64,000 bases of DNA from a virus (Duplodnaviria; Caudoviricetes): positions 1-64,000 of the IMG/VR virus record IMGVR_UViG_3300036793_000060; one strand, written 5' to 3'. Both the position numbers and the translations under genes were made by a program. Of the stretch, positions 1-64,000 are shown piece by piece; position 1 is the first letter of the stretch; the number at the start of each line of letters is the position of its first letter. Under the pieces are notes generated by a model. The model saw nothing but the letters and a program-made list of their open reading frames with translations. It was not told where the DNA came from and ran no database searches.

Positions 1-64
1 CCTCGCCCGCATCCGTCTCGCGTGTCCATTATGGGGTACCACGCGGACCAGTGATGCCCGTCAC

Positions 65-292
65 TCATTCCTTCGCCTGCGGCCAGTCCCACGTGACCTT
101 CGGCTTCTCCGTGACCCCGCTGGCTGCTACCTGGCCGACCAGCACCACGTTCAGCTCGGTGCGGTCGTCCGCGTGCTCCTTGGCAATGTGGCTCTCCGCC
201 TCGGACGTCACGTCGCTGCGCATAGCCCGCGACCCGCCGTGCCAGCACCGCGTGCACAGCCACATCCACATGCCCGTCCTTGACGCGGTCAC
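65..292 (-). CDS. Hypothetical protein (CxxC near N-terminus)
   Basis: GTG start overlaps upstream stop; WLCTRC motif; GC3-rich codons. Confidence 0.55.
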   Translation of the reverse strand: MTASRTGMWMWLCTRCWHGGSRAMRSDVTSEAESHIAKEHADDRTELNVVLVGQVAASGVTEKPKVTWDWPQAKE

Positions 293-540
293 GCCAGCCT
301 GCCCTCTGCGTCCATCATCAGCGACCCGTGGATGATGCAGTCCAGCTGCGGCGGCGCGGGGGACTCCCAGCTGTAGCGGCGCTGGCAGCTGCAGGCGACC
401 GCCGCGAACCGGACCAGGTTGGCCCGCTGCTCCAGCTGGGCGGCTGCCTGCGCCTCGTGCAGCGCCATCATCGCCGCCTCCAGCTCGGGATTCGGCTGCT
501 GCGGCATGAACATCGATGCGACCGGCCCTGGCGTCGTCAC
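289..540 (-). CDS. Hypothetical protein
   Basis: GTGA start/stop overlap with upstream ORF; MTTPGPVASMF...CSC...CIIH. Confidence 0.55.
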   Translation of the reverse strand: MTTPGPVASMFMPQQPNPELEAAMMALHEAQAAAQLEQRANLVRFAAVACSCQRRYSWESPAPPQLDCIIHGSLMMDAEGRLA

Positions 541-860
541 AGCTGAACCTCCTGCGACTCCCTGACGCGCAGGTAAGCGCCGTACGCGCGCCGGCGAGGG
601 TCGCCGGATCGCAGGTACCTGGTCGATGCCCTGGCCACCCCGGCATCGCCCCAGGCGTACCTGGCTGCCGCGATGGCGTGGCGGACCTTCTTGTCGCGCC
701 TGCGCTCCTGCCTGCCCGACAGCGGGCCGTCCAGTCCTGCCCTGGTGAGGGACTGCGTCCCGTCCTCGCTGGTGGTGAACCCGTAGCGCTGCCTGCGGTA
801 GTTCCGCTCGCGGTCCCACGATCCCAGGCTCACCGCGTCGCCCCGCACGTGCAGGTCCAC
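537..860 (-). CDS. Hypothetical basic protein
   Basis: ORF within tightly packed minus-strand cluster; start uncertain. Confidence 0.5.
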   Translation of the reverse strand: MDLHVRGDAVSLGSWDRERNYRRQRYGFTTSEDGTQSLTRAGLDGPLSGRQERRRDKKVRHAIAAARYAWGDAGVARASTRYLRSGDPRRRAYGAYLRVRESQEVQL

Positions 861-923
861 ACGCCGTTGACGTTCACGAACAGGTGCACGTGGCTGACCT
901 TCTCCGCGCAGCCCTTGTCCGGC

Positions 924-1157
924 CTAGCCACGCTTCACCCGGCTGACCAGCTCGCGCCATGCGGCGGGGCTGACCTCCAGCACAGGGCCGCCGGGCAGCG
1001 CGCTGTCCCTGATCCCGATCCGGCCGGCGCCCTGGCCTGCCTGCACGCACTCGTTGATGGTGCAGCGCGTGCTCACGCGCCAGCTGCCCGCCTCCACGCA
1101 GTTGCAGCACTGCCCGTTGGTCATGCTGAAGGTGGACTTGCGCCAGTTACTTGCCAT
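924..1157 (-). CDS. DUF397 (BldB/AbaA-like) protein
   Basis: WRKSTFS...CVEA...IRDS...P.L.VSPAAWRELV matches the DUF397 signature. Confidence 0.85.
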   Translation of the reverse strand: MASNWRKSTFSMTNGQCCNCVEAGSWRVSTRCTINECVQAGQGAGRIGIRDSALPGGPVLEVSPAAWRELVSRVKRG

Positions 1158-1356
1158 GTGAGCTGCCCTTTCTCTCGAACTCTCCGTTGCGGACCCCGCC
1201 GAGGAACGCGTCCCACTCAGCCGGGGTGAACTGCAGCCAGCCGCCGTCCGGATCCCGGCCGCTGCGCACCAGGACAGTGCCGTCTGCCAGCTCCTTCGCC
1301 TGCGCTCCCTCGCCGCGCACGGGCTGCAGCGAGGACGCCGTCCATGTGCAGGTCAC
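1147..1356 (-). CDS. DUF397-like protein (second copy)
   Basis: VLVRS..DPDGGWLQFTPAEWDAFLGGVRNGEF is the typical DUF397 C-terminal motif. Confidence 0.75.
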   Translation of the reverse strand: MTCTWTASSLQPVRGEGAQAKELADGTVLVRSGRDPDGGWLQFTPAEWDAFLGGVRNGEFERKGSSHGK

Positions 1357-2510
1357 TCGCTGGCCTCGCCAGCCCGCGACGCGAGCACGCCCAGGACGGC
1401 CCAGGGGACGTCGCTGGCGGCCTCAGGGTGGGCGGCGATCATCCGCACCCAGTCGGACTCGCCCATGGCGTCCAGGACCGTGCCGACGCTGCCCAGCTCG
1501 CCAGCGACCGCCGCCAGCAGTGCCGTGGGCGTGGCTGCCTGCTCGTGCATGCCCAGCTGGTCCAGCATCTGGGTGACCAGCTCGGTCAGGTGGTCGATCT
1601 TCGCCTCCATGCGCCAGAACCTGGCGGGCCAGTCCTGCGGCCCCCGCACGGTCGTCCAGCTGCCGGGATCCGGCGCGTACGTCGCCTGGATGTAGCGCTG
1701 CGCGGCCTCCTGCTGCTGCTCGGGCGAGAGAGGCGGCGCCAGGTACGCGCTGACCGGGCCGGTGGGGATGGCCTGCCACAGCCCCTGGCTGTTCGGCGCG
1801 CTCTGGGCGCCGTGCGGCAGCTCCTGCCCGCTGGGGCCGAGCGCTACGGATGCGTTCTCCGGTGAGATCGCGCTCGTGACGCTGAGGCTGGCCGGCGCGT
1901 CCTGGTAGCCCGGCGGCTGCGCCGGGTCGGCCACGATGGTCAGGCTGTTGTTGACCACCGGCTGGCCGGGATCCGGCTCGCCCTCAGTGCTGACCGCGTC
2001 CCGCTTGTGGTACTCCTCGACCACCCTGGGGTGCGCCTCCAGGGCGTACCGGGCGTGCGACAGCTTCTCGTCGAAGTTCTCGACGTTGTCGCCCTGGCGC
2101 CCGGCCTCCTCCAGCTCGGCGATCTTCTCGGTGATCACGCGCTCGATCCCCTGCGGCGCGCTGATCCGGCCGGGTGTGATGGACGTCCAGTAGCGGGCGT
2201 ACCAGCCCGTCATGTCCTCGCGCTTCTCCTGCTCCGCCAGCCACGAGCGGTATGTGGCCATGATCCCTGCTCCCTTTACGTTGAACTCGAACCAGCGGCC
2301 CACGGGAAGCACGAACGACATCATCCGGACTATCTCGTAGAACCTCCGGCGTCTCACGAGTATTTCAGCATGCTTGTGTTCACTGGCGTACCACCAGTTG
2401 AACTGCATCCAGGCTTCTGGCCTCTCGATGCGGCTGGTGTGCACCGACAGCTGCCGGATGAACAGGATCACGTCCTGCTCCTGCTCCCTCAGCCTGCCTG
2501 CCTTGTCCAC
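1353..2510 (-). CDS. Hypothetical protein, 385 aa
   Basis: Long ORF with coupled stop/start; no family recognised. Confidence 0.7.
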   Translation of the reverse strand: MDKAGRLREQEQDVILFIRQLSVHTSRIERPEAWMQFNWWYASEHKHAEILVRRRRFYEIVRMMSFVLPVGRWFEFNVKGAGIMATYRSWLAEQEKREDMTGWYARYWTSITPGRISAPQGIERVITEKIAELEEAGRQGDNVENFDEKLSHARYALEAHPRVVEEYHKRDAVSTEGEPDPGQPVVNNSLTIVADPAQPPGYQDAPASLSVTSAISPENASVALGPSGQELPHGAQSAPNSQGLWQAIPTGPVSAYLAPPLSPEQQQEAAQRYIQATYAPDPGSWTTVRGPQDWPARFWRMEAKIDHLTELVTQMLDQLGMHEQAATPTALLAAVAGELGSVGTVLDAMGESDWVRMIAAHPEAASDVPWAVLGVLASRAGEASE

Positions 2511-2746
2511 GGTAACCTACCCGCGCGCTCATCCGGCTCGTACAGCGCCATGTGGCCCTGTGCCCTGCCCAGCCAGTTGATGGCCCGCACCAGGTCGTCG
2601 GCGACCTGCGTTGGCACCTTCCCGCCGCCGTTGCGCAGCCACTCGGACATGCGCCGTACCTCATCCTCAGTCTCGTGCAGCCTGGCCAGGACCATGGCCT
2701 TCTCGCTGCCTGACACCACGAACCGCTGTTCTATCGACCTTGGCAT
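2489..2746 (-). CDS. Hypothetical protein (in-frame TTA at 2513-2515, just before the next start)
   Basis: ATG at 2746, first gene left of the AT-rich intergenic region. Confidence 0.65.
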   Translation of the reverse strand: MPRSIEQRFVVSGSEKAMVLARLHETEDEVRRMSEWLRNGGGKVPTQVADDLVRAINWLGRAQGHMALYEPDERAGRLPWTRQAG

Positions 2747-2799
2747 GGAACGTATCCTACCACAGCTTCCAGCCTACAGTTTTCCAGGCCGCTCAAACC

Positions 2800-3150
2800 C
2801 TCGCTGACCTGCGGAGACTCACAGTTCATACAATTCTACGCTCGATTATAACCTTATACGCCTAAAAGCCTGTATTCTAATTAATCCTTGCCTTTACCTA
2901 CTTTATTCCTTCCTTCTCTCTATTCCTAGAACCGTTAAGGAAAAAGTGTAAAAAGAGTAAAAGGCCAGGTCAGAGTAGGTTTAAGGCCTTACACTTATTT
3001 ACAACTTTGACAGTTCCTGTTTTCGCCCTATCATCTACCTGCCTGTCTTGTCCATCTGCCTGCTCATCTGCCTGCCTGACGTAGGCAAGTTTTCTCGTAC
3101 ATCCGGATGAAGCGTGAAAAGTGCGAGGTTATCCACAGGGTTGTCCACAA
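2800..3150. other. Putative replication origin: AT-rich tract, short repeats, tandem DnaA boxes
   Basis: Most AT-rich non-coding stretch in the window; AAGTGTAA/TTACACTT inverted repeat; CATCTGCCTG repeats; TTATCCACA 3129-3137 and TTGTCCACA 3141-3149. Confidence 0.65.
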
Positions 3151-3221
3151 GCAAGGCGGCCACCGAGCGCTTCTGCCCAGTGACCGCCTGCTATGTAGTG
3201 AATCGCTATACGCTATACGGC

Positions 3222-3425
3222 TCAGTCGCCGCCTATGCCCTCGCTGCGCACTCTCCTCACCTCCTCCAGCACCGCCCCGAACGCAGTGCCCTCAGGGTCG
3301 GCCGCCGTCGCCAGCCAGGCCGCGTGAGCCATCGCCTCGGCAGGCGCCATCGCGCACCTCGGGTTGAGCACCAGCACCCACCCGTCTCCGTCGGTGGCCA
3401 CCCGCTGGCTGTTCGCCGTGCTCAT
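3222..3425 (-). CDS. Hypothetical protein
   Basis: ATGA-coupled start MSTANSQ. Confidence 0.6.
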   Translation of the reverse strand: MSTANSQRVATDGDGWVLVLNPRCAMAPAEAMAHAAWLATAADPEGTAFGAVLEEVRRVRSEGIGGD

Positions 3426-3634
3426 GGTGGCCCCTCCCTCCTGGTGTCCAGCGGCCAGCCGAGTCCCGGCGCGCACCGCCTGTGGTTCCGCACCCACGCC
3501 CCGTACGCCTGGTGGGCCAGGTAGCACGGGTTGCAGGGGACCGACCTGGGGACGGCCTCCAGGTGCATGTTGTAGCCCCGGTTGGTGCCGGTCCTGCCCT
3601 CGCAGGCCAGGGCGGCTGCAGGCTCACCGCGCAT
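3422..3634 (-). CDS. Small putative metal-binding protein
   Basis: GT..GY..H......PC.PC..A motif of a kind common in actinophage small proteins. Confidence 0.55.
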   Translation of the reverse strand: MRGEPAAALACEGRTGTNRGYNMHLEAVPRSVPCNPCYLAHQAYGAWVRNHRRCAPGLGWPLDTRREGPP

Positions 3635-4061
3635 TCGGCAGGTCGTCGTCCCAGCCGTAGTCGAGCAGCCGGGGCAGCAGTGCCATCGTGTACGCCGCGT
3701 ACGACTGGGGGCTGACGTTCCGGTCCTTCAGCGCCTCCTGCAGCACCTTCTGCGTTGCCTTCACCGCCGCCAGGGCGTGGCTCAGCGGGATAGGCTCCAG
3801 GCCCAGCTCCGCCTCCGGGTTCTCCGCAGGCTTGCCCTCGTCCATCTCCTGTCCTTCCTCCCGGCCGTCTTCCACCGACCGGATCATGAGCACGCCGTCC
3901 CCAAGGCTCCGCGTCACCACGATCAGTGCGTGCCGCCTCCCCCAGGCGTAGGCTGCCTCGCGGAACGCCCCGGCTGACTCGATCCCGTGCTCGCCCTCCT
4001 TCACGGCGTGCCACCTCCCGTCGAGCAGGGCCGCCCACGGGTACCTCGGCTCGCTGCTCAC
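3624..4061 (-). CDS. Hypothetical protein
   Basis: GTG start coupled to upstream stop; PWAALLDGRWH...FREAAY. Confidence 0.6.
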   Translation of the reverse strand: MSSEPRYPWAALLDGRWHAVKEGEHGIESAGAFREAAYAWGRRHALIVVTRSLGDGVLMIRSVEDGREEGQEMDEGKPAENPEAELGLEPIPLSHALAAVKATQKVLQEALKDRNVSPQSYAAYTMALLPRLLDYGWDDDLPNAR

Positions 4062-4354
4062 GAGCGGTCCCTCGCCGGCCCGTGCACGTCGTCCCCGTCG
4101 ATGTCCAGCCCGGTCAGGGCGCACAGGTCCCTGGCCAGCTCGACGCTCATCGGCACCTCTCCGCTGAACGTCCGCGACAGGTGCCACCGGGTGACCTTCA
4201 TCGACTCGGCGACGTGCCCGAGCGGGATGTCCCGCATGATGGCCCAGGCCTTCACCCTCTTCCCGAGCCGCATCGCATCCGGTACCTCTAGCATCAGCGT
4301 GCCTCTCGGCCGCCGTGGAACTCCCATTGTCATTGTCAGCTCCTCATGGCCCAC
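4058..4354 (-). CDS. XRE-family helix-turn-helix protein
   Basis: LGHVAESMKVTRWHLSRTFSGE...VELARDLC helix-turn-helix pattern. Confidence 0.65.
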   Translation of the reverse strand: MGHEELTMTMGVPRRPRGTLMLEVPDAMRLGKRVKAWAIMRDIPLGHVAESMKVTRWHLSRTFSGEVPMSVELARDLCALTGLDIDGDDVHGPARDRS

Positions 4355-5880
4355 TCCGCGTTGAGCCTTATTCCGGTGAAACGCCGTCGCCCGGATGAAT
4401 ATGCCACCCCCTCTTTCGCCCCGAGCTTAAGGTAGAACTCATTGCGCCCGAGGTATGCCAGTCCCCTCGCCCATTCCCGGTATGCCATCCACATCGCCGA
4501 GGCCGTGGTCTCCCATACGGCTCCCGGCGCGGCACTGCCATCCGGCTTCTCGCAGCACTCTGCGGTGAACGCGTCCACGGTATCCTGGCTGGCCACGTAC
4601 CTGGCCGTCTCGACTTCCACGCTCAGCGGCTGGGGAAGCCCGTCCCGGTAGTACCGCATGGCGGCCCTCACCAGCAGTGCGAGTATCGCCTCTCCCTCAG
4701 CGGCCAGGACCCTCTCGGCCTTCATCACGTCAATCTCCCAGGGCGCCAGTGACTCCCCTCCTGGAATGACCGCGATACGGCGCCTAAGCCCGCTGTCAAA
4801 GCTCGCGACGCTAGGAAGGTCATTAGTCGCGCCGAATGGAAGCCACGTAACCGGAGTCCGGATCTCCGTTTTTGCGTAGTGCTGATTTACGGTGATCTCT
4901 GGCTCTCCTGTGAGCCTCTTGACTTGTGCCTCGTCAAGCTTGATTCTCGAACTCATCTCCGACATGATTACAAGGCGCTTGCTTCGTATCGAATTCTCAG
5001 TCCTGGCATTCCTGCCATGCGGCACCTGGGCGATCAGCTCTGTCGACGTTGAGTGAGCGAGTCGTCCCAGCACCTGGGAGACAATCCAAAGCACTTTCGA
5101 CTTCCCCGACCCGGCCGGGCCTGCCAGGAACGGGAACAAGTGCTCGGGATTGCGCCCCAGCAGCGAGTACCCGAGCACCCTCAGCAGGTAGTCGGCGCTC
5201 TCCGCGTCCGCGCACGCGCGCACGGCCATGCCCCAGAACCCTGTAGCCTGCGACGCCAGCTCTCCCCTGTAGTCCCACTCCAGGCAGTAGGTGATCATGT
5301 CCGCAGGGTTGTGCGGGCGAAGCTCGCCGGTAAGCAGCGATACGGTCCCGTTCGCGCAGTTCAGGTAGCCCTCGGTGCGCGAGAACTCGAAGTCGGCGAC
5401 GTCGGTGCCGCACACCCCGGCGAGGTACCGCTCAAGCGACCCCATCCCGGCTGACTTCAGCAGCCCGGCGTTGTACCGCCAGGCCGCGTCCCACCCCTCG
5501 GCCTTCCACCTGCGGTCCAGCTCGCCCCTCAGCGCCGCGTCCGGGGGCCGCCGGTCACGCCCGCCCGCCGTCTCCTCGATCTCCAGCGCGATGGCCGTCC
5601 TCGCCGCGCGCAGGGCCTCACGTGACCGCACCGCCCAGTCCCGGCACATCTGGTGGATCCGCATCGACTGGTCCGGCCGGTGGCAGGTCCCGTCCCACAC
5701 GTACCACTGCGCGTCCCCCGGAACGTAGTGCAGCATCCCCTCCCACTCATTGGCGATGCAGACGGCTGCGTCGTTGTCGCTCGCCACCAGCGCCGCCCGC
5801 GTGGCCCCGAGCGACAGCGACCCGTCGTCGTCCCACAGCACGAGGTACTGCCATGACCGGGGTGCCCCCCGCCGCGCCAC
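4336..5880 (-). CDS. P4/D5-family SF3 helicase (D5_N + ATPase)
   Basis: WYVWDG D5_N motif, LNCANGTVSL, Walker A GPAGSGKS, motif B LVIMSE, motif C ATN. Confidence 0.92.
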   Translation of the reverse strand: MARRGAPRSWQYLVLWDDDGSLSLGATRAALVASDNDAAVCIANEWEGMLHYVPGDAQWYVWDGTCHRPDQSMRIHQMCRDWAVRSREALRAARTAIALEIEETAGGRDRRPPDAALRGELDRRWKAEGWDAAWRYNAGLLKSAGMGSLERYLAGVCGTDVADFEFSRTEGYLNCANGTVSLLTGELRPHNPADMITYCLEWDYRGELASQATGFWGMAVRACADAESADYLLRVLGYSLLGRNPEHLFPFLAGPAGSGKSKVLWIVSQVLGRLAHSTSTELIAQVPHGRNARTENSIRSKRLVIMSEMSSRIKLDEAQVKRLTGEPEITVNQHYAKTEIRTPVTWLPFGATNDLPSVASFDSGLRRRIAVIPGGESLAPWEIDVMKAERVLAAEGEAILALLVRAAMRYYRDGLPQPLSVEVETARYVASQDTVDAFTAECCEKPDGSAAPGAVWETTASAMWMAYREWARGLAYLGRNEFYLKLGAKEGVAYSSGRRRFTGIRLNAEWAMRS

Positions 5881-5958
5881 TTACGTGCCCCCGCTGGCTG
5901 ATACATTGCCCATGGTCAGCAATTTCCGCCTTTCCCGGTGCAGGATCGCGGACGGCCG

Positions 5959-5996
5959 GCGGGCGCCAGCGCTTCTCATCCGGCGCTGGCGCCCGC
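5959..5996. other. Perfect 14-bp inverted repeat upstream of the helicase
   Basis: GCGGGCGCCAGCGC-10 nt-GCGCTGGCGCCCGC. Confidence 0.6.
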
Positions 5997-6029
5997 TCCT
6001 CATCCGGTGGTGCCTGCGATCGTACGCCG

Positions 6030-6317
6030 CTATTCCTCCCGGCTACAGCACGCTCCGGTCCATCCGCCCTCGTCGTTGCTGTACCGCATCCGCATCCCCG
6101 GCTCCATGTACTGGCCGCAGCCCTGGCAGAACCCTCCGTGCTCGGCCCGCGTCCAGGGTCCGTACTCGCCGGTAGCCTCCGACGCCAGCTGCGACAGCGC
6201 GTCCCACTCCGCCGGCCCGTACGTGGTGCGCGTCTCTATCCGGATGGATCCCCGGCGAGGCGTGCATATCGCGCACGTCGCCTTGGGCAGCAGGTGGATG
6301 CAGTCATCCGAGGCCAT
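6030..6317 (-). CDS. Hypothetical Cys-rich (Zn-binding) protein
   Basis: CIH.....CAIC and FCQGC motifs. Confidence 0.6.
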   Translation of the reverse strand: MASDDCIHLLPKATCAICTPRRGSIRIETRTTYGPAEWDALSQLASEATGEYGPWTRAEHGGFCQGCGQYMEPGMRMRYSNDEGGWTGACCSREE

Positions 6318-6534
6318 CGAGCAGCTCCGATGCGGTCGTGCCCAGCGACCGCGCGACGGCGGCCAGGCTGGCGATGTATGCGCTCCCTGTTCCGCGCTCC
6401 ATCCGGCTCAGGGTGGGCGGGCTGACGCCTGCCTGCCCCGCCAGGGCCTTCTGCGTCTGCCCCGTCGCCCTCCGGGCCTTCGCGATGCGCAGCCCCACGG
6501 CCACGGCTATCGCGTGCTCCTCATCGCGGCTCAT
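6304..6534 (-). CDS. XRE-family HTH regulator
   Basis: GLRIAKARRATGQTQKALAGQAGVSPPTLSRMERG, a classic HTH_3 pattern. Confidence 0.88.
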   Translation of the reverse strand: MSRDEEHAIAVAVGLRIAKARRATGQTQKALAGQAGVSPPTLSRMERGTGSAYIASLAAVARSLGTTASELLDGLG

Positions 6535-7036
6535 GCTTGCCTGCCGGGGCATCCCCGTCACCTCCCCGGCGCAGGCCAGGCGAGCTGACCCCGTCCAGGT
6601 CGGCGAGTGTCCAGTGCCCGGACAGCGTCCGGACCTCCCACCATGCCGCGCAGTCGCACCCGAGCAGCACCAGCGTGCAGTCCTGCGTGACGGACAGGCC
6701 GGCCATCCCGAGCAGGGCCGGGCGCGTGATGAGCGAGTGCGCCAGCAGGCGCGGCGAGTGCTCGTGCGGCGCCTCATCCGGCCCGGCCTCATACGGGACC
6801 GCCGCGTCAAGGTGCCTCTTGTACTGCAGGATGACCGCGCCCGTGACGACCGCCGCGACGTCGTCAGTGATCAGGTCTTGCTTGTAGCCGGTGGCGAAGC
6901 CCTCGCCCGCCCTCGGCAGCGCCTTCCGGAACGCCTCGACCACGCACGACGGAACTCCTAGTACCTCTCCCGGCTCCGGCTCGGACCCGAGGGCCTCATC
7001 CGCGCTAGCCACCCAGCATCTGCTGCTGTCGCCCAT
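6521..7036 (-). CDS. Hypothetical protein
   Basis: ORF fills the gap between primase and XRE genes; start uncertain. Confidence 0.5.
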   Translation of the reverse strand: MGDSSRCWVASADEALGSEPEPGEVLGVPSCVVEAFRKALPRAGEGFATGYKQDLITDDVAAVVTGAVILQYKRHLDAAVPYEAGPDEAPHEHSPRLLAHSLITRPALLGMAGLSVTQDCTLVLLGCDCAAWWEVRTLSGHWTLADLDGVSSPGLRRGGDGDAPAGKHEPR

Positions 7037-7908
7037 TTCTCCTCTTCCCTTTCCCTTTTCACGATGTACGCACGCGCATGGGTAATGATAGTGCGTACTT
7101 CCGACCACGGGAACCCGTGATTGTCCATCTTCTCCCAGGCTTCCCGCAGGGTTGCTGTTACCTGCTCCAGCCCGGCCGTACCGGTACCATACCTCCGGAA
7201 CAGCGATGCGGCGAGCCGCGACAGCTCGTTGTTGCGGTTGCCGGGTACCAGTCCGGCATCATTCCTGAACGGCTCAGGACGATCCTGGACGGAACTGGAC
7301 GCTGGCGCGGTCGCTATCCACTCGCCCAGCCCGTCCGGTATCGCCGGCAGCGTGCAGGGGCAGCCGCCGGCCCACTCATACGGCAGGATCCGGTCTATCG
7401 CCTCCTGGCCGGCCTCAAGCCTCGGCATGACCAGCCCGCTGGGCGGTACCACGACGTACCCGCCGTCGCCCTTCACGTCCACGCCGGGCAGCAGTCCCGT
7501 GCGGTTCGGCACGCCGCCTGCCCACGGCCACCGCATCCACAGGTGCGCCCCGCCCGACGGCGTGCGCGCCCACGGGACGTCCGGCATGGCGATCCCCCGT
7601 GCCTGGCACAGCCCGGCCAGCTCCCGAGGCCCGTCCGCGCCGTTCTTGCGGTCCAGGTCGATGACAACCAGCCCCTGCCCGCACGCTATCCCGATGTTGG
7701 CCGACGGCGCGGAATCCCACCAGCGCCGTATCAGCTGGTAGTCGACGTCACCGTGGTGGACGCCGCCCTCGTAGCCGAGCACTGCGTGCGGCCTCTTGCC
7801 TCCTCGGGCCAGCGGCAGCACCCGGTAGTGCGCTCCCGCGTACCATTCGGCGAACTGCCCCATGCTCGCGCACCCCGCAGCGTGGTCAGCGAACTGGTGG
7901 CTCAGCAC
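6958..7908 (-). CDS. Bifunctional DNA primase/polymerase (Prim-Pol) with PriCT-1-like C-terminus
   Basis: NIGIACG, VIDLDRKNG, RTPSGGAHL, DVKGDGGYVVVPPS; GNRNNELSRLAASL. Confidence 0.92.
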   Translation of the reverse strand: MLSHQFADHAAGCASMGQFAEWYAGAHYRVLPLARGGKRPHAVLGYEGGVHHGDVDYQLIRRWWDSAPSANIGIACGQGLVVIDLDRKNGADGPRELAGLCQARGIAMPDVPWARTPSGGAHLWMRWPWAGGVPNRTGLLPGVDVKGDGGYVVVPPSGLVMPRLEAGQEAIDRILPYEWAGGCPCTLPAIPDGLGEWIATAPASSSVQDRPEPFRNDAGLVPGNRNNELSRLAASLFRRYGTGTAGLEQVTATLREAWEKMDNHGFPWSEVRTIITHARAYIVKREREEEKWATAADAGWLARMRPSGPSRSRERY

Positions 7909-8194
7909 CGGTCAGCCCGTCCCTGCGCAGGTGGTACAGCCCCTGCTCCTCCAGCGACACGCCAGCCCCGCGCAGCTCCATCCCGGTCCAGGCGCAGATC
8001 TCCATCGCAAGCGCGACGGTGGTCACCCGCGTCCCGTTCTCAAGGCGGGACAGCGAGTTGACGTTGATTCCCAGGTCTTTCGCCAGCTCCCAGCAGGCAA
8101 GGTGGTGCAGGGCACGCCAGGCGGCGATCCGGCGGCCGAACCGGATCGCCTCCTCCTGCGACAGGCGCGGCGTGCCATTCGGGTAACTCGGCAT
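7886..8194 (-). CDS. XRE-family HTH protein
   Basis: FGRRIAAWR....LAKDLGINVNSLSRLENG. Confidence 0.85.
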   Translation of the reverse strand: MPSYPNGTPRLSQEEAIRFGRRIAAWRALHHLACWELAKDLGINVNSLSRLENGTRVTTVALAMEICAWTGMELRGAGVSLEEQGLYHLRRDGLTGAEPPVR

Positions 8195-8360
8195 CGAACC
8201 CGCCGCCCCTCACCAGGGTCCACCGGGTCAGGCGGCGCACCATGCGCGGTGACATGTCGAAGTACGTGACCTTCCGCTCGTAGAAGTCGATGATGATCGA
8301 CGGCCCCTGGGGAGATCCCCAGGCGATCATGTTCCCCAGCCTCGCCAGCCTTCTACGCAT
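8184..8360 (-). CDS. Small hypothetical protein; apparent end at TTA 8184-8186 (formal stop at 8040)
   Basis: ATG at 8360 coupled to upstream gene; beyond the TTA the frame is a shadow of the next gene. Confidence 0.5.
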
Positions 8361-9300
8361 CGGCCCTGTCCACCCACTCGATGAGCCGGCTGCGGATCTC
8401 CAGCTCCTGCTCGTGCACGTGGTCGAGGGTCTCCTGGTCGGTGACGGCCTGGCACGCGGTCTCGATGATCGCGGCGAGGGTGTCCGGGTCGAGGGCCTCT
8501 GCCTGCACCGTGGAGTCCATGTGCTCGCCCCGGACGTCGGTCGCCTTCTGCGGCGCCGTCGGCAGCGAGTAGGCCTCGATCTGCTCGGGCGTGACGATGA
8601 TCCGGCGCCACTCAAGCGGGGGTGCCTCATCCCTCAGCGCGGCCCGCGTCCAGCTGGTGGTGCGCAGTGACGCGTGGAACTCGTTGATGTCGTCGGCCAG
8701 TGAGTCGATGATCGCCAGCCCCGAGGGGTCATAGTCGCCGACGTGCAGCACCACCGCCCGGTCGTGCAGGGCCAGCCGCTGCGCGGTGTCGTGCTTGTCG
8801 GTCAGCGAGTTGAACCCGCCGGCCGAGTACACGTCGATCCCGTACCGGTTGGCGACCCGCGCCGCCTGCGGCGCCATACCGGACGCCTCGACCCACAGCT
8901 CAGCGTGGACGGGCTGCCCGAGCCGCTTGGAAAGCTCGAAGTCCTGCGCCCAGTACCGCACGCTGTGGTAGAAGGACGCCTCGCTGCTCCACCCGCCGGC
9001 CCCGAGCGAGGTCGTGCCGTCGTCGCGGATCGCCTCGAAGCTGATCATCCCGGCCCGCCTCGCCCGGTTCAGGTGCTCGCACAGCCGTGCGTAGGCCTTC
9101 TCGGTCTTGTCGAACCCGTGCTGGCCGACTAGCCGGTAGAAGATCTGACGGGCCGTCAGCGGCAGGTGCTCGCGGTACACCTCAAGGATGCCCTGCACCT
9201 GCCCGATCAGCTCAGCAGGACCCTCGCGCGGCGTCCACGGCGCGAACCCGCGAACCCTCGCGTGGTCGTACGACCTCCCTGATACGGTCTCCCCGCTCAT
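8353..9300 (-). CDS. Toprim-domain protein, Topo VI-A/Spo11/JetD-like
   Basis: LTARQIFYRLV winged helix; LWVEASG, VGDYDPSG, VTPEQI...LP, EALDP Toprim motifs. Confidence 0.75.
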   Translation of the reverse strand: MSGETVSGRSYDHARVRGFAPWTPREGPAELIGQVQGILEVYREHLPLTARQIFYRLVGQHGFDKTEKAYARLCEHLNRARRAGMISFEAIRDDGTTSLGAGGWSSEASFYHSVRYWAQDFELSKRLGQPVHAELWVEASGMAPQAARVANRYGIDVYSAGGFNSLTDKHDTAQRLALHDRAVVLHVGDYDPSGLAIIDSLADDINEFHASLRTTSWTRAALRDEAPPLEWRRIIVTPEQIEAYSLPTAPQKATDVRGEHMDSTVQAEALDPDTLAAIIETACQAVTDQETLDHVHEQELEIRSRLIEWVDRADA

Positions 9301-9605
9301 GCCTCTCCCTCGATCCTGGCCGCAGCCATCTTTGCTGCTATGATCCCGTCCGCCAGCCCGAACTGGGTGACCTGCCCGGCATCCGGCGCCGACCTCACCA
9401 GCTCGGCTGCCCGCTCCAGGCGCCTTCGCAGCCTGGGCCAGCTGCCTGGCAGCACGACGTCCTGCTCCGGCGTCAGGGTCCTTGCCAGCGCCAGCCCGGA
9501 CAGAAGCGGGACCGTCGCGGTGCCGTTGTCCAGGCTGAGCACCAGCTTGCCGATCTCCCTGTCCAGCCACGCCCTCAGGGCGTCCGCCTTCTCTTGCTCG
9601 CTCAC
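9297..9605 (-). CDS. Hypothetical protein
   Basis: Coupled GTG start MSEQEKAD. Confidence 0.55.
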   Translation of the reverse strand: MSEQEKADALRAWLDREIGKLVLSLDNGTATVPLLSGLALARTLTPEQDVVLPGSWPRLRRRLERAAELVRSAPDAGQVTQFGLADGIIAAKMAAARIEGEA

Positions 9606-9868
9606 TGCGGGTTCCCCTTTCCTCTTGCCCTGAAGTACGCGATGACCTGCGCGTACGCAGGCCGAAGCTCCAGCGGCACGTCCCGGTTCGGGACAGCCTC
9701 CAGGAGCCTGGCGATGGAGGCCCACGGCAGCCTGACGAACAGCCGCCGGTTCCTCACCGCCGCCAGCCCGTCTGCGCGGGTCTCCAGCGTCATCCCGGTG
9801 TTGCCGTGATCCGGCGTCAGCCCGTGCACCCAGCCGGTGGTGACCAGCTCCGCCCTCGTGCTGCTCAT
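9602..9868 (-). CDS. Hypothetical protein
   Basis: Coupled ATG start MSSTRAEL. Confidence 0.55.
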   Translation of the reverse strand: MSSTRAELVTTGWVHGLTPDHGNTGMTLETRADGLAAVRNRRLFVRLPWASIARLLEAVPNRDVPLELRPAYAQVIAYFRARGKGNPQ

Positions 9869-10215
9869 CAGGCTTCTCCCTCCTGCCTGGTCACCCAGCG
9901 AGTCTGCCGGCCCTCGTGCGGCCTGCTCGCGTAGACATCCGGCCGGTTGCGCACGATGCACCTGTGGCCCGCGACCGCTCCGCATGCGGGGCAGTCGACG
10001 TGCTCCTCGCAGGCGATCATCGGCCTTGCCTCCCGGATGACGGCTGCCGCCGCCCGCTCTTGCTGAGTCCGGTGGTCTCCCTCCCACGGGCAGTTGCTGC
10101 AGCAGCACCCGGCGCTGTGCTCTGTGACGACCGCGACCGGTATCGCCGACAGGGCGGCGGTTACCACCCCGGCTATCTCCTGCGGCACCTCTACCAGCAG
10201 GAACGCGCTAGTCAT
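9868..10215 (-). CDS. Zn-finger protein (CPxCxA.xG.xC...H.xR type)
   Basis: CPACGAVAGHRC...PHEGR. Confidence 0.6.
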   Translation of the reverse strand: MTSAFLLVEVPQEIAGVVTAALSAIPVAVVTEHSAGCCCSNCPWEGDHRTQQERAAAAVIREARPMIACEEHVDCPACGAVAGHRCIVRNRPDVYASRPHEGRQTRWVTRQEGEA

Positions 10216-10444
10216 GCTCGGGCACCTCCAGCCCGTTCGCCATCCGGACCACGGTGTCCAGCTCGCAGATCGCGATCTCGATGTCCGTCATCCGGTGACT
10301 GTGGTCGATCAGCGCGTAGGCGCTGGCCACCGCTGCGATGGCCGCTGCCTGCTCCGGCGACTGGTAGATCAGGCCCTCTGCCTGCTCGGCCAGCCGTACC
10401 GCCCTCTCCAGGTAGGACTCGGGCAGCTCCCTGCGCTCACTCAT
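10208..10444 (-). CDS. Hypothetical protein
   Basis: Coupled ORF. Confidence 0.55.
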   Translation of the reverse strand: MSERRELPESYLERAVRLAEQAEGLIYQSPEQAAAIAAVASAYALIDHSHRMTDIEIAICELDTVVRMANGLEVPEHD

Positions 10445-10676
10445 GGTCCATCACCGCGTCCACGATGTCGCCGGCCTCGATGGGCCGGATGTTAACTGCG
10501 ATGGCGATCCAGCCGTCATCGCCTGCCTCACGGCAAATGTCGCCGATCTGCTGGTCAAGCGTTGCCTGGATAGCGCGCGAGACCTCCTCGATGATGTGCC
10601 CCACAGGGTCACTGCTCGACTTGACTCGCCTCACTGGCAGCAGGTTCGATGCCCTGCGCCTGCCCTTCCCTGGCAT
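10437..10676 (-). CDS. Hypothetical protein
   Basis: Coupled ORF; start may lie further downstream. Confidence 0.5.
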   Translation of the reverse strand: MPGKGRRRASNLLPVRRVKSSSDPVGHIIEEVSRAIQATLDQQIGDICREAGDDGWIAIAVNIRPIEAGDIVDAVMDHE

Positions 10677-10926
10677 CTTCCGTCTCCCTGTTCTTGTTCC
10701 TGGCCGGTGGCACCTCTGCCATCGCCTGCTCGTACCTGACGGAGCGGAGCGTCACGATCACGTCCACGTAGCCGTCGCGCCCTGCCATGCTGATCGCCCC
10801 GTTCAGGCCATCGGCGATGGCGGCGAGGGTGGCCTGGTAGCCGGCCGACGCCATGGCGCCTTCCGGCTTCCTCCTGCCGCGCGTCATCTCGCGCACGGAC
10901 ATGCGCCTGCGCTTGCTGATCTCCAT
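10609..10926 (-). CDS. Hypothetical protein, first gene of the leftward early operon
   Basis: Directly downstream of the GGAAT-N18-GTT promoter. Confidence 0.55.
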   Translation of the reverse strand: MEISKRRRMSVREMTRGRRKPEGAMASAGYQATLAAIADGLNGAISMAGRDGYVDVIVTLRSVRYEQAMAEVPPARNKNRETEDAREGQAQGIEPAASEASQVEQ

Positions 10927-10951
10927 CCGTCTCCCTTGTCCATTGGCTACG

Positions 10952-10977
10952 AACGCGCCGATAGCAGCCTACATTCC
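10952..10977 (-). promoter_or_regulatory. SigR/SigH-type ECF promoter
   Basis: GGAAT-gtaggctgctatcggcgc(18)-GTT on the minus strand. Confidence 0.7.
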
Positions 10978-11020
10978 CCGGCGGGTATCCTGGCACGAGG
11001 GAAACAGGGAGAGGGAGAGC

Positions 11021-11581
11021 ATGCCTAACACGCCCGTTGCCACAGAGGACTTCGTGTACGCCAACCGTGATGACGGTGCCTCGTACACCGTCCACGGCAG
11101 GCTCATCGGCCACGGGGACAGCAAGGACGACGGCAGGCCGCGCTGGGTCGAGGTCGACATCATCGCGGTCGAGGGGGGCGGCTACGCGCTGCACAGGGTG
11201 GGCGCCAGCCGCGTCTACCACCGCGCGGGCAACACCACGTGCAGGCAGCGCAGCGGCGCCCCGTCCGGGCTTCCCGCCACCAAGGACGACCTGCCGCCGG
11301 ATGCGGTGAGCTGCGACCTGTGCGAGCCGCCCTGGCTGGAAGACCTGGACGACGGAGAGGAAGTCCTGTTCGAGTTCCCGCGCCACAACGTGAAGGCCTT
11401 CGAGAACCCGCTCGACGTTGCCACCGACCTGTTCACGGTCAGGGGCAGGTCGGGCAGCAAGGGCACGCAGGTCTCCCGGCCAGGCTGGCGGGCGCTCGTC
11501 CAGGCGCGCGAGAACGACGATGCATTCGCGCAGGTCAGCACCGACATCACGATAGGCAGAGGACAGGAGCCAGGGAAATGA
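11021..11581 (+). CDS. Hypothetical protein (CxxC)
   Basis: Purine-rich RBS; first gene of the rightward operon. Confidence 0.7.
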   Translation: MPNTPVATEDFVYANRDDGASYTVHGRLIGHGDSKDDGRPRWVEVDIIAVEGGGYALHRVGASRVYHRAGNTTCRQRSGAPSGLPATKDDLPPDAVSCDLCEPPWLEDLDDGEEVLFEFPRHNVKAFENPLDVATDLFTVRGRSGSKGTQVSRPGWRALVQARENDDAFAQVSTDITIGRGQEPGK

Positions 11582-11832
11582 CAGGATGCGGGATACCAGG
11601 GTGCCCGGAGCCGGCCACGGCGTTCGTGCTGCACCAGCCGAGCGCCGCGATGGCACTCGACGGGGGCTGGCAGGCCACCATGCGGTGCAACACCGGCACG
11701 CACCTCGTTGCCGAGGTCGCGCAGCAGGTGCGAGCCTATGACCCGAGGGCGAAGATGATGGTCTTCGCCAGCGCAGACCGGTCCCAGCTCACCGAGGCGA
11801 CCTACACAGCCGAGAAGGTGGGCGCCATATGA
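11578..11832 (+). CDS. Hypothetical protein
   Basis: ATGA-coupled; CGIPGC motif. Confidence 0.55.
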   Translation: MTGCGIPGCPEPATAFVLHQPSAAMALDGGWQATMRCNTGTHLVAEVAQQVRAYDPRAKMMVFASADRSQLTEATYTAEKVGAI

Positions 11833-12419
11833 TCCCGCCCACGGTCCCGGTAGGCATCGGAGACTTCTGCGTGGTCAGCACCGCGACCAGCACGTCCGGG
11901 CTTATCGACGGCCTTGAGTGGCTGTCGGACGCGGTCACACGCAAGAGGCACGGGGGCTGGGAGAAGTGGGACCACGCCCTGGTGTGCACCGACCCCGGCG
12001 ACGCAAGCCACCCGATGATGATCGTCGAGGCCGAGCCGGGCGGCGCCGTCGAGAGGCCCTGGCACTACGACGGCCACCCTCACCAGTGGTCATCCGGCAT
12101 CATCGCGCTCACCCCGGCGCAGCGGACGGCCATCGAGATGGACGCGCACATGCTGGCCGACCGGGGCACCGGGTACGGCTGGATCGACTACCTGGCCCTC
12201 GTCGACCACGCACTGCACATTCCCGCGCCCGGCCTGAAGAGGTTCATCGGCAGCTCGCATACCCTCATTTGCTCGCAATTGGTAGATAGGTGCTACCAAA
12301 GGGCGGGCGTCCAGCTGTTCGATGACGGAAGATGGCCTGGATACGTAATGCCGTCAGACCTGGGAAGCCTGCTATCGGAAGTGACCCCTGGTACAAAGAT
12401 ACCGGGATCTGCTATCTGA
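11829..12419 (+). CDS. Permuted papain-like NlpC/P60 enzyme (YiiX/YaeF, C92-like)
   Basis: WDHAL..., IVEAEPGG, GTGY, ICSQLV...Y..AG, P.DL: His precedes the catalytic Cys (permuted order). Confidence 0.8.
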   Translation: MIPPTVPVGIGDFCVVSTATSTSGLIDGLEWLSDAVTRKRHGGWEKWDHALVCTDPGDASHPMMIVEAEPGGAVERPWHYDGHPHQWSSGIIALTPAQRTAIEMDAHMLADRGTGYGWIDYLALVDHALHIPAPGLKRFIGSSHTLICSQLVDRCYQRAGVQLFDDGRWPGYVMPSDLGSLLSEVTPGTKIPGSAI

Positions 12420-12458
12420 TCATCGTGGCCGTGGTGTGTACTGCCCTTGCATGCGTGC

Positions 12459-12464
12459 TACTGT
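12459..12464 (+). promoter_or_regulatory. -10 element (TACTGT), likely leaderless transcript
   Basis: TAnnnT hexamer 6 nt before ATG 12471, with no Shine-Dalgarno sequence. Confidence 0.45.
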
Positions 12465-12470
12465 GACGGC

Positions 12471-12647
12471 ATGGAACAGGAAGAGTGGCCGGAGTTGATG
12501 ACGGTGACCGAGGTCGCCAGAGTCCTCCGCGTGAGCAAGATGACCGTGTACCGCCTGGTGCACGGTGAGGAGATCAGCTCCAAGAGGGTGGGGCGCGGCT
12601 ACCGGATCCCCGCCAGCTCCCTGCGCGCGTACCTCGCGCAGGCCTAG
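12471..12647 (+). CDS. HTH_17 excisionase-like protein, BdtA/Rv0500A-like
   Basis: LMTVTEVARVLRVSKMTVYRLVHG...RVGRGYRIP. Confidence 0.88.
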   Translation: MEQEEWPELMTVTEVARVLRVSKMTVYRLVHGEEISSKRVGRGYRIPASSLRAYLAQA

Positions 12648-12655
12648 GCCTAGCC

Positions 12656-12814
12656 GTGCAGTGGCAGGCGACCGCCATCCTGCAGAACGGGGCGGTCATG
12701 CTGTTCGGGCTGGCGGCCGAGAACAAGACGATGGCGTCAGCCAAGGCGTGGGGCAGGGTCGCCGCGCTGCTGGTGGCTGACGTCCACGTCGAGGAACTGC
12801 AGGTCATCCGGTTA
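12656..12814 (+). CDS. Small hypothetical protein; apparent end at TTA 12812-12814 overlapping the pol ATG (formal stop at 12940)
   Basis: TTATG overlap mimics TAATG/TGATG coupling. Confidence 0.5.
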
Positions 12815-14574
12815 TGGGTGCCCTGCAGAGCGTCCGGCTTCACCTGGTCGACAATCTGTCCGCGCTCGATGAGTGCCGCAGGTGGGCAGGGAACAGCAGG
12901 CCGTGCCCGCTGTTCTTCGACACCGAGTCCGGCGGGCTGAACCCCTACCGGGACCGGATGCGGCTCCTCCAGCTGGGCGACATGACCGACGGCTGGGCGT
13001 TCCCCGTCCACTGGGCGGGCGCGGCGGCCGAGATCCTGATGGCCTACGAGGGGCCTCTCGGCGCGCACAACCACGGATACGACTGGCGCGTACTGCAGCA
13101 GAACCTGCCAGGCATCCGGCCGCTCTGGCACAAGACCGAGGACTCGCTGACGCTCGGGCACCTGGACGACTCGATGAAGCTGGCTGGCCTGAAGGAGCGG
13201 GCCGAGATAGAGGTCGACCCGACCGCCGCGAGGGGCCAGGCAGACCTCCAGGCGGGCATGAGGGCGAACCGGTGGACGTGGGGCACCGTCCCCGCCACGT
13301 GGGCGCCTTACTGGTGCTACGGCGCGCTCGACCCCGTGCTGGCGGCGCACCTGTGGATGACGCTCGGGCCGCGCGTGCTGCCCAGGTACCGGGAGGCCTA
13401 CGACCTGGAGCGGGCGGTCATCCGGATCTGCGCGGGGATGATGGACCGGGGGATGATGGTCGACCTGCCCTTCATCCGGGAGAAGATCGCCGACATCGAG
13501 CGGTTCACCGCGCAGGCCCTGCCGTGGCTGCGAGAGAACTTCGGCATCGAGACGGTCAACAGCGGGCCGCAGGTGATGCGGGGCCTGAACAGCGCCGGGA
13601 TCCAGACGGTGGTGCTCACCGAGGAGGGCAACCCCTCGATATCCAAGGAGGCGCTTGGCTTCTACGCGGGCGCCTACCCCGAGCACGCGGCGCTGATCAA
13701 CACCATCCGGCTGTGCCGCAAGGCGGGCGACCTGACCGGGAAGTACCTGGGCAAGTTCCTGGCCATGCAAGACGACGGGATCATGCACTACTCGATCTGG
13801 CCATGCCGAGCGCGCACATCGCGGATGAGCGTAACCGACCCGCCGATGCAGACCTACGACCGCGACGAGCCGGTAGTCCGTGGCGCGTACATCCCGAGGC
13901 CCGGCCACGTGCTGGCGCCCATCGACGCCGACCAGTTCGAGATGCGGCTCACCGCGCACTTCAGCGGCGACGCCCAGCTGATCGCTGACTTCCTGGAGGC
14001 CGAGCGGAACGGCCAGTCGTTCTTCGTCCTCGCCAGCGGGAGAATCTACGGGGAGCAGGTCTCCAAGAAGGACCCCCGGTACAACTACACGAAGAACTCC
14101 AGCTACGCGCAGGTGTACGGGGCGTCGCTCCGCAAGGCGGCGGCCACGGCGGGCGTGCCCGAGGCGCAGATGGGCGAGGCCTACTACGGCTTCCAGCGGC
14201 GCTATCCGGGGGTGCCACGGCTCATGCAGCGGCTGATCTACGCCGCGAAGAGGCGGGGAGGCCGGCCATACGCCGACATCATCGACGGGCGGCGGCTCTG
14301 GGTGCCGAGGGGCCACGAGTACGCGATCCTCAACACTGAGGTCCAGGGAGGCCAGGCGGTGCTGATGAAGCGCAAGCTCGTCGAGCTGGACGCGGCCGGG
14401 TTCGGCGAGTTCATGGACCTGACCATTCACGACGAGATCCTCTTCGAGTTCCCCGAGAAGGAGGCGGAGAGAATGCTGGCCCAGGCTACGGAGCTGCTTA
14501 CCGACCGCACGTCGTTGGCAGTTCCCATTACCTGGAGCGGGACAATTCTTAGGGAGAGATGGCGCAAAACATGA
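12814..14574 (+). CDS. polA: Family A DNA polymerase with 3'-5' exonuclease
   Basis: ExoI FFDTES, ExoII HN..YD, ExoIII YGALD; motif A IDADQFEMR, motif B KNSSYAQVYG, motif C IHDEI. Confidence 0.95.
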   Translation: MGALQSVRLHLVDNLSALDECRRWAGNSRPCPLFFDTESGGLNPYRDRMRLLQLGDMTDGWAFPVHWAGAAAEILMAYEGPLGAHNHGYDWRVLQQNLPGIRPLWHKTEDSLTLGHLDDSMKLAGLKERAEIEVDPTAARGQADLQAGMRANRWTWGTVPATWAPYWCYGALDPVLAAHLWMTLGPRVLPRYREAYDLERAVIRICAGMMDRGMMVDLPFIREKIADIERFTAQALPWLRENFGIETVNSGPQVMRGLNSAGIQTVVLTEEGNPSISKEALGFYAGAYPEHAALINTIRLCRKAGDLTGKYLGKFLAMQDDGIMHYSIWPCRARTSRMSVTDPPMQTYDRDEPVVRGAYIPRPGHVLAPIDADQFEMRLTAHFSGDAQLIADFLEAERNGQSFFVLASGRIYGEQVSKKDPRYNYTKNSSYAQVYGASLRKAAATAGVPEAQMGEAYYGFQRRYPGVPRLMQRLIYAAKRRGGRPYADIIDGRRLWVPRGHEYAILNTEVQGGQAVLMKRKLVELDAAGFGEFMDLTIHDEILFEFPEKEAERMLAQATELLTDRTSLAVPITWSGTILRERWRKT

Positions 14575-15305
14575 GCAGCCTTGACGAGAGCAAGGAGCAG
14601 GTAGCCAGCGAGTTCGAGGAAAGGCTGGCTGATTACGAGGGCGCGGCCATTTCCGCGCCGGTACTGCGGCAGGTACTGCGGGACATGCTGAACCGCGCGG
14701 TGATAATCCCTGCCGCTGCAGCCCTGAAGCTGCAGGAGGAGGCCCTTGCCCAGCGAAGGGCGAAGGACCAGGCCTACTCCGAGCGGAATGCGCTGGTCGC
14801 GGTAATGACCAAGGTCTGGCCGTCGCACCTGCTCGATCACCCTCGCAATCTCCCGGACTATGACCCGGAGTACCCGGTGGCTGTGTGCGTGCACATCCCC
14901 GAGGCGGGACAGCAGGGCTGGCATGTCCACCGGGATGAGCTGCACCTGTTCAGCCACCTGAAGGGCCTGGACATCCCGTCCTGCCCCGGCTGGCAGCCCT
15001 ACAGCACGCAGGAAAAGTACCAGCGCCTGGGGCAGCTTCCGGTGCTCCGCAGGGACGCCGTCAGGACCGCGCTGAGGGAGTCATCGGGCAGTGACTTCCA
15101 CGTGAGGGCCGACCTCTGGGACAGGGGCGACCTCGGCTGCAAGTGGGTGAAGTCCGACGCGTTCGGGCGCCCGGTGGCTACGCTGCGGCGCATCGGCTGG
15201 CTCGACCAGAAGGGCCGCGTGTACGTTCACGCGCCCGGAGTTACAGGGTTCGACGGGGGTAGCCTGACCCCGCTGCTCATCGACGTGCGAGAGGACGGAC
15301 ACTGA
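14571..15305 (+). CDS. Hypothetical phage protein
   Basis: AYSERNALVA...GQQGWH...YSTQEKYQRL, a motif pattern I recall from phage hypothetical proteins. Confidence 0.7.
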   Translation: MSSLDESKEQVASEFEERLADYEGAAISAPVLRQVLRDMLNRAVIIPAAAALKLQEEALAQRRAKDQAYSERNALVAVMTKVWPSHLLDHPRNLPDYDPEYPVAVCVHIPEAGQQGWHVHRDELHLFSHLKGLDIPSCPGWQPYSTQEKYQRLGQLPVLRRDAVRTALRESSGSDFHVRADLWDRGDLGCKWVKSDAFGRPVATLRRIGWLDQKGRVYVHAPGVTGFDGGSLTPLLIDVREDGH

Positions 15306-15406
15306 TGCGGAGCTTCTCCAACGGGGCGGGGGCGGACAACCGCGACCCTGACTGCCCCGAGGTAGCTGACCAGCAGCACCAGCTGGCACCCGGCAGGATC
15401 TGAGGA

Positions 15407-15432
15407 GGAACACCGGCCTGCCGGGCAGCGTT
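15407..15432 (+). promoter_or_regulatory. SigR/SigH-type ECF promoter
   Basis: GGAAC-N18-GTT(A). Confidence 0.7.
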
Positions 15433-15469
15433 ATCCGGAGTGCGTGAAGCCAGGAAAGGGAGCAGGGAG

Positions 15470-15595
15470 ATGTCAGTACGGATCGGGTTCTCGGTGGGGA
15501 TCTGGCCGTTCCGCATCTGGATCGGCAAGACCTTCTACAAGAGGAAGAGGCGCAGCCGTGGGGCTTATCAGGCCAGGCGGAGGCAGCGGCCCTAA
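15470..15595 (+). CDS. Small basic protein (41 aa), not in the ORF track
   Basis: MSVRIGFSVGIWPFRIWIGKTFYKRKRR...; strong RBS, directly downstream of the ECF promoter. Confidence 0.55.
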   Translation: MSVRIGFSVGIWPFRIWIGKTFYKRKRRSRGAYQARRRQRP

Positions 15596-15858
15596 CGGGT
15601 CGCCCGGCAGCAGTGACAGGGGCGGGTCCGGGCAGGGTGCCAACGGGCCGCACAGCAAGCCGCCTACCGGCCGCCCGAAGTGAGCCTCAGGCGGCCAGCG
15701 GGCCGGGCGGGCACGCACCCGTCCGGCCCTGCGGGCACCCGCCCTCAGCGGGTGCTGACGATCGAGCGGGGACCATGCGGGTGCGCCACGTGCGAGTGCA
15801 CGTGCCTGACGCTTGCTTGGGTCTGCCCGTGCTGCAAGGCAGGGAGGCACGACGGGAC

Positions 15859-16341
15859 ATGCTCACCCCAGTGACTACGTGGGTCGACCCCGGAGGCATG
15901 ACGGGGGTCGCCACCTACTACAGGGACACCGGCCAGATGTGCGCGTTCGAGTGCGCGCAGATGGACGCCAGCGCGATGGTCTGGTCGCTGTGCGCGGCTC
16001 ACCGCGACTCCCTCGCCATCGGCTGGGAGAAATTCACCATCACGGGAAACACGGCCAAGTTCACCAGGGCGGGGAGCAATGCCGCGATAGAGGTCATCGG
16101 GGTCTGCCGGTGGGCCGCGCACGCATGGTCGTGCACAGTGCTGCCAGCGGCCCAGCAGCACACGCCGGACGCCGCTGACCAGCACCTGCTGAAGTCGCTC
16201 GGCTGGTGGGTGCCCGGCAAGGATGACGCGCAAAGCGCTGCGGCGCATCTCGTAAGGTGGATGCTGCGCAGTAACCAGGCGCCGCCCGTGGTGGCGGCTG
16301 CCGTGCAGATGGCACAGGGATCAGGGAGACAGGGAACATGA
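15859..16341 (+). CDS. RuvC-like Holliday junction resolvase (RNase H fold)
   Basis: WVDPGGMTGVA, IGWEKF, KDDAQSAAAH acidic-residue pattern. Confidence 0.7.
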   Translation: MLTPVTTWVDPGGMTGVATYYRDTGQMCAFECAQMDASAMVWSLCAAHRDSLAIGWEKFTITGNTAKFTRAGSNAAIEVIGVCRWAAHAWSCTVLPAAQQHTPDAADQHLLKSLGWWVPGKDDAQSAAAHLVRWMLRSNQAPPVVAAAVQMAQGSGRQGT

Positions 16342-16790
16342 CCGCGAGAAGGGTCACGCAGATACGCACGGTCGCGCAGCGCAAGGCGGCCAAGATGGCG
16401 AGCATCAGTGACGGGCAGCTCATCTGCCTGTCGATGCACCGCCACGACTTCCCGAGCGACACGCTCTCGCCGAGGGACACCAAGCTCCCCAAGGGCATGG
16501 AGGCGAGGCTGGAGCGCCAGGGGAGCTACCAGATCACCGACACGTGCAGGCGGTGCGGCAAGAAGCGCACGTTCGACACGCCGACCGGGGACCTGTTCGG
16601 CCAGCGGGCCGGCTACAAGTACGAGAGGCCGGACGACCACGTCGTGTTCTCCCGCGATGAGTGCGAGGAGCTTGGCATCTCACCGTCCGCTGACGCGGCT
16701 GTCGAGAGGTTCCACCGGATCGCGCCGCTGATCCAGCGCACCGCGCAACCGGTGACCGAAGTGAAGTTCAAGGGGGCAGGCGCGTCATGA
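16338..16790 (+). CDS. Hypothetical Cys-containing protein
   Basis: CLSMHRH...CRRCG; coupled ORF. Confidence 0.65.
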   Translation: MTARRVTQIRTVAQRKAAKMASISDGQLICLSMHRHDFPSDTLSPRDTKLPKGMEARLERQGSYQITDTCRRCGKKRTFDTPTGDLFGQRAGYKYERPDDHVVFSRDECEELGISPSADAAVERFHRIAPLIQRTAQPVTEVKFKGAGAS

Positions 16791-17173
16791 AGGGCATCAT
16801 CGCCTACGACGACCTCGACGCGGCCGAGGGCAAGCGCACCATCGCCAGCGAGACCGTGCCGCTGTCCCTCGACGGGCAGGATGTCGAGGTCGACCTGTCA
16901 GAGGAGCACGCCAGCGCCCTGCGGGAGTTCCTGCACCCGTACCTGGTGGCGGGCGGCGCGTTCACGTCCAAGGCGTCATCCGGTGCGGGGGGCAAGTGGA
17001 CCGAGCGCCGCGACTACCTGAAGCTGTACCGGCGGTGGGCGGCGAAGAACGGCGTTCACTACATCTCAGAGGGCGGCAGCTACTACTACAGCAAGGACGG
17101 CATAGCCCAGTTCGACGCCTGGCTCGCAACAAGCCGCCAGCAGCTGGCGCCCATTCCGGAGGTAGGCGAGTGA
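16787..17173 (+). CDS. lsr2: Lsr2-like nucleoid-associated protein
   Basis: DDLD....A.ETV..SLDG..VEVDLSEEHA..LRE.L.PY...G dimerisation domain; divergent C-terminus. Confidence 0.85.
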   Translation: MKGIIAYDDLDAAEGKRTIASETVPLSLDGQDVEVDLSEEHASALREFLHPYLVAGGAFTSKASSGAGGKWTERRDYLKLYRRWAAKNGVHYISEGGSYYYSKDGIAQFDAWLATSRQQLAPIPEVGE

Positions 17174-17571
17174 CCGAGATCAGCGGCACGCCCGACCCGT
17201 ACGAGGGCGACCCCGTCTTCGAGGGCCTGGTCCCTGCCGTCAGCCCGGCCAGGGCGCTGGTGATCGCGGTCGAGCAGAAGCTGGCGGACACCTACGGGGC
17301 CTTCTGGCGGAATAGGCTGCCGGACGACCTGAAGCTGTACATGCACCCGTCGGTGCGCAGGGAGCTGTGGAAGGACGCGTCCTTCATGAGCTTCGAGGCC
17401 TTCCGGAACGGCGGCGACATCGAGGCGGTGTTCTACGTCCCGGTGCACGTCACCATCGACGGGCTGATGCCCGGCCAGTGGAAGCTGGCGATCATCACCG
17501 AGAACGTGCTGCTCGGCGGTACGCTGCTGCCTCCGGACGAGAGGGGCACGGGTGGCCTGGGCAGCAGCTGA
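17170..17571 (+). CDS. Hypothetical protein
   Basis: GTG start coupled to the Lsr2 stop. Confidence 0.6.
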   Translation: MTEISGTPDPYEGDPVFEGLVPAVSPARALVIAVEQKLADTYGAFWRNRLPDDLKLYMHPSVRRELWKDASFMSFEAFRNGGDIEAVFYVPVHVTIDGLMPGQWKLAIITENVLLGGTLLPPDERGTGGLGSS

Positions 17572-19399
17572 CCTGGACAGCACGCCGGGCCAGGTCATCC
17601 TGGCCATCGGCTGCTCGCGGGCAGAATACGGTTTGTGCGAGCAGATCCCCGGCTGCAACTTCAGCAAGAAGGACTCGCTCTGGCGCGTCCCGCTGACCTG
17701 GCCAGCCTGGGTCTGCTTCCGCACCATCTGGGCGCAGCAGCACATCGTCATCTCGCCAGCCCTTCAGGAGTTCGAGCGCCAGGAGTGGGAGGTCATCAAG
17801 GACCGGTACCGGTGGCGCTCGGTGCTCAGCGAGACCGACCAGGGCATCGCGCTGCACCTCGATGAGCTGGATGAGCACTCGCCTGGGTTCGCGCTGCTCC
17901 CCTTCCAGCGAGGCGGGGCGCAGTGGCTGGACCTGGCCGGCCGGGCGATCCTGGAGGACCCGCAGGGCAACGGCAAGACTCCCCAGGTCATCCGGGCACT
18001 GCAGATGCAGAGGCACCACGCGGGACGCGTCGGGTGGCAGGCGCTGGTCATCGCCACCCCCGCCGCGTGCCGGAACTGGAAGCGCGAGTTCGCCCGGTGG
18101 GCGCCGGAGATGGACGTGCAGGTCGTGTCGGGCACCGCGACCGCAAGGCGCAAGGCACTGGCCGCCGGGGACGCGAGCGTGTACGTCCTGCCGTGGCCCG
18201 ACGTCCGGCTGCACACCCGGCTGGCGAACTACCCCGGCCAGGCGTTCGTCCGGTGCGACGCCCACGGCGGGTCGACCGGCAAGACGCCGGCCCAGTGCGA
18301 GGTGCACCCCAAGGAGCTGAACGCGATGACGTTCGACGTCGTCGTGGCCGATGAGGCGCACAGGATGAAGGACGCCAGGTCCAAGCAGACGCGGGCAGCC
18401 TGGTACCTGGCCCACAGTGCCAGGTGCTTCTGGCCGGTGACAGGCACCCCGGTAGCCGACCACGTCGGCGACGTGTGGCCGGTCCTGCACGGCATCAGCG
18501 AGGTGGCGTTCCCGTCCAAGTCGCGCTACCTGGACCTGTTCGCTCGCAAGGAGTATGCCTGGCACGGGGGCACGGAGATCCTCGGGCTGCGGCCGGACAA
18601 TGAGCAGGCCTTCCACGCGATCGTGCAGCCGTACGTGCGCCGGATCCCCAAGGAGATCGGCCGCGCCCAGCTGGGCAGCGTGTACAAGGGCCGGCTGGAG
18701 CCAGCGTTCCGCTATCCCGAGATGGCCCCCGCGCAGCGCAAGTCCTACGACCAGATGCGCAAGGTGGCCCTGGCCGAGCTGGAGTCGACCACTGTCGTCC
18801 CGGAGAACACCATCGTGGCGTTCACCCGGCTGTGCCAGATGGCCGCCAGCGCCATCGAGGCCTACGACGGGGAGGACAGGGACGGGTTCACCACCCAGCG
18901 AATCAGGATGGTGGCGCCGTCGCACAAGGCGGCCGACCTGCTCGACTTCCTCGCCGACGAGGACGAGTCCGAGCAGTTCGTCGTCTACATGAACAGCCCT
19001 CAGCTGCTGGCGATCTGCGAGGCGAAGCTGGCCGACGCGAAGATCAAGTACGACAAGGTCGCCGGGGGAATGGCGGAATGGCAGCAGGATGAGTCCGTGC
19101 AGTCATTCCAGCGCGGCGACTCGCGCGTCTGCCTGATCACGCGGGCTGGCATGGAGTCAATTACGCTGACAGCCGCCAGCACCATCTTGTTCCTGCAGCC
19201 GAACCCGTCATTCCTGCAGACGGACCAGGCGATCGGCCGAATTGACAGGATCGGCCAGGAGTACCCGGTTCGGGTCATCTACTCGCTGACGCCGAATACG
19301 GTGGAGGAAAGGCTGTTCCAGCTGTCGCAGGAAAAGCAGGAGAGGGCCGATGAGGTCACACGGGACGCGGACCTGATGCGCTGGATGCTGACGCCGTGA
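17552..19399 (+). CDS. SNF2-family (SF2) helicase
   Basis: PFQR.G...EDPQGNGKT, VVADEAH, TGTP, QAIGRIDRIGQ. Confidence 0.92.
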   Translation: MAWAAADLDSTPGQVILAIGCSRAEYGLCEQIPGCNFSKKDSLWRVPLTWPAWVCFRTIWAQQHIVISPALQEFERQEWEVIKDRYRWRSVLSETDQGIALHLDELDEHSPGFALLPFQRGGAQWLDLAGRAILEDPQGNGKTPQVIRALQMQRHHAGRVGWQALVIATPAACRNWKREFARWAPEMDVQVVSGTATARRKALAAGDASVYVLPWPDVRLHTRLANYPGQAFVRCDAHGGSTGKTPAQCEVHPKELNAMTFDVVVADEAHRMKDARSKQTRAAWYLAHSARCFWPVTGTPVADHVGDVWPVLHGISEVAFPSKSRYLDLFARKEYAWHGGTEILGLRPDNEQAFHAIVQPYVRRIPKEIGRAQLGSVYKGRLEPAFRYPEMAPAQRKSYDQMRKVALAELESTTVVPENTIVAFTRLCQMAASAIEAYDGEDRDGFTTQRIRMVAPSHKAADLLDFLADEDESEQFVVYMNSPQLLAICEAKLADAKIKYDKVAGGMAEWQQDESVQSFQRGDSRVCLITRAGMESITLTAASTILFLQPNPSFLQTDQAIGRIDRIGQEYPVRVIYSLTPNTVEERLFQLSQEKQERADEVTRDADLMRWMLTP

Positions 19400-19515
19400 G
19401 GGATTACTGGGGCTGGCTACGCGAGAATCCTTATCATATGACCTCATTCATCATCAACGTCGCCGGGCTGTGCTGCGCTGTATCTGCTATCTGCCTGCTG
19501 ATCGCCGGAGGCTGA
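19396..19515 (+). CDS. Small membrane protein (39 aa)
   Basis: GTGA-coupled; hydrophobic FIINVAGLCCAVSAICLLIAGG. Confidence 0.45.
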   Translation: MRDYWGWLRENPYHMTSFIINVAGLCCAVSAICLLIAGG

Positions 19516-19517
19516 CC

Positions 19518-19817
19518 GTGAAGGCAAGAGGATGGGCTATCCAGTACAAGTTCCCGCTCCCTTATGACATCATCGTGACGAACGACGTCGGCGAGCACGT
19601 GATCGTGAATGTCCAGTCAATCGAGGTGCCTTTCGATACCGAGGCGTCGGCACTGGGCGCAGCCGACGACGGACTTCCGAGGGTTATCGCCAAGAACCAG
19701 GTCGTGGAGGGGGAGGTAATCACCGATGATAGCGATCAGCAATTCAGAGATCGCGCTGTGGAAGCGGTGCCGCCGTCAGTGGTACCTAAGGTATTACCTT
19801 GGCATGCGGCTGGCTGA
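19518..19817 (+). CDS. Hypothetical protein overlapping the nuclease gene; in-frame TTA at 19794
   Basis: GTG start 2 nt after the upstream stop. Confidence 0.5.
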   Translation: MKARGWAIQYKFPLPYDIIVTNDVGEHVIVNVQSIEVPFDTEASALGAADDGLPRVIAKNQVVEGEVITDDSDQQFRDRAVEAVPPSVVPKVLPWHAAG

Positions 19818-20730
19818 CGAGAACGCCACCGGCCCGATGCAGCAGGGCACGCGCATCCACACTGCCCTGGAGGCCCAGTACGGGTACGGCGTCCCGGCCC
19901 ACAAGGCGCTGGCCACGATCTACGACCACGCCGAGGCCCGGTGGCCCGAGCCGGCCGACGTCGCCGCGCTGCGGGCCGAGCGCGAGACGTCGCTGATCAT
20001 GGTCAGCGGCTACCTGGAGTGGGTAGACGAGACCGGCGCCGACGCGAATCTCCGGGTGGTGGCGACCGAGCGTGACATCAGGGTGCCGATGCCAGGCATG
20101 CCGGAGGTGCTGCTGCGGGCCAAGCTGGACCAGGTGGTGCTGGACGAGCAGTCAGGAATGCTGTCGTTCCTTGACCACAAGACGTCGGCCAGCTTCGAGA
20201 AGCACGAGCACCTGGTGCTCGACCCGCAGTTCCGCCACTACGCGCTCATCCAGCGGCTGGCGCGGCCAGCCGGCGCTCCGCAGGTCTACGGCGGGATCAT
20301 GAACACGCTGCGCCGGGTCAAGCGCAGCTCGGCCAGCAAGCCGCCCTACTACCAGCGGGATGCCGTCCGGTTCAACGACGAGGCGATCGAGGCCACGCTG
20401 ATGTCCGTGCGCGGCGCGGTCATGGAGATCGTCATGGCGCGCAGCGGGTTCGACGAGATCCGCGAGGCCGGCAACGTGCTGGAGTCCGTGAACGCGGCAC
20501 AGCGGCTGATCACCTACCCCAACCCGCGAGTTCGCGACTGCAGCTGGGACTGCCCGTTCACGTCGCTGTGCCCGATGATGGACGACGGCAGCGACTGGGT
20601 GGGCGCCCTGATCGCCAGCGGCCGGTACGCCCAGGGCGACCCGTACGGGTACTACGGGGACTCACTGCTCCCGCTGGTCCTGGCGGCGGGTAAGGTGGGC
20701 GGCACGGAACAGGGAGAGGGCAACGGATGA
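19726..20730 (+). CDS. PD-(D/E)XK (RecB/Cas4-like) exonuclease
   Basis: SNSEI..WKRC.R.W, GTRIH, ATE, KLDQ, LDHKT, QF.HY, CSWDCPF...C. Confidence 0.88.
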   Translation: MIAISNSEIALWKRCRRQWYLRYYLGMRLADENATGPMQQGTRIHTALEAQYGYGVPAHKALATIYDHAEARWPEPADVAALRAERETSLIMVSGYLEWVDETGADANLRVVATERDIRVPMPGMPEVLLRAKLDQVVLDEQSGMLSFLDHKTSASFEKHEHLVLDPQFRHYALIQRLARPAGAPQVYGGIMNTLRRVKRSSASKPPYYQRDAVRFNDEAIEATLMSVRGAVMEIVMARSGFDEIREAGNVLESVNAAQRLITYPNPRVRDCSWDCPFTSLCPMMDDGSDWVGALIASGRYAQGDPYGYYGDSLLPLVLAAGKVGGTEQGEGNG

Positions 20731-21482
20731 GGCCTCAGGGGCTGTCGTTCCTGATACACGCCAACGCGAAGGCAGGCAAGTCAACGCTGTGCGACAGCGG
20801 GCCGCAGCCACGGCTGATACTCGACGTCGAGGGCACGGCGGTCTGGACGCCGTCCAGGAAGACGGAGTGGGATCCGATGCGGACGCCGCCACCCCAGCTG
20901 GGGCAGCGGGTTACTGCCGGGTACGGCCAGCCGTCGGTCAACCCTGACTGGGAGTCCTGCCTGGTCATGGTGCGCGACATGTCCACCATCACCTCGGCCT
21001 ACAAGGTGCTGTCGAGCGGTCAGCACCCGTTCGCCAGCCTGTCGTTCGACTCGATCACCGAGGGCCAGCAGAGGATGATTGACAAGCTGGTCGGCACCAA
21101 GAAGATGGAGTACGACCACTGGGGGTCGATACTCCGGCAGATCAGCTCGATGACCAGGCAGTTCCGCGACCTGACCACGCACCCCACCAGGCCGCTGTGG
21201 TCGGTGGCGTTCGTGGCCGGCACGCACTGGGACAAGACGACCAGCAAGTGGCGACCGCTGGTGCAAGGGCAGTCCCAGGACTTCCTGCCGTACTACGTCG
21301 ACATCGAGGGGTACCTCGGTGCGTCGCCGGGCGGGTCGAGAGACCTGCTCATCGGCCCTCACCCCCGCTTCGAGACAGGCGAGCGGGTAGCGGGCCGGCT
21401 CCCTTACTCGATGCAGATCGGGTACCGGGGCAGCCAGGGTTACACACTTGAGGGCATGGTCCGCCAGGTTCTCGCAGCCTAA
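20727..21482 (+). CDS. AAA_24 / Sak4-like ATPase (putative recombinase)
   Basis: HANAKAGKST Walker A, ILDVEG, FDSITE; lies between the nuclease and SSB-like genes. Confidence 0.8.
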   Translation: MRPQGLSFLIHANAKAGKSTLCDSGPQPRLILDVEGTAVWTPSRKTEWDPMRTPPPQLGQRVTAGYGQPSVNPDWESCLVMVRDMSTITSAYKVLSSGQHPFASLSFDSITEGQQRMIDKLVGTKKMEYDHWGSILRQISSMTRQFRDLTTHPTRPLWSVAFVAGTHWDKTTSKWRPLVQGQSQDFLPYYVDIEGYLGASPGGSRDLLIGPHPRFETGERVAGRLPYSMQIGYRGSQGYTLEGMVRQVLAA

Positions 21483-21504
21483 GCCGGGAAGGAAAGGCAC
21501 GCAC

Positions 21505-22518
21505 GTGAGCAGCATGTACGACTACAGCGCACTCTGGGGCCAGGCGGACATGACCGCCGGGCAGCTCCTGGAGGCAGGCGACTATGACCTGGTGGTCGAG
21601 GACGCCGAGTGGGGGTCGACCAAGAGCGGGGACAAGGGTGCCTGGACGATCAAGTTCCGGGTCACCACCGGCCCGCACGCGGGCGCCTCGCTGACGCACA
21701 CCATGAGCGTCTCGCCGACCAGGAACGACGGTGACCCCAACAACGCGGGCCTGGGCATCATGTTCCGCGAGCTGGGCGCGCTCGGCATTCCCGTGCCGCC
21801 CAACCAGCCCTTCTGGGCGCTCGGGTGGAACGAGCAGAACGTCGCGCAGGCGATGAAGGGCCGGCCGTGCCTCGCGCACATCATCCAGAACGAGTGGGAG
21901 AACGGCACCAACAACAAGGTGCGCAAGATCCGCGACCCTCGCCCCGGTGCCCCGACCGACTGGCCGCGCAGCCAGGGCCAGCCGCAGCAGGCCCAGCAGC
22001 CGCAGCAGCAGGGCTGGGGACAGCCTCCGCAGCAGCAGGGCCAGTTCGCCCCGCAGCAGCCGCAGCAGCCGCAGCAGCCGCAGCAAGGCCCCTACGGGCA
22101 GCCGAACGCCCCGTGGAACCCGATGGCCCAGGGACAGCCGCAGCAGCCTCCCGCGCAGCCTCAGCAGCCCTGGCAGGGCCAGCCGCAGCAGCAGCAGCCG
22201 GTACAGCAGCCGGGCTTCGCGCCCGGCCAGGGCGGCGCCGGGGAGTTCACCCCGCAGGGACAGTCCCAGCAGCCCTGGCAGCAGGCCCAGCCACAGCAGC
22301 CGGCGCAGCCCGGCTACGGCACGCCTCCCGGCCCGCAGCCAGGCCAGCCCTCGCCGTGGAACCAGCAGGCACCGCCGCAGCAGCCCGGCTACGGCCAGCA
22401 GCAGCCCCCGCAGGGGCCGCAGGGGTACCCGCCCCAGCAGCCCCAGCAGGCACAGAACGGGCAGGGTCCTGGCCAGCCACCCCAGGCTGGCCCGGCCATG
22501 CCTCCCTGGGCGCAGTGA
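21505..22518 (+). CDS. ssDNA-binding-like protein (DUF669/OB-fold type) with long Q/P/G-rich tail
   Basis: LLEAGDYDLVVEDAEW..TKSG.K..W.IKFRV...EWENGTNNKV; gene context. Confidence 0.75.
   Translation: MSSMYDYSALWGQADMTAGQLLEAGDYDLVVEDAEWGSTKSGDKGAWTIKFRVTTGPHAGASLTHTMSVSPTRNDGDPNNAGLGIMFRELGALGIPVPPNQPFWALGWNEQNVAQAMKGRPCLAHIIQNEWENGTNNKVRKIRDPRPGAPTDWPRSQGQPQQAQQPQQQGWGQPPQQQGQFAPQQPQQPQQPQQGPYGQPNAPWNPMAQGQPQQPPAQPQQPWQGQPQQQQPVQQPGFAPGQGGAGEFTPQGQSQQPWQQAQPQQPAQPGYGTPPGPQPGQPSPWNQQAPPQQPGYGQQQPPQGPQGYPPQQPQQAQNGQGPGQPPQAGPAMPPWAQ
21975..22500 (+). repeat. Coding low-complexity CAG/CCG repeats (QQP units)
   Basis: Many cagcagccg units. Confidence 0.85.
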
Positions 22519-22637
22519 CGGAATACCCGGATCCCGCGCTGCGCTTACAGGGCCGTCTCGTACCCTCCTGGCCGAGGGGCGGGGCGCGTGGCTCGCCCCC
22601 TCTCCGTCACGTGCTTCAGGGGAGGGGGCGGGAGCCG

Positions 22638-22663
22638 GGAATGAAAAGTACCGGCCAGGCGTT
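22638..22663 (+). promoter_or_regulatory. SigR/SigH-type ECF promoter
   Basis: GGAAT-N18-GTT(A). Confidence 0.75.
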
Positions 22664-22676
22664 AGACGGAGTACAA

Positions 22677-22764
22677 CAGCAGAACAGGGTCTCACCGCAA
22701 GGTAGGCGGGGGCAGTAAGGTTTCGACCTGAAGCCGCCGAGACGCGACTTGGCCCGTTCTGCTG
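22677..22764 (+). ncRNA. Candidate structured 5' leader RNA (GNRA and UUCG tetraloops, AGUA/GAA loop-E motif)
   Basis: Nested complementary segments located by eye; begins at the predicted TSS. Confidence 0.55.
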
Positions 22765-22808
22765 CTGCAGAGGTAAGTGAGAGTCACTACCAAGGAGAAG
22801 GCAAGGAA

Positions 22809-24062
22809 ATGGCACCACAGCTCATCGCCCGCAACGCGAGCGCGCAAGATCTGGTCGCCCTGCTCAACACGCAGAAGGCCGAGAAGCTCGACCTGGTCGT
22901 CCCGGCCGCCAACGTGTGGTCGAAGGACGGCAAGATCGTCGTCAAGAACGCCGAGCCGCAGATCACCGATGAGGGCGTCTCGACGGTCAACGGCACCTAC
23001 CGGCCGACCGAGGTCTTCGATGAGGGCCTGGCCAGCAAGCTGGAGATCCCGAGCAAGTACGTGCAGCGGCTTCGCGCCGACCGGCCCGACCTGCTCGACG
23101 CCAACGTCAACGGCCTCCTTCACGGGCGGGCGCTGTTCGGCAAGGACGGCACGAGGACCGAGATATACCCGGCCGACACCCGAGCGTTCCTGCTCCGGCT
23201 GTTCCGGGGAGACGGCGGCGAGGGCGTTGCCCGCGCGATGCTGTCTGACCGGTACTCGCTCGGCATGGACAACCTGGACATGCTCACGGCGGTCATGAAG
23301 GGCGTGCAGGACGCGGGCGTGAACGTCATCACCCGCGTGTCCGACCTGTCCGAGCGCCGGATGCGGGTGCGGTTCGAGGCGCCCGACGTCTACACCCAGG
23401 CCCCTGGCCTGCTCGACGGCTACCGGTCCCCGTTCGACGGGGGCGGCGCGGTGCGCCGGGCCGGCAGCTTCAACGAGCTGCGCCAGCAGTACGGGCAGCA
23501 CCACATCTTCAGCGAGAAGGACGCGCCGATCGCGTTCATCGGGTTCGACTTCACCAACTCCGAGACCGGCTCCGGGGCCTACACCCTGACTCCCGTGATC
23601 GAGATGGTGCGGTGCACGAACGGCTGGGTGATGCGGAGGGAGGGCCTGCGCAAGGTCCACCTGGGATCCAAGCTGGAGGCCGGCAACGTCACCCCCAGCC
23701 TGGACACGCTCCGCAAGGCCGGCACGCTGGTCGCGGCCGAGACACGGGACGCGATCAAGCAGTGGCTGACCCAGGGGTACCTGGAGCAGCTGATCGCCAG
23801 CCTGACCGAGAAGGCGGCCACCCCGATCGCCAGCCCCGCGAACACGGTTCCGGCGGTCACCAAGAGCCTCGGCTTCACCTCCGAGGAGCAGGACGGCATC
23901 CTGGACCTGTTCATCAAGTCCGGCCAGCCCACCGCTGGCGGCGTCGCCCAGGCAATCAGCGCCTACGCCCAGATCGTCGAGGACCCCGACCGGGCCTACG
24001 ACATCGAGCTGAAGGCAGTCGACGGCCTCGATGAGGCCGCGCGGATCGGTGCCCGCGCCTAA
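22809..24062 (+). CDS. DUF932-like protein
   Basis: RAMLSDRY...DN, NSETGSGAY...VRCTNG...VHLG. Confidence 0.75.
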   Translation: MAPQLIARNASAQDLVALLNTQKAEKLDLVVPAANVWSKDGKIVVKNAEPQITDEGVSTVNGTYRPTEVFDEGLASKLEIPSKYVQRLRADRPDLLDANVNGLLHGRALFGKDGTRTEIYPADTRAFLLRLFRGDGGEGVARAMLSDRYSLGMDNLDMLTAVMKGVQDAGVNVITRVSDLSERRMRVRFEAPDVYTQAPGLLDGYRSPFDGGGAVRRAGSFNELRQQYGQHHIFSEKDAPIAFIGFDFTNSETGSGAYTLTPVIEMVRCTNGWVMRREGLRKVHLGSKLEAGNVTPSLDTLRKAGTLVAAETRDAIKQWLTQGYLEQLIASLTEKAATPIASPANTVPAVTKSLGFTSEEQDGILDLFIKSGQPTAGGVAQAISAYAQIVEDPDRAYDIELKAVDGLDEAARIGARA

Positions 24063-24079
24063 GCGCACCGCCAATGAGC

Positions 24080-24120
24080 GCAGCCCGTTCGGGATTCCCC
24101 CCTCCCGAGCGGGCTGCTTT
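24080..24120 (+). terminator. Intrinsic terminator
   Basis: GCAGCCCGTTCGGGA/TCCCGAGCGGGCTGC stem followed by TTT. Confidence 0.75.
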
Positions 24121-24128
24121 CCATCTCG

Positions 24129-24154
24129 GGAACAAGAAGTACCGGCCAGCCGTT
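24129..24154 (+). promoter_or_regulatory. SigR/SigH-type ECF promoter
   Basis: GGAAC-N18-GTT(A). Confidence 0.75.
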
Positions 24155-24191
24155 ATACTGGCTGAGGGACCGAGAGACGGCCCCGAGGGAG

Positions 24192-24668
24192 ATGGCTATG
24201 AGCAGGCAGTTCGACAAGATCGAGGTCGACGCCGAGTACCGGAGCACCGCGCGCACCAGCCCGGAGTTCACGCTCCGCAGGCACCGGTCCTTCGGGGGCG
24301 TGTACGACGCGCCCGAGGTCGGCCTCGGCACCCTGGACGACCTGAGGGCGCTGGACGAGAAGATCGCGTACGTCCTGCGGCCGACGGCCGAGCAGGTCTA
24401 CGAGTCGACCCTGGACAACCTGTTCGACGGGGAGTCCGAGGGCGACGTGGAGGCGCCGACGGGCTGGTTCGCCCTGGTGAACTGGCCGAACGGCTGCACG
24501 TACGTGGTCACGCATGATCACCTGGGGTTCTCGCACATGCGCGCGAGCGATGACCCGCAGCGCAACACGATCAGCACGGCGCCGACAAAGGCGCAGCTGA
24601 CCAAGGTGTACCAGGGCCTGTGCGATGAGTTCAGCGCGTGGGCCGACCTTCCCGAGGAGGAAGTGTGA
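24192..24668 (+). CDS. Hypothetical early protein
   Basis: RBS, downstream of promoter. Confidence 0.7.
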   Translation: MAMSRQFDKIEVDAEYRSTARTSPEFTLRRHRSFGGVYDAPEVGLGTLDDLRALDEKIAYVLRPTAEQVYESTLDNLFDGESEGDVEAPTGWFALVNWPNGCTYVVTHDHLGFSHMRASDDPQRNTISTAPTKAQLTKVYQGLCDEFSAWADLPEEEV

Positions 24669-24928
24669 CCAGGACAGAGGGAACAGGGGACGCGGACCAG
24701 GAGCGCCGGGCCATGATCGAGGCCGGTGAGCCGGCCAGCGACCTGGACCACGCGAGGGCCCTTGGCCAGCAGACGTGGGACACCGGCCAGCTGGCCAGTG
24801 ACTTCGACGTCCTGCAGTTCGCGGCGCCGTTCGTGATCGCCCGGCGCAAGCTGGACGGCAAGGTGGGGAGCCTGGAGTTCACCCACCACCCGCGCGTTTA
24901 CTTCGGATGGCGGGAGCACCAGGAGTGA
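24665..24928 (+). CDS. Hypothetical protein
   Basis: Coupled; FDVLQFAAPFVIARRK.DG..GSLEF.H.PR.YF. Confidence 0.7.
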   Translation: MTRTEGTGDADQERRAMIEAGEPASDLDHARALGQQTWDTGQLASDFDVLQFAAPFVIARRKLDGKVGSLEFTHHPRVYFGWREHQE

Positions 24929-25335
24929 ACAGGGACAAGGCGATAACGCTGATCAACGGGACGACCTTCAAGCCGGGCTGGCGGTTCACCGCCGGCCCAG
25001 GCGACACGTACACCGAGGTCGAGGTGACATATCACGTCGACACGATGGACACGTCGCTGCCGGACGCGATGGGCCGCTACGAGGTGCCCAAGCTGCTGGA
25101 GTCGGAGGTCACCTTCGACGTCAGCCGCCTGGCCGAGGGCGAAGTCCTCTACCGGCTGCTGCTCATGGCGGCAGAGCTGGACTCCCACGAGAATCGCGAG
25201 TTCCTGCGGGTCCGCGACGAGAACGGCAACTGGATGGCCCCCTTCCACCCCCACACGGGGATCGGGGAGGCGTCCTTCGAGGCGGCTAAGGAGCTGGCAG
25301 CCCGCGAGGAATACGCGCGGCTGGCACGTCGTTGA
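24925..25335 (+). CDS. Hypothetical protein
   Basis: Coupled; HE.REFLR...FHPH. Confidence 0.7.
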   Translation: MNRDKAITLINGTTFKPGWRFTAGPGDTYTEVEVTYHVDTMDTSLPDAMGRYEVPKLLESEVTFDVSRLAEGEVLYRLLLMAAELDSHENREFLRVRDENGNWMAPFHPHTGIGEASFEAAKELAAREEYARLARR

Positions 25336-25376
25336 CATTGGCGCAGGGCCAGGGCGGCACTGCGAGGGAGAAGATC

Positions 25377-25850
25377 ATGAGGTTTCAGCTTCACGGCCAC
25401 AAGGGCGGCCTGCCCGTCGAGGTGGAGTCCGGCCGGCTGGCAAGCGCAATCATTGAGTTCCAGCTGGAGCACAACCAGCGAGTCACCAGCGCATGGGCGC
25501 TCAGCGATCAGCGCAGGCAGTGGGAGTCCGCAGACGGCCTCCTGGAGGAGTTCCGCCAGTTCGACGGGAGCGTGAACGGCGGGCAGATCTTCGTCGAGCC
25601 GAACACGCCCGGCAACGGGCACCCTGTGCTGGCTGACTGGGTGGCCTGGTGGAAGGGCGACATCGCCGGCTACATCATCGACGCCCGCAACTGGGAGAGG
25701 CCCGCCAGCTACGACTCCCCCGAGAGCGAGGACGAGACCCCGTTCGAGGCGTGGGACACGGGCCGTGGCCCGGACGCGTTCCTCGGCGAGTACCACTCGG
25801 TGCGCGGCGCGGCGACCGTGGTCGTCGCCCGGAGGATCCGCAGGGCGTAG
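25377..25850 (+). CDS. Hypothetical protein
   Basis: RBS GGGAGAAG; acidic protein. Confidence 0.65.
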   Translation: MRFQLHGHKGGLPVEVESGRLASAIIEFQLEHNQRVTSAWALSDQRRQWESADGLLEEFRQFDGSVNGGQIFVEPNTPGNGHPVLADWVAWWKGDIAGYIIDARNWERPASYDSPESEDETPFEAWDTGRGPDAFLGEYHSVRGAATVVVARRIRRA

Positions 25851-25869
25851 GGCACCCTGAGCAGGCCGG

Positions 25870-25895
25870 GGAATAACCCCCGGCCTGCTGGTGTT
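25870..25895 (+). promoter_or_regulatory. SigR/SigH-type ECF promoter overlapped by a hairpin
   Basis: GGAAT-N18-GTT(A); AGCAGGCCGGGG/CCCCGGCCTGCT stem at 25860-25889. Confidence 0.75.
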
Positions 25896-25940
25896 ATACG
25901 AGCTGAACCGGTCAGGGAGACCGGAGAGGGAGACCGGGCA

Positions 25941-26123
25941 ATGAACGACGACTACGACCTGACAGGCGCACTGATCGGACTCGATGAGGGCACGCTGGAC
26001 GAGGACGCGGAGATCGCGCTTTTCCAGTACCTGATCGACAGCGGCCTGGCGTGGAAGCTCCAGGGCCGGATCGGTCGCCAGGCGGCGGACATGATCGAGG
26101 CCGGGCTGGTGGCAGTCCGATGA
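25941..26123 (+). CDS. Small hypothetical protein
   Basis: LFQYLIDSGLAWKLQGRIGR.A..MIEAG motif. Confidence 0.7.
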   Translation: MNDDYDLTGALIGLDEGTLDEDAEIALFQYLIDSGLAWKLQGRIGRQAADMIEAGLVAVR

Positions 26124-26374
26124 GCGTGCGGAACTTCTGGATCGAGACGCAGGTAGACGGCCACGGCGGGATCCCCGCCACTGGCCCCAAGGCAGCCGAC
26201 GGCGGGTTCACGTCCAAGTTCTGGATCCGCAAGGGCGGCGAGCATGCGGCAGTCCTCCGGCTGGAGGGCATGACCACGCACAACGGAGACGTTGAGCTGT
26301 ACGTGATCCCGTCCGAGGGCACTGAGATCGAGCGCCTGGACCACGGCGGGTTCGTGATCCGCAGCAAGCGCTAG
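26120..26374 (+). CDS. Hypothetical protein
   Basis: ATGA-coupled MSVRNFW. Confidence 0.65.
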   Translation: MSVRNFWIETQVDGHGGIPATGPKAADGGFTSKFWIRKGGEHAAVLRLEGMTTHNGDVELYVIPSEGTEIERLDHGGFVIRSKR

Positions 26375-26485
26375 ACAACTGAGCAGCAGTGCCTCGCAAC
26401 GAGCGACAGCCAGCCGACGCGAGAGGCGCGGATGAAGGGGGTAGGGGCCTGATCAGCCCCGGATCCTGGATCGCGGCGCCGGCAA

Positions 26486-26594
26486 GGGCGTGCAACTGCG
26501 CCGCTGACGTGCTGTAGACCCCAGTACGTTGGCGGCCAGGGACAGGAACCCGCGTGGTCAGCGGGGGCTGGTTCAATTCCAGCCGCGCCCACCA
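26486..26594 (+). ncRNA. tRNA-like RNA (acceptor stem, T arm, encoded CCA; no canonical D or anticodon arm)
   Basis: GGGCGTG/CGCGCCC 7-bp stem, A73 + CCA, GCTGG-TTCAATT-CCAGC; intergenic. Confidence 0.65.
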
Positions 26595-26633
26595 GCCCCG
26601 CAGGGAGCGGGGTGCAGGTGATCGGAGAAGATC

Positions 26634-27095
26634 ATGGCGGTTGACAAGAGGGACATCGAGCACAGGCTCACGCAGCAGGTGCACGCCAGGAACATCAGGG
26701 CGTGGCGCCGGGCGCTGTGGGCCAGCTGGATGGGCGACGGGTACGAGGTCACCCCGTTCGGCGGCGAGTCCCTGGTCCTGAAGCCAGCGGAGGCCTACGC
26801 GCTCCTGGCAGGCATCGAGAGCGCGGTCGCGGCCGAGAAGTCGCGGCAGGATGCCGAGGCCAGGGCCAGGGCCGAGCTTGACGCCGAGCAGGCGGGCAAG
26901 CGCGCGGCCGAGGCCGACGCTGAGAACCTTGCCGTCGAGACGACAGGGTGCCCTACCTGCAAGGCCGAGCCTGGCCAGCGGTGCACCCGCGAGCAGGCCG
27001 ACCCGACCCCGTACGCGGCTCACCCGCACGCTCCCCGGCTGGCAGAGGCCGGGGTCAGGGTCAGGCAGGCCAGGGAGGAAGTGTTCGGACGATGA
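26634..27095 (+). CDS. Hypothetical protein with C-terminal Zn finger
   Basis: CPTCKAEPGQRC...HPHAPRL. Confidence 0.7.
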   Translation: MAVDKRDIEHRLTQQVHARNIRAWRRALWASWMGDGYEVTPFGGESLVLKPAEAYALLAGIESAVAAEKSRQDAEARARAELDAEQAGKRAAEADAENLAVETTGCPTCKAEPGQRCTREQADPTPYAAHPHAPRLAEAGVRVRQAREEVFGR

Positions 27096-27331
27096 TCACC
27101 AGGAGCGAGGCCAGGGCGGACGCGCTGAAGCTGGAGTGCCCGTTCTGCCAGGCGAAGCCCGGCAGCAGGTGCCGCCAGCTCACGTCGCACCTGGCCGGGC
27201 AGATGTGGTCGGACAAGCCGGCCCGCGACGCGCACGTGCAGCGAATGATGCTCGTGCCCGAGTGGGCGGCCCGAGAGAACGAGAGGAAGCACGCTGATGT
27301 GGCACCAGTGGGATCTTCGGCTAGCAGGTTA
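27092..27331 (+). CDS. Zn-finger protein; apparent end at TTA 27329-27331 (formal stop at 27493)
   Basis: CPFCQAKPGSRC...AHVQR; the frame after the junction is a shadow of the next gene. Confidence 0.6.
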
Positions 27332-27482
27332 CGCAGCGCTGGCGATGGTGGTCCTGTGGGGCATCGCGTTCGGCGTGCTGTACGCAGTCGATGCGGCGGC
27401 AACGGTGTCCGTCTGGCCGGTTTTCCCGGCAGGCTGGCTCGTGACGTCCGTGGCATCCTATGTTCGCCTGAGGTGGCGATGA
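27297..27482 (+). CDS. Small membrane protein (2 TM)
   Basis: Two hydrophobic segments. Confidence 0.6.
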   Translation: MWHQWDLRLAGYAALAMVVLWGIAFGVLYAVDAAATVSVWPVFPAGWLVTSVASYVRLRWR

Positions 27483-27722
27483 GTGATGTGTGAAGACCAG
27501 GACCGCAGGATCGCGGACAGCGCGCTGTTCCTGCAGACTAGCTGGTACCTGCCGATGGAGGCCGAGCAGCGGACACACGAGGTGACGTTGCTGCTCCGCG
27601 ACTGGTACGGCAGCGGCAAGCCGGGCACGATCACGGCGTTCGCGCAGGACCGCCAGCCCAGCGGCGAGGACTGGAAGACAGCCCCGTGCCGCGTGCAGCG
27701 ATTGTTCTTCGAGCCGGAGTAA
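27483..27722 (+). CDS. Hypothetical protein, last gene of the rightward operon
   Basis: Followed by the terminator hairpin. Confidence 0.55.
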   Translation: MMCEDQDRRIADSALFLQTSWYLPMEAEQRTHEVTLLLRDWYGSGKPGTITAFAQDRQPSGEDWKTAPCRVQRLFFEPE

Positions 27723-27741
27723 CCGCAGCTCGGGAAAGCAT

Positions 27742-27778
27742 GAAGCCCCCAGGGAGTGCTGATCCTCCTGGGGGCTTC
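27742..27778. terminator. Bidirectional terminator between convergent early and late operons
   Basis: GAAGCCCCCAGG/CCTGGGGGCTTC 12-bp stem. Confidence 0.75.
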
Positions 27779-27811
27779 CTGCTGTCGACAGTTCCCCAAC
27801 TATGACGGCAG

Positions 27812-28072
27812 CTACACTACCGGCCTGCAGCCTGTCATCGGGTCCGCGCCCGGATCCGGGCCGGGAGCCTCCGGCGGCTCGGCCTTCGCCTTCTCCCTGG
27901 CGAACCGCCAGGTGCCGCGCGGGTCGAGCAGGTCAATCACGTGGTCCACGGAGACGTCCGCAGAGCCGCCACGGGACCTTCCCATGGACTGGTAGCCCTC
28001 CAGCCGGCTGCGGACCCTCAGCAGTGTCTCCTCGGCGCTCTCGCCGCCGCTCCTGCGCCGTCCCAGCGGCAT
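27812..28072 (-). CDS. Hypothetical protein
   Basis: ATG 2 nt after the endolysin stop. Confidence 0.5.
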   Translation of the reverse strand: MPLGRRRSGGESAEETLLRVRSRLEGYQSMGRSRGGSADVSVDHVIDLLDPRGTWRFAREKAKAEPPEAPGPDPGADPMTGCRPVV

Positions 28073-28074
28073 GG

Positions 28075-28668
28075 CTACCCGCGCTCCTTGACGTACGTCC
28101 CCAGGGTCGCCAGCGCCGCGTCCGCCGCCGCCGCCGTGACGGCCGGCGGCTTGACGATCGCCGGGGCCTGGGGCAGCCAGATGTTCGGGTTGTAGATCAG
28201 CGACTCGTCCCAGTTGCCGCCGGTCTGCTTGGCGCCCTTCCACTGGCAGGCCACGATGCCGTCCCCGCCCTGGTGGGGGTACTCCTTGCCGCTGAGCGTG
28301 GCGATCCAGAGGCCGTAGTGCTTGCCCCTCACCAGGCCTCGCGCGCTGCACGCGGTGACCACGGCGTCTAGCGTCGACCCGTTGCAGTAGATGACGGGCA
28401 GGCCCGTGTGCAGGACATGCCAGCTCTCCACCCACAGGGCCGCCTTGGCGGGCGTGGCGTCGCCTGTCTCGACGTCGATGATCCCCGCGATGTTGGCGTT
28501 GTCCCCCGTGACGTCGATGCGCCCCAGCCCGTACCTGGTCGGCGAGAACCTCGCGTGCACCGCGTCCAGCGACACCGCGTACAGCCCGTTGCAGTAAGTG
28601 AACGCGACCTGCACCGACGTCGGTATGTCGGCCAGGGTGATGCTGTCTCCGCCGGTCCTGACTGCCAT
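28075..28668 (-). CDS. Endolysin candidate, GH25-like muramidase
   Basis: IIDVETGD, PVIYCN.ST, LWIA, ACQW, WDES resemble the GH25 barrel; located at the end of the tail operon. Confidence 0.65.
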   Translation of the reverse strand: MAVRTGGDSITLADIPTSVQVAFTYCNGLYAVSLDAVHARFSPTRYGLGRIDVTGDNANIAGIIDVETGDATPAKAALWVESWHVLHTGLPVIYCNGSTLDAVVTACSARGLVRGKHYGLWIATLSGKEYPHQGGDGIVACQWKGAKQTGGNWDESLIYNPNIWLPQAPAIVKPPAVTAAAADAALATLGTYVKERG

Positions 28669-28707
28669 GCTCGTCTCCTTCTGCCTGCCCCTGCGGCCAG
28701 GCTACCG

Positions 28708-30405
28708 TCACGAGTCCAGCGGGTAGCGGGACTGGAAGGACATCGCGGCCCCCACAGTCAGCGCGCCGTACACCTTGATGGTTCCCGACCCGTCCACCTG
28801 GGCATAGTGCGAGACCCCCGTGAACGGGCTGGCACCTGTCTCCACGACGATGAGCGGCTCTGTCCGCGCGGGGAAGTACCCGGATGGCACTGCCCCGAGC
28901 GTGGCCGGGTTCGCCGGGGCGACTGACGTGGTCACCCTGCCCCTGATCGCCACGGTGTTGTCCGGCATCAGGCAGACTGAGAGTTCCTCGCCCGAGACGT
29001 TGGTGAAGTTGCCCGTGTTAATCGAGCAGTTGGTGAACGAGTCCGTGGTGATGACCGTCGGCCTGGTCAGGGTGCCATCCGAGGACGTGACGTTCCCGCG
29101 CATCTGGTTGGTCAGCGACGTGATTGACCCGCCCGACGTGCCCACCTGGTAGGACATGGCGCTGATGCTCGACGACCAGCCTGACTGGCTGGTGTTCGCC
29201 CAGACGTTGACGGCCAGCAGGTCGTTCTGCACCGCGAAGTACGTGGCGCCGATGTTCGCGTAGGTGGTGAACCCGGACAGGGCCTCGTTCCCGAAGGGGT
29301 CGGTCACGGACGCCAGCCCTGGCACGACCGACGCCGAGAGGCTGTTCACGCCTGGTACGCCGTTGTAGTAGAACGCTCCCTGAGAGTTAGTGATCCAGTC
29401 AATGCCGAAGATCGTCGGGCTGAACAGGCTGGCGCCCTGGAGCACGGGCACGGACACCACCATGGTGACCGAGCCGCCCGCTATCGTCGACACGCGGAAG
29501 TACGCGCCAGTCGCGCCGGCCGGGACGGTCACCACGCCTGACACGGTGTACGTGCCCGCGCCGCCGGCGGCCAGGGACATGTACACCGCGCCGCCGTCGG
29601 TCTGCAGCGTCACGTAGATCGTGCACGCGATGTTGACCTGCACCGTCGCGCTGACGTAGTACTGCTCGCCCGGTGACACCCACACGGGCGGGGTGGCCGA
29701 CGAGAGCAGCACGAGCTGCGCGCCGCCGGAGGAAGGCTCGCACGTCGCAGTACCGCCGCCGAACGCCCACGTCCCGGTGTTCTGCGCGTCAGCAGCCCGG
29801 CTGGCGTTCAGTGCGGCCTGCGTGAACTGCGGATCCGGGATCATGTTCAGGCCGAAGCTGTTGGCCGCGACGTGCTGGGCGCCGACAGCCTGCGTGAGCG
29901 CGCTTGAGTAGAGGCCCGGCCCGCTGGTGGTGCCTGTCTCGTTGACGGCCACCAGGCAGCAGTAATAGGTCGCCTGGGCCGTCAGCCCGGTCACGTTGAT
30001 GCTCCCCGACGACGGCATCACGCCGACCAGCGTGGCCGAGCCGGGGGTGAACCCAGGCGTCATCGAGACGTGCACCTGGACCATGGCGAAGTCGGAAAGA
30101 GGGGTCGACCCGTCCTGCATGTTGCCGTCCCAGGTGATCATCAGCCCGAGGGACGTGGCGACGAGGAGCGGGATGCTGGGAGGGAGCGGGGTGCTGGCGG
30201 GGTCGCTCGATACCGACGTGTACGTGCCGTCCGGCTGGAGTCCCAGTGACAGCACCTGGTTGCCGCTGCCGTCGTTGATGACCAGCGCGCCGTTCTCGAT
30301 GGCGGCGTTGCCGATGTTGTTGACCCGCTGGTTGCGCTCCAGCTGCGCGATCTTCGCCTGCATGGACGCGATCTCCTGGAGCAGCCCTCCGAGGCTGGCC
30401 GTCAC
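28708..30405 (-). CDS. Minor tail / tail fibre protein
   Basis: N-terminal coiled coil, FN3-like segment, CBM-like region, C-terminal beta-rich tip. Confidence 0.7.
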   Translation of the reverse strand: MTASLGGLLQEIASMQAKIAQLERNQRVNNIGNAAIENGALVINDGSGNQVLSLGLQPDGTYTSVSSDPASTPLPPSIPLLVATSLGLMITWDGNMQDGSTPLSDFAMVQVHVSMTPGFTPGSATLVGVMPSSGSINVTGLTAQATYYCCLVAVNETGTTSGPGLYSSALTQAVGAQHVAANSFGLNMIPDPQFTQAALNASRAADAQNTGTWAFGGGTATCEPSSGGAQLVLLSSATPPVWVSPGEQYYVSATVQVNIACTIYVTLQTDGGAVYMSLAAGGAGTYTVSGVVTVPAGATGAYFRVSTIAGGSVTMVVSVPVLQGASLFSPTIFGIDWITNSQGAFYYNGVPGVNSLSASVVPGLASVTDPFGNEALSGFTTYANIGATYFAVQNDLLAVNVWANTSQSGWSSSISAMSYQVGTSGGSITSLTNQMRGNVTSSDGTLTRPTVITTDSFTNCSINTGNFTNVSGEELSVCLMPDNTVAIRGRVTTSVAPANPATLGAVPSGYFPARTEPLIVVETGASPFTGVSHYAQVDGSGTIKVYGALTVGAAMSFQSRYPLDS

Positions 30406-32387
30406 AGCGTCCCTCCCTGCCCTGTCTCGGCGATGTAGGTGAACGAGTCGGACCTGGCCATGGTGAGCGTCATCAGGTTGGTGGTCGGGTCCTGTGTTAT
30501 CGACGTGATCCGCGACCAGATGAGGGCATTCCGCCAGCTGGTGCAGAGGATCACCGGGATGTCGTCGCCGACGAAGAACGAGCCGAACGGGGCGTTCGGG
30601 TGGTTCTTGACGGTGATCTGCGTGACGGTGTCGATGTTGTGCCTGGCCAGCAGCTGCTTGCGGGCCATGACCGTGATCCGGGCCGTGGTGGTGGCCCCCG
30701 CGTTCGTGTAGATGTACGGCCGGTGCAGCCGGCCGGAGTCCTCGCTGACGTCGGCGCGAACCGTGGTGGTCCCGGACCCGTACCCGAGGCCGATGACCCG
30801 GTCTGCGTACGCGGACCCGTCGCGGGTGGTCGTGGCCGGGGAGACGATGTTCTCTCCCTCGGCGAACCGCAGCTCCGACCGGCGGGCGCCTAGCCGTGGC
30901 ACGCCAGTCGTCCAGGTGTGCGTGACCGCCGTCTTGGCTGGGTCGGCCCACTTGTGGACCTCGCGCCAGTCGAAGACCGCCTCCTGGCGTATCTGCTCGA
31001 TCTCCTGGCCGATGTCGGTGGAGTTGTACCAGTACAGGGAGAACGGGTTGGGTGGCACCACCTGCGTGACCACTGCCCCGGTGACGTACCTGCTCGACAC
31101 TCCCTTCAGCCTTGTCGTCAGGTTCGCGATGTGGCCGACCATGGACGCGATCGTGTACGTGGTCCCCTCGTTGCCCACGCGGATGACCATGCCCTGCTGG
31201 AACTGGTCGGGGTGGCTGATCCACAGCTGGTGGCTGCCCGTTGCCGACGGCTGCCCGAGCCGGTCTGTGACCGGGATGCTGGGCAGCTGCGCGCCGAGCA
31301 GGACCCCGGTGTTCTTAGGGTCGACGACCATTCCTATGTTCGAGTACTGGGACTGCACCCACTGCCACAGGTACCTGATGACGGTCATCGCCTCGCGGAA
31401 CGTGACCGTGTAGTTGGCGCCCTCGTACGTGATGCCCGCCGGGTACCCGGCGAAGCCGGTGAACGTCATCTGCCACGACGGGCCGGTGATGCCGCTGCTG
31501 GTGAGGATCCCGCCCCACTTGAGCTGGCCGTCCTGCTCCAGGTAGCAGGCGTCCCGCCACTCCGCCAGCAGGGGGTTGCCTGTGGGGTCCATCATGTCCG
31601 GGCGAGGGGGCGACAGCGTGCAGGTGAACGAGTCGGCCGCGTTCAGGTTCCAGGTGACCGACGGCTGGGTGATGCCCTGCACGTTGCGGTGCAGCCACTG
31701 GCCGGTGACCAGGTTCTGCACGTGCATGACCGGCATTACCTGCTTCACGAACACGGCGGGCGATGGCGCCGTGGACAGCGGCGCCTGGAAGGTGACATTG
31801 ACCTGCGTCGTCCAGATGCTGTTGCTCAGCGCGTCCGGGCCGACCATGGCGATGGCGTAGACGGCCGAGGCCGGCGGGTTGGCCGCGTACGGCAGCTGCA
31901 CCCATGTGGACGGCGGGACGGTGAACGTCGCCGTGGACGTCGAGATGGTGCCGTGGCTGGCGTTCTGCCAGGTGAAGCCGATGGTCGCCAGCCCTGAGAG
32001 CGAGTACACCCAGCAGGTCATCAGGGGGCTGGTGACAGGTATCAGCGTGAACGGGATGCTGCCCTCGATGAACCCGAGGGCTATGCCGTTGTTGGTGAAC
32101 TGGGCCGCGTACTGCTGGGGGCACCCGGACGGCGGCGACCCGCTGACCGCGAAGAACCCATTGACCACCGTCCACCCGGTGCTGAGTCCCCCGGCGAAGC
32201 TCGGATTGGCGTTGACCGGGGCGCCCTGAGCCGGGATCCAGGGCTGCACGAACCGGGTGACGCGCAGCGACTCGGACGCGGCGCTGAAGTCCCTGCCAGA
32301 CGGCAGGGCGGTCAGGGACTGGGTGACCTGCAGCCCAGACGGGTAGTCGGTCGCGCCCGCGCTGTCGCGGAGGGTGATGGCGACCAT
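30402..32387 (-). CDS. Minor tail (baseplate hub/Tal-like) protein with N-terminal CBM-like domain
   Basis: WNLNAADSFTC, WGGIL, RFAEGENI, DRVIGLGYG; GDDI.V; position after Dit. Confidence 0.7.
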   Translation of the reverse strand: MVAITLRDSAGATDYPSGLQVTQSLTALPSGRDFSAASESLRVTRFVQPWIPAQGAPVNANPSFAGGLSTGWTVVNGFFAVSGSPPSGCPQQYAAQFTNNGIALGFIEGSIPFTLIPVTSPLMTCWVYSLSGLATIGFTWQNASHGTISTSTATFTVPPSTWVQLPYAANPPASAVYAIAMVGPDALSNSIWTTQVNVTFQAPLSTAPSPAVFVKQVMPVMHVQNLVTGQWLHRNVQGITQPSVTWNLNAADSFTCTLSPPRPDMMDPTGNPLLAEWRDACYLEQDGQLKWGGILTSSGITGPSWQMTFTGFAGYPAGITYEGANYTVTFREAMTVIRYLWQWVQSQYSNIGMVVDPKNTGVLLGAQLPSIPVTDRLGQPSATGSHQLWISHPDQFQQGMVIRVGNEGTTYTIASMVGHIANLTTRLKGVSSRYVTGAVVTQVVPPNPFSLYWYNSTDIGQEIEQIRQEAVFDWREVHKWADPAKTAVTHTWTTGVPRLGARRSELRFAEGENIVSPATTTRDGSAYADRVIGLGYGSGTTTVRADVSEDSGRLHRPYIYTNAGATTTARITVMARKQLLARHNIDTVTQITVKNHPNAPFGSFFVGDDIPVILCTSWRNALIWSRITSITQDPTTNLMTLTMARSDSFTYIAETGQGGTL

Positions 32388-34585
32388 CAGTAGGCGGTGA
32401 GCTGCCCGATGAACCTGACCGGCACCTCGGTGCCGCCGGTCAGCTTGGACCACACGTCGTAGGTGACCCCCGCCGTCAGGGTCGTCACCCCTCCGGTAGG
32501 CCCGACCAGGAACTGGGCGATGTTGCCTGTGCCGAGCGTCGAGTCGTCCAGCCACGCCCCGGTGTACCAGGTGACCGGCTCCGCCGGCTGGCGGATGTTT
32601 CCGCTGGACACGGGCAGCGCGACCTGCGGCGTCAGCTCCGCCTCCCCTGTAGTCTGCCCGGTCGGGTCATAGCTGGTGCTGCCCAGCCTGCCTGACCACA
32701 GCACGTTGACGTCCTCCAGCGATAGCGCCGCAACTGGCTCGAAGTTCATCAGTATCGCGATCCTGTCACCTTGTAGGGCGATTGGCACTGCACTCCATCT
32801 CGGCGGCCCTGCCACGGCTCCCAGCCGTGGGGGCATGTCTGCTGCCTGCCACCGTCCTGCCTGCGCCACGGTGGTCCACCGTGGGGGCAGTGCGGCTGCC
32901 TGCCAGCGGGGTGGTGCCGGCGTCGCCCAGTACATCGGCTGCGGACCCGTTGGCGCAGGTACTCCAAGTATTACGTCTGCCGCGCCCGCCACGTCACCCC
33001 AGGCGGCCGAGACTGCCTGTGACGTGCCGTCTGCCGCGCCCGCCAGCTCCGCCAGCCCGACCCCGATCGCGGGCACAGCTGCCGCGTCAGCGGCCCCGGC
33101 CACGTCTGAGGGAGCGACCGACGCCGATACGGACAGGTGCTCCGCCGCGCCTGCCACGTCGGGCACCGGCAGGCTGGCAGCGACCGCAGGGGAGTCGGCC
33201 GCGCCCGCCACGTCGGCTGCCGATGATGTCACGGCCTCCGAGATCTTGTCGGCCGCGCCTGCGACGTCAGCGCCGGACGCTGTCACTGCCTCCGTGACCG
33301 CGTCGGCCGCGCCCGCTGCGTCGGGCAGGGACGGTGTGCCCGCGCCGGACACCGCGAGGGCGTCCGATGCCCCGGCGACGTCGGCTGCGCCGGACGTGAC
33401 CGCCTCCGACAGCGCCTCTGCGGCGCCCGCCACGTCGGGCAGCGCCGCGCCGACCGAGTGCGCGAGCACGTCGGCAGCGCCCGCCACGTCGGCTGCCCCG
33501 GCCGTGGCCGACACGCTGGCGGCGTCGGCGGCCCCGGCGACGTCGGCGAGCGGGCCTGCCTCCGCCTCGGCCGGCGCCCCCTCAACGGCGGCGCCCACGT
33601 CGGACAGGGTGATCGGCACGCCGGACGCGGCGCTCTCCACTGCGCCCGCGACGTCTGCGAGGGGAAGGGCCGCCGACGCGGCTGCTGCCTCGGTGGCTGC
33701 CCCCGTGTCGGCCAGGGCTGCGGTCGCGGCTGCCTGGCTGGATTCCTGCGCCCCGGCCACGTCCGCCAGCGGCGCCAGGACGGCCTGTGAGCCGCTGTCG
33801 GCCGCGCCGGCAGAATCACCCAGGGACAGCGTGACCGTGTCCGGCAGGCCCTCCACTGCCCCGGCCACGTCCCCTTGCGTGACTGCGGCGGAAACCTGCT
33901 GCGCGAGCGGGTCCGTATCCTCGGCCGCCGCGACGTCGGACAGCGTGATGAGCGTGGGCGCGGTGCTGGCCGCCGGGGGCACCTGCTGCTGGACCCGGTG
34001 GTGCCTGCGGCGGAACCTCAGGCTGCCGGGCTGCTCGGGCGAGGGTGGTGGAGCGGATCCGAACGTGACCTCGGCGTCGAGCAGCCAGTTCAGGCTCTGG
34101 CCGTTGTACGTCGCGGGGAATGCCACTGCGCCTGTGTTGAACGGCGCATTGTTGTTAGCCGGCGTAGCCTGCGGGGCTGTGATGTTCCCGTCAGCGCTGA
34201 CCGACGGGAACCACGCGGCGGGGGTGCTGCCCGTGAACAGGTACGCCTGGCTGGTGAGCGTCCCCGCCGTGTAGTAGAACGCCATGTACCCGGCTCCGCC
34301 GGGCAGCGCTGTCGGGGTGACGGCGGCACGCACCCACCCGGACCCGGCGGCCCCCGACCATGACGGCGATGCGTTCGTGACCAGCAGCGCGGATCCGGTG
34401 TACGCGTAGCAGCCGACCTGGCTGGGGAGGCTGGTTGACCCTGAGGGGGAGTAGAACCAGATCGCCTGGAGGGTTCCGGCCTGCGCCACGGTGAAGTACA
34501 GGCCGTACAGGGTGTTCGACTCGGTGGTGGTCGTGTACCCGGTGACGCCGGTCGGGCTGGCCTGCGCCCAGATGGTGGTGGCCAC
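32387..34585 (-). CDS. Repeat-rich tail-associated protein (DUF4082-like N-terminus, DVAGAAD repeats, fused C-terminal domain)
   Basis: YGLYFTV..AG.L.AIWFY...SGWV N-terminus; 18 repeat cores counted. Confidence 0.75.
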   Translation of the reverse strand: MATTIWAQASPTGVTGYTTTTESNTLYGLYFTVAQAGTLQAIWFYSPSGSTSLPSQVGCYAYTGSALLVTNASPSWSGAAGSGWVRAAVTPTALPGGAGYMAFYYTAGTLTSQAYLFTGSTPAAWFPSVSADGNITAPQATPANNNAPFNTGAVAFPATYNGQSLNWLLDAEVTFGSAPPPSPEQPGSLRFRRRHHRVQQQVPPAASTAPTLITLSDVAAAEDTDPLAQQVSAAVTQGDVAGAVEGLPDTVTLSLGDSAGAADSGSQAVLAPLADVAGAQESSQAAATAALADTGAATEAAAASAALPLADVAGAVESAASGVPITLSDVGAAVEGAPAEAEAGPLADVAGAADAASVSATAGAADVAGAADVLAHSVGAALPDVAGAAEALSEAVTSGAADVAGASDALAVSGAGTPSLPDAAGAADAVTEAVTASGADVAGAADKISEAVTSSAADVAGAADSPAVAASLPVPDVAGAAEHLSVSASVAPSDVAGAADAAAVPAIGVGLAELAGAADGTSQAVSAAWGDVAGAADVILGVPAPTGPQPMYWATPAPPRWQAAALPPRWTTVAQAGRWQAADMPPRLGAVAGPPRWSAVPIALQGDRIAILMNFEPVAALSLEDVNVLWSGRLGSTSYDPTGQTTGEAELTPQVALPVSSGNIRQPAEPVTWYTGAWLDDSTLGTGNIAQFLVGPTGGVTTLTAGVTYDVWSKLTGGTEVPVRFIGQLTAY
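32985..33945 (-). repeat. Coding tandem repeat, ~18-aa period, core D[VA]AGA[AV][DE]
   Basis: 18 copies counted in the translation. Confidence 0.8.
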
Positions 34586-34602
34586 CAGTCACGCTCCCGG
34601 CG

Positions 34603-35184
34603 TCAGTTCTCCAGGTAGATTTTCAGCCCTTGCAGGCTGATCGAGTTGGACGCGCTCGACGTGCCGCAGGCAGCGGACAGCCACAGGTAGTAGCTAGTGG
34701 CCCCCGTGGTGTCCAGGGTCGAGTTGACGCTGGAGGTGCCGGTCGCCGGGATGGTGCCCCCTGCCGGGAATGCCAGCCCTCCTATGGCCCCCATCGCAGA
34801 GATTGACGACGTGGCCGCTCCTGCTGCGATAGACCTCAGGATCGCGTCAGTGTCCAGCTGCCACCAGGCAGTAGTCACCGTGGACCCGGCGGTCATGGCA
34901 TTCGATGACCCGAGTAGCAGCCCTCCGGCAGACCATGTCGTGGCTGACGAGAGCAGCCGGATCGACAGTGTGAACGTCGGAGTGGCGGTCGAGCTGACAC
35001 TTCCGTACGCCTTTACCTTCAGGGCAGACGACAGGTTTCCCAGCTTGCTGAAGAACGTCGCCGGAATCTGGGGAACCGGGTAGCCGCCCATCAGGCTGGC
35101 CTCGGTAGTGAAGGTAGACAGGGCCGTCCCGGCGGCGCTGTACGAGTAGTACAGCTCCGGCTGGGTCAGCGTGTAGCCGCTCAC
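34603..35184 (-). CDS. Virion-associated hypothetical protein
   Basis: Thr/Ser/Ala-rich beta protein in the tail operon. Confidence 0.65.
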   Translation of the reverse strand: MSGYTLTQPELYYSYSAAGTALSTFTTEASLMGGYPVPQIPATFFSKLGNLSSALKVKAYGSVSSTATPTFTLSIRLLSSATTWSAGGLLLGSSNAMTAGSTVTTAWWQLDTDAILRSIAAGAATSSISAMGAIGGLAFPAGGTIPATGTSSVNSTLDTTGATSYYLWLSAACGTSSASNSISLQGLKIYLEN

Positions 35185-35185
35185 G

Positions 35186-35827
35186 CTAGACGACCGTGTT
35201 CGCGGCGCTCGGGTACCCGAACTGGATCGTCTCTGTGGCGGTCCACGTCTGGCCGGCGACCTTGGTGCCCTGGTTGGAGATGCCGTGGTTGAAGAAGATC
35301 GTGGTGCCGCCCAGCCCGTTGAGCTGCACGCCGTCGGCGGTGTAGTTGTCGGTGCCGAACTCGGCCCAGGCGAAGTTGGCCACCGCCGTGCCGAACGTCG
35401 CGGTGAACGTCAGCGTGGGGGGCGAGCTGGTGGTGGCGATGGCCGGAGCGCCGGAGACCAGCTTGTAGTAGGAGGTCGTCGAGGAGACCCCCGTGTCGCC
35501 GCCCAGCCAGGTGTCCGCGTAGGTGGCCGCCGTGTTGACCGTGCCGACGCCGATCCGCCCGGCCGTGCCGCTGAACTTGGTGGTGATCGATGTGCCCGCG
35601 ACGCCGCCGAGCAGGGCGATCCAGCCGTTCTTGACCACCAGGTTGCAGTCGTGGTCGGTGAAGTCGCTGTACGGGCGCACGCCAAGCCGCTCGAACGTGG
35701 CTGCCCCGATGGTGACAGCGCGGGGAAGCCTGCTGCCGCTGGTCAGCCTGCGGTACGCCCAGCGGGTCTGGTCCTCATCCCACTTCTGGACCCGGAAGTC
35801 GGTCTTGACGATCGCGCTATCCCACAA
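35186..35827 (-). CDS. Minor tail protein
   Basis: TTG start with AGGAGG RBS; RIGVGT...A...DT.L, ANFAWAEFG, K..GQTW. Confidence 0.7.
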   Translation of the reverse strand: MWDSAIVKTDFRVQKWDEDQTRWAYRRLTSGSRLPRAVTIGAATFERLGVRPYSDFTDHDCNLVVKNGWIALLGGVAGTSITTKFSGTAGRIGVGTVNTAATYADTWLGGDTGVSSTTSYYKLVSGAPAIATTSSPPTLTFTATFGTAVANFAWAEFGTDNYTADGVQLNGLGGTTIFFNHGISNQGTKVAGQTWTATETIQFGYPSAANTVV

Positions 35828-35841
35828 TTGTTTTCGCCCTC

Positions 35842-36816
35842 CTAGGACGTGACCGCCTTCTGGTAGAACTCGATGTCCACCTTGAAGACCGAACCCTCGG
35901 TTACCTCGATTATGCCCGTGTTGGTGCCGTCGGTGGTCTGCGCGAGCTGCAGTGTCTGCGTCGTGCCGCGCAGCGCGGTCGAGACGGTGGCGTCGGCCGA
36001 TCCTGAGATGGTGCAGGGCAGGAACGTGGTGGCCGACGTGATCGAGGCGAGCGTGGACGTGAACGTCTGGTTGGGCGCGGACACCGAGGCGCCGAACACC
36101 GGGTACACGTTGCCGCGAGCGTGGGCATTGCCCCCGGCGATGTACACGCACCCCTCCAGCACCCAGCTGATCTTGACGCCGGTACCCCAGGCGGGAACCG
36201 GTACCTGCCAGGTTGCCAGGGCAGGCCAGGCTGTTGGGGATGTCCCGACCGTCCAGCTCACTGGGCTGGCTGCGCCAGAGGCCTGCAGCAGGGTCCGCTG
36301 CCTCTTGGGATTCGCCAGCACCCGGAGGTCGACGATGTAGCTCTGCTGCACGTTGGTAGTCGACGCGGGCATGTTGACCAGGCAGAGCGGGATGGCGGTG
36401 ACCCCGCCGGGCGGCCAGGTGGCCGAGCTGGACACGCCGGAGATGACGCGGGGAAAGATCGTCTGCGCTGCGGGGGAGCCGCCCCACGGGGAGCCGGAGA
36501 ACGTCGGGTCCTCCACCCGGACGACCACCATGTCTGTGCGCGGAGAGCCGGACGTGGCCGCGATCGTGACGGACGTGTCGATGCCCACGTTGTATCCGTA
36601 GTAGGCGCCCTGGTTGGCGATCTCCACCCCGTCAATGATGCACTCGCCGCCGCTGATGCTCACGATGTTGTTGGTGCCGGTGGCCGTGCAGATCATGTCG
36701 AGCGGGTTGGTGATGCCGCCGGGGCTGGCCAGCGACAGCGCCTCGGCCATCTGCCGCCACAGCTGGCTGCTGGTGTTGCCGCCGTCGATCTGGTACGTGA
36801 GCGCGCTGAATGTCAT
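35842..36816 (-). CDS. Minor tail protein (baseplate upper-like)
   Basis: PRTDMVVVRVEDP, IPLCLV...A...I.DLR motifs. Confidence 0.75.
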   Translation of the reverse strand: MTFSALTYQIDGGNTSSQLWRQMAEALSLASPGGITNPLDMICTATGTNNIVSISGGECIIDGVEIANQGAYYGYNVGIDTSVTIAATSGSPRTDMVVVRVEDPTFSGSPWGGSPAAQTIFPRVISGVSSSATWPPGGVTAIPLCLVNMPASTTNVQQSYIVDLRVLANPKRQRTLLQASGAASPVSWTVGTSPTAWPALATWQVPVPAWGTGVKISWVLEGCVYIAGGNAHARGNVYPVFGASVSAPNQTFTSTLASITSATTFLPCTISGSADATVSTALRGTTQTLQLAQTTDGTNTGIIEVTEGSVFKVDIEFYQKAVTS

Positions 36817-36818
36817 GG

Positions 36819-37733
36819 CTAGTAGCTTCCTCCGAGCGACTGCGTCGCGTTGTACCAGGCGATGGTGGCCGACGCGATCCCGCTGCGCGAGGGGGTGCCG
36901 GACAGCTGCACGGTGGTCGTGCCCGGCCACAGCTGCATGCCGATCAGTGGCGTGCCCGTCATGCCTCCTGCGGCCGACGCCGCGCCGATCATGAACGTCC
37001 TGGCCCACGGCCTGGTGTCGACCACTAGGGACTGCCCGCTGGCGAGGCTGCCGTTGTACCCGGTGAACACGGGCGTGCCGGTGAACGTCACCTGCGGGTT
37101 GGTGACCGGCCCGCTGATCGTGATCACCGGCCAGGTGGGCACCGTGCCGCCGATGGTGATCCTCGCGATGTCCCCGAGGTACGCGGGCTGCATCACGCCG
37201 GGCGGCTTGAAGGGCGCCGGGAATGCCAGGTTAGGGATCATCTGCAGCTGGATGACGTTCTGGATGTCCTCGTAGACGTTGTTGTCCGCGCACTGGAACT
37301 GAGCCGTCCAGGGCATCAGGCCCTGGAATACCTGCCCGTAGCCTGGGGTGATGGCCCGGCCCCGCCCGTAGACGCGGCGCACGACGGCCGAGCCTGGGTA
37401 GTACAGCCGCAGGATCTGGTACCGGTTGTCTGCCAGGCGGATCACCGGGTCATTCCAGGCTGCGGAGAGCGCGTCGAAGGCATCCATCGCGTACGCCCCG
37501 GTAGCGGGCGTAGTCATGGCCTGCCCGGTCTGCGTGATGACCGCGCCTGCCTGCGTGTCGACGCCGAACAGCACGCCGTCGTGGCCGACCACCGACTGGT
37601 CCTGGACGACCATGGTGCCCGGAGAGTAGGCCGTGTTCACGACCTGGATGCTGGAGGCGCCCCGGCCGTAGGTGAGCGCGTTGCTCCCGTCGTCGCGGGT
37701 GAGCTGGTACTGGCCCGAGGAGAGGCTAGGCAT
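36819..37733 (-). CDS. Distal tail (Dit)-like protein
   Basis: Directly after TMP; TWPVITISGPVTNP, L.PGTTTV. Confidence 0.75.
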   Translation of the reverse strand: MPSLSSGQYQLTRDDGSNALTYGRGASSIQVVNTAYSPGTMVVQDQSVVGHDGVLFGVDTQAGAVITQTGQAMTTPATGAYAMDAFDALSAAWNDPVIRLADNRYQILRLYYPGSAVVRRVYGRGRAITPGYGQVFQGLMPWTAQFQCADNNVYEDIQNVIQLQMIPNLAFPAPFKPPGVMQPAYLGDIARITIGGTVPTWPVITISGPVTNPQVTFTGTPVFTGYNGSLASGQSLVVDTRPWARTFMIGAASAAGGMTGTPLIGMQLWPGTTTVQLSGTPSRSGIASATIAWYNATQSLGGSY

Positions 37734-40700
37734 TGGCCAGGTACCCGCTCATCTTCGCCGCGTGCAGCCGGTACTCCAGCTCGTTGAGCGCCTTGTTCAG
37801 GCTCATGTTGTCCGGCTGCATGATGTTGATCGTGTCAGCGATCTTGCTGCTCCCCCAGCCGGGCTGCGAGGGCGCGGTGCCGCCCATCGGGGACACCCAC
37901 TCCGGCCCGCGCTCGCCGAACATGTACCGATCGCCCGACTTCAGGCCGGTGCCGAGCACAGGCTCGTAGATCGGGCCGCCGTCCCCGTACCAGTGCATCG
38001 ACTGCTCATGTGCCCAGGCGGCACCAGGGTTGCCATAGCGACTTCTGATGTAGTTGAGCATGGCAATGATCTGGCCGGGGATGGTGGTCGGGTTGCCGCC
38101 CCACGTGTAGTACTCGCTAGGCCCGAGGATGAACTGCGCCAGCCCGTAGGCGCCCGAGCCGGGGTTCTGCGCGGTCGGGTTGAAGCCTGCCTCGGCCATC
38201 TCGACGTCGTAGAGGGCATTCCACTGGCCGCCCGTCCACCCGTAGCCTGCGGCCATCGTCCGCATGATGCCCTCGATGACGGCCTGGCTGGCGCTCAGGC
38301 CGCCCGCAGGGGGTCCTGGGAGGCCGATGGCGGACTTGGCGGCGGCGGCCACGCTGGCGGCTGCCTTGGCGGCTACGTGCTTGGCCTGTGTCATGCCGAT
38401 GCCGATGCCGTTCATGATGTGCATGCCGGCGTCGATGGCCCACTGGGGCGGGGAGTGGATCCCCAGCGCGTGCAGGATGGCCGTGGGCAGCCCCTTGAAG
38501 AAGTTGTATACGTCGGTCCATATCCCCTTGATGCCGTTGTACAGGCCTATGAGGATATTCCGGCCGCCCTGTGTCAGCCAGTTAGCGGACCCGGTGAACG
38601 TGCGGACGATGGACCCGTATATCCCGTGGAAGAAGTTGAATATCGTCGTCCACGTGGCCTTGGTGTCGTTATAGACGGTCCCCCAGATCTGGTGCCAGTG
38701 CTGGTACAGCTCAATGGCTCCGAGGGCGATCAGTCCAGCCGGTCCCAGCAATGGCAGCAGGAACTTCCCGAACCCGTGCCATATGAAGTTCCAGGCGTCC
38801 GAGGCCGCCCCCTTGATGAATCCCCATATCTGCTTCCAGTGCTGCCAGACCTCAATGACGCCAAGGGCGATCCAGCCCACCGGCCCGAGCAGCGGCAGCA
38901 GGTACTTGCCGAACCCGTCCCAGATGAAGTGCCAGGCGTCCTCGGCGATCCGCTTGATGAACGCCCAGATAGTGCTCCAGTGCTTGTACACCTCGAATAC
39001 GGCTACCCCGAGGGCGACAAGGGCAAGGATAATGACACCGATCGGGTTGGCGTCCAGGGCGATGTTGAGGATTGCCTGCGCTATCGCCCACAGCTTCACC
39101 GCCGCGACGATTGCGAGGATGGCGCCGACTATTCCTGTCAGTACATTCGGGGGAATGGCGTTAATGATGGCCGACAGCGCGTCTGCGACCCCGGTTATCG
39201 CCCCGACCAGCGCAATGGTGAACAGCTTCGCGAACGTGAGCAGCAGCGGGAGCACCACGGGCAGGATCTGCGCGATTGACTTCAGCACCTCCGTGGCCAG
39301 CTGGGTCAGCGGGGGAAGCAGCACCTCGATCGCCGACACCAGCCCGCCGATGAGGATCCCCGACAGCTGGGAGATGAACTGGATGACCGGCGGCAGGATG
39401 GGAGTCAGCCCCTTGACCAGCGCGTCGATCAGCTTGGCCAGGGGCTTGACCAGCCCCTCGATCGCGTCGCCGAGGATGGCGAACGTGCCTGTGTTCTCCA
39501 GCACGGTGAACACGCCGGAGATCGCCTTGGCGAACACTGTCAGCGACGGGGCGATAGCCTCCAGGAGCTGTGCCAGCGCCCCGAACGCGGCGACCAGGTC
39601 ACCGAGGATGGCTCCCGCGAGCGACGCCAGCACCCTGCCGATGAGCGTCAGGAACGGCAGGAGGGACTTGATGACCGCCGCGAGCTGGACGAACACGGGA
39701 GCCAGGGCAGCGGCGAAGATGGCGGCCAGCTTGCCGATGATGGGCAGCAGCGCGCCGACCACGTCGAACAGCGCCTTGAAGATGGTGCTGCTCGCCTTGA
39801 TGACCGGCACGAACGCGGAGAACAGCCCGCTCAGGTCATGCCCTAGCGTGCCCAGCACCTGCGCAAGCACGGTGATCGCCGGGTTGGCGACCTTCAGCAG
39901 GGCGATGATCCCTGGCAGCGCCTGCTTGACGAACTGGCCGAGTCCGTCCAGGAGGATCTTCAGCAGGGGGGCGACGGTGGAGAATCCGGACCCGAGCGCA
40001 GGGAGGACGTCCTTGACGATGTCGCCCAGCCCGGCGATCAGCGGACCCGCCAGCACCAGCGCGCTCTTGAAGAACGTGTTCACCGTCGGCGTCAGCCCGT
40101 TGAGGAGGCTGGCCACCTGCTGGAGCACCTTCGCCATCGGCGCGGTCATCCCGGCGGTCATGTTCTGCCAGGCGTTCTGGATGCTGGTGATTGAGTGCAG
40201 GATGGCCTGCTGAGGGCCTGTGAGCGCCGCGATCTGCTGGTTGACCCCCTGCATCTGCTGGAGGGCTGCTGTCCGCGCAGCGGGCGTTGTGGCCGACTGC
40301 AGGGCCGTCTTCGCTGCAGACTGCGCCTGGAGGATCGGGCTTATGGGCTTGATCGCGCTCATCCCGCCGAGCGCCAGCGCGCCGATGCCGGCCCCGCCCA
40401 CGCCGAGCACCCCGAGGCCTGCCAGCAGCGGGCCTAGCCCACCGAGCACCGACCCGCCGAGTCCGACGATGCCTGATGTCTTCAGGCCCATGCCGAGGAT
40501 GCCCGGCCCGATCCCGCCGAGCAGGTTGCTGAAGAAGCCCCCGCCGCTGCTCCCCGGCTTCCCGCCGCTGCTCCCGCCTCCGCCGCTGCTCCCGCCGCCC
40601 ATCCCCAGCAGGCCGCGCATCGAGGTCGCGCGCTTCCCGCCGATGCCGAACAGGCCGCTCAGCCAGCCCCCGCCCTGGCGGTTGACCTCGTTGGTGGCTG

Positions 40701-41175
40701 CCGTGTTGGCGCTGTCGGCTGCCTCCTTGCCCGCTGCCCTGGCCTTGGCCTTGATGTCCGCGTCGTCGAACCCGAGCACGTCGTCGACTACGGTCTTCTG
40801 GGCGGGCGGCTTGACTCCGCCAGCCCCTCCTGGGGCGCTGACCAGCTTGCCCAGCGCGCCCTGCGAGCCGGACTGCAGGGCCGTGGGCGCCCCGGTGACC
40901 GGGTGCGGGGAGAACAGCGAGTTGAGCGTGCCCAGGACGCTGCCCTGCGGGGAGGACCGCAGCCGCATGGCCGCCTCGCGCGAGAGCTGGTTGTCCAGCT
41001 GGGCGAACATCCTGCTGGCACGGCCGAACGCGGCGTGGTCGAACGCGGCGGTGATCTTGACCTCGTGCCGGGCGCCAGTGAACCGCCGGACGCGGGCCTC
41101 GGCCTTGTCCATGTCCCTGTCGAACTGGTCCAGCCGGACGGTGAGCCGTGCCTCGATCGCACCCGCGTCGTACAC
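37726..41175 (-). CDS. Tape measure protein with C-terminal transglycosylase-like domain
   Basis: 1149 aa, Ala/Gly/Leu-rich repeats; EAGFNPTAQNPGSGAYGLAQF...YIRSRYG. Confidence 0.93.
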   Translation of the reverse strand: MYDAGAIEARLTVRLDQFDRDMDKAEARVRRFTGARHEVKITAAFDHAAFGRASRMFAQLDNQLSREAAMRLRSSPQGSVLGTLNSLFSPHPVTGAPTALQSGSQGALGKLVSAPGGAGGVKPPAQKTVVDDVLGFDDADIKAKARAAGKEAADSANTAATNEVNRQGGGWLSGLFGIGGKRATSMRGLLGMGGGSSGGGGSSGGKPGSSGGGFFSNLLGGIGPGILGMGLKTSGIVGLGGSVLGGLGPLLAGLGVLGVGGAGIGALALGGMSAIKPISPILQAQSAAKTALQSATTPAARTAALQQMQGVNQQIAALTGPQQAILHSITSIQNAWQNMTAGMTAPMAKVLQQVASLLNGLTPTVNTFFKSALVLAGPLIAGLGDIVKDVLPALGSGFSTVAPLLKILLDGLGQFVKQALPGIIALLKVANPAITVLAQVLGTLGHDLSGLFSAFVPVIKASSTIFKALFDVVGALLPIIGKLAAIFAAALAPVFVQLAAVIKSLLPFLTLIGRVLASLAGAILGDLVAAFGALAQLLEAIAPSLTVFAKAISGVFTVLENTGTFAILGDAIEGLVKPLAKLIDALVKGLTPILPPVIQFISQLSGILIGGLVSAIEVLLPPLTQLATEVLKSIAQILPVVLPLLLTFAKLFTIALVGAITGVADALSAIINAIPPNVLTGIVGAILAIVAAVKLWAIAQAILNIALDANPIGVIILALVALGVAVFEVYKHWSTIWAFIKRIAEDAWHFIWDGFGKYLLPLLGPVGWIALGVIEVWQHWKQIWGFIKGAASDAWNFIWHGFGKFLLPLLGPAGLIALGAIELYQHWHQIWGTVYNDTKATWTTIFNFFHGIYGSIVRTFTGSANWLTQGGRNILIGLYNGIKGIWTDVYNFFKGLPTAILHALGIHSPPQWAIDAGMHIMNGIGIGMTQAKHVAAKAAASVAAAAKSAIGLPGPPAGGLSASQAVIEGIMRTMAAGYGWTGGQWNALYDVEMAEAGFNPTAQNPGSGAYGLAQFILGPSEYYTWGGNPTTIPGQIIAMLNYIRSRYGNPGAAWAHEQSMHWYGDGGPIYEPVLGTGLKSGDRYMFGERGPEWVSPMGGTAPSQPGWGSSKIADTINIMQPDNMSLNKALNELEYRLHAAKMSGYLANA

Positions 41176-41188
41176 GGCTCACCTCCTC

Positions 41189-41509
41189 TAACGCTGCTGC
41201 GGCTGGCTTGCGCCCCGTCGCCCTGTCCAGGTCTTCCTTCATCTTCGCAAGGTCGATGACGTCCACGCCAGCGTCCACGTTGCTGCGGATCGTCGGTCCC
41301 TGCGGGGCCTTCTCCTCCTGGAGGGTGAACGGCACGTCCTCATCGGCCACCATCCCCTCGATGTACGTCTTCTGGATATCCCAGCTGAGGGTGTCCCACT
41401 CTGAGGCACTGATCTGCAGGTACTTGCGGACGACATACAGGATTACCCGACGGCTCAGCGCTTCCGGCTGCTCGCTGGCTGCGCTCCACCGCCGGTCGCG
41501 GCTTCCGGG
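41189..41509 (-). CDS. Tail assembly chaperone frameshift extension (T); apparent end at TTA 41189-41191
   Basis: -1 frame relative to G from candidate slip site CCCGGAA (41503-41509); no real stop until 39836. Confidence 0.55.
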
Positions 41510-41874
41510 GACATCACCTGCTCCTGCAGCCAGACGTAGAAGATGTTCCGGTGTCGTGGCGGCAGCGCCAGGATCTGCTCCCTGCTCGGGAACCCGGAGC
41601 ACAGGTCGGCCATTACCTCAGCCATCTTCTGGTTCATCGAGACCATCACCTCGACGTCCAGCTCGCCCATCGCGTCCATGATCGCCGCAGGGTCACTGGC
41701 GTCGATGTCCTGCGGGATCTGGTCGCGTACCTCCTTGGTCAGCGCCTTGTAGTCGTTGAGGAACTTGTTGATCTGGTCGTCATTCGGCTCCTTGATGGTG
41801 CCGTGCACGCTGACGAACGGCTCGAACGTGAAGTCGAGCGCATCGACGACCGATGCTGCGTTGAACTGCGGCAA
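41455..41874 (-). CDS. Tail assembly chaperone (G)
   Basis: Between MTP and TMP; LPPRHRNIF..WL. Confidence 0.8.
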   Translation of the reverse strand: MPQFNAASVVDALDFTFEPFVSVHGTIKEPNDDQINKFLNDYKALTKEVRDQIPQDIDASDPAAIMDAMGELDVEVMVSMNQKMAEVMADLCSGFPSREQILALPPRHRNIFYVWLQEQVMSPEAATGGGAQPASSRKR

Positions 41875-41955
41875 TGTGACTCCTCGCGCCCGGTGCTGCC
41901 CGGTTGGAGCCGCCAGCCCCGCACCGGGCGGGCGGGACTGGCGGCGTTCTCGGCA

Positions 41956-42573
41956 CTACGAGGTGGCGACCGCCGTCAGGTCGGTCCAGGTGATGGCGTT
42001 GAAGGGGCAGATGACCGACAGCGTCAGCGGGTACAGGCGCTGCTGCGCCGCCCTGCGGAACGCGGTCTGGACCTGCCCGGCGCTGACCATGACCGGGACG
42101 TACAGGACGCGGGCGAAGCCCAGCTGGTTCTTGCCGACCAGCGCGACGGACAGCGTCGAGAAGTTGGTCGACAAGGTCAGCACCTGCTTGCCGGGCTGGC
42201 CTGCCCCGGCCGCCGTGGTGGCGATCGAGCCGCCGTTGCCCCACGTGGTGTTGATGTTGACCAGCGTCTCCTCAGACAGGTTGCAGGTGACCTGGAGGTC
42301 TGCCGTGGAGATCGCGACGCCGACGGGGGTCGGCTGCTCCTCGATCATGATGTTCTGCGTGGTCGGGTTGAAGGTGAGCGTGACGCCCGCCTCGGTCGAC
42401 CCGACGTAGCTCCAGCCAAGGCCTAGCCAGGAGGACCCGATGCCCAGCGACGCGTCGCCGGGGACGGTGGCCCCGACGCCGGGCGAGGGGTTGGGCGCGG
42501 TGAACGCGATTGCCATGCCGTACAGCACGTTGAGGACGTTGTACGCAGGCGGGGTGTACGGCAGCGTTGGCAA
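41956..42573 (-). CDS. Major tail protein
   Basis: W..VGSTEAGVTLTF...EEQ...L.E.TL.N, actinophage MTP pattern. Confidence 0.85.
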   Translation of the reverse strand: MPTLPYTPPAYNVLNVLYGMAIAFTAPNPSPGVGATVPGDASLGIGSSWLGLGWSYVGSTEAGVTLTFNPTTQNIMIEEQPTPVGVAISTADLQVTCNLSEETLVNINTTWGNGGSIATTAAGAGQPGKQVLTLSTNFSTLSVALVGKNQLGFARVLYVPVMVSAGQVQTAFRRAAQQRLYPLTLSVICPFNAITWTDLTAVATS

Positions 42574-42577
42574 CTGC

Positions 42578-42910
42578 TCATCCTTCCTCGGTCAGCGTCA
42601 CGCCAGCCTCGCTGGCGGACTGCATGAGGCCGGGCACCGCAGAGGCGGGTACCTCGGTGGGGTCCGTCCCGACGGTTACCCCGCCGTAGGTGAAGCTCTC
42701 GTGCGGCGGCTGGACGCTCAGCGTCACGGTGCCCGAGCGCAGGTGCGGGGGCAGCCCAGGCGGGTCCAGGGCGTCCGCCTGGGCGCGCAGCCTGGCTGCC
42801 TGGCTGGCAGGGTTCTCGGCCATCACAGCCGCGTCCTCGGCCGACACGGAGCCGTACGCGGGCAGCTCCGCGTCCGGGGGCGGCGTCGCGTCGTCTTCTG
42901 GTGTCGTCAT
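42578..42910 (-). CDS. Hypothetical virion protein
   Basis: ORF in the tail operon. Confidence 0.6.
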   Translation of the reverse strand: MTTPEDDATPPPDAELPAYGSVSAEDAAVMAENPASQAARLRAQADALDPPGLPPHLRSGTVTLSVQPPHESFTYGGVTVGTDPTEVPASAVPGLMQSASEAGVTLTEEG

Positions 42911-42923
42911 GCCTGTGATCCTC

Positions 42924-43394
42924 TCACGCCTGGATGACCTGGTACGCGCGCACGGCCAGCGTGGTGGTGGTCGTGAAGTCGACGCACACGGACCCCTGCG
43001 CGGCAGCGGCCACGGCGCCGCCGACCGGCGACCCGAAGTTCGCATTGACGTTCGAGATGTTGTACGTGTTCATGTTCCACGGCCCCAGCCAGCCGCTGGA
43101 GCTGGCGGTGATCGTGAACTGCTGCGTGGTGTGCGGGAGAACCTGGCCTGTCGTGCCGACTGTCTGCCCGATCAGCACCTCGGAGATCCCGCCGGCCGTC
43201 GCGCCGCACCAGTAGACGAGGATGATCAGCCCGTTGTTGGGGATCATCACGCCGTTGTTGCTGCCCCAGGCGGTGAACGTCCCGCCTGGGCTGCCTGTGT
43301 CGTACCCCGGAGTGGCCGGCGGCAGGGCGGGGAACGCGGTTCCCCCGGCTCCCGCGTTGAAGCTGACCGGGCTTATCGCAACTCTTCCCGCCAT
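42924..43394 (-). CDS. Hypothetical virion protein
   Basis: ORF in the neck/tail operon. Confidence 0.6.
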   Translation of the reverse strand: MAGRVAISPVSFNAGAGGTAFPALPPATPGYDTGSPGGTFTAWGSNNGVMIPNNGLIILVYWCGATAGGISEVLIGQTVGTTGQVLPHTTQQFTITASSSGWLGPWNMNTYNISNVNANFGSPVGGAVAAAAQGSVCVDFTTTTTLAVRAYQVIQA

Positions 43395-43398
43395 GTTC

Positions 43399-43830
43399 TC
43401 AGGCTCCTGTCTGACTGGTGAGCAGGTACGTGCACGTGTACTCGAACCTGCGGTCAGCCGGGTCGAGAGGGAGCGGGGCCGGTGGTGCACCACTGCGCGT
43501 CGCCAACTGGATGCTAACGCCATCGACCGTGATCGGGTAGCTCGCCGTGAGGATCAGCCAGTCCAGCTGCTGCATCGCCAGCTCCGGGGCGAGCGTGTCA
43601 TCGGACGGGCCGCGCAGCCTCACCTGGAATCCCCAGCTGTCCAGGCCGGCCTCCTCGGTGACGTAGCCGGGGCCAGTGGTGGGCGTCAGGAACACCGCCT
43701 GGTCGGGTGACGCGAGGATCTCCGGCCCTGGGTACAGCGGGTAGCCGCTCTCCTGGGTGACGTTCCACCCGAGCGCGGTGATGAAGTCGGCCAGCAGCTG
43801 CGTCTTGGCCACGGTGGGCAGCGGCATCAC
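43399..43830 (-). CDS. Tail terminator / minor capsid-like protein
   Basis: PDQAVFLTPT.GPG...FQVRLRG...RRFE.TCTY. Confidence 0.7.
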   Translation of the reverse strand: MMPLPTVAKTQLLADFITALGWNVTQESGYPLYPGPEILASPDQAVFLTPTTGPGYVTEEAGLDSWGFQVRLRGPSDDTLAPELAMQQLDWLILTASYPITVDGVSIQLATRSGAPPAPLPLDPADRRFEYTCTYLLTSQTGA

Positions 43831-44402
43831 AGCCTCCCGCGCGGCGGGTGCGGCTCGTTCTTGCCTGGGATGACCATGATCTTGCCGTGCCTGAAGAAGT
43901 AGACGGTCAGCCCGGCCGCCAGCCTCGCGCGCATGATCGCACGGCTCTTGGCCCGCAGCTCCTGCTTAGTGAGCCGCTGGACCTTAGGCTCGCGGTCGCG
44001 GGTGACCCGGCCGCTGTCAGCCTCTCCGCTGCCGCCCGTCAGCAGGCGGGGGTGGCCTGACTTGTGCAGGTCACCCCACTCGCGCGGCGCGTGGATCTCC
44101 ACCTGGTCGCTCAGGTGCTCCGCGCTGCGCCACAGCGCGTCCTCGCCGCCGTCCCGCAGGACTTCCCGCGCGTACGCGCGCAGGTAGTCGGCGTAGTTCT
44201 CGTGCAGCGGCCCCTCCAGGTACTTGGCCCGGCCGCCGCGCGGGTGGTGCAGGTCCAGGCGCTCGTGCTGGTAGTGGGCGTACGCCTGGTCGACGACGAC
44301 GGACGCGGTAATCCGGCCCTCGCGGCTGTGCACGAGGTCGCGCAGCTCGCTGATCCTGTCGGAGAACGTCGTCGCCACGCGGTCACCCCTGGTAGATGGC
44401 AC
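43827..44402 (-). CDS. Neck/head-closure (HK97 gp10-like) protein
   Basis: YAHYQHE..DLHHP.GG.AKYLE.PL; P...G.L..SG. Confidence 0.6.
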   Translation of the reverse strand: MPSTRGDRVATTFSDRISELRDLVHSREGRITASVVVDQAYAHYQHERLDLHHPRGGRAKYLEGPLHENYADYLRAYAREVLRDGGEDALWRSAEHLSDQVEIHAPREWGDLHKSGHPRLLTGGSGEADSGRVTRDREPKVQRLTKQELRAKSRAIMRARLAAGLTVYFFRHGKIMVIPGKNEPHPPRGRL

Positions 44403-44922
44403 CGCCGGACAGCGAGTCGTCGCCGCGCGGGGTCCACATGCCGTAGGGGGTGTCGGAGGTCAGGTAGCCGGTGAACTGGTCGATCCGCGTGTTGGAGTCA
44501 TTGCCGTTGAAGATCGGCGGGATGCGGTTGATGACCGTCCCCGTCTCGGAGTTGATCCCGCCGGCCGCCGCCGGGTCGAGCCTGATCTTGCCGTCGCGCA
44601 CGTCGTTGAGCAGCGTCATGGCGTCCTTGTACGCCAGGTAGACCGGGTGGGTGGCCGGGAACTCCTTGTTCTTCAGGTAGATCCTGGTCGCGTAGAACGC
44701 CGCCAGGTCAAGGGTGAGCGGCTGGAAGACGTCCGGCGGCACGGCCTGCGGCACGGAGCTGTCCATGATCGAGCCGAAGTAGACAGACACGCGGGTGCTG
44801 GCTGCGGTCAGCGCCTGCGTGAGCTGCTGGTCGGTGAGCTTGGCCGCCGTGCCTTGTCCGTCGTCGGTGCTCTGCACCCAGCTCCGCAGGTCAGCGATGC
44901 TCGCGTAGAGAGTTACCGTCAC
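44383..44922 (-). CDS. Head-to-tail adaptor (Mu gp36/DUF1320-like)
   Basis: YASIADL...AS..V..Y...DLA.FY...Y.DA...L.DVRDGK.L. Confidence 0.75.
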   Translation of the reverse strand: MTVTLYASIADLRSWVQSTDDGQGTAAKLTDQQLTQALTAASTRVSVYFGSIMDSSVPQAVPPDVFQPLTLDLAAFYATRIYLKNKEFPATHPVYLAYKDAMTLLNDVRDGKIRLDPAAAGGINSETGTVINRIPPIFNGNDSNTRIDQFTGYLTSDTPYGMWTPRGDDSLSGGAIYQG

Positions 44923-45104
44923 GGAACCGCCCCCGCCAGCACCCAGGAGGCGAAGCCCCCGAAGCCGAAGGCCCAGGCCGACAGGCCGGTCAGGACCCCG
45001 CCGGCCGCGAGGGCGGCGATGACGAACAGGAAGCAGGCCACGAACAGCAGGACCCGGCTGAAGGTGATGGCGTATGCGCTCGCCACGGGCTGGACTGGTG
45101 TCAT
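44919..45104 (-). CDS. Small membrane protein (2 TM)
   Basis: Entirely hydrophobic. Confidence 0.6.
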   Translation of the reverse strand: MTPVQPVASAYAITFSRVLLFVACFLFVIAALAAGGVLTGLSAWAFGFGGFASWVLAGAVP

Positions 45105-45125
45105 GGTCTCACCTACTTCCCCGGA

Positions 45126-45395
45126 TTACTGCGGGTAGGCGTACGGCATCCCGCTGGTGCCCGTCGGCCCGTTGATGCCCGTGTTCTCCATGAACGCCCC
45201 GACCGACGCGCCGCCGCTGTCGTACTTCTGCTGCGTGGTCAGCCCGGTGATGTACCCGGTGAGCGCCGTCGCCAGCGCCGACCCCACCGGGACGTCGATA
45301 AGGGTGCCACGCTGGATGAAGTTGTTTGGCACGCCATCGTAGGTGAACGTGCCCGCCTGAATGTCCTTGGTGACTACCTGTCCGTTAGCTGCCAT
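45126..45395 (-). CDS. Hypothetical protein
   Basis: RBS GGAGA; MAANGQVV. Confidence 0.6.
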   Translation of the reverse strand: MAANGQVVTKDIQAGTFTYDGVPNNFIQRGTLIDVPVGSALATALTGYITGLTTQQKYDSGGASVGAFMENTGINGPTGTSGMPYAYPQ

Positions 45396-45400
45396 GTCTC

Positions 45401-45610
45401 CTAGTCTCCCAGGTCTGCGTGATCCGCGCTCGCCGCGTCCCCTGCCTGGCTGCCTGCCAGAGGCATCAGGTTGGCCGCCCCTCCGTAGGCCGTGTACAGC
45501 GCAGAGCCGGGCACCAGGCTCACGACCGTCCTGGCCACGACGAACATGACCTCCCCGCCCCAGGTGACGTCTGTGTCGGCCTGGACGACGTAGGGCTGGG
45601 AGGCGGCCAC
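45401..45610 (-). CDS. Hypothetical protein (resembles its downstream neighbour)
   Basis: V..PGSALY.AYGG pattern shared with 45126-45395 and 46229-46525. Confidence 0.55.
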   Translation of the reverse strand: MAASQPYVVQADTDVTWGGEVMFVVARTVVSLVPGSALYTAYGGAANLMPLAGSQAGDAASADHADLGD

Positions 45611-45613
45611 CGG

Positions 45614-46219
45614 CTAGTTCGACGCCCCGGTGGCCAGTCCCGTCTGGCCGGCCTGCGCGTGCTGGGCGTACGGGAGCACGGTGAGCGGGCTGTACCCGGC
45701 GGCCTCGGCCAGCGTGTTCATGCCGGGGTAGTAGCCGGGCGTGTAGCCCTCGTCGAGGGGGTTCGTCCAGGCCCAGGTGGGCGCGGCGCTGTAGATCAGC
45801 TCGATGGAGCAGCCGGGCGGGACGGGCACGCTGTTCGGCGACGACAGGGTACCTGCCAGCCCGGCCACGATCGGCGTCCATGTCCAGGTGGGCGCGACGC
45901 TGTACGTGATGGCGATGGTGCCGCCGGCCGGGACGACCGCTGTCACGCCTGTCGCGGTGAACTGGCTGGACCCGTTGACTGTCACAGCCGTGACAGTGCC
46001 GCCGGTCACGGCCACGGCCACCGGGTACTGGCTGGTGTTGGTTGCCGGGACAGTGGTGGCAGGCACCGCAGGGGTCGCCTGCACCGGGACCGGGTTGGTG
46101 CCGAACAGGGTCAGGATCCCCGTCACGGTGCCGCCGGTCACGGTGACGCTGACGTTCTGCCCGGTCTGGTTCGCCTGAGCGACCGTGGTAGCCGGGACGC
46201 TGGGCGTGGGTACGGCCAT
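45614..46219 (-). CDS. Virion-associated Thr/Val-rich protein with internal duplication
   Basis: V.V.VTGGTVT and I...YS.APTW.W each occur twice. Confidence 0.65.
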   Translation of the reverse strand: MAVPTPSVPATTVAQANQTGQNVSVTVTGGTVTGILTLFGTNPVPVQATPAVPATTVPATNTSQYPVAVAVTGGTVTAVTVNGSSQFTATGVTAVVPAGGTIAITYSVAPTWTWTPIVAGLAGTLSSPNSVPVPPGCSIELIYSAAPTWAWTNPLDEGYTPGYYPGMNTLAEAAGYSPLTVLPYAQHAQAGQTGLATGASN

Positions 46220-46228
46220 CGGAGCCTC

Positions 46229-46525
46229 CTAGTTGCTCAGGGCCGCGCGGCCCACCGAGTCGTTCAGGGTGGCCGCGCGGATGACGCCGGCCGTGTTCAG
46301 CGCTGAGTACAGTGCGCTGGGGGTTCCTGAGTCGAGCATGATCGACATGCCCTTCTGCAGAGAGACGGGGAACGCGCTCTCAACCTGCCCGGTGGCTAGC
46401 GCAGCGTTGCCGTAGCCTGCTGCGCCGCCGGTAGCCACCTCGCCTGCCACGGGTGCAGCTGCTGTGCCCGGAGTGATCGTGTACGCCTGGGTCATCACAA
46501 AGACGTTCAGTGAGATCGCGCCCAT
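46229..46525 (-). CDS. Hypothetical protein
   Basis: ORF in the head operon. Confidence 0.6.
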   Translation of the reverse strand: MGAISLNVFVMTQAYTITPGTAAAPVAGEVATGGAAGYGNAALATGQVESAFPVSLQKGMSIMLDSGTPSALYSALNTAGVIRAATLNDSVGRAALSN

Positions 46526-46535
46526 GTGCCCTCCA

Positions 46536-46958
46536 TCAGTACGGGGTCTGCAGGATCGACTCTACGGACGCGAAGGTCGGCGCCGCCACCGCGACGGTGA
46601 CGGCCTTGCCGCTGGCGTGGCTGTTGTCCAGGCCGGAGATCGGGACGCTGGTACCAGTCGCGGTGCCGTTGACAACGACGATCTCGCTCAGTGCGGCGTC
46701 GTTGATGAACAGGACTGACCCGATCAGGGAGAACTGGGTGCCGCCGCTGGCGAACGACAGGGCGGTGCTCGTGCCCGCCGTCAGCGCGCCGCTGGTGCTC
46801 AGCGGGTTGCTGCCGGCCCCGAACGTCAGCTGGTACTCACAGCCGCCGCACCGGTACGAAAGGGGCGTGATCGACTCGAACACGCGGTTGGACGTCCGGC
46901 ATCGCGGGCACGTCGCAGTGACCCTCGTAGGCGTGATCGTGCCCGCGATCCACGGCAT
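46536..46958 (-). CDS. Zn-ribbon protein with beta-rich C-terminal domain
   Basis: CPRC...CGGC. Confidence 0.6.
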   Translation of the reverse strand: MPWIAGTITPTRVTATCPRCRTSNRVFESITPLSYRCGGCEYQLTFGAGSNPLSTSGALTAGTSTALSFASGGTQFSLIGSVLFINDAALSEIVVVNGTATGTSVPISGLDNSHASGKAVTVAVAAPTFASVESILQTPY

Positions 46959-46966
46959 CTCGGCTC

Positions 46967-47569
46967 CTAGTTCTTGCCTGGCGGCATCGGCGGCATCTGC
47001 GCCCTGGCGCGGTCAACCAGCTCCTGGTCGACCCCGGCGACCGCCTCCCGAGCGGCTGAGCGCGTGGGGGGCAGGTCGATGGCGTCGGCCTGCGGCACCT
47101 GCTCGGTGCCGGGCGCGGCGGGCGTCGCCTCGGGGATGGCGACCTGCTGCACGAAGCTGGATCCGGCGGGGTCGGCTCGCGCGTGCACGGGCGGCCCGAA
47201 CTGCCTGCCCGACACGAGCCGTGGCAGCAGGAAAGGCTGCTCGGCCTTGCTCTCCGGCCCGTTCACCTTCTGGATGACGGGGATCTGCCTGCCGTCCCTG
47301 TCCGGGTCGGCGCGCATGAACAGCCGCGCCTCCTCGTCGGTCAGCCAGACAGTCTCCCCCCGGCGCACCAGGTCGACCTGCCGGTCCTTGGCGTCCACCA
47401 GCGAGTTGGTGCGCCGTGGCACTGACAGGTTGATCAGCGCGACGTACTCCTCGCCGATCCTGATGGCGGGCGCGTGCGGAGACTGCAGCAGCGACGCGCG
47501 GGTCAGCAGCTCGGTGAGGGTGCGCTGCTCAGCGGCGGTCAGCGGCTTGGTGGCCGTACCGTTCGGCAT
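46967..47569 (-). CDS. Hypothetical protein
   Basis: TGATG-coupled start MPNGTAT. Confidence 0.65.
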   Translation of the reverse strand: MPNGTATKPLTAAEQRTLTELLTRASLLQSPHAPAIRIGEEYVALINLSVPRRTNSLVDAKDRQVDLVRRGETVWLTDEEARLFMRADPDRDGRQIPVIQKVNGPESKAEQPFLLPRLVSGRQFGPPVHARADPAGSSFVQQVAIPEATPAAPGTEQVPQADAIDLPPTRSAAREAVAGVDQELVDRARAQMPPMPPGKN

Positions 47570-47796
47570 CAGGGCGCCGTCCTGTAGTCGTGGTCGCCCG
47601 GCCGCAGGGAGACCGGGGTCTCCTCGCTGTCGCGCACCAGCTCCTTGGACGCGCCCGTGGTGATGGACGCCCGGTGCACTGAGTGCCCGGCGTGAAGGAG
47701 CTTGTCCACGAACTCCTTCAGCTGCACGTCGGCGTCCCTCGGATCCCCGTTGTCGTGGACCCCGTGGCCGCTGACGTGCATGGTCCAGTTGCCCAT
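47569..47796 (-). CDS. Hypothetical protein
   Basis: I.G.GVH.N....DAD motif; follows the capsid gene. Confidence 0.65.
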   Translation of the reverse strand: MGNWTMHVSGHGVHDNGDPRDADVQLKEFVDKLLHAGHSVHRASITTGASKELVRDSEETPVSLRPGDHDYRTAP

Positions 47797-47799
47797 GCC

Positions 47800-48711
47800 T
47801 CACACTCCAGACAGCAGGCACATCGCCAGCGGCTGGTCAAGGCCGATGGCAGCTGCCCGCTGGGTGTCGGAGCGCCAGGTCTTGCGCGGCTCGTCGCGGT
47901 AGAGAGGCCCGGCCAGGAAGGGCAGCTCGTCCGCGTAGAAGCCAGCGCGCTGGCGCTGCATGACGATGGCGTTGCCGACGGGGACCTGGCGGGACACCAG
48001 GACGTCCAGGTTGAAGATCTTCTGCGGGAGGACGCCCGTGTACTGCAGGTTCTCGCTGGCGATGTCGCCGATGTAGGGCGCCGCGAACGTGCTCGACTGG
48101 AGCAGCGTGTTCTTGGTGCCGTGGTTGATGATGAGCGTGTCCGCCTCGAAGCCGAGCCACTGGGTGACCCCGTTCGGCGAGACGATGTTGGCGTTCTCCA
48201 CCAGGTAGCAGGCCTGCGCGAGGTCCGCTCGGGTGGTCGCTGACGCGGTGCTCCAGGCGTTCGCCACGGCGAGCGTCTGGATCGAGGCGTTGGCGACGGT
48301 GGCCGAGTAGAACGCGGTGTTCCAGCTGTAGACCATCGTGTTCTTGACCTGCAGCAGCTGGCGTGTCACCGGGTCGATGGCCTGCCTGCGGCGCATCTCG
48401 TCGGAGACGGTGATCGCCATCGCCCGCTCGTGGCTGAAGACCACGCGGGGCGTGCCGATCGAGGTCGGCATGACCGGGACCTCGCCGAACTCTGCCCTGA
48501 TCTCGGGGAAGTCGTCCGCGTACAGCGGGGTGGACTCCGAGTACCTGACAGCGCCGCTTGGTGCCGCGCCTCCCATGCGGAGCACGGAGTCCATGATGAA
48601 CTCGTTCTCCGTGATGTCCAAGATGAGCGCGGGAATGACCAGGGGGTCCTTCAGCAGCTCATTGACGGTTACTCTCGGAGCGTCCGAGTAGCCCCTAGCG
48701 CCCGTAGGCAT
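47800..48711 (-). CDS. Major capsid protein (HK97 fold)
   Basis: E.AEFGE.PV, ITVSDEM.RR, TLII, size and position after scaffold and decoration genes. Confidence 0.85.
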   Translation of the reverse strand: MPTGARGYSDAPRVTVNELLKDPLVIPALILDITENEFIMDSVLRMGGAAPSGAVRYSESTPLYADDFPEIRAEFGEVPVMPTSIGTPRVVFSHERAMAITVSDEMRRRQAIDPVTRQLLQVKNTMVYSWNTAFYSATVANASIQTLAVANAWSTASATTRADLAQACYLVENANIVSPNGVTQWLGFEADTLIINHGTKNTLLQSSTFAAPYIGDIASENLQYTGVLPQKIFNLDVLVSRQVPVGNAIVMQRQRAGFYADELPFLAGPLYRDEPRKTWRSDTQRAAAIGLDQPLAMCLLSGV

Positions 48712-48730
48712 GGTTCACTCCCTCTCTTGC

Positions 48731-49237
48731 CTAGAAGATCCGCGCACGGCCGAGGAAGTAAGACGCGCTTCCCTGCCCGCCGATCTGCTGCGTGAGCATC
48801 CCGGCCGCGACGCCTCCGGGGTGGGTGCACATCCCGACGACCTGGTCAGCAGCCGGGCCTGCGCCCGACGTGATGACGGTGCCGTTGTTGCCGCCGCCGA
48901 TCTTGATCTTGGTGCCCTCGATGACGGCGCCCGCGTACCACACCCAGATGTCCACGTCACCGTAGTACACCGGGATGTAGTCCTGCAGCACGGAGATGTC
49001 GATCGCCGGCTGGCCGTAGGCGTTGGCTGCCGCCGTCTGCGAGGAGACGACGTTGCCGTCTGCCCCCGCGACGCCGAGCACGTTCACGCTGGCCGACAGG
49101 GCGAGGGTGACCGTCAGGTCGGTGGTGCCCGCCGTCAGCGTGTTGGGCTGAACCAGCTGGCCGCCGTAGATCAGCGTGGCCACCTGCTTGTTCATCGGGC
49201 CGCAGCCCGACTTGTAGTGCGGAATGACCGCCGACAT
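48731..49237 (-). CDS. Capsid decoration/cement protein
   Basis: Between scaffold and MCP; VLGVA..D, V.Y.G, VVG.C. Confidence 0.65.
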   Translation of the reverse strand: MSAVIPHYKSGCGPMNKQVATLIYGGQLVQPNTLTAGTTDLTVTLALSASVNVLGVAGADGNVVSSQTAAANAYGQPAIDISVLQDYIPVYYGDVDIWVWYAGAVIEGTKIKIGGGNNGTVITSGAGPAADQVVGMCTHPGGVAAGMLTQQIGGQGSASYFLGRARIF

Positions 49238-49260
49238 GTGTCAGTCTTCCCTTCCCCGGC

Positions 49261-50418
49261 CTACAGGCCGACCTGTGTGCGGTACCTCGACTTCAGCTCA
49301 CTGCGAGCCTGCTCGGCGGTAGCCGTGTTGTCCGGCTCGTCCATCGGCGTGCCAAGCTCAGGACCCAGGTCCAGCAGCCGGGCAGCGTTGGAGTACTCCG
49401 TCAGCACCCGACGCATCACCAGGCCCGCGTCCACGCCCTGCCCGCCGGCCAGCTCGACGACGTGCCCCGTGCCCTCCAGCAGCGGCCGGGCCATGTCCAC
49501 GATGTACGGGGGCACCCCGGCGTCGGCGAGCTTCCTGGCCTCCAGCTTGAACGCGTCCTGATCCATCTTGCGCTGCACGATTCCCAGCTGCCTCTGCGTC
49601 TCCGCCAGCTCGATGGCGGCGGGATCCCAGCCGCCGGACAGCTGCGCGGGCTGCCTCTGCTCGGCCTCGAACTCCTCCTGCATCGCCTGCAGCGACTCAT
49701 CGTCGACCTGGGCGATGACCTCCGCCAGCTCCTCATCGGTGAGCAGCCTGTCATCACCGTCCCCGGCGTCGCCCGTGACGTTGTTCATCAGCGCCTCGAA
49801 CGCCGAGTCGTCCAAGTCGAGCAGCCTGTCCAGCCGCGCCTGCTGCCTGGCGTCCAGTCCTGGCACTGTCTCATTCCCTTCCGAGGAGCTGTAGGTAGAA
49901 GCGGAGAGGTCGAGCACCTGCTCGACGGTGGTGTTCGACATCTCGACCGCTTCCCACGGCCCCAGGTCGGGGATGCGCGGGTCAAGCGTGCCGAGCACGT
50001 GCTGGATGGCGGCCGGGTAGCTCTTGCCGTCGCTGCGCGCGTAGTTCTCCACGATCCGCGCGGACACGCCGAGCCTGGGGTTCTCCTTCAGCAGCCGCTC
50101 GCCGCTGGGCGTGGGAACCATGCCGATGTACAGCCCGTCGTCGCGCACGTCGAAGTCGATGACCTCGCCCCGGAACCGCTCGGGGTCGTTGGTGTGCGTG
50201 TTCTTGGCGTCCGCGATCTGGAAGGGCACCTGGTCGTACGCCCTGTCGGCGAAGGACTTGGCGAGGTCTTGCAGGTAGTCACGGGTGAACTTCAGCGTGC
50301 GGCCCATGTACTCGACGTCGTCAATGGGCAGCACCCGCTTCCACCAGACCCGCCCGCTGCCATGGACGGCGGGCTTCTGGCTGTCGAACGGGGTGAGGAC
50401 GGCTACCTGGGGCTTCAC
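49261..50418 (-). CDS. Prohead protease/scaffold (Mu gpI-like)
   Basis: H.NDPE..RGEV, GVSARI, HVLGT.DP.I..L.PW; acidic coiled C-terminal half. Confidence 0.8.
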   Translation of the reverse strand: MKPQVAVLTPFDSQKPAVHGSGRVWWKRVLPIDDVEYMGRTLKFTRDYLQDLAKSFADRAYDQVPFQIADAKNTHTNDPERFRGEVIDFDVRDDGLYIGMVPTPSGERLLKENPRLGVSARIVENYARSDGKSYPAAIQHVLGTLDPRIPDLGPWEAVEMSNTTVEQVLDLSASTYSSSEGNETVPGLDARQQARLDRLLDLDDSAFEALMNNVTGDAGDGDDRLLTDEELAEVIAQVDDESLQAMQEEFEAEQRQPAQLSGGWDPAAIELAETQRQLGIVQRKMDQDAFKLEARKLADAGVPPYIVDMARPLLEGTGHVVELAGGQGVDAGLVMRRVLTEYSNAARLLDLGPELGTPMDEPDNTATAEQARSELKSRYRTQVGL

Positions 50419-51425
50419 GAGCCACCGCCGCCGAACGAGCCGGGCTTGGTGTTCTGCGCACGCCTGGCCATCGCCATCGCCTGCGCGGGGGACAGCTTCC
50501 TGGCGATCAGCTTCTTGTAGATCGCCTGGCCGCGCGGGTTCAGCCCGTTGCCGTCGGAGCTGCCGCCGCCGCTGCTGCTGTCGTCGCCGTCGTCGGTGCT
50601 GCCTGCGAACGACCGGACGTTGGTGACGCCCAGCTGGGACAGCAGGTCAGGCTGCGGGGGAGGCCCCTGCAGCGCCATGGCAGGAGGCCGGGCCGGGTCA
50701 AGCGCGGAGCGGTTCCACGTGCCGACCAGCTCCTGCAGCGCCCCGCGCTGGTGGGTGTGCGGGGAAAGCTCTGTGCCGTCGATCAGCGACCGCCAGGCCC
50801 CGTCGTCGCCCCTGCCCAGCTCTCCGATGTACTCCCCGCCCATCCGGTGTCGGATGACAGCCGTTCCGCCCTGCCCCCTGGTGACGATGAGGTCACCTGG
50901 GTCGCGGACGGGGATGCGCGGCCTGCCGTTGGCCATCAGGACCACGCCGCCGGGCGTGCGCTGCGTCTCGTTGGACAGGCCGGCCCCGCCGGGTCCTGTC
51001 GTCACGGTCACCTGACGTGGCCTGAAGCCAGACCGGGCGGCGTAGTCGCCGCGCGCCGGGGTCTGCAGGTCCGAGGGGGATGCCGGGTCGCTCGTGTCAG
51101 CCGTCCCGCCGCTGACCTGGAAGTCCGCGTTATCCGACCGGTACCCGCAGTTCGGGCACTGGAGCTTGCCCATCGAGGGCATGTCGTCAATGTCGTTGTC
51201 GCCGTCGTCGGCCAGGCGGAGCACCTGGCCTTCCCAGCCGATGTTCGAGTGGACGTGTGACCCGCCGTGTCGTGACAACCTAGCCATTCCCTTCCGGCCG
51301 TACTTCTTGCGGCCGATCCACGCGGCAAGGGCGCCGGGGTTATGCGCACCGCGAGCAGCCAGGGACGCCGACAGTGCCTTGAAGTTAGCCCCGCTCCCTG
51401 GTGGTGCTCCTGCGGCAGTTGGCAC
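50415..51425 (-). CDS. Head-associated hypothetical protein
   Basis: GGAGGAG RBS before GTG; F..L...LAARGA.NPGALAAWIGRKKYG; CPNCG. Confidence 0.7.
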   Translation of the reverse strand: MPTAAGAPPGSGANFKALSASLAARGAHNPGALAAWIGRKKYGRKGMARLSRHGGSHVHSNIGWEGQVLRLADDGDNDIDDMPSMGKLQCPNCGYRSDNADFQVSGGTADTSDPASPSDLQTPARGDYAARSGFRPRQVTVTTGPGGAGLSNETQRTPGGVVLMANGRPRIPVRDPGDLIVTRGQGGTAVIRHRMGGEYIGELGRGDDGAWRSLIDGTELSPHTHQRGALQELVGTWNRSALDPARPPAMALQGPPPQPDLLSQLGVTNVRSFAGSTDDGDDSSSGGGSSDGNGLNPRGQAIYKKLIARKLSPAQAMAMARRAQNTKPGSFGGGGS

Positions 51426-51444
51426 GGATTCTCCTCCAGGTAAG

Positions 51445-51481
51445 GCCATTGATCGACATAGTACGCTCATCTGCCTGCCTG
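51445..51481 (-). promoter_or_regulatory. Candidate late promoter/operator
   Basis: CAGGCAGGCAGATGAGC (identical to 3062-3078) followed by TACTAT. Confidence 0.4.
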
Positions 51482-51492
51482 GCTACTGACGA

Positions 51493-54400
51493 TCAGTATC
51501 CGGCAGCAGACATTACCTCTCGGGTAAGGCTTGCAGCGCTCATCGCGTCCAGTCCAGCCCCGACCATCTGCCTCGCCAGCTCGGAGCGGACCATCCTCAC
51601 AAGGGCGGGCGTAGCGGCCGGCGTGGCATGCTGCACGGTCTTCTGCGACTTCTTGCGCATCCTCGCCATGCCGTAGACAGCGTCCGCCAGGGCTGGGCCG
51701 GCCGCGCCGACGGTGGCCGCCACGGCTGGGACCACCACGCCCATCATGTCCGGTACCTCGCCGTGCAAGCCGGTGAAGTACGCCCCTATCCCGATTACCC
51801 CGCCGATCGCGACGCTCATCGCCGTGGTCAGCGCCGACCGCATGCTGTGCCGGGCCTCGTCCTTCGCCTCGATGGCAGCCTGCGACTCCTCAGCCGCCCT
51901 GGCCCGCTTCTCCTCGGCCAGCTCGCGGCCTCGCACGGTGTGCAGCTCGCGTTCTGTCTTCAGGGCGCGCTGAAACTGCTGGCGCTGAGTGCTCTCCAGC
52001 GCGGACATCCTGTCGTGCATGTCGGACATGACCTGCGCCTGTGCCCGCAGCAGGTCACCCAGGTCAGCCCTGACCGGGTCATCGACGCCGAGCTTGTCCG
52101 CCAGCTTGAATGCCGCGTCGTTCATCAGCCTGGTGTGCAGGTCCATGGCCTCGCCTGATGCCCGCCAGCCGCCGGGGGAGTGGCCTGCCAGGCGCATCTG
52201 CTCGACGGCGCCCTTCACGCTGGTGACCTTGCCCGCCGCGACCGCCTTCTGGGCGCGCAGCTCCATCCGCTTCTCGCCCGTCGTCCTCACCGGGGTGGCC
52301 CTCGGCCGGGGGGTCGCTGCCATGGTCCGCGCCTTGCGCGCACTGCGGACCTGCATCAGCGTCGCGGCTGTCCCCGCAGGGGTGCGGCGGGGCAGCGGCT
52401 CGCCGGGCGCGCTTCCGGCCTTCACCCACCGCCCGTGCGGGCCGCGCAGCTGGCCGGGGTTGAAGTGGTGGAGCACGCCTAGCTCGACGGCTTGCGCTGC
52501 AATCCCTTGCGGATGGCCGTCGCTAGCTTGTCCGCCTCCGCCAGCCTCTCTTCCTCCGTCAGGTCCCAGTAGTCGTCCGGTATAGCCACGTGGACCTTGC
52601 GAGGGCCAGGCGAGCTGGTGGTCTGTGATGTGCCCGCCACCGCTGCCTCCTGTACTGATCGTCTCGAACGTGTTGAGGTCGAAGATGCCCACCTGGTCCC
52701 GCTCCTTTCCCAGCCGCTCGGCTGTCGCGCGGTCTGGGACGTTCTGCGAGGGGTCGAGCCACAGCTTGCCGTCTTCCACCCATCCACCAAGGTACATGTC
52801 GTGCCCCTTGAAGGACTCCTTCTCCTTCACCAGCAGGTCGTCGATGGCGTGCCGCAGCTTCACCTGGTCATCGAGGATCTCCGCCGGGTACCGGTGCGTG
52901 TGGCCCTCCAGCGCGACCATGAACCCGCCCGGCGGCGATTCCCCTGTGCGAGGGGATACCGAGAACCCCTCGCGGTTCTTGCTCATCGTCTCCTCGGCCT
53001 CGCGGGCGCCGGGGAACCGCGACCACCGGCCGCGCGAGTCCCGTGGCTGGAGCGGGTCGAAGTGCAGGCCCAGCTCGATCACCTGGTCATACACGGAGTT
53101 GCTCAGGATTCCCGCCTGGTTAAGCTCGCCCGGCCATAGCGCCTTCTGGCCCTCCTTGACGATCTTCCACCGGGGCGCGCGGTACTCCGCCAGGGTGGTC
53201 CCCCTGGTGACCTGCCCCTCGGGCTTCACCTCGTAGACCCAGCCCTTCGGGCCGCCCTCCGGCTTCCCTGCGTCGAACCACTTCCTCTTCGCGGCGTCTG
53301 TCGCGTAGCCGTGCGCCTCGCGCAGGTTGGTGGTCGTCGCCTGCGTGCCGTGCATGTCGAAACCCCAGCTCTTGTCATGCCCTGGCTCGATGTAGTCACC
53401 GACGCCGAGCTTCGCCCCTGAGCCGTGGTAGAACGTGGTCTCCGAGACCCACTTGCCGAGCGGGTCGCGTGGCTCGTGATCGTCGAATCCCAGCTCGATT
53501 GCCTGGCCCCAGATGCCTGCCAGCGCCGTGGTGCCGTGCTGGACGTCCAGGTTGTGCGCGGCGGCGTAGGAGTCCCAGTTGTCCCAGAAGTTGGCCACCG
53601 AGGTCGCCCTGCCCTTGGCTGACTTCCACGGCGTGCCCTTCTGCGCTGCCTGGATGAGCAGCTGGTCCTCCGCGTTGTTGACCCGCTGCTGGCGCTGCCA
53701 GGTGATCGCCTGCAGCTGGTGCGGGGATACGTCCTCGCCCTCAGATCGCAGCTGCTCAGCGGCCTGCCGGTACATGTCGGCGATGTGCGCGTAGCCCTGC
53801 GGGGAGTCAACGGGGGCCTGGTCCTCCTTGACCTTGCCGTCCACGTCGTCCTTGAGCAGCCGCTTGCCGGCCGCCACCGACAGGGCGTGCCGGTCGATGA
53901 CCACCTCGCCGTCGCTCTCGCCGGGCAGGTCACCGCCGTTGCGGATGAGCCGGTAGAACGCCCTGGTCTTGGGCGAGGGGAAGGCGGCGTCGCCGGTCTT
54001 CCCGTCCATGATCGCCTGGGCTGTGTCCTTGATCCGCCCGGTGACGCCGATGCCCTTGTCGACGGGGTGGCCCAGCTCGATGCTGCGCGCCGCGTTCATC
54101 ATGTTGACCGGCCACGCGGTCTGGGGCGAGAAGACGCTCAGCAGCGCGGCGCCCTTGTCCGCGTCCCCGCTGCCGAGCATCCGCCCGAGCAGGTGCGCGT
54201 CCGAGTACCAGCGCTTGCCTGTCTCGCGCTCGTCCGGCGTCGAGTCGTGATAGGCATCGACGATGTTCTTCGCCGACATCTGGTGCTTCGCGAAGAACGG
54301 GTGGTCAGCCGGGTCGCTGATTACGCTGCCGTCCTTGCGCCGCCTGATCAGCCGGTCATGGTCGGGCACCTTGTAGTCCGTGCCCGGCGTGTCCCAGTGC

Positions 54401-55368
54401 GGGTCCTCAGACTCCCTGGTGCTTGCGTCCCGCGTCCACTCCCCGTGGCGGTTACGGTGCTCAAGGGGGTCGAACCGCCAGCCCAGCTCGGTGACGGCCG
54501 GGGGCGGCGGCGCCTGGATCATGGCCAGCTCGATGGTGTGCGCGGTGTCGTCTCGGGCCAACACCTGGTACCTGCTGCCCCGTGGCAGCACCCACTCTCC
54601 CAGGTCGCCTTCGCCCGGCATGACGTGCTGGCCGACCTTCGCGTGCACGATCACGTGGTACGGGGTGCCCGTGTGCTTGCGTGCCTCGGGATCGAGCACC
54701 GACGGGATCTGCGACCTGAACCGGGCGAACTGGTCAGCCCACTCAGACGACACGCTGGTGGACGTGTAGTTCGGGTCGGTGAACTGCGCGCCCGGCTTCA
54801 TCTTCTCCGACAGTGCCGGGGTCATCGCGATGCCCCGGTGAAAGTCCGTGTCCTCGGCCAGCGAGTGCCTGGACTCCGCGCTGTCCAGCTTGTTAATGGC
54901 ATCCTTGACGACAAGCTCGTCCTTTATGCTCCCCCGGAGCAGTGACTTGTCACCGCGCAGCAGCCCGGCGATTAGCGCATTGTCGCCGGGCGCTACGTAG
55001 TCCTCTATTGCCGTCTTCTCATTGGGTGTGTACTCACGCCCGGTTAGCTCGCTGTCCAGGTGCGGCGGCGCTGGCTGGAATCCGAAGTACTTAGGCGGGA
55101 TGGTGCCGCGCGGGTCGAGGAACCTGCCCGTGCTGTCGCTTGCCTCGTAGGGGAAGTCGACGGTCTTCCCGCCCTTGAACCGCACCGTGGCCTTGTGCTC
55201 GTCCTCGAACACGTCCGTAACCTGGCCCCTGCCGTAGTCCGGGTGCTGTACTCGGCGTCCGACCGGTGCCATCCCTGACAGGCTCCCGACGATCCACCGC
55301 CCGTGCGACCCTCGAAGCTCGTGCTCCCAGGCAGCCAGGTCGAGCTGCTCGGATATCTGCGCGGTCAT
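51493..55368 (-). CDS. Polyvalent head-cargo protein: SH3-like, VIP2-type ART, helical domain, Arr-like ART, unknown domain, C-terminal TM
   Basis: ATG at 55368 (ATGA overlap); domain motifs are given in the findings. Confidence 0.85.
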   Translation of the reverse strand: MTAQISEQLDLAAWEHELRGSHGRWIVGSLSGMAPVGRRVQHPDYGRGQVTDVFEDEHKATVRFKGGKTVDFPYEASDSTGRFLDPRGTIPPKYFGFQPAPPHLDSELTGREYTPNEKTAIEDYVAPGDNALIAGLLRGDKSLLRGSIKDELVVKDAINKLDSAESRHSLAEDTDFHRGIAMTPALSEKMKPGAQFTDPNYTSTSVSSEWADQFARFRSQIPSVLDPEARKHTGTPYHVIVHAKVGQHVMPGEGDLGEWVLPRGSRYQVLARDDTAHTIELAMIQAPPPPAVTELGWRFDPLEHRNRHGEWTRDASTRESEDPHWDTPGTDYKVPDHDRLIRRRKDGSVISDPADHPFFAKHQMSAKNIVDAYHDSTPDERETGKRWYSDAHLLGRMLGSGDADKGAALLSVFSPQTAWPVNMMNAARSIELGHPVDKGIGVTGRIKDTAQAIMDGKTGDAAFPSPKTRAFYRLIRNGGDLPGESDGEVVIDRHALSVAAGKRLLKDDVDGKVKEDQAPVDSPQGYAHIADMYRQAAEQLRSEGEDVSPHQLQAITWQRQQRVNNAEDQLLIQAAQKGTPWKSAKGRATSVANFWDNWDSYAAAHNLDVQHGTTALAGIWGQAIELGFDDHEPRDPLGKWVSETTFYHGSGAKLGVGDYIEPGHDKSWGFDMHGTQATTTNLREAHGYATDAAKRKWFDAGKPEGGPKGWVYEVKPEGQVTRGTTLAEYRAPRWKIVKEGQKALWPGELNQAGILSNSVYDQVIELGLHFDPLQPRDSRGRWSRFPGAREAEETMSKNREGFSVSPRTGESPPGGFMVALEGHTHRYPAEILDDQVKLRHAIDDLLVKEKESFKGHDMYLGGWVEDGKLWLDPSQNVPDRATAERLGKERDQVGIFDLNTFETISTGGSGGGHITDHQLAWPSQGPRGYTGRLLGPDGGREAGGGGQASDGHPQGIAAQAVELGVLHHFNPGQLRGPHGRWVKAGSAPGEPLPRRTPAGTAATLMQVRSARKARTMAATPRPRATPVRTTGEKRMELRAQKAVAAGKVTSVKGAVEQMRLAGHSPGGWRASGEAMDLHTRLMNDAAFKLADKLGVDDPVRADLGDLLRAQAQVMSDMHDRMSALESTQRQQFQRALKTERELHTVRGRELAEEKRARAAEESQAAIEAKDEARHSMRSALTTAMSVAIGGVIGIGAYFTGLHGEVPDMMGVVVPAVAATVGAAGPALADAVYGMARMRKKSQKTVQHATPAATPALVRMVRSELARQMVGAGLDAMSAASLTREVMSAAGY

Positions 55369-55628
55369 GAGAAGTCCAGGTCGCTCTCGCCCCAGGTGAA
55401 CCGGGGCGCGTGCTGCTCGGTCGTCACCTCGGGCTGGCCTACGGTTCCCTTCAGCCTGGCCAGCATGGTGCCCGCGTCCTGGACCTGCATGAGGGCCTTG
55501 CCGTCGGGCAGCGTCTGGGCCAGGGCGCCGACCTGCCTGATTGCCTCGTCCACCCGGCCTGCCGGGTCTTCCCACGCCCAGCTGGCGATGTCCGCCGCCT
55601 GCTGCCCCTCGGGGGTGAGCTGGATCAT
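55365..55628 (-). CDS. Hypothetical protein
   Basis: Coupled ORF ending in DLDFS. Confidence 0.6.
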   Translation of the reverse strand: MIQLTPEGQQAADIASWAWEDPAGRVDEAIRQVGALAQTLPDGKALMQVQDAGTMLARLKGTVGQPEVTTEQHAPRFTWGESDLDFS

Positions 55629-57772
55629 GGCCTCGCCGCCTCTGGGTGCCTCTGTATGGCCAGTGCGTACGCCTGCGCTGCCTGCAGCGCGCGGTCGTAC
55701 GCATCGCTCATCTGTACCACGGCATCCCCGCCGATCTTCGGATTCGGGCCTATCTCTCGGAGCGCGGCCTTCGTGATAGACGGGTCAGGGACGTCATTGC
55801 CTGTCGCAAGCATGGCGACCTGCGTGGCCATGGCCCACCGCTTGCCTGCCGGCCCCTGCCGGTTGATCTCGTCGGAGACCGCCCGGATGCCCTCCGGCCC
55901 GTTGCCCCTCGCGTCGGCCACCAGCCTGGCCCACTGGTAGGCGGCTGCCGTCTGCTGCGGGTAGTGACCCCACGCGTCGCCGTTCATGATGCGGTCGGGA
56001 TTCTGCAGGCGCTCCGCGTACTCGCTCAGGGTGGCGTGCTTCTGGCTGCCCAGGGCCTTCCACTCGCCGATCATCTTCCTCAGCCTGTCGGCGTCCCCGG
56101 AGAACTCCGGCCAGCCGGAGTGCTGGAGCTTGGACAGGTGCGACAGCGCATTGACGTCGTCGTGGTACACCGCGATGTACATCCGCACGTCGCCCAGTGA
56201 CCGCGCGATCTCCAGGGCCTGCGCCTGGCCGTGCGGGAGCGACGAGTCCGCCAGCCTCCTCTGGATGTCGCCGATCGCCTTCTTGATCTCGCCCAGCTTG
56301 GCCAGCGCCTCCGGGTTGTCGACCGGGGCGCCGTTCTCGTCTACTGCGGTAATCGGCGTGGGACGGCCTCCCACGCCCATCGCATCGAAGAACTCCGGGG
56401 CGTGGAATATGGCCCCCAGCTCGGTATTGCCCTCCTCGATCGCCGCATTAGTCGGGTCCTGGTAGGCGGACATGTGCGCCTTGTAGCTCTCCGGCGCCTT
56501 GGGAATGGCGCTCACGCCCTTTGCTGACAGCCGCCATTCCTCGGGCTTCACTGTAATTACGCCCGCGTAGTTCTTCTCCGTCCGCTGCTCACGGTGCTCC
56601 AGGTACCCGCTGTCCGACAGGCTGGCGAGGGTGATGTCACTGGCGTCGGACAGCCCGTGCTCGGCTTGCAGCTCGGCCAGCGAGTGATATGAGCCTTCCG
56701 GGCCGTCCCGGTACGTGAACGAGTCCATGTGGTCGAACGCCAGCAGGGCGTCGGACTGCCTCTGCGTGACGCCGGGAACCGTCCGGTCTGTGCTGCCGGG
56801 GAGCGTCCCGTGGATCAGCTCGTGCAGCTGGATCATGAGTGCCTCGGGGTGCTTGACCTCGCCGTCGGACTCCATGTCCTCGCGCACCTGGGCGGCGATC
56901 ACGTCGGAGACGCGCATCCGCCCGTCCCAGTCCAGGTCAGCCTCCAGGTACGGGTTGCCCGAGGCGGCGAAGACTCCTAGCTGGCCGTTCCACGCGCTGT
57001 GCTCCCTGCCGCCGAGCAGGCCGGGCGCCCTGCCGCTGAGCAGGCCGGGCACGATCTTGGCTGCCTTGTCCGCCCACTTCAGCGCGTACTCCTGGTCAGT
57101 GCCCTTCTGGACGACGTCGCCCTGCATCATGTTCACCCGGTGGATCAGCGACCTCAGTCGCTTCTCCTGGTTCAGGTCCCGCTTGTCGTGGGCCAGGTCA
57201 GCGGCCAGGCCTATGAAGTGCGCAGCCTTACCCCTGTAGTTCGTGTTCGGGTCGGACGCCTCCAGCACGCGCGCCGCCCAGCGCAGCCGCTCGCCGATGT
57301 CGTCGTTGCCCATGTCCTCGGCGCCCTTGGCCTCCTTGAGGATCTGGTTGCGCAGGTCGGCGTCGGTGGAGAACTTCTCCGGCTTGGGCGTGGTGTCCTT
57401 GCGGGATTCCCTCGTGATCTCGTCAATCATCGACTTCAGCGTCTCCGGGCTGCCCATCCCGCTCGCGCTGGGCTTCTCGGTGATCAGCTTGATGGCCGTC
57501 CGCAGGTGCTTCTTCGCGTCCAGCGGCTTGCCGTCCTGCAGCGCCCGGTCAGCGTCTCCCATGATCTGGCTGAAGATCGGCCACGCCCCCGGCTCACCGC
57601 CGAGCATCTGCAGCCTCTTGCTGACGCTGGAGTAGTCGGGGCCGCCGGATCCCCCGCTCCTGGCCCACTCACCGTTCTTCCCGCGCAGCTCGTGCATCCA
57701 GGCGGTCTCCCACCCCGCCAGGTCCAGCTGCTCGCTGATCAGCCCAGCGTGGCCAGTTCGATCGCCGTCCAC
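55625..57772 (-). CDS. Polyvalent head-cargo protein with zincin metallopeptidase
   Basis: QLHELIHG and a downstream IEEGNTE. Confidence 0.8.
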   Translation of the reverse strand: MDGDRTGHAGLISEQLDLAGWETAWMHELRGKNGEWARSGGSGGPDYSSVSKRLQMLGGEPGAWPIFSQIMGDADRALQDGKPLDAKKHLRTAIKLITEKPSASGMGSPETLKSMIDEITRESRKDTTPKPEKFSTDADLRNQILKEAKGAEDMGNDDIGERLRWAARVLEASDPNTNYRGKAAHFIGLAADLAHDKRDLNQEKRLRSLIHRVNMMQGDVVQKGTDQEYALKWADKAAKIVPGLLSGRAPGLLGGREHSAWNGQLGVFAASGNPYLEADLDWDGRMRVSDVIAAQVREDMESDGEVKHPEALMIQLHELIHGTLPGSTDRTVPGVTQRQSDALLAFDHMDSFTYRDGPEGSYHSLAELQAEHGLSDASDITLASLSDSGYLEHREQRTEKNYAGVITVKPEEWRLSAKGVSAIPKAPESYKAHMSAYQDPTNAAIEEGNTELGAIFHAPEFFDAMGVGGRPTPITAVDENGAPVDNPEALAKLGEIKKAIGDIQRRLADSSLPHGQAQALEIARSLGDVRMYIAVYHDDVNALSHLSKLQHSGWPEFSGDADRLRKMIGEWKALGSQKHATLSEYAERLQNPDRIMNGDAWGHYPQQTAAAYQWARLVADARGNGPEGIRAVSDEINRQGPAGKRWAMATQVAMLATGNDVPDPSITKAALREIGPNPKIGGDAVVQMSDAYDRALQAAQAYALAIQRHPEAARP

Positions 57773-58521
57773 GTGTCCTCCCAGCTCAGCCTCGCGTTCC
57801 GCCGCCTGTTCGCCGCCTGCTGGGCGATCAGCCTCCGCCGCGACTCGCCGGACGCGTACGCCTGGGCCTGCGCGGTTCGCCTCAGCGACTCGGCGTTGTC
57901 GGCCGGGTTGCGGGCCAGCCCCTCGTTCATGGGCAGCTTCCGCAGCTTGTCGGCCGCCGCCGACAGCCGGTCGGAGTACTCCGGGCGCATCCGCCGCTCA
58001 GTGGCCGAGTCTGCCTTCAGCGTCCCGGCGTGCACGCGCGCCAGGGACGGCTGGCCTCGCTCGATCATGGTGGCCGCGCGCCGGAGCGTCCTGGCCGTCT
58101 CGGACTCGGGGACCTTGTCCGGTGACGTGCCGCCGGCCCGCTGCATGTCGTGGAAGCTGGCGCCGCCGCCGTGCGTCTTGAGCAGGTTGTAGTTCTCCAC
58201 CTGCCTGCGGTCGGCCTCCGCCGCCAGCGCCCTCAGCTCCTTCGCGTGCTCGGGCGACCCCGCGCTGGCGGGCATCGCCTTGTGCGCGAGGGCGCCGCGC
58301 GAACCCTCGCTGGACCGCGCCACGCCGACGGACTTCTCGCCGAACCCGCGCCTTCGCAGCGAGTTGCCCCGCAGGTCGACGCCATGCCGGCCGCCGGGCG
58401 GGACAGACGGCAGGCCTGGGCCGCCGACGTACCGCCAGCCGTGCACGTACCCCTTAGGCCCGGCCAGCTCGACCGCGCCAGCCCCCAGGACTGCGAGCAG
58501 GATGGCCTCATCGATGTTCAC
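57739..58521 (-). CDS. Head-associated basic hypothetical protein
   Basis: AVELAGPKGYVHGW..VG. Confidence 0.7.
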   Translation of the reverse strand: MNIDEAILLAVLGAGAVELAGPKGYVHGWRYVGGPGLPSVPPGGRHGVDLRGNSLRRRGFGEKSVGVARSSEGSRGALAHKAMPASAGSPEHAKELRALAAEADRRQVENYNLLKTHGGGASFHDMQRAGGTSPDKVPESETARTLRRAATMIERGQPSLARVHAGTLKADSATERRMRPEYSDRLSAAADKLRKLPMNEGLARNPADNAESLRRTAQAQAYASGESRRRLIAQQAANRRRNARLSWEDTWTAIELATLG

Positions 58522-60617
58522 TTGAGCCTCGCAGCCTGCGCGGTCAGCTGTGCCGCCTGCGCCTGTAGCTGGGATATCTGCGTGTTAAGCGTGGCTATGC
58601 CCGCCCTGAGCTGGGCCGCGCTCGCGGGCGGCCTGGCTGCCGTTGCCGTCGTCTTCTTCGCTGCCGTGGTGGTGGCCGTAGTCGTCTTCGCTGCCGTGGT
58701 GGTGGCTGCCGGGGCGTTGGACGCCGTGGTCGATGCCTTCGCGGTCGTCTTGGACCCCGCCTGGCCGGTTGTCACCTTGCCGCTCGCGCTGGCCAGGGCC
58801 TTCATCATCGCGTTGCGCTGGGCGATCAGCGTGTTCGCCCTGGCCCGGTCGTTCCTGGCCTGAGACAGCATCGCCGACCTCTTCTGCGCCACGACCTTCA
58901 GGTGCGACAGGTGGGCCATGTGCTTCTGGTGCGCGGTGGGCTGCTTGCCCTTGGCCTGCTGGCCCTTCTGCGCCTGCTGGCCGCCGCTGCCGTACTGGCC
59001 GAGCACGTTGCGCGAGTCCTTGGCCGATCCTGCCGCCGTGCCTGTCAGCTCGATTGCCGCGCATACGTCGTCCCACGTTGCATTAGCGTGTGCATGCGCT
59101 CTTGCCTCCGCGACCTTCTCCAGGGCAAGGCTCCCGGCCGCCGCCGCGCGCACCTCGGGGTGGACGTGGCCGCCGCCGCGCTCCCACTTGCGCAGCGCTG
59201 CCCAGGCGATCGGGTAGGCCTTCCCCGGCGGCATCCCCCTCTTCTCGATCAGGGCCTTGACCACCTGCTGGAAGTACGGGGAGTGCATGTTCCCCTTGAC
59301 GTTGTACAAGCCTGGCCCGCCGGGCTTGCCGCGCGGGGCAGGGGTCGCCGCCAGCCTCGCGGTGTCCGCTGACAGGTCCAGGGCTGCCCGCTCGGCATCA
59401 CCCCAGCTCGTCGACACGCCAGGCAGGCTGCGCGTGCGCTGGTCGGCCATCATCGGCCCGTAGGCCCGTGAGACCTTGCCCCACTGCGCCTGCAGATCCT
59501 TGTGCGCCTTAGTTACGCTGGCTGCCGCGCGAGGGTCGCGGGCCTGAAGGTCACTCAGCATGCGCAGCTTGGACGGGGGCCGGTAGTTGCCCACGATCGT
59601 GCGGTCCAGCAGCTCACGCCGCGCGGCCTCCTGCGCCTGCGGATCAACGTTAGCGGGGACGGACGTGTGGAAGCCCGCGTCATTCTCCAGGTCGTCATTG
59701 GACTTGCCGTGGGCGGCTGACAGCGTGGTCGCGTCAGGCTCGAACCCCAGCGCTGCCTCCTCCTTGTGCACGTACGATGTGTCATTGACGGGGGCAGAGC
59801 GGACCTGGCCGGCCATCCTGCGCAGCGCGCTGGCGTCGCCTGGGCTGCGCGCCCGGTCTGCATTGCCGTCGATCTCATCGGCCGCCTCATGGACCCGGCC
59901 CGCCATCACAAGGGCGGGCGCACTGGCCCGGTAGCCGGGCACGCGGTCCACCTTGTGCCGGGCGTACGCCTTCTCGATTGCATCGGCCGCCCCCGCCCGG
60001 TCCCACTCCCCGCGTGCGTTGCGACGCTCCAGGGGGTTGAACAGCGACAAGTCGATGGCACGGCCACCGCTCCTGGACGCTGCCACCTGCCTCGTGGCCG
60101 GCCCGGTGACCTTCTGCGGCATCGCCACGCTGGCGTCCGGGCCTCCGGTGGGCAGCGCCCGTGCCCCGCCCGGCTGCTGGCCCGTGGGCACAGCCGCGAG
60201 GGGCGACGTCGGCGTGCCCTGCTCGGGGAAGTCAGACGCGCGGGGCAGCGAGTTGTTGTGGTCCTCGTCGTCGGCGATGTCCTTGACCAGCAGCAGGTGC
60301 CTGTGCACGGCGTCCATGTTCAGCTTGGCCCGGTGGTAGTCCGCGTCGCTGGTGATGCCGTGCCTGTACAGGGACTGCGGCGCGGCATTGCCGATCGCCG
60401 CCGTCAGGTGCCTCTGGGCGGCCTGAGTGGCGCCGCGCTCCAGGGCGCTGGCCGCGTCCCTCAGGTGCTGGTGCATGCCCATCTCAGGGTGGTCGTCCTT
60501 GAGCCTGCCCGCGAGCTGGCGCATGCTGCCCGCCGTCTCCCTGCGCCGGCTGGCTACCGGCCGGTAGGCCGTGGCCCTGCTCGCCGGGGGCCGGTACGAT
60601 CCCGCCTTACCTGCCAC
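58518..60617 (-). CDS. Head-associated multidomain hypothetical protein
   Basis: GTG start overlapping the MuF end; IDLSLFNPLERRNARGEW; ALIEKRGM..GKAY.IA. Confidence 0.75.
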   Translation of the reverse strand: MAGKAGSYRPPASRATAYRPVASRRRETAGSMRQLAGRLKDDHPEMGMHQHLRDAASALERGATQAAQRHLTAAIGNAAPQSLYRHGITSDADYHRAKLNMDAVHRHLLLVKDIADDEDHNNSLPRASDFPEQGTPTSPLAAVPTGQQPGGARALPTGGPDASVAMPQKVTGPATRQVAASRSGGRAIDLSLFNPLERRNARGEWDRAGAADAIEKAYARHKVDRVPGYRASAPALVMAGRVHEAADEIDGNADRARSPGDASALRRMAGQVRSAPVNDTSYVHKEEAALGFEPDATTLSAAHGKSNDDLENDAGFHTSVPANVDPQAQEAARRELLDRTIVGNYRPPSKLRMLSDLQARDPRAAASVTKAHKDLQAQWGKVSRAYGPMMADQRTRSLPGVSTSWGDAERAALDLSADTARLAATPAPRGKPGGPGLYNVKGNMHSPYFQQVVKALIEKRGMPPGKAYPIAWAALRKWERGGGHVHPEVRAAAAGSLALEKVAEARAHAHANATWDDVCAAIELTGTAAGSAKDSRNVLGQYGSGGQQAQKGQQAKGKQPTAHQKHMAHLSHLKVVAQKRSAMLSQARNDRARANTLIAQRNAMMKALASASGKVTTGQAGSKTTAKASTTASNAPAATTTAAKTTTATTTAAKKTTATAARPPASAAQLRAGIATLNTQISQLQAQAAQLTAQAARLK

Positions 60618-61266
60618 TGGGTAGCATCCTTCCTCCCGGCCATGGCCGCCCTGGGTAGCACCTGCAGTGCGGGTGCACCCCTCCGGGGAACCCGATGGAC
60701 GGCATGCTCGTGACGTTGAAGTTCCGGCCGTTGGCCGCCCGGCACTCAGCTGACGTGTGCTTGTCAAGGACAGTGTGCCACCCCAGCAGCAGCCCGTACG
60801 TGGACGCGGCTGTGTCGGCCATCGCGGCTGCCTGCCTGCGCTGCCAGATGGCCGTCATGTGCTGGCCGAAGAACCTCCGCTCGCGGGTCACCGACTCCGC
60901 CAGCGCCTGGGTGAGAGGGATCCCGTGGCTGCGGGCGGCGATGATGTCGGCGGTGATCCTGCGCGTCGCCATGACCGCGAACTGAGCGCGCCGCAGCAGG
61001 TTCAGCCTGGCCACCTGCGCGCTGGCTGGCCCGCTGATCCCGTGCGCGTCGGGCGGCATGCCCATCACCACGTCCAGGGCCGCCCTGAGCGCAAGCCCCT
61101 CGCTCCTCGCCTGCAGCCAGGCTGGCGTCGCGGTGATGATGGCTGCGGCTGCGGCCACGGTGACCTCGGTCGCCAGCACCGAGGCGATCACGACGGCCAG
61201 TGGCATGACGGGAGGAGCCTGCCCCGCCGCCGGGGGCTGCGACTGGGGCGGCGCCGGGGTGGTCAT
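60607..61266 (-). CDS. MuF-like minor capsid / head morphogenesis protein
   Basis: D..TS.EC...NG...PG.VHPHCRC. Confidence 0.85.
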   Translation of the reverse strand: MTTPAPPQSQPPAAGQAPPVMPLAVVIASVLATEVTVAAAAAIITATPAWLQARSEGLALRAALDVVMGMPPDAHGISGPASAQVARLNLLRRAQFAVMATRRITADIIAARSHGIPLTQALAESVTRERRFFGQHMTAIWQRRQAAAMADTAASTYGLLLGWHTVLDKHTSAECRAANGRNFNVTSMPSIGFPGGVHPHCRCYPGRPWPGGRMLPSGR

Positions 61267-61583
61267 TTCCTGTAGCGCTGCGTGCGCCATATCGCGATGC
61301 AGCGCCAGAGGATGCTCACCGGGATGAGCCAGATGGCCACCGTGTCAATCCACAGGAATGCGTAGGCGTCCGGGTTAAGCCCGATAACACGGTGCAGGAA
61401 AGGCCCGAGAAGGGCCAGTGCCACGGTGGCGTCAAAGAATATGACATTCCACCCGAACTCATTCTTCCACCATGGCCAGTAGCCGATCTTGGGAATGCCG
61501 ATGGCGGGAAACAGTACCGAGAGGATAAACGCGACGATGACCCCGTTCTCAATGAGGTCAACCAGCAGGTGCTCCGTTACCAC
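61263..61583 (-). CDS. Putative holin (3 TM)
   Basis: Three hydrophobic helices, WW...G motif, basic C-terminal tail. Confidence 0.6.
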   Translation of the reverse strand: MVTEHLLVDLIENGVIVAFILSVLFPAIGIPKIGYWPWWKNEFGWNVIFFDATVALALLGPFLHRVIGLNPDAYAFLWIDTVAIWLIPVSILWRCIAIWRTQRYRK

Positions 61584-61767
61584 TATTCCCCTCCCTGCGC
61601 TCGCGGACCAGGTCGCTCACCATGCCTGCGACGTGGTTCTGCTCGATCATCTCATGGAATGTCCGCCGCAGCGGCTCAGTCTCCGCCAGCCTCTTCTCCG
61701 ACAGCTCCCGCTCCGCGCGGGCAGCTGCTACCCCTCCCCTCATGTGCCTCCTCCAGAACCATTTCAC
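61558..61767 (-). CDS. Lysis-cassette-type small protein
   Basis: MKWFW...A...S...L...NH.A resembles small proteins of actinophage lysis cassettes. Confidence 0.55.
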   Translation of the reverse strand: MKWFWRRHMRGGVAAARAERELSEKRLAETEPLRRTFHEMIEQNHVAGMVSDLVRERREGNSGNGAPAG

Positions 61768-62012
61768 TGGCTAATCTCCTTACGGAGTCCGGTCATCACT
61801 TCCCTGACGACGTGTGCCGTCTGGACATTGATGTCCGATCGGGTGCGCTCATCGTGCAGCGCCTGCGTCAGGTCCGCGATCTGCTTGTCCTTGGCATCCA
61901 TCGCGCCCTTGGTGTTAAGCCAGCCGGTGACGATGAGCGCCAGGACGATGACGAGCACACTGGCCGCGCCCACGCCCCCGTCGAACAAGGCCACGACATC
62001 TGTGACTCCCAC
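61764..62012 (-). CDS. Membrane protein (1 TM + coiled coil), lysis-cassette type
   Basis: VLVIVLALIVTGWL followed by a coiled coil. Confidence 0.6.
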   Translation of the reverse strand: MGVTDVVALFDGGVGAASVLVIVLALIVTGWLNTKGAMDAKDKQIADLTQALHDERTRSDINVQTAHVVREVMTGLRKEISQ

Positions 62013-62043
62013 GCCTGCGAACCTCCCCTGGATGTCAGGATCA

Positions 62044-63705
62044 TCACCCCCCTAGCTTGCCGGTAGGCGAGTTCATCGAGGGCTTGGACGGGGGCCGTGG
62101 CGGGCCTGCGGGCGCCTGCTGCACGCGCGGCTGGCCGGCCTGCCCCGGCGTGCCCCCTGCGCGCTGCCCTGGCGCCGGGGGAGGCCGAAGCCCTCCGTTC
62201 TGCGCCCCGGCCTGCTGGGCGATGCCGAACGCGGCGCTGGTCATGCCCTGCATGGCGCCCAGGCTGCCCGCTGCCTCCGGCGGCATGCCGGGCGGCGGGT
62301 TCCCCGCCAGCTGCTCGGCGCGCTGGTTGGCGGTCGAGGACAGCGCCTCGTGCACCGCGTCCACGTCCAGCTGCAGGATCGAGGCCATCCGCTCGCAGAT
62401 CATGTCGAACACGGGCAGCGGGATGTGCATGGCGGGCGCCGCGTTCAGCTGGCCGAACAGGGTCATGATCGCCTGCGCCTGCTCATCCTCCAGCGGGCCG
62501 AACTTGAACGTGGGGAAGACGGCCTTGCTGCCGAAGTTGAGCAGGATCAGCGGCCGGATCACGTCGTAGGCGATCGACTCGGAGATCTCCGTGGCGATTG
62601 CCTGCCTGGACTGCAGGAAGAAGCTGGACTGGTCCTGGGACAGGGCGAAGCTGCCCTTCCCGCCGGTAGCGCTGCCGGTCAGGGCGAGGAACCCTGCCAG
62701 GATGCTGTGCGTCTGCCAGCTCTCCAGCCAGGCCATCGCCTCGGAGAAGAACTTGCCGCCGTCGCCGCTGCCCTCCAGCACCTCGAATGTCTTGGCGTTG
62801 TCGCTCGGGCGCTCCAGGCCGACCACGCCGCTGGACTTCAGCGAGGCGATGTCGCTCGCCTTGGCGTTGGCCTCGTTCTGGTCGTTGCCGTAGACGATGG
62901 TGCGCGGCAGGGCCTGGTTCTCCAGGAAGTGGTACCAGAGGTACAGGAGCTTCATCTTGGTCTGGTAGCACCAGTAGCAGACCTCAAGCTCGGACACGCC
63001 GGTCATCGGCTCGCGGTACTTGCCGTGGGTGTAGATGTAGCTGCGCATCCGTGGGATGTCGACGTAGCCGGGGACCTTCTGCTTGCGCTGCACCATCAGG
63101 TTGCCGCCGAACAGCCACACCTGCTGGCGGAACCCGTTCGGCTCGCCGCTGCGGTCGTTGTAGCGGGCCTGGCAGGTCGCCGGGGGCCGGTAGGCGATCT
63201 TGTCGTAGATGACCTTGCCGTCGCTGTCGCGGATCTTGAACGTCTTCTCGAAGAAGGACCGCCGGAAAATCTGGGCCGACGTGACCTGGCCTATCAGCTC
63301 GGACATCGGGGTCTTCATGCCGCCCTCGGAGTCCGGCGTCATCAGGACGCTGTTCGCCAGCTTGGCCTCGCCGCTGTCCCCCTTGCCCCCGGTTATCGAC
63401 CTGTCTGCCTGCCTGATCGGGAGGGTGAGTGCCTGCGCCAGCGCTGCGGAGATGCCGTCGCGGGAGAACATGACCTTCATGTCCCTCGCGCCCCACTCGC
63501 CTTAAACCGTAGTCAAAGACATCACCTTCCCCATAGTACGCAAACAACCTCTGACCCCAGTCAAATTGGGTAATTGCGTGCCGATCTCCGGACCAAGCAG
63601 CGAGCGCCTACCTCCGCCCGCAGACTTGCTCCCCTTTGGGGGAAGATCAGGAAACTCAACTACATTCTCTAGTCCAGCTACCTTCTTCTTGGATGAATCA
63701 ACCAC
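62044..63705 (-). CDS. Portal protein (DUF935/Mu gp29-like); 5' part split over three frames by two TTA-containing inserts
   Basis: Continuous ORF 62044-63480 with portal motifs (G.SEL...YW, GSFALS); 5' extension reconstructs to 548 aa. Confidence 0.85.
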
Positions 63706-63772
63706 AGTGGCATCACCTCCCTTGCTTTCGGGCGGCGTATGCCGCTGAGGACTTGCTGCTCATCATGCCCGC

Positions 63773-64000
63773 TCAGCGGTAAGGATGCACGACCGCTCGC
63801 CCAGACGGGCGTGCTGACTCGTCGTCGTCGGCCGGCTGGGGGGCGAACCCGTCGGGCGTCCAGTCGCCGCCCGCGACGTTGTAGGCGCCTCCGTGCGCGG
63901 TCACCAGGCGCCTGCTGGCCTGCGCCTCCTTGCTCGGCTCGGTGGGCGAGAACCCGAGCGAGCCGCCCGCCGCGTCCAGGATCGCCGAGTCGGAGTCAGT
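63773..64000 (-). CDS. 3' end of upstream gene, probably terminase large subunit (partial)
   Basis: Open frame runs off the window and stops at 63773; call based on position before the portal only. Confidence 0.45.
   Translation of the reverse strand, partial: TDSDSAILDAAGGSLGFSPTEPSKEAQASRRLVTAHGGAYNVAGGDWTPDGFAPQPADDDESARPSGRAVVHPYR

Follow-up and report, generated by a model that had tools for sequence, protein, structure and literature searches.

Results

A Portal Gene in Three Pieces

The window, i.e., the whole 64,000-nt stretch of DNA that was analysed, contains on its minus strand a portal gene of the Portal_Mu family and, upstream of it, the 3' end of the large-terminase gene (63773-64000; the whole gene occupies 63773-65617 in the full genome). 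Used as a query, the terminase C-terminus matched the gene called terminase that lies upstream of the portal gene in relatives. The terminase gene and the portal start are separated by 68 nt in the window. The portal gene is divided into three coding pieces by two short gaps, each led by TTA and both delimited by frameshift-aware alignment to the family profile.

A Shine-Dalgarno-like GGAGG, read from the sequence, is located at 63716-63720, 10 nt 5' of the GTG start (63705-63703) of piece A. This piece (63574-63705, minus strand) comprises the start and 43 further codons, the last one being the presumed take-off codon CAA (63576-63574), and its protein (...FPDLPPKGS...LLGPEIGTQ) matched the N-termini of the contiguous homologues P0002-P0006. 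The first coding gap is 8 nt long (TTACCCAA, 63566-63573, minus strand) and consists of UUA (63573-63571), the putative A-site codon, CC (63570-63569), and the putative landing codon CAA (63568-63566). Piece B, FDWGQRLFAYYGEGDVFDYG (63506-63565, minus strand), follows in another frame with 20 codons, from TTT at 63565 to a second presumed take-off codon, GGT (63508-63506). The second coding gap, TTAAGGC (7 nt, 63499-63505, minus strand), is made up of UUA (63505-63503), A (63502), and a putative landing codon GGC (63501-63499), and is overlapped by a TAA stop in the frame of piece A (63504-63502). Piece C (62044-63498, minus strand) resumes at GAG (63498-63496) and runs for 484 codons plus the stop; it contains the Portal_Mu domain and matched both PF06074 (DUF935; E 2.8e-32, positions 7-318 of 336) and the portal profile phrog_113 (E 8.7e-36). 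Since the two gaps add up to 15 nt (8 + 7), pieces A and C are in frame with each other, and the 20 codons in the middle are the only part that is out of frame.

The initial annotation had described the two gaps as tandem ribosome-hop elements, and all the coordinates that it gave for them were correct when we reread the minus-strand sequence. It had also stated that decoding of the first TTA as leucine leads to a stop and that hopping twice opens a 548-aa ORF from GTG 63705 with a GGAGG ribosome-binding site. Both statements held, the first ORF ending at TAA 63504-63502 after 67 aa and the portal frame joined across both gaps containing no internal stop.

Conservation of the Interrupted Pieces

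The joined 548-aa portal was 83.6% identical to the contiguous homologue P0002 over 550 columns, end to end. Aligning the portal homologues, a check suggested with the initial annotation, showed that the middle segment is contiguous in them: homologues of 520-550 aa were uninterrupted across both junctions, reading ...EIGTQFDWGQRLFAYYGEGDVFDYGEWGARDMKVMF..., and 54 of the 68 unique relatives examined first had a contiguous portal. The spacing across this region was identical (64 residues) in 93 of 93 matched homologue proteins, indicating that indels are not tolerated there.

The protein encoded by piece B was the same as in the contiguous portal of L002, with synonymous codon differences only, at 11 of the 20 codons (10 if the last Gly is taken as the genomic GGT), which argues that piece B is translated in its own frame. 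In eight pairs of interrupted portals and their nearest contiguous alleles, we counted 131 synonymous versus 32 non-synonymous codon differences. The pieces of the split portal are under purifying selection.

Gene callers start the gene further downstream, at ATG 63480-63478 (minus strand; entry P0001), and a short form of this 478-aa type is annotated here and in about 22 of the best 120 homologues; the Pfam Portal_Mu profile also begins near this Met. The functional portal could thus be the 478-aa form, with the upstream pieces as a decaying remnant or a source of a separate 67-aa product, but we consider this highly improbable in view of the preservation, at the protein level, of an out-of-frame middle piece in which about half of the codons have changed synonymously, and of the synonymous excess in the eight pairs. 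Moreover, the N-terminal segment has a homologous and contiguous counterpart in a cultured Streptomyces phage portal, and no convincing ribosome-binding site was found at a suitable distance from ATG 63480. The Met itself belongs to the conserved motif RDMKxMF and is internal to the conserved protein sequence in all relatives, so that its presence does not in itself indicate a start.

A megablast search of the locus against GenBank phages gave no match. The closest cultured portals at the protein level were those of Streptomyces phages, with 38% identity only, and a cultured model is thus absent. The AlphaFold2 model of the closest contiguous homologue (48-sequence alignment) had a mean pLDDT of 52, with values below 50 at residues 1-66 that make the model of the N-terminal segment unusable, and a sequence search of solved structures produced alignments from about residue 100 only, to portals of the P23-45/G20c type.

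Gaps in the Portal Genes of Related Phages

Among 72 distinct relatives examined, we recovered 26 gaps in 18 phages (the window and 17 others). They were located at eight positions within about 35 codons and came from independent samples and assemblies. Gap lengths in the relatives ranged from 2 to 10 nt and included in-frame gaps of 3 and 6 nt; examples, with the gap between slashes, are TAT/TTAC/GGT, TTT/TT/AGG, TAC/TAGTTAC/GGC, and TTC/TTAACGGGTC/GAC. The A-site codon was TTA in 22 gaps, TTG in two, TAG in one (L120), and TGA in one (L134). Finding TTA as first codon in 22 of 26 gaps had a binomial p of about 4e-23, allowing four equivalent placements per gap. When mapped on the tree, the gap state changed at least 11 times, and interrupted portals amounted to about 11% of an unbiased sample of the portal clade.

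The last triplet of the gap matched the take-off codon perfectly in 14 of the 26 gaps and at two of three positions in the other 12, i.e., in 26/26 versus 22% expected under the null (3.6% perfect and 18.7% two of three). Take-off codons of the weakly pairing, A/U-ending kind were also in excess (12 of the first 21 gaps versus 2.6 expected). Both landing codons of the window (CAA to CAA and GGU to GGC) were the earliest matching triplets in their own gaps. In contrast, ten of the 12 gaps with imperfect landings hold an earlier, equally good triplet, a count that was computed for the first 21 gaps and judged by reading the sequences for the five added ones; the landing rule is thus not clean at the sites of every relative. 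Tandem duplication was rejected as the origin of the matches between take-off and landing codons because, with the landing codon excluded, the identity with the bases that precede was 18/77.

The genome being a metagenome-assembled contig, and one relative (L111) having an ordinary frame-breaking 4-nt deletion in its portal gene, the gaps could in principle come from assembly or sequencing artefacts, or from dead phages with a broken portal gene. We find this hardly credible, because one and the same TTA-led design was present in 18 phages with differing samples and assemblers. The same 7-nt gap as gap 2 of the window was found at the same site in L087, whose portal is only 71% identical, and L124 and L137 have one gap in common although they come from different samples. 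Random indels would produce neither TTA in 22/26 cases nor matching landing triplets; the deletion of L111, which lacks TTA, is what a random break looks like.

The frames could also be reconnected by two compensating programmed frameshifts with UUA read as Leu, one of -1/+2 near gap 1 and one of +1 at gap 2, adding 2-3 residues per junction. An 8-nt gap is indeed equivalent to a -1 shift and a 7-nt gap to a +1 shift, and rare codons are classical stimulators of +1 shifts. For phage phiHau3, a +1 shift could not be excluded from sequence alone (Antonov et al., PMC10732093). In the portal gene, this explanation nevertheless appears very unlikely to us. No slippery motif was found at either site (X XXY YYZ is missing from gap 1), the UAA at 63504-63502 would enter the A-site if the ribosome slipped by +1 from GGU at gap 2, and the added residues would fall in a stretch whose length is constant across 93 homologues. 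In addition, the range of gap lengths in the relatives, including 3 and 6 nt, is beyond the reach of a plus-or-minus 1 shift, and the excess of matches between landing and take-off codons is predicted by bypassing and not by frameshifting.

A Model of Short Translational Bypassing

The reading that we favour, with a probability of roughly 80% on the comparative sequence evidence, is that the full-length portal is produced by UUA-triggered short translational bypassing at both gaps. In high-GC actinobacteria, no codon is rarer or slower than UUA. With peptidyl-tRNA-Gln on CAA in the P-site (and later peptidyl-tRNA-Gly on GGU), a UUA in the A-site would stall the ribosome. The peptidyl-tRNA would then unpair, the mRNA would slide by 8 nt (7 nt in the second hop), and the tRNA would pair again with the first cognate triplet downstream, CAA in the first hop and GGC in the second. 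Decoding would restart at TTT after hop 1 and at GAG after hop 2, without any added residue. Failure of hop 1 would release the 67-aa peptide, and failure of hop 2 alone would give a 237-aa out-of-frame product.

We infer the hop itself, as well as its efficiency, from the sequence, and the low yield that a serial double hop would have is a point against the model. The data are poorly explained by errors, by a pseudogene, or by simple frameshifting. The comparative evidence is strong for the structural part of the original proposal, i.e., matched take-off and landing codons, TTA-led gaps, and the restoration of a conserved 548-aa portal.

Genome Context and Codon Usage

The complete genome of this uncultured soil phage (CheckV 100% complete, with direct terminal repeats) is 77 kb long with 68.4% GC and encodes its own DNA polymerase. 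We found no tRNA genes in it, and no tyrosine or serine integrase in the complete 77 kb. UUA is the rarest codon of this genome: in a crude gene call, in-frame TTA occurred 3 times in about 20,900 codons, versus 1,110 occurrences of CTG.

The fold of 63620-63470 was not more stable than that of shuffled sequences (z = 0.33). Strings resembling GGAG and GGTGAT are present upstream of the gaps; they are dictated by conserved codons and are common to contiguous relatives. A search for a second bypassed gene, in which all ORFs from five related genomes were compared by tblastn with this genome, and vice versa, recovered ordinary gene boundaries only and gave no support for one, such a search being blind to pieces as short as 20 codons. 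Six other places picked by composition, with a TTA and a change of frame (2515, 8186, 12812, 19794, 27329, and 41191), were rejected as hops, no landing triplet there fitting the take-off codon when the sequences were read by eye. The one at 12812 overlaps the ATG of a DNA polymerase gene and the one at 19794 precedes an ATG.

The initial annotation had interpreted the two gaps as a regulatory double gate, in which the portal would be made, by the same bypass mechanism, only if charged tRNA-Leu(UAA) is scarce, so that assembly would track the state of the host. The anatomy of the gene is that of phiHau3, from which the regulatory proposal originates, and both the rarity of UUA in the genome and the Streptomyces phage origin of the nearest cultured portals would suit it. 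We consider it unlikely, however. With its own DNA polymerase and no integrase, the phage is unlikely to face a choice between lysis and lysogeny, and a sensor would have no lysogenic alternative to choose; for a virulent phage, not making the portal is a dead end. In-frame TTA is otherwise nearly absent and tends toward gene ends. A stop codon, which replaces UUA in two relatives, cannot sense tRNA-Leu. Finally, the only named relatives are contigs of Streptosporangiaceae MAGs, and invoking Streptomyces bldA for this phage is an extrapolation.

An Endonuclease-Like ORF Upstream of Interrupted Portals

An ORF resembling HNH or NUMOD3 homing endonucleases was located directly upstream of the portal gene in 8 of the 14 interrupted loci that could be judged, the other six lacking it, versus 0 of 44 contiguous loci (Fisher p 1.6e-6). 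In phylogenetically independent pairs, the count was 5-6 to 0, with a borderline p of 0.03-0.06 in the controlled test. One contiguous locus, L131, carries the endonuclease-like ORF. The HNH assignment was derived from PHROG profiles and from how cultured actinophages are annotated, a Pfam match (NUMOD3) being obtained for the upstream ORF of L091 only. In near-identical pairs, the identity dropped only in an N-terminal patch of about 300 nt. GC3 was locally low (0.76 versus 0.91).

The association between the gaps and the HNH ORF suggests a reason for the gaps other than tRNA gating. Neither this association nor the quick turnover of the gaps, with its 11 or more state changes, would be predicted by a conserved regulatory device. 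The best-supported explanation for the existence of the gaps, to which we give about an even chance, is that a free-standing HNH homing endonuclease, located between terminase and portal in many gap-bearing relatives, includes them as a part of itself or has left them as scars of immunity. No homologue of the HNH ORF of the relatives was found anywhere in the genome of the window phage, and the terminase-portal spacing is too short for such an ORF to fit there. If the gaps are linked to the endonuclease, the window would represent either a descendant that lacks the endonuclease or a resistance allele for which co-infecting relatives have selected. The link to an endonuclease is new here.

Discussion

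Our results can be tentatively assembled into a mobile cassette, consisting of UUA-led micro-gaps and a free-standing HNH endonuclease, at the place where terminase and portal meet in a large clade of uncultured actinophages; the chances that it is an independent, high-GC counterpart of T4 mobA/gene 60 seem to us slightly short of even. The target of the endonuclease, in the conserved N-terminal coding sequence of the portal, would be broken by the bypassable gaps and an accompanying burst of synonymous changes, and the cost of the gaps would be paid by ribosome hopping at an almost unreadable codon. The signs of such an immunity are indirect and consist of the association with the ORF, the locally confined divergence, and the surplus of synonymous differences.

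Programmed translational bypassing is among the rarest recoding events and is well established in T4 gene 60 with its homologues and in one yeast mitochondrion. In actinophages, terminase genes have so far been the single candidate class, and our search of the literature found no portal case of TTA-linked bypassing. The portal clade amounts to a set of natural mutants, with 26 gaps at eight take-off positions, landings that are either perfect or imperfect, and UUA, UUG, UAG, or UGA in the A-site, from which the rules that govern short-range hopping in high-GC bacteria could be read off. It also implies that about one in ten portal genes of the clade are mis-annotated as N-terminally truncated. 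If the link with the endonuclease is true, the logic of T4, in which a bypassable gap confers self-immunity to a homing endonuclease, would have originated on two occasions, the phages being unrelated and the trigger codons different. If the cassette reading is true, bypassing would be a recurrent way to shield conserved coding targets from homing endonucleases rather than a one-off.

As the initial annotation pointed out, a few genes of Streptomyces phages had already been proposed to involve TTA-linked bypassing, the phiHau3 terminase among them (Smith et al., 2013; Antonov et al., 2023, PMC10732093). UUA-led coding gaps were described in the large terminase g6/7/8 of phiHau3 and in two Streptomyces prophages (Smith et al., 2013, J Bacteriol 195:4924; PMC10732093). 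The phiHau3 terminase has two such gaps of 10 nt each, for which a role of a 5' stem-loop and of Shine-Dalgarno-like signals has been proposed; bypassing was shown in Escherichia coli by a junction peptide after substitution of UAA for UUA, a product of full length was observed in Streptomyces, and a survey recovered gaps in 3 of 100 terminase genes (PMC10732093). The portal gene resembles this system by its high-GC actinophage setting, by being an essential, low-copy virion-assembly gene, by its short frame-disrupting inserts, in which UUA immediately follows the last conserved codon, and by two gaps in series in one gene at junctions that are highly conserved in homologues, UUA being otherwise avoided. 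The two systems differ by the gene involved (terminase or portal), by the gap length (10 nt versus 8 and 7 nt here, and 2-10 nt in the relatives), and by the stimulatory stem-loop proposed for phiHau3, whereas none was detected here. Gaps were present in 3/100 terminase genes versus about 11% of the portal clade, with many independent gains or losses, and UUG or a stop sometimes replaces UUA in the latter. Moreover, the window phage has no integrase, and the association with an HNH-like ORF in the portal clade is absent from the 2023 paper (PMC10732093).

The likeness to T4 gene 60/MobA lies in take-off and landing codons that match, the A-site being occupied by a codon that is difficult to decode (Bonocora et al., 2011; bioRxiv 10.1101/2022.08.31.505936), in the free-standing HNH-family endonuclease that many relatives have just upstream of the coding sequence with the gap, in the divergence local to the gap, and in the existence of genomes with a gap that have lost the endonuclease, of which the window would be one. 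The gap of T4 gives protection from additional nicking (Bonocora et al., 2011; Manning and Atkins, bioRxiv 10.1101/2022.08.31.505936). In contrast to T4 gene 60, whose bypass involves 50 nt, a UAG stop, a take-off stem-loop, and a nascent-peptide signal, the portal gaps are 2-10 nt long and mostly UUA-led, with no structure detected, and they occupy eight positions instead of the one fixed site at which the T4 topoisomerase gene is split. The endonuclease of the portal clade also lies between genes, not inside one, and is missing from the window.

The byps of the yeast Magnusiomyces capitatus are structured elements of about 27-55 nt in a eukaryotic organelle with a different code, whereas the portal genes have one or two gaps each, within a single 35-codon region. 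As far as the account given of them in PMC10732093 goes, these mitochondrial byps share with the portal gaps the presence of many short bypassed inserts with matched take-off and landing codons, each insert starting with an unassigned or unreadable codon, as well as indications that the inserts are mobile and turn over (Lang et al., 2014, PNAS, as cited in PMC10732093).

Organization of the portal gene

The source IMG/VR virus record, whose bases 1-64000 form the window, spans 77,089 bp, carries direct terminal repeats, is rated 100% complete and has a GC content of 68.4%. On its minus strand, the large terminase gene (63773-65617) lies upstream of a Portal_Mu/DUF935-type portal gene (PF06074, E 2.8e-32; phrog_113, E 8.7e-36), called from ATG 63480 as a 478-aa protein (P0001). 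A GGAGG (63720-63716) precedes a GTG at 63705, from which a first piece of 44 codons runs to CAA 63576-63574. It is directly followed by an 8-nt gap (TTACCCAA), a middle piece of 20 codons (TTT 63565 to GGT 63506), a 7-nt gap (TTAAGGC) and a third piece from GAG 63498 onward, all on the minus strand. Since the two gaps together add 15 nt (8 + 7), the outer pieces are read in one frame, in which TAA 63504-63502 stands between them, and it is just the 20-codon middle piece that lies in another. In both gaps the landing codon, i.e., the last three nucleotides, is the first triplet matching the take-off codon that precedes the gap. Every coordinate of the initial annotation for these features checked out, and its proposal that a double hop would open a 548-aa ORF from GTG 63705 was borne out: the three pieces joined in silico gave 548 aa without a stop, with 83.6% identity over 550 columns to the contiguous homologue P0002.

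The split segment in contiguous homologues

The segment expected to be contiguous in homologues was indeed uninterrupted in most of the best 120 database relatives, which are mostly 520-550 aa long and show ...FPDLxPxGS...EIGTQFDWGQRLFAYYGEGDVFDYGEWGARDMKVMFSRDG... as one unbroken stretch. All 93 proteins matching the anchor pattern had an identical 64-residue spacing over the split region, and a homologous N-terminal segment, likewise unbroken, is present in the portal of a cultured phage of Streptomyces griseus (Intolerant gp7, 38% identical). Together these observations show that the split segment is a genuine, indel-intolerant portion of the portal. The only in-frame length changes of this segment among the DNA loci were an additional ATG codon at the FD^MG position in L047 and L049 (FDMMGQ) and a one-codon deletion in L134.

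When eight interrupted alleles were compared with their nearest contiguous relatives, the codons of the split region showed 131 synonymous and 32 non-synonymous differences. About half of the 20 codons in the middle piece of the window differ from those of L002 (11 in one alignment), all synonymously. This pattern indicates that the split pieces are translated. Because the differences are chiefly synonymous, we could exclude both that the upstream pieces are decaying remnants and that the 478-aa form is the sole portal product.

Recurrence of gaps in related phages

We surveyed all fetched relatives with a frameshift-aware profile-to-DNA aligner (63 loci from IMG/VR, 2 from GTDB, 41 from JGI/ENA metagenomes and 10 deliberately targeted "short-form" portals). 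Among 72 distinct N-terminal regions, we recovered 26 frame-restoring gaps in 18 phages, distributed over eight sites in a stretch of about 35 codons. Where short forms had not been selected for, 7 of 61 regions (about 11%) were interrupted, as were all ten targeted short forms with readable DNA. The gaps measured 2, 3, 4, 5, 6, 7, 8 or 10 nt, and the codon following the last conserved one was TTA in 22 cases and TTG in two, with a single TAG (L120) and a single TGA (L134). The three bases before the resume codon matched the take-off codon in full in 14 of the 26 gaps and at two positions out of three in the other 12, against null expectations of 3.6% and 18.7%, respectively. A tandem duplication as the source of this match was ruled out, identity outside the landing codon being 18/77. 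Take-off codons ended in A or U in 12 of the first 21 gaps (2.6 expected), as in GGU to GGC, UAU to UAC and ACU to ACC; such pairs would mean departure from a wobble pair and arrival on a Watson-Crick pair.

Both stop codons occur at a site (YY^G) that holds TTA-led gaps in L086 and L135: TAC|TAG-TTAC|GGC in L120 (~590-640) and, in frame, TAC|TGA-TGC|GGC in L134 (1240-1260). The A-site trigger can thus be a stop codon instead of UUA, as it is in T4 gene 60. The 2-nt gaps fall on a run of five T (CAG TTT TT GAC in L124 and L137; ATG TTT TT AGG in L047 and L122) and would correspond to tRNA-Phe leaving one UUU and re-pairing with another at +2 while the A-site holds UUG or UUA. The gap with UUG (TTTTT-G) was found in two contigs from different samples and is thus not a sequencing error. 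As a negative control for the appearance of a random break, L111 (WNGL01067546.1) has a TTA-less 4-nt deletion that breaks the portal frame about 30 nt before the LTLPIR codons and probably reflects a misassembly or a non-functional allele.

Bypassing, frameshifting and tRNA gating

The gaps could alternatively reflect frameshifting, with UUA decoded before the shift. Both window sites lack a slippery motif, however, and at the second gap a shift of +1 from GGU would bring UAA into the A-site. Decoding UUA would also insert two or three residues at junctions of invariant length, and shifts of plus or minus 1 do not account for the in-frame 3- and 6-nt gaps, nor for the 10-nt gaps, of the relatives. 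The landing-codon statistics match the prediction of bypassing, which we consider strongly supported by these comparisons (probability of roughly 80%).

The initial annotation speculated that the gaps make portal synthesis dependent on host tRNA-Leu(UAA). We detected neither a tyrosine or serine integrase nor any tRNA gene in the complete genome, which encodes its own family-A-like DNA polymerase (12814-14574, plus strand; FDTES exonuclease motif near the N-terminus), so that the phage looks virulent. The lack of an integrase together with this polymerase weakens the gating proposal, as do the relatives with stop codons in place of UUA and the fast turnover of the interrupted state. In the portal-core tree, 14 interrupted rows required at least 11 state changes, at least 9 of them forced by well-supported branches, and near-identical cores had opposite gap states (L047/L049 and L027/L039).

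A crude gene caller found only 3 in-frame TTAs in about 20,900 codons of this genome. The few in-frame TTAs that follow a clear coding signature (2513-2515, 8184-8186, 12812-12814, 19794-19796, 27329-27331, and 41189-41191) lie at points where a coding frame stops or gives way to that of the following gene. The third shares bases with the DNA polymerase start codon at 12814 (TTATG), and the last is directly 5' of a GAGGAGG-GTG tape-measure start at 41175, stop-free for about 450 codons. None of the six is followed by a landing triplet that matches the codon ahead of the TTA, which rules them out as portal-type hops. In this phage and its host, ribosomes may in effect stall or terminate at UUA. 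These data suggest that the codon is hardly decoded in the host, in which case the portal hops would be constitutive rather than switched.

A possible link with homing endonucleases

Three findings point away from gating. In close pairs, the drop in DNA identity was confined to an N-terminal patch of about 300 nt (for L047/L049, 0.75-0.86 there, against 0.95 upstream and 0.93-0.99 in the core). Over the about 40 N-terminal codons, mean GC3 was 0.76 in interrupted versus 0.91 in contiguous alleles (p 2e-6), while the portal core of interrupted alleles stayed near 0.9. The low-GC3 N-terminus of interrupted loci (63440-63600 in the window) contains many rare codons (TTG, AGG, AGA, TAT, GAA, GGT). 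This local depression could be an anti-endonuclease recoding of the target, a co-conversion tract or a hop-favouring context.

In L027 (882-1313), L086 (27-452, minus strand) and L091 (3-515), the ORF that immediately precedes the portal matched HNH/homing-endonuclease PHROGs (phrog_826, 1492, 314; E down to 3e-13), with an additional NUMOD3 motif in L091 (34 bits). Members of this family (about 140-170 aa, in either orientation, some truncated) also occupy the terminase-portal junction in L023 (934-1269), L087 (172-489), L135 (159-560) and L137 (647-1060), with a remnant in L090 (185-340). Homologues lay directly 5' of the portal in 8 of the 14 loci judged interrupted versus 0 of 44 contiguous ones (Fisher p 1.6e-6); phylogenetically independent pairs gave 5-6 to 0 (sign test p 0.03-0.06). 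Among the loci examined, the ORF at this junction is almost confined to phages with a gapped portal N-terminus; L131 is one contiguous locus with the ORF. In the relatives G002 and G003, homologues are far from the contiguous portals, and in cultured Mycobacterium and Gordonia phages they occupy varied positions, annotated as HNH endonuclease or hypothetical. HNH proteins adjoining terminases can also serve as packaging factors. In the window, terminase and portal are only 68 nt apart, and no homologue of the ORF was found anywhere in the genome. An origin of the gaps through homing endonucleases, the window being an endonuclease-less descendant or a resistance allele, is the leading but unproven account, to which we give about even odds.

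Comparison with known bypass systems

An HNH-like ORF beside a gapped portal recalls the architecture of T4 gene 60/MobA, in which a single mobile cassette combines the HNH endonuclease with the bypass gap, the latter guards against further nicking and some genomes retain the gap after endonuclease loss (bioRxiv 10.1101/2022.08.31.505936). For the terminase of Streptomyces phage phiHau3, Smith et al. (2013) proposed bypassing of two 10-nt UUA-led gaps; Antonov et al. (2023) detected the full-length product in Streptomyces and, with UAA substituted for UUA, the junction peptide in E. coli, and found such genes in only 3 of 100 terminases (PMC10732093). We found no portal-gene case of UUA bypass in the searched literature. 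Whereas the phiHau3 proposal includes RNA structure, no unusual structure was seen around the window gaps (z = 0.33). On this comparative evidence, the window portal would join the phiHau3-type UUA bypass class, to which it adds a new gene, unprecedented numbers and a new, testable link with homing endonucleases.
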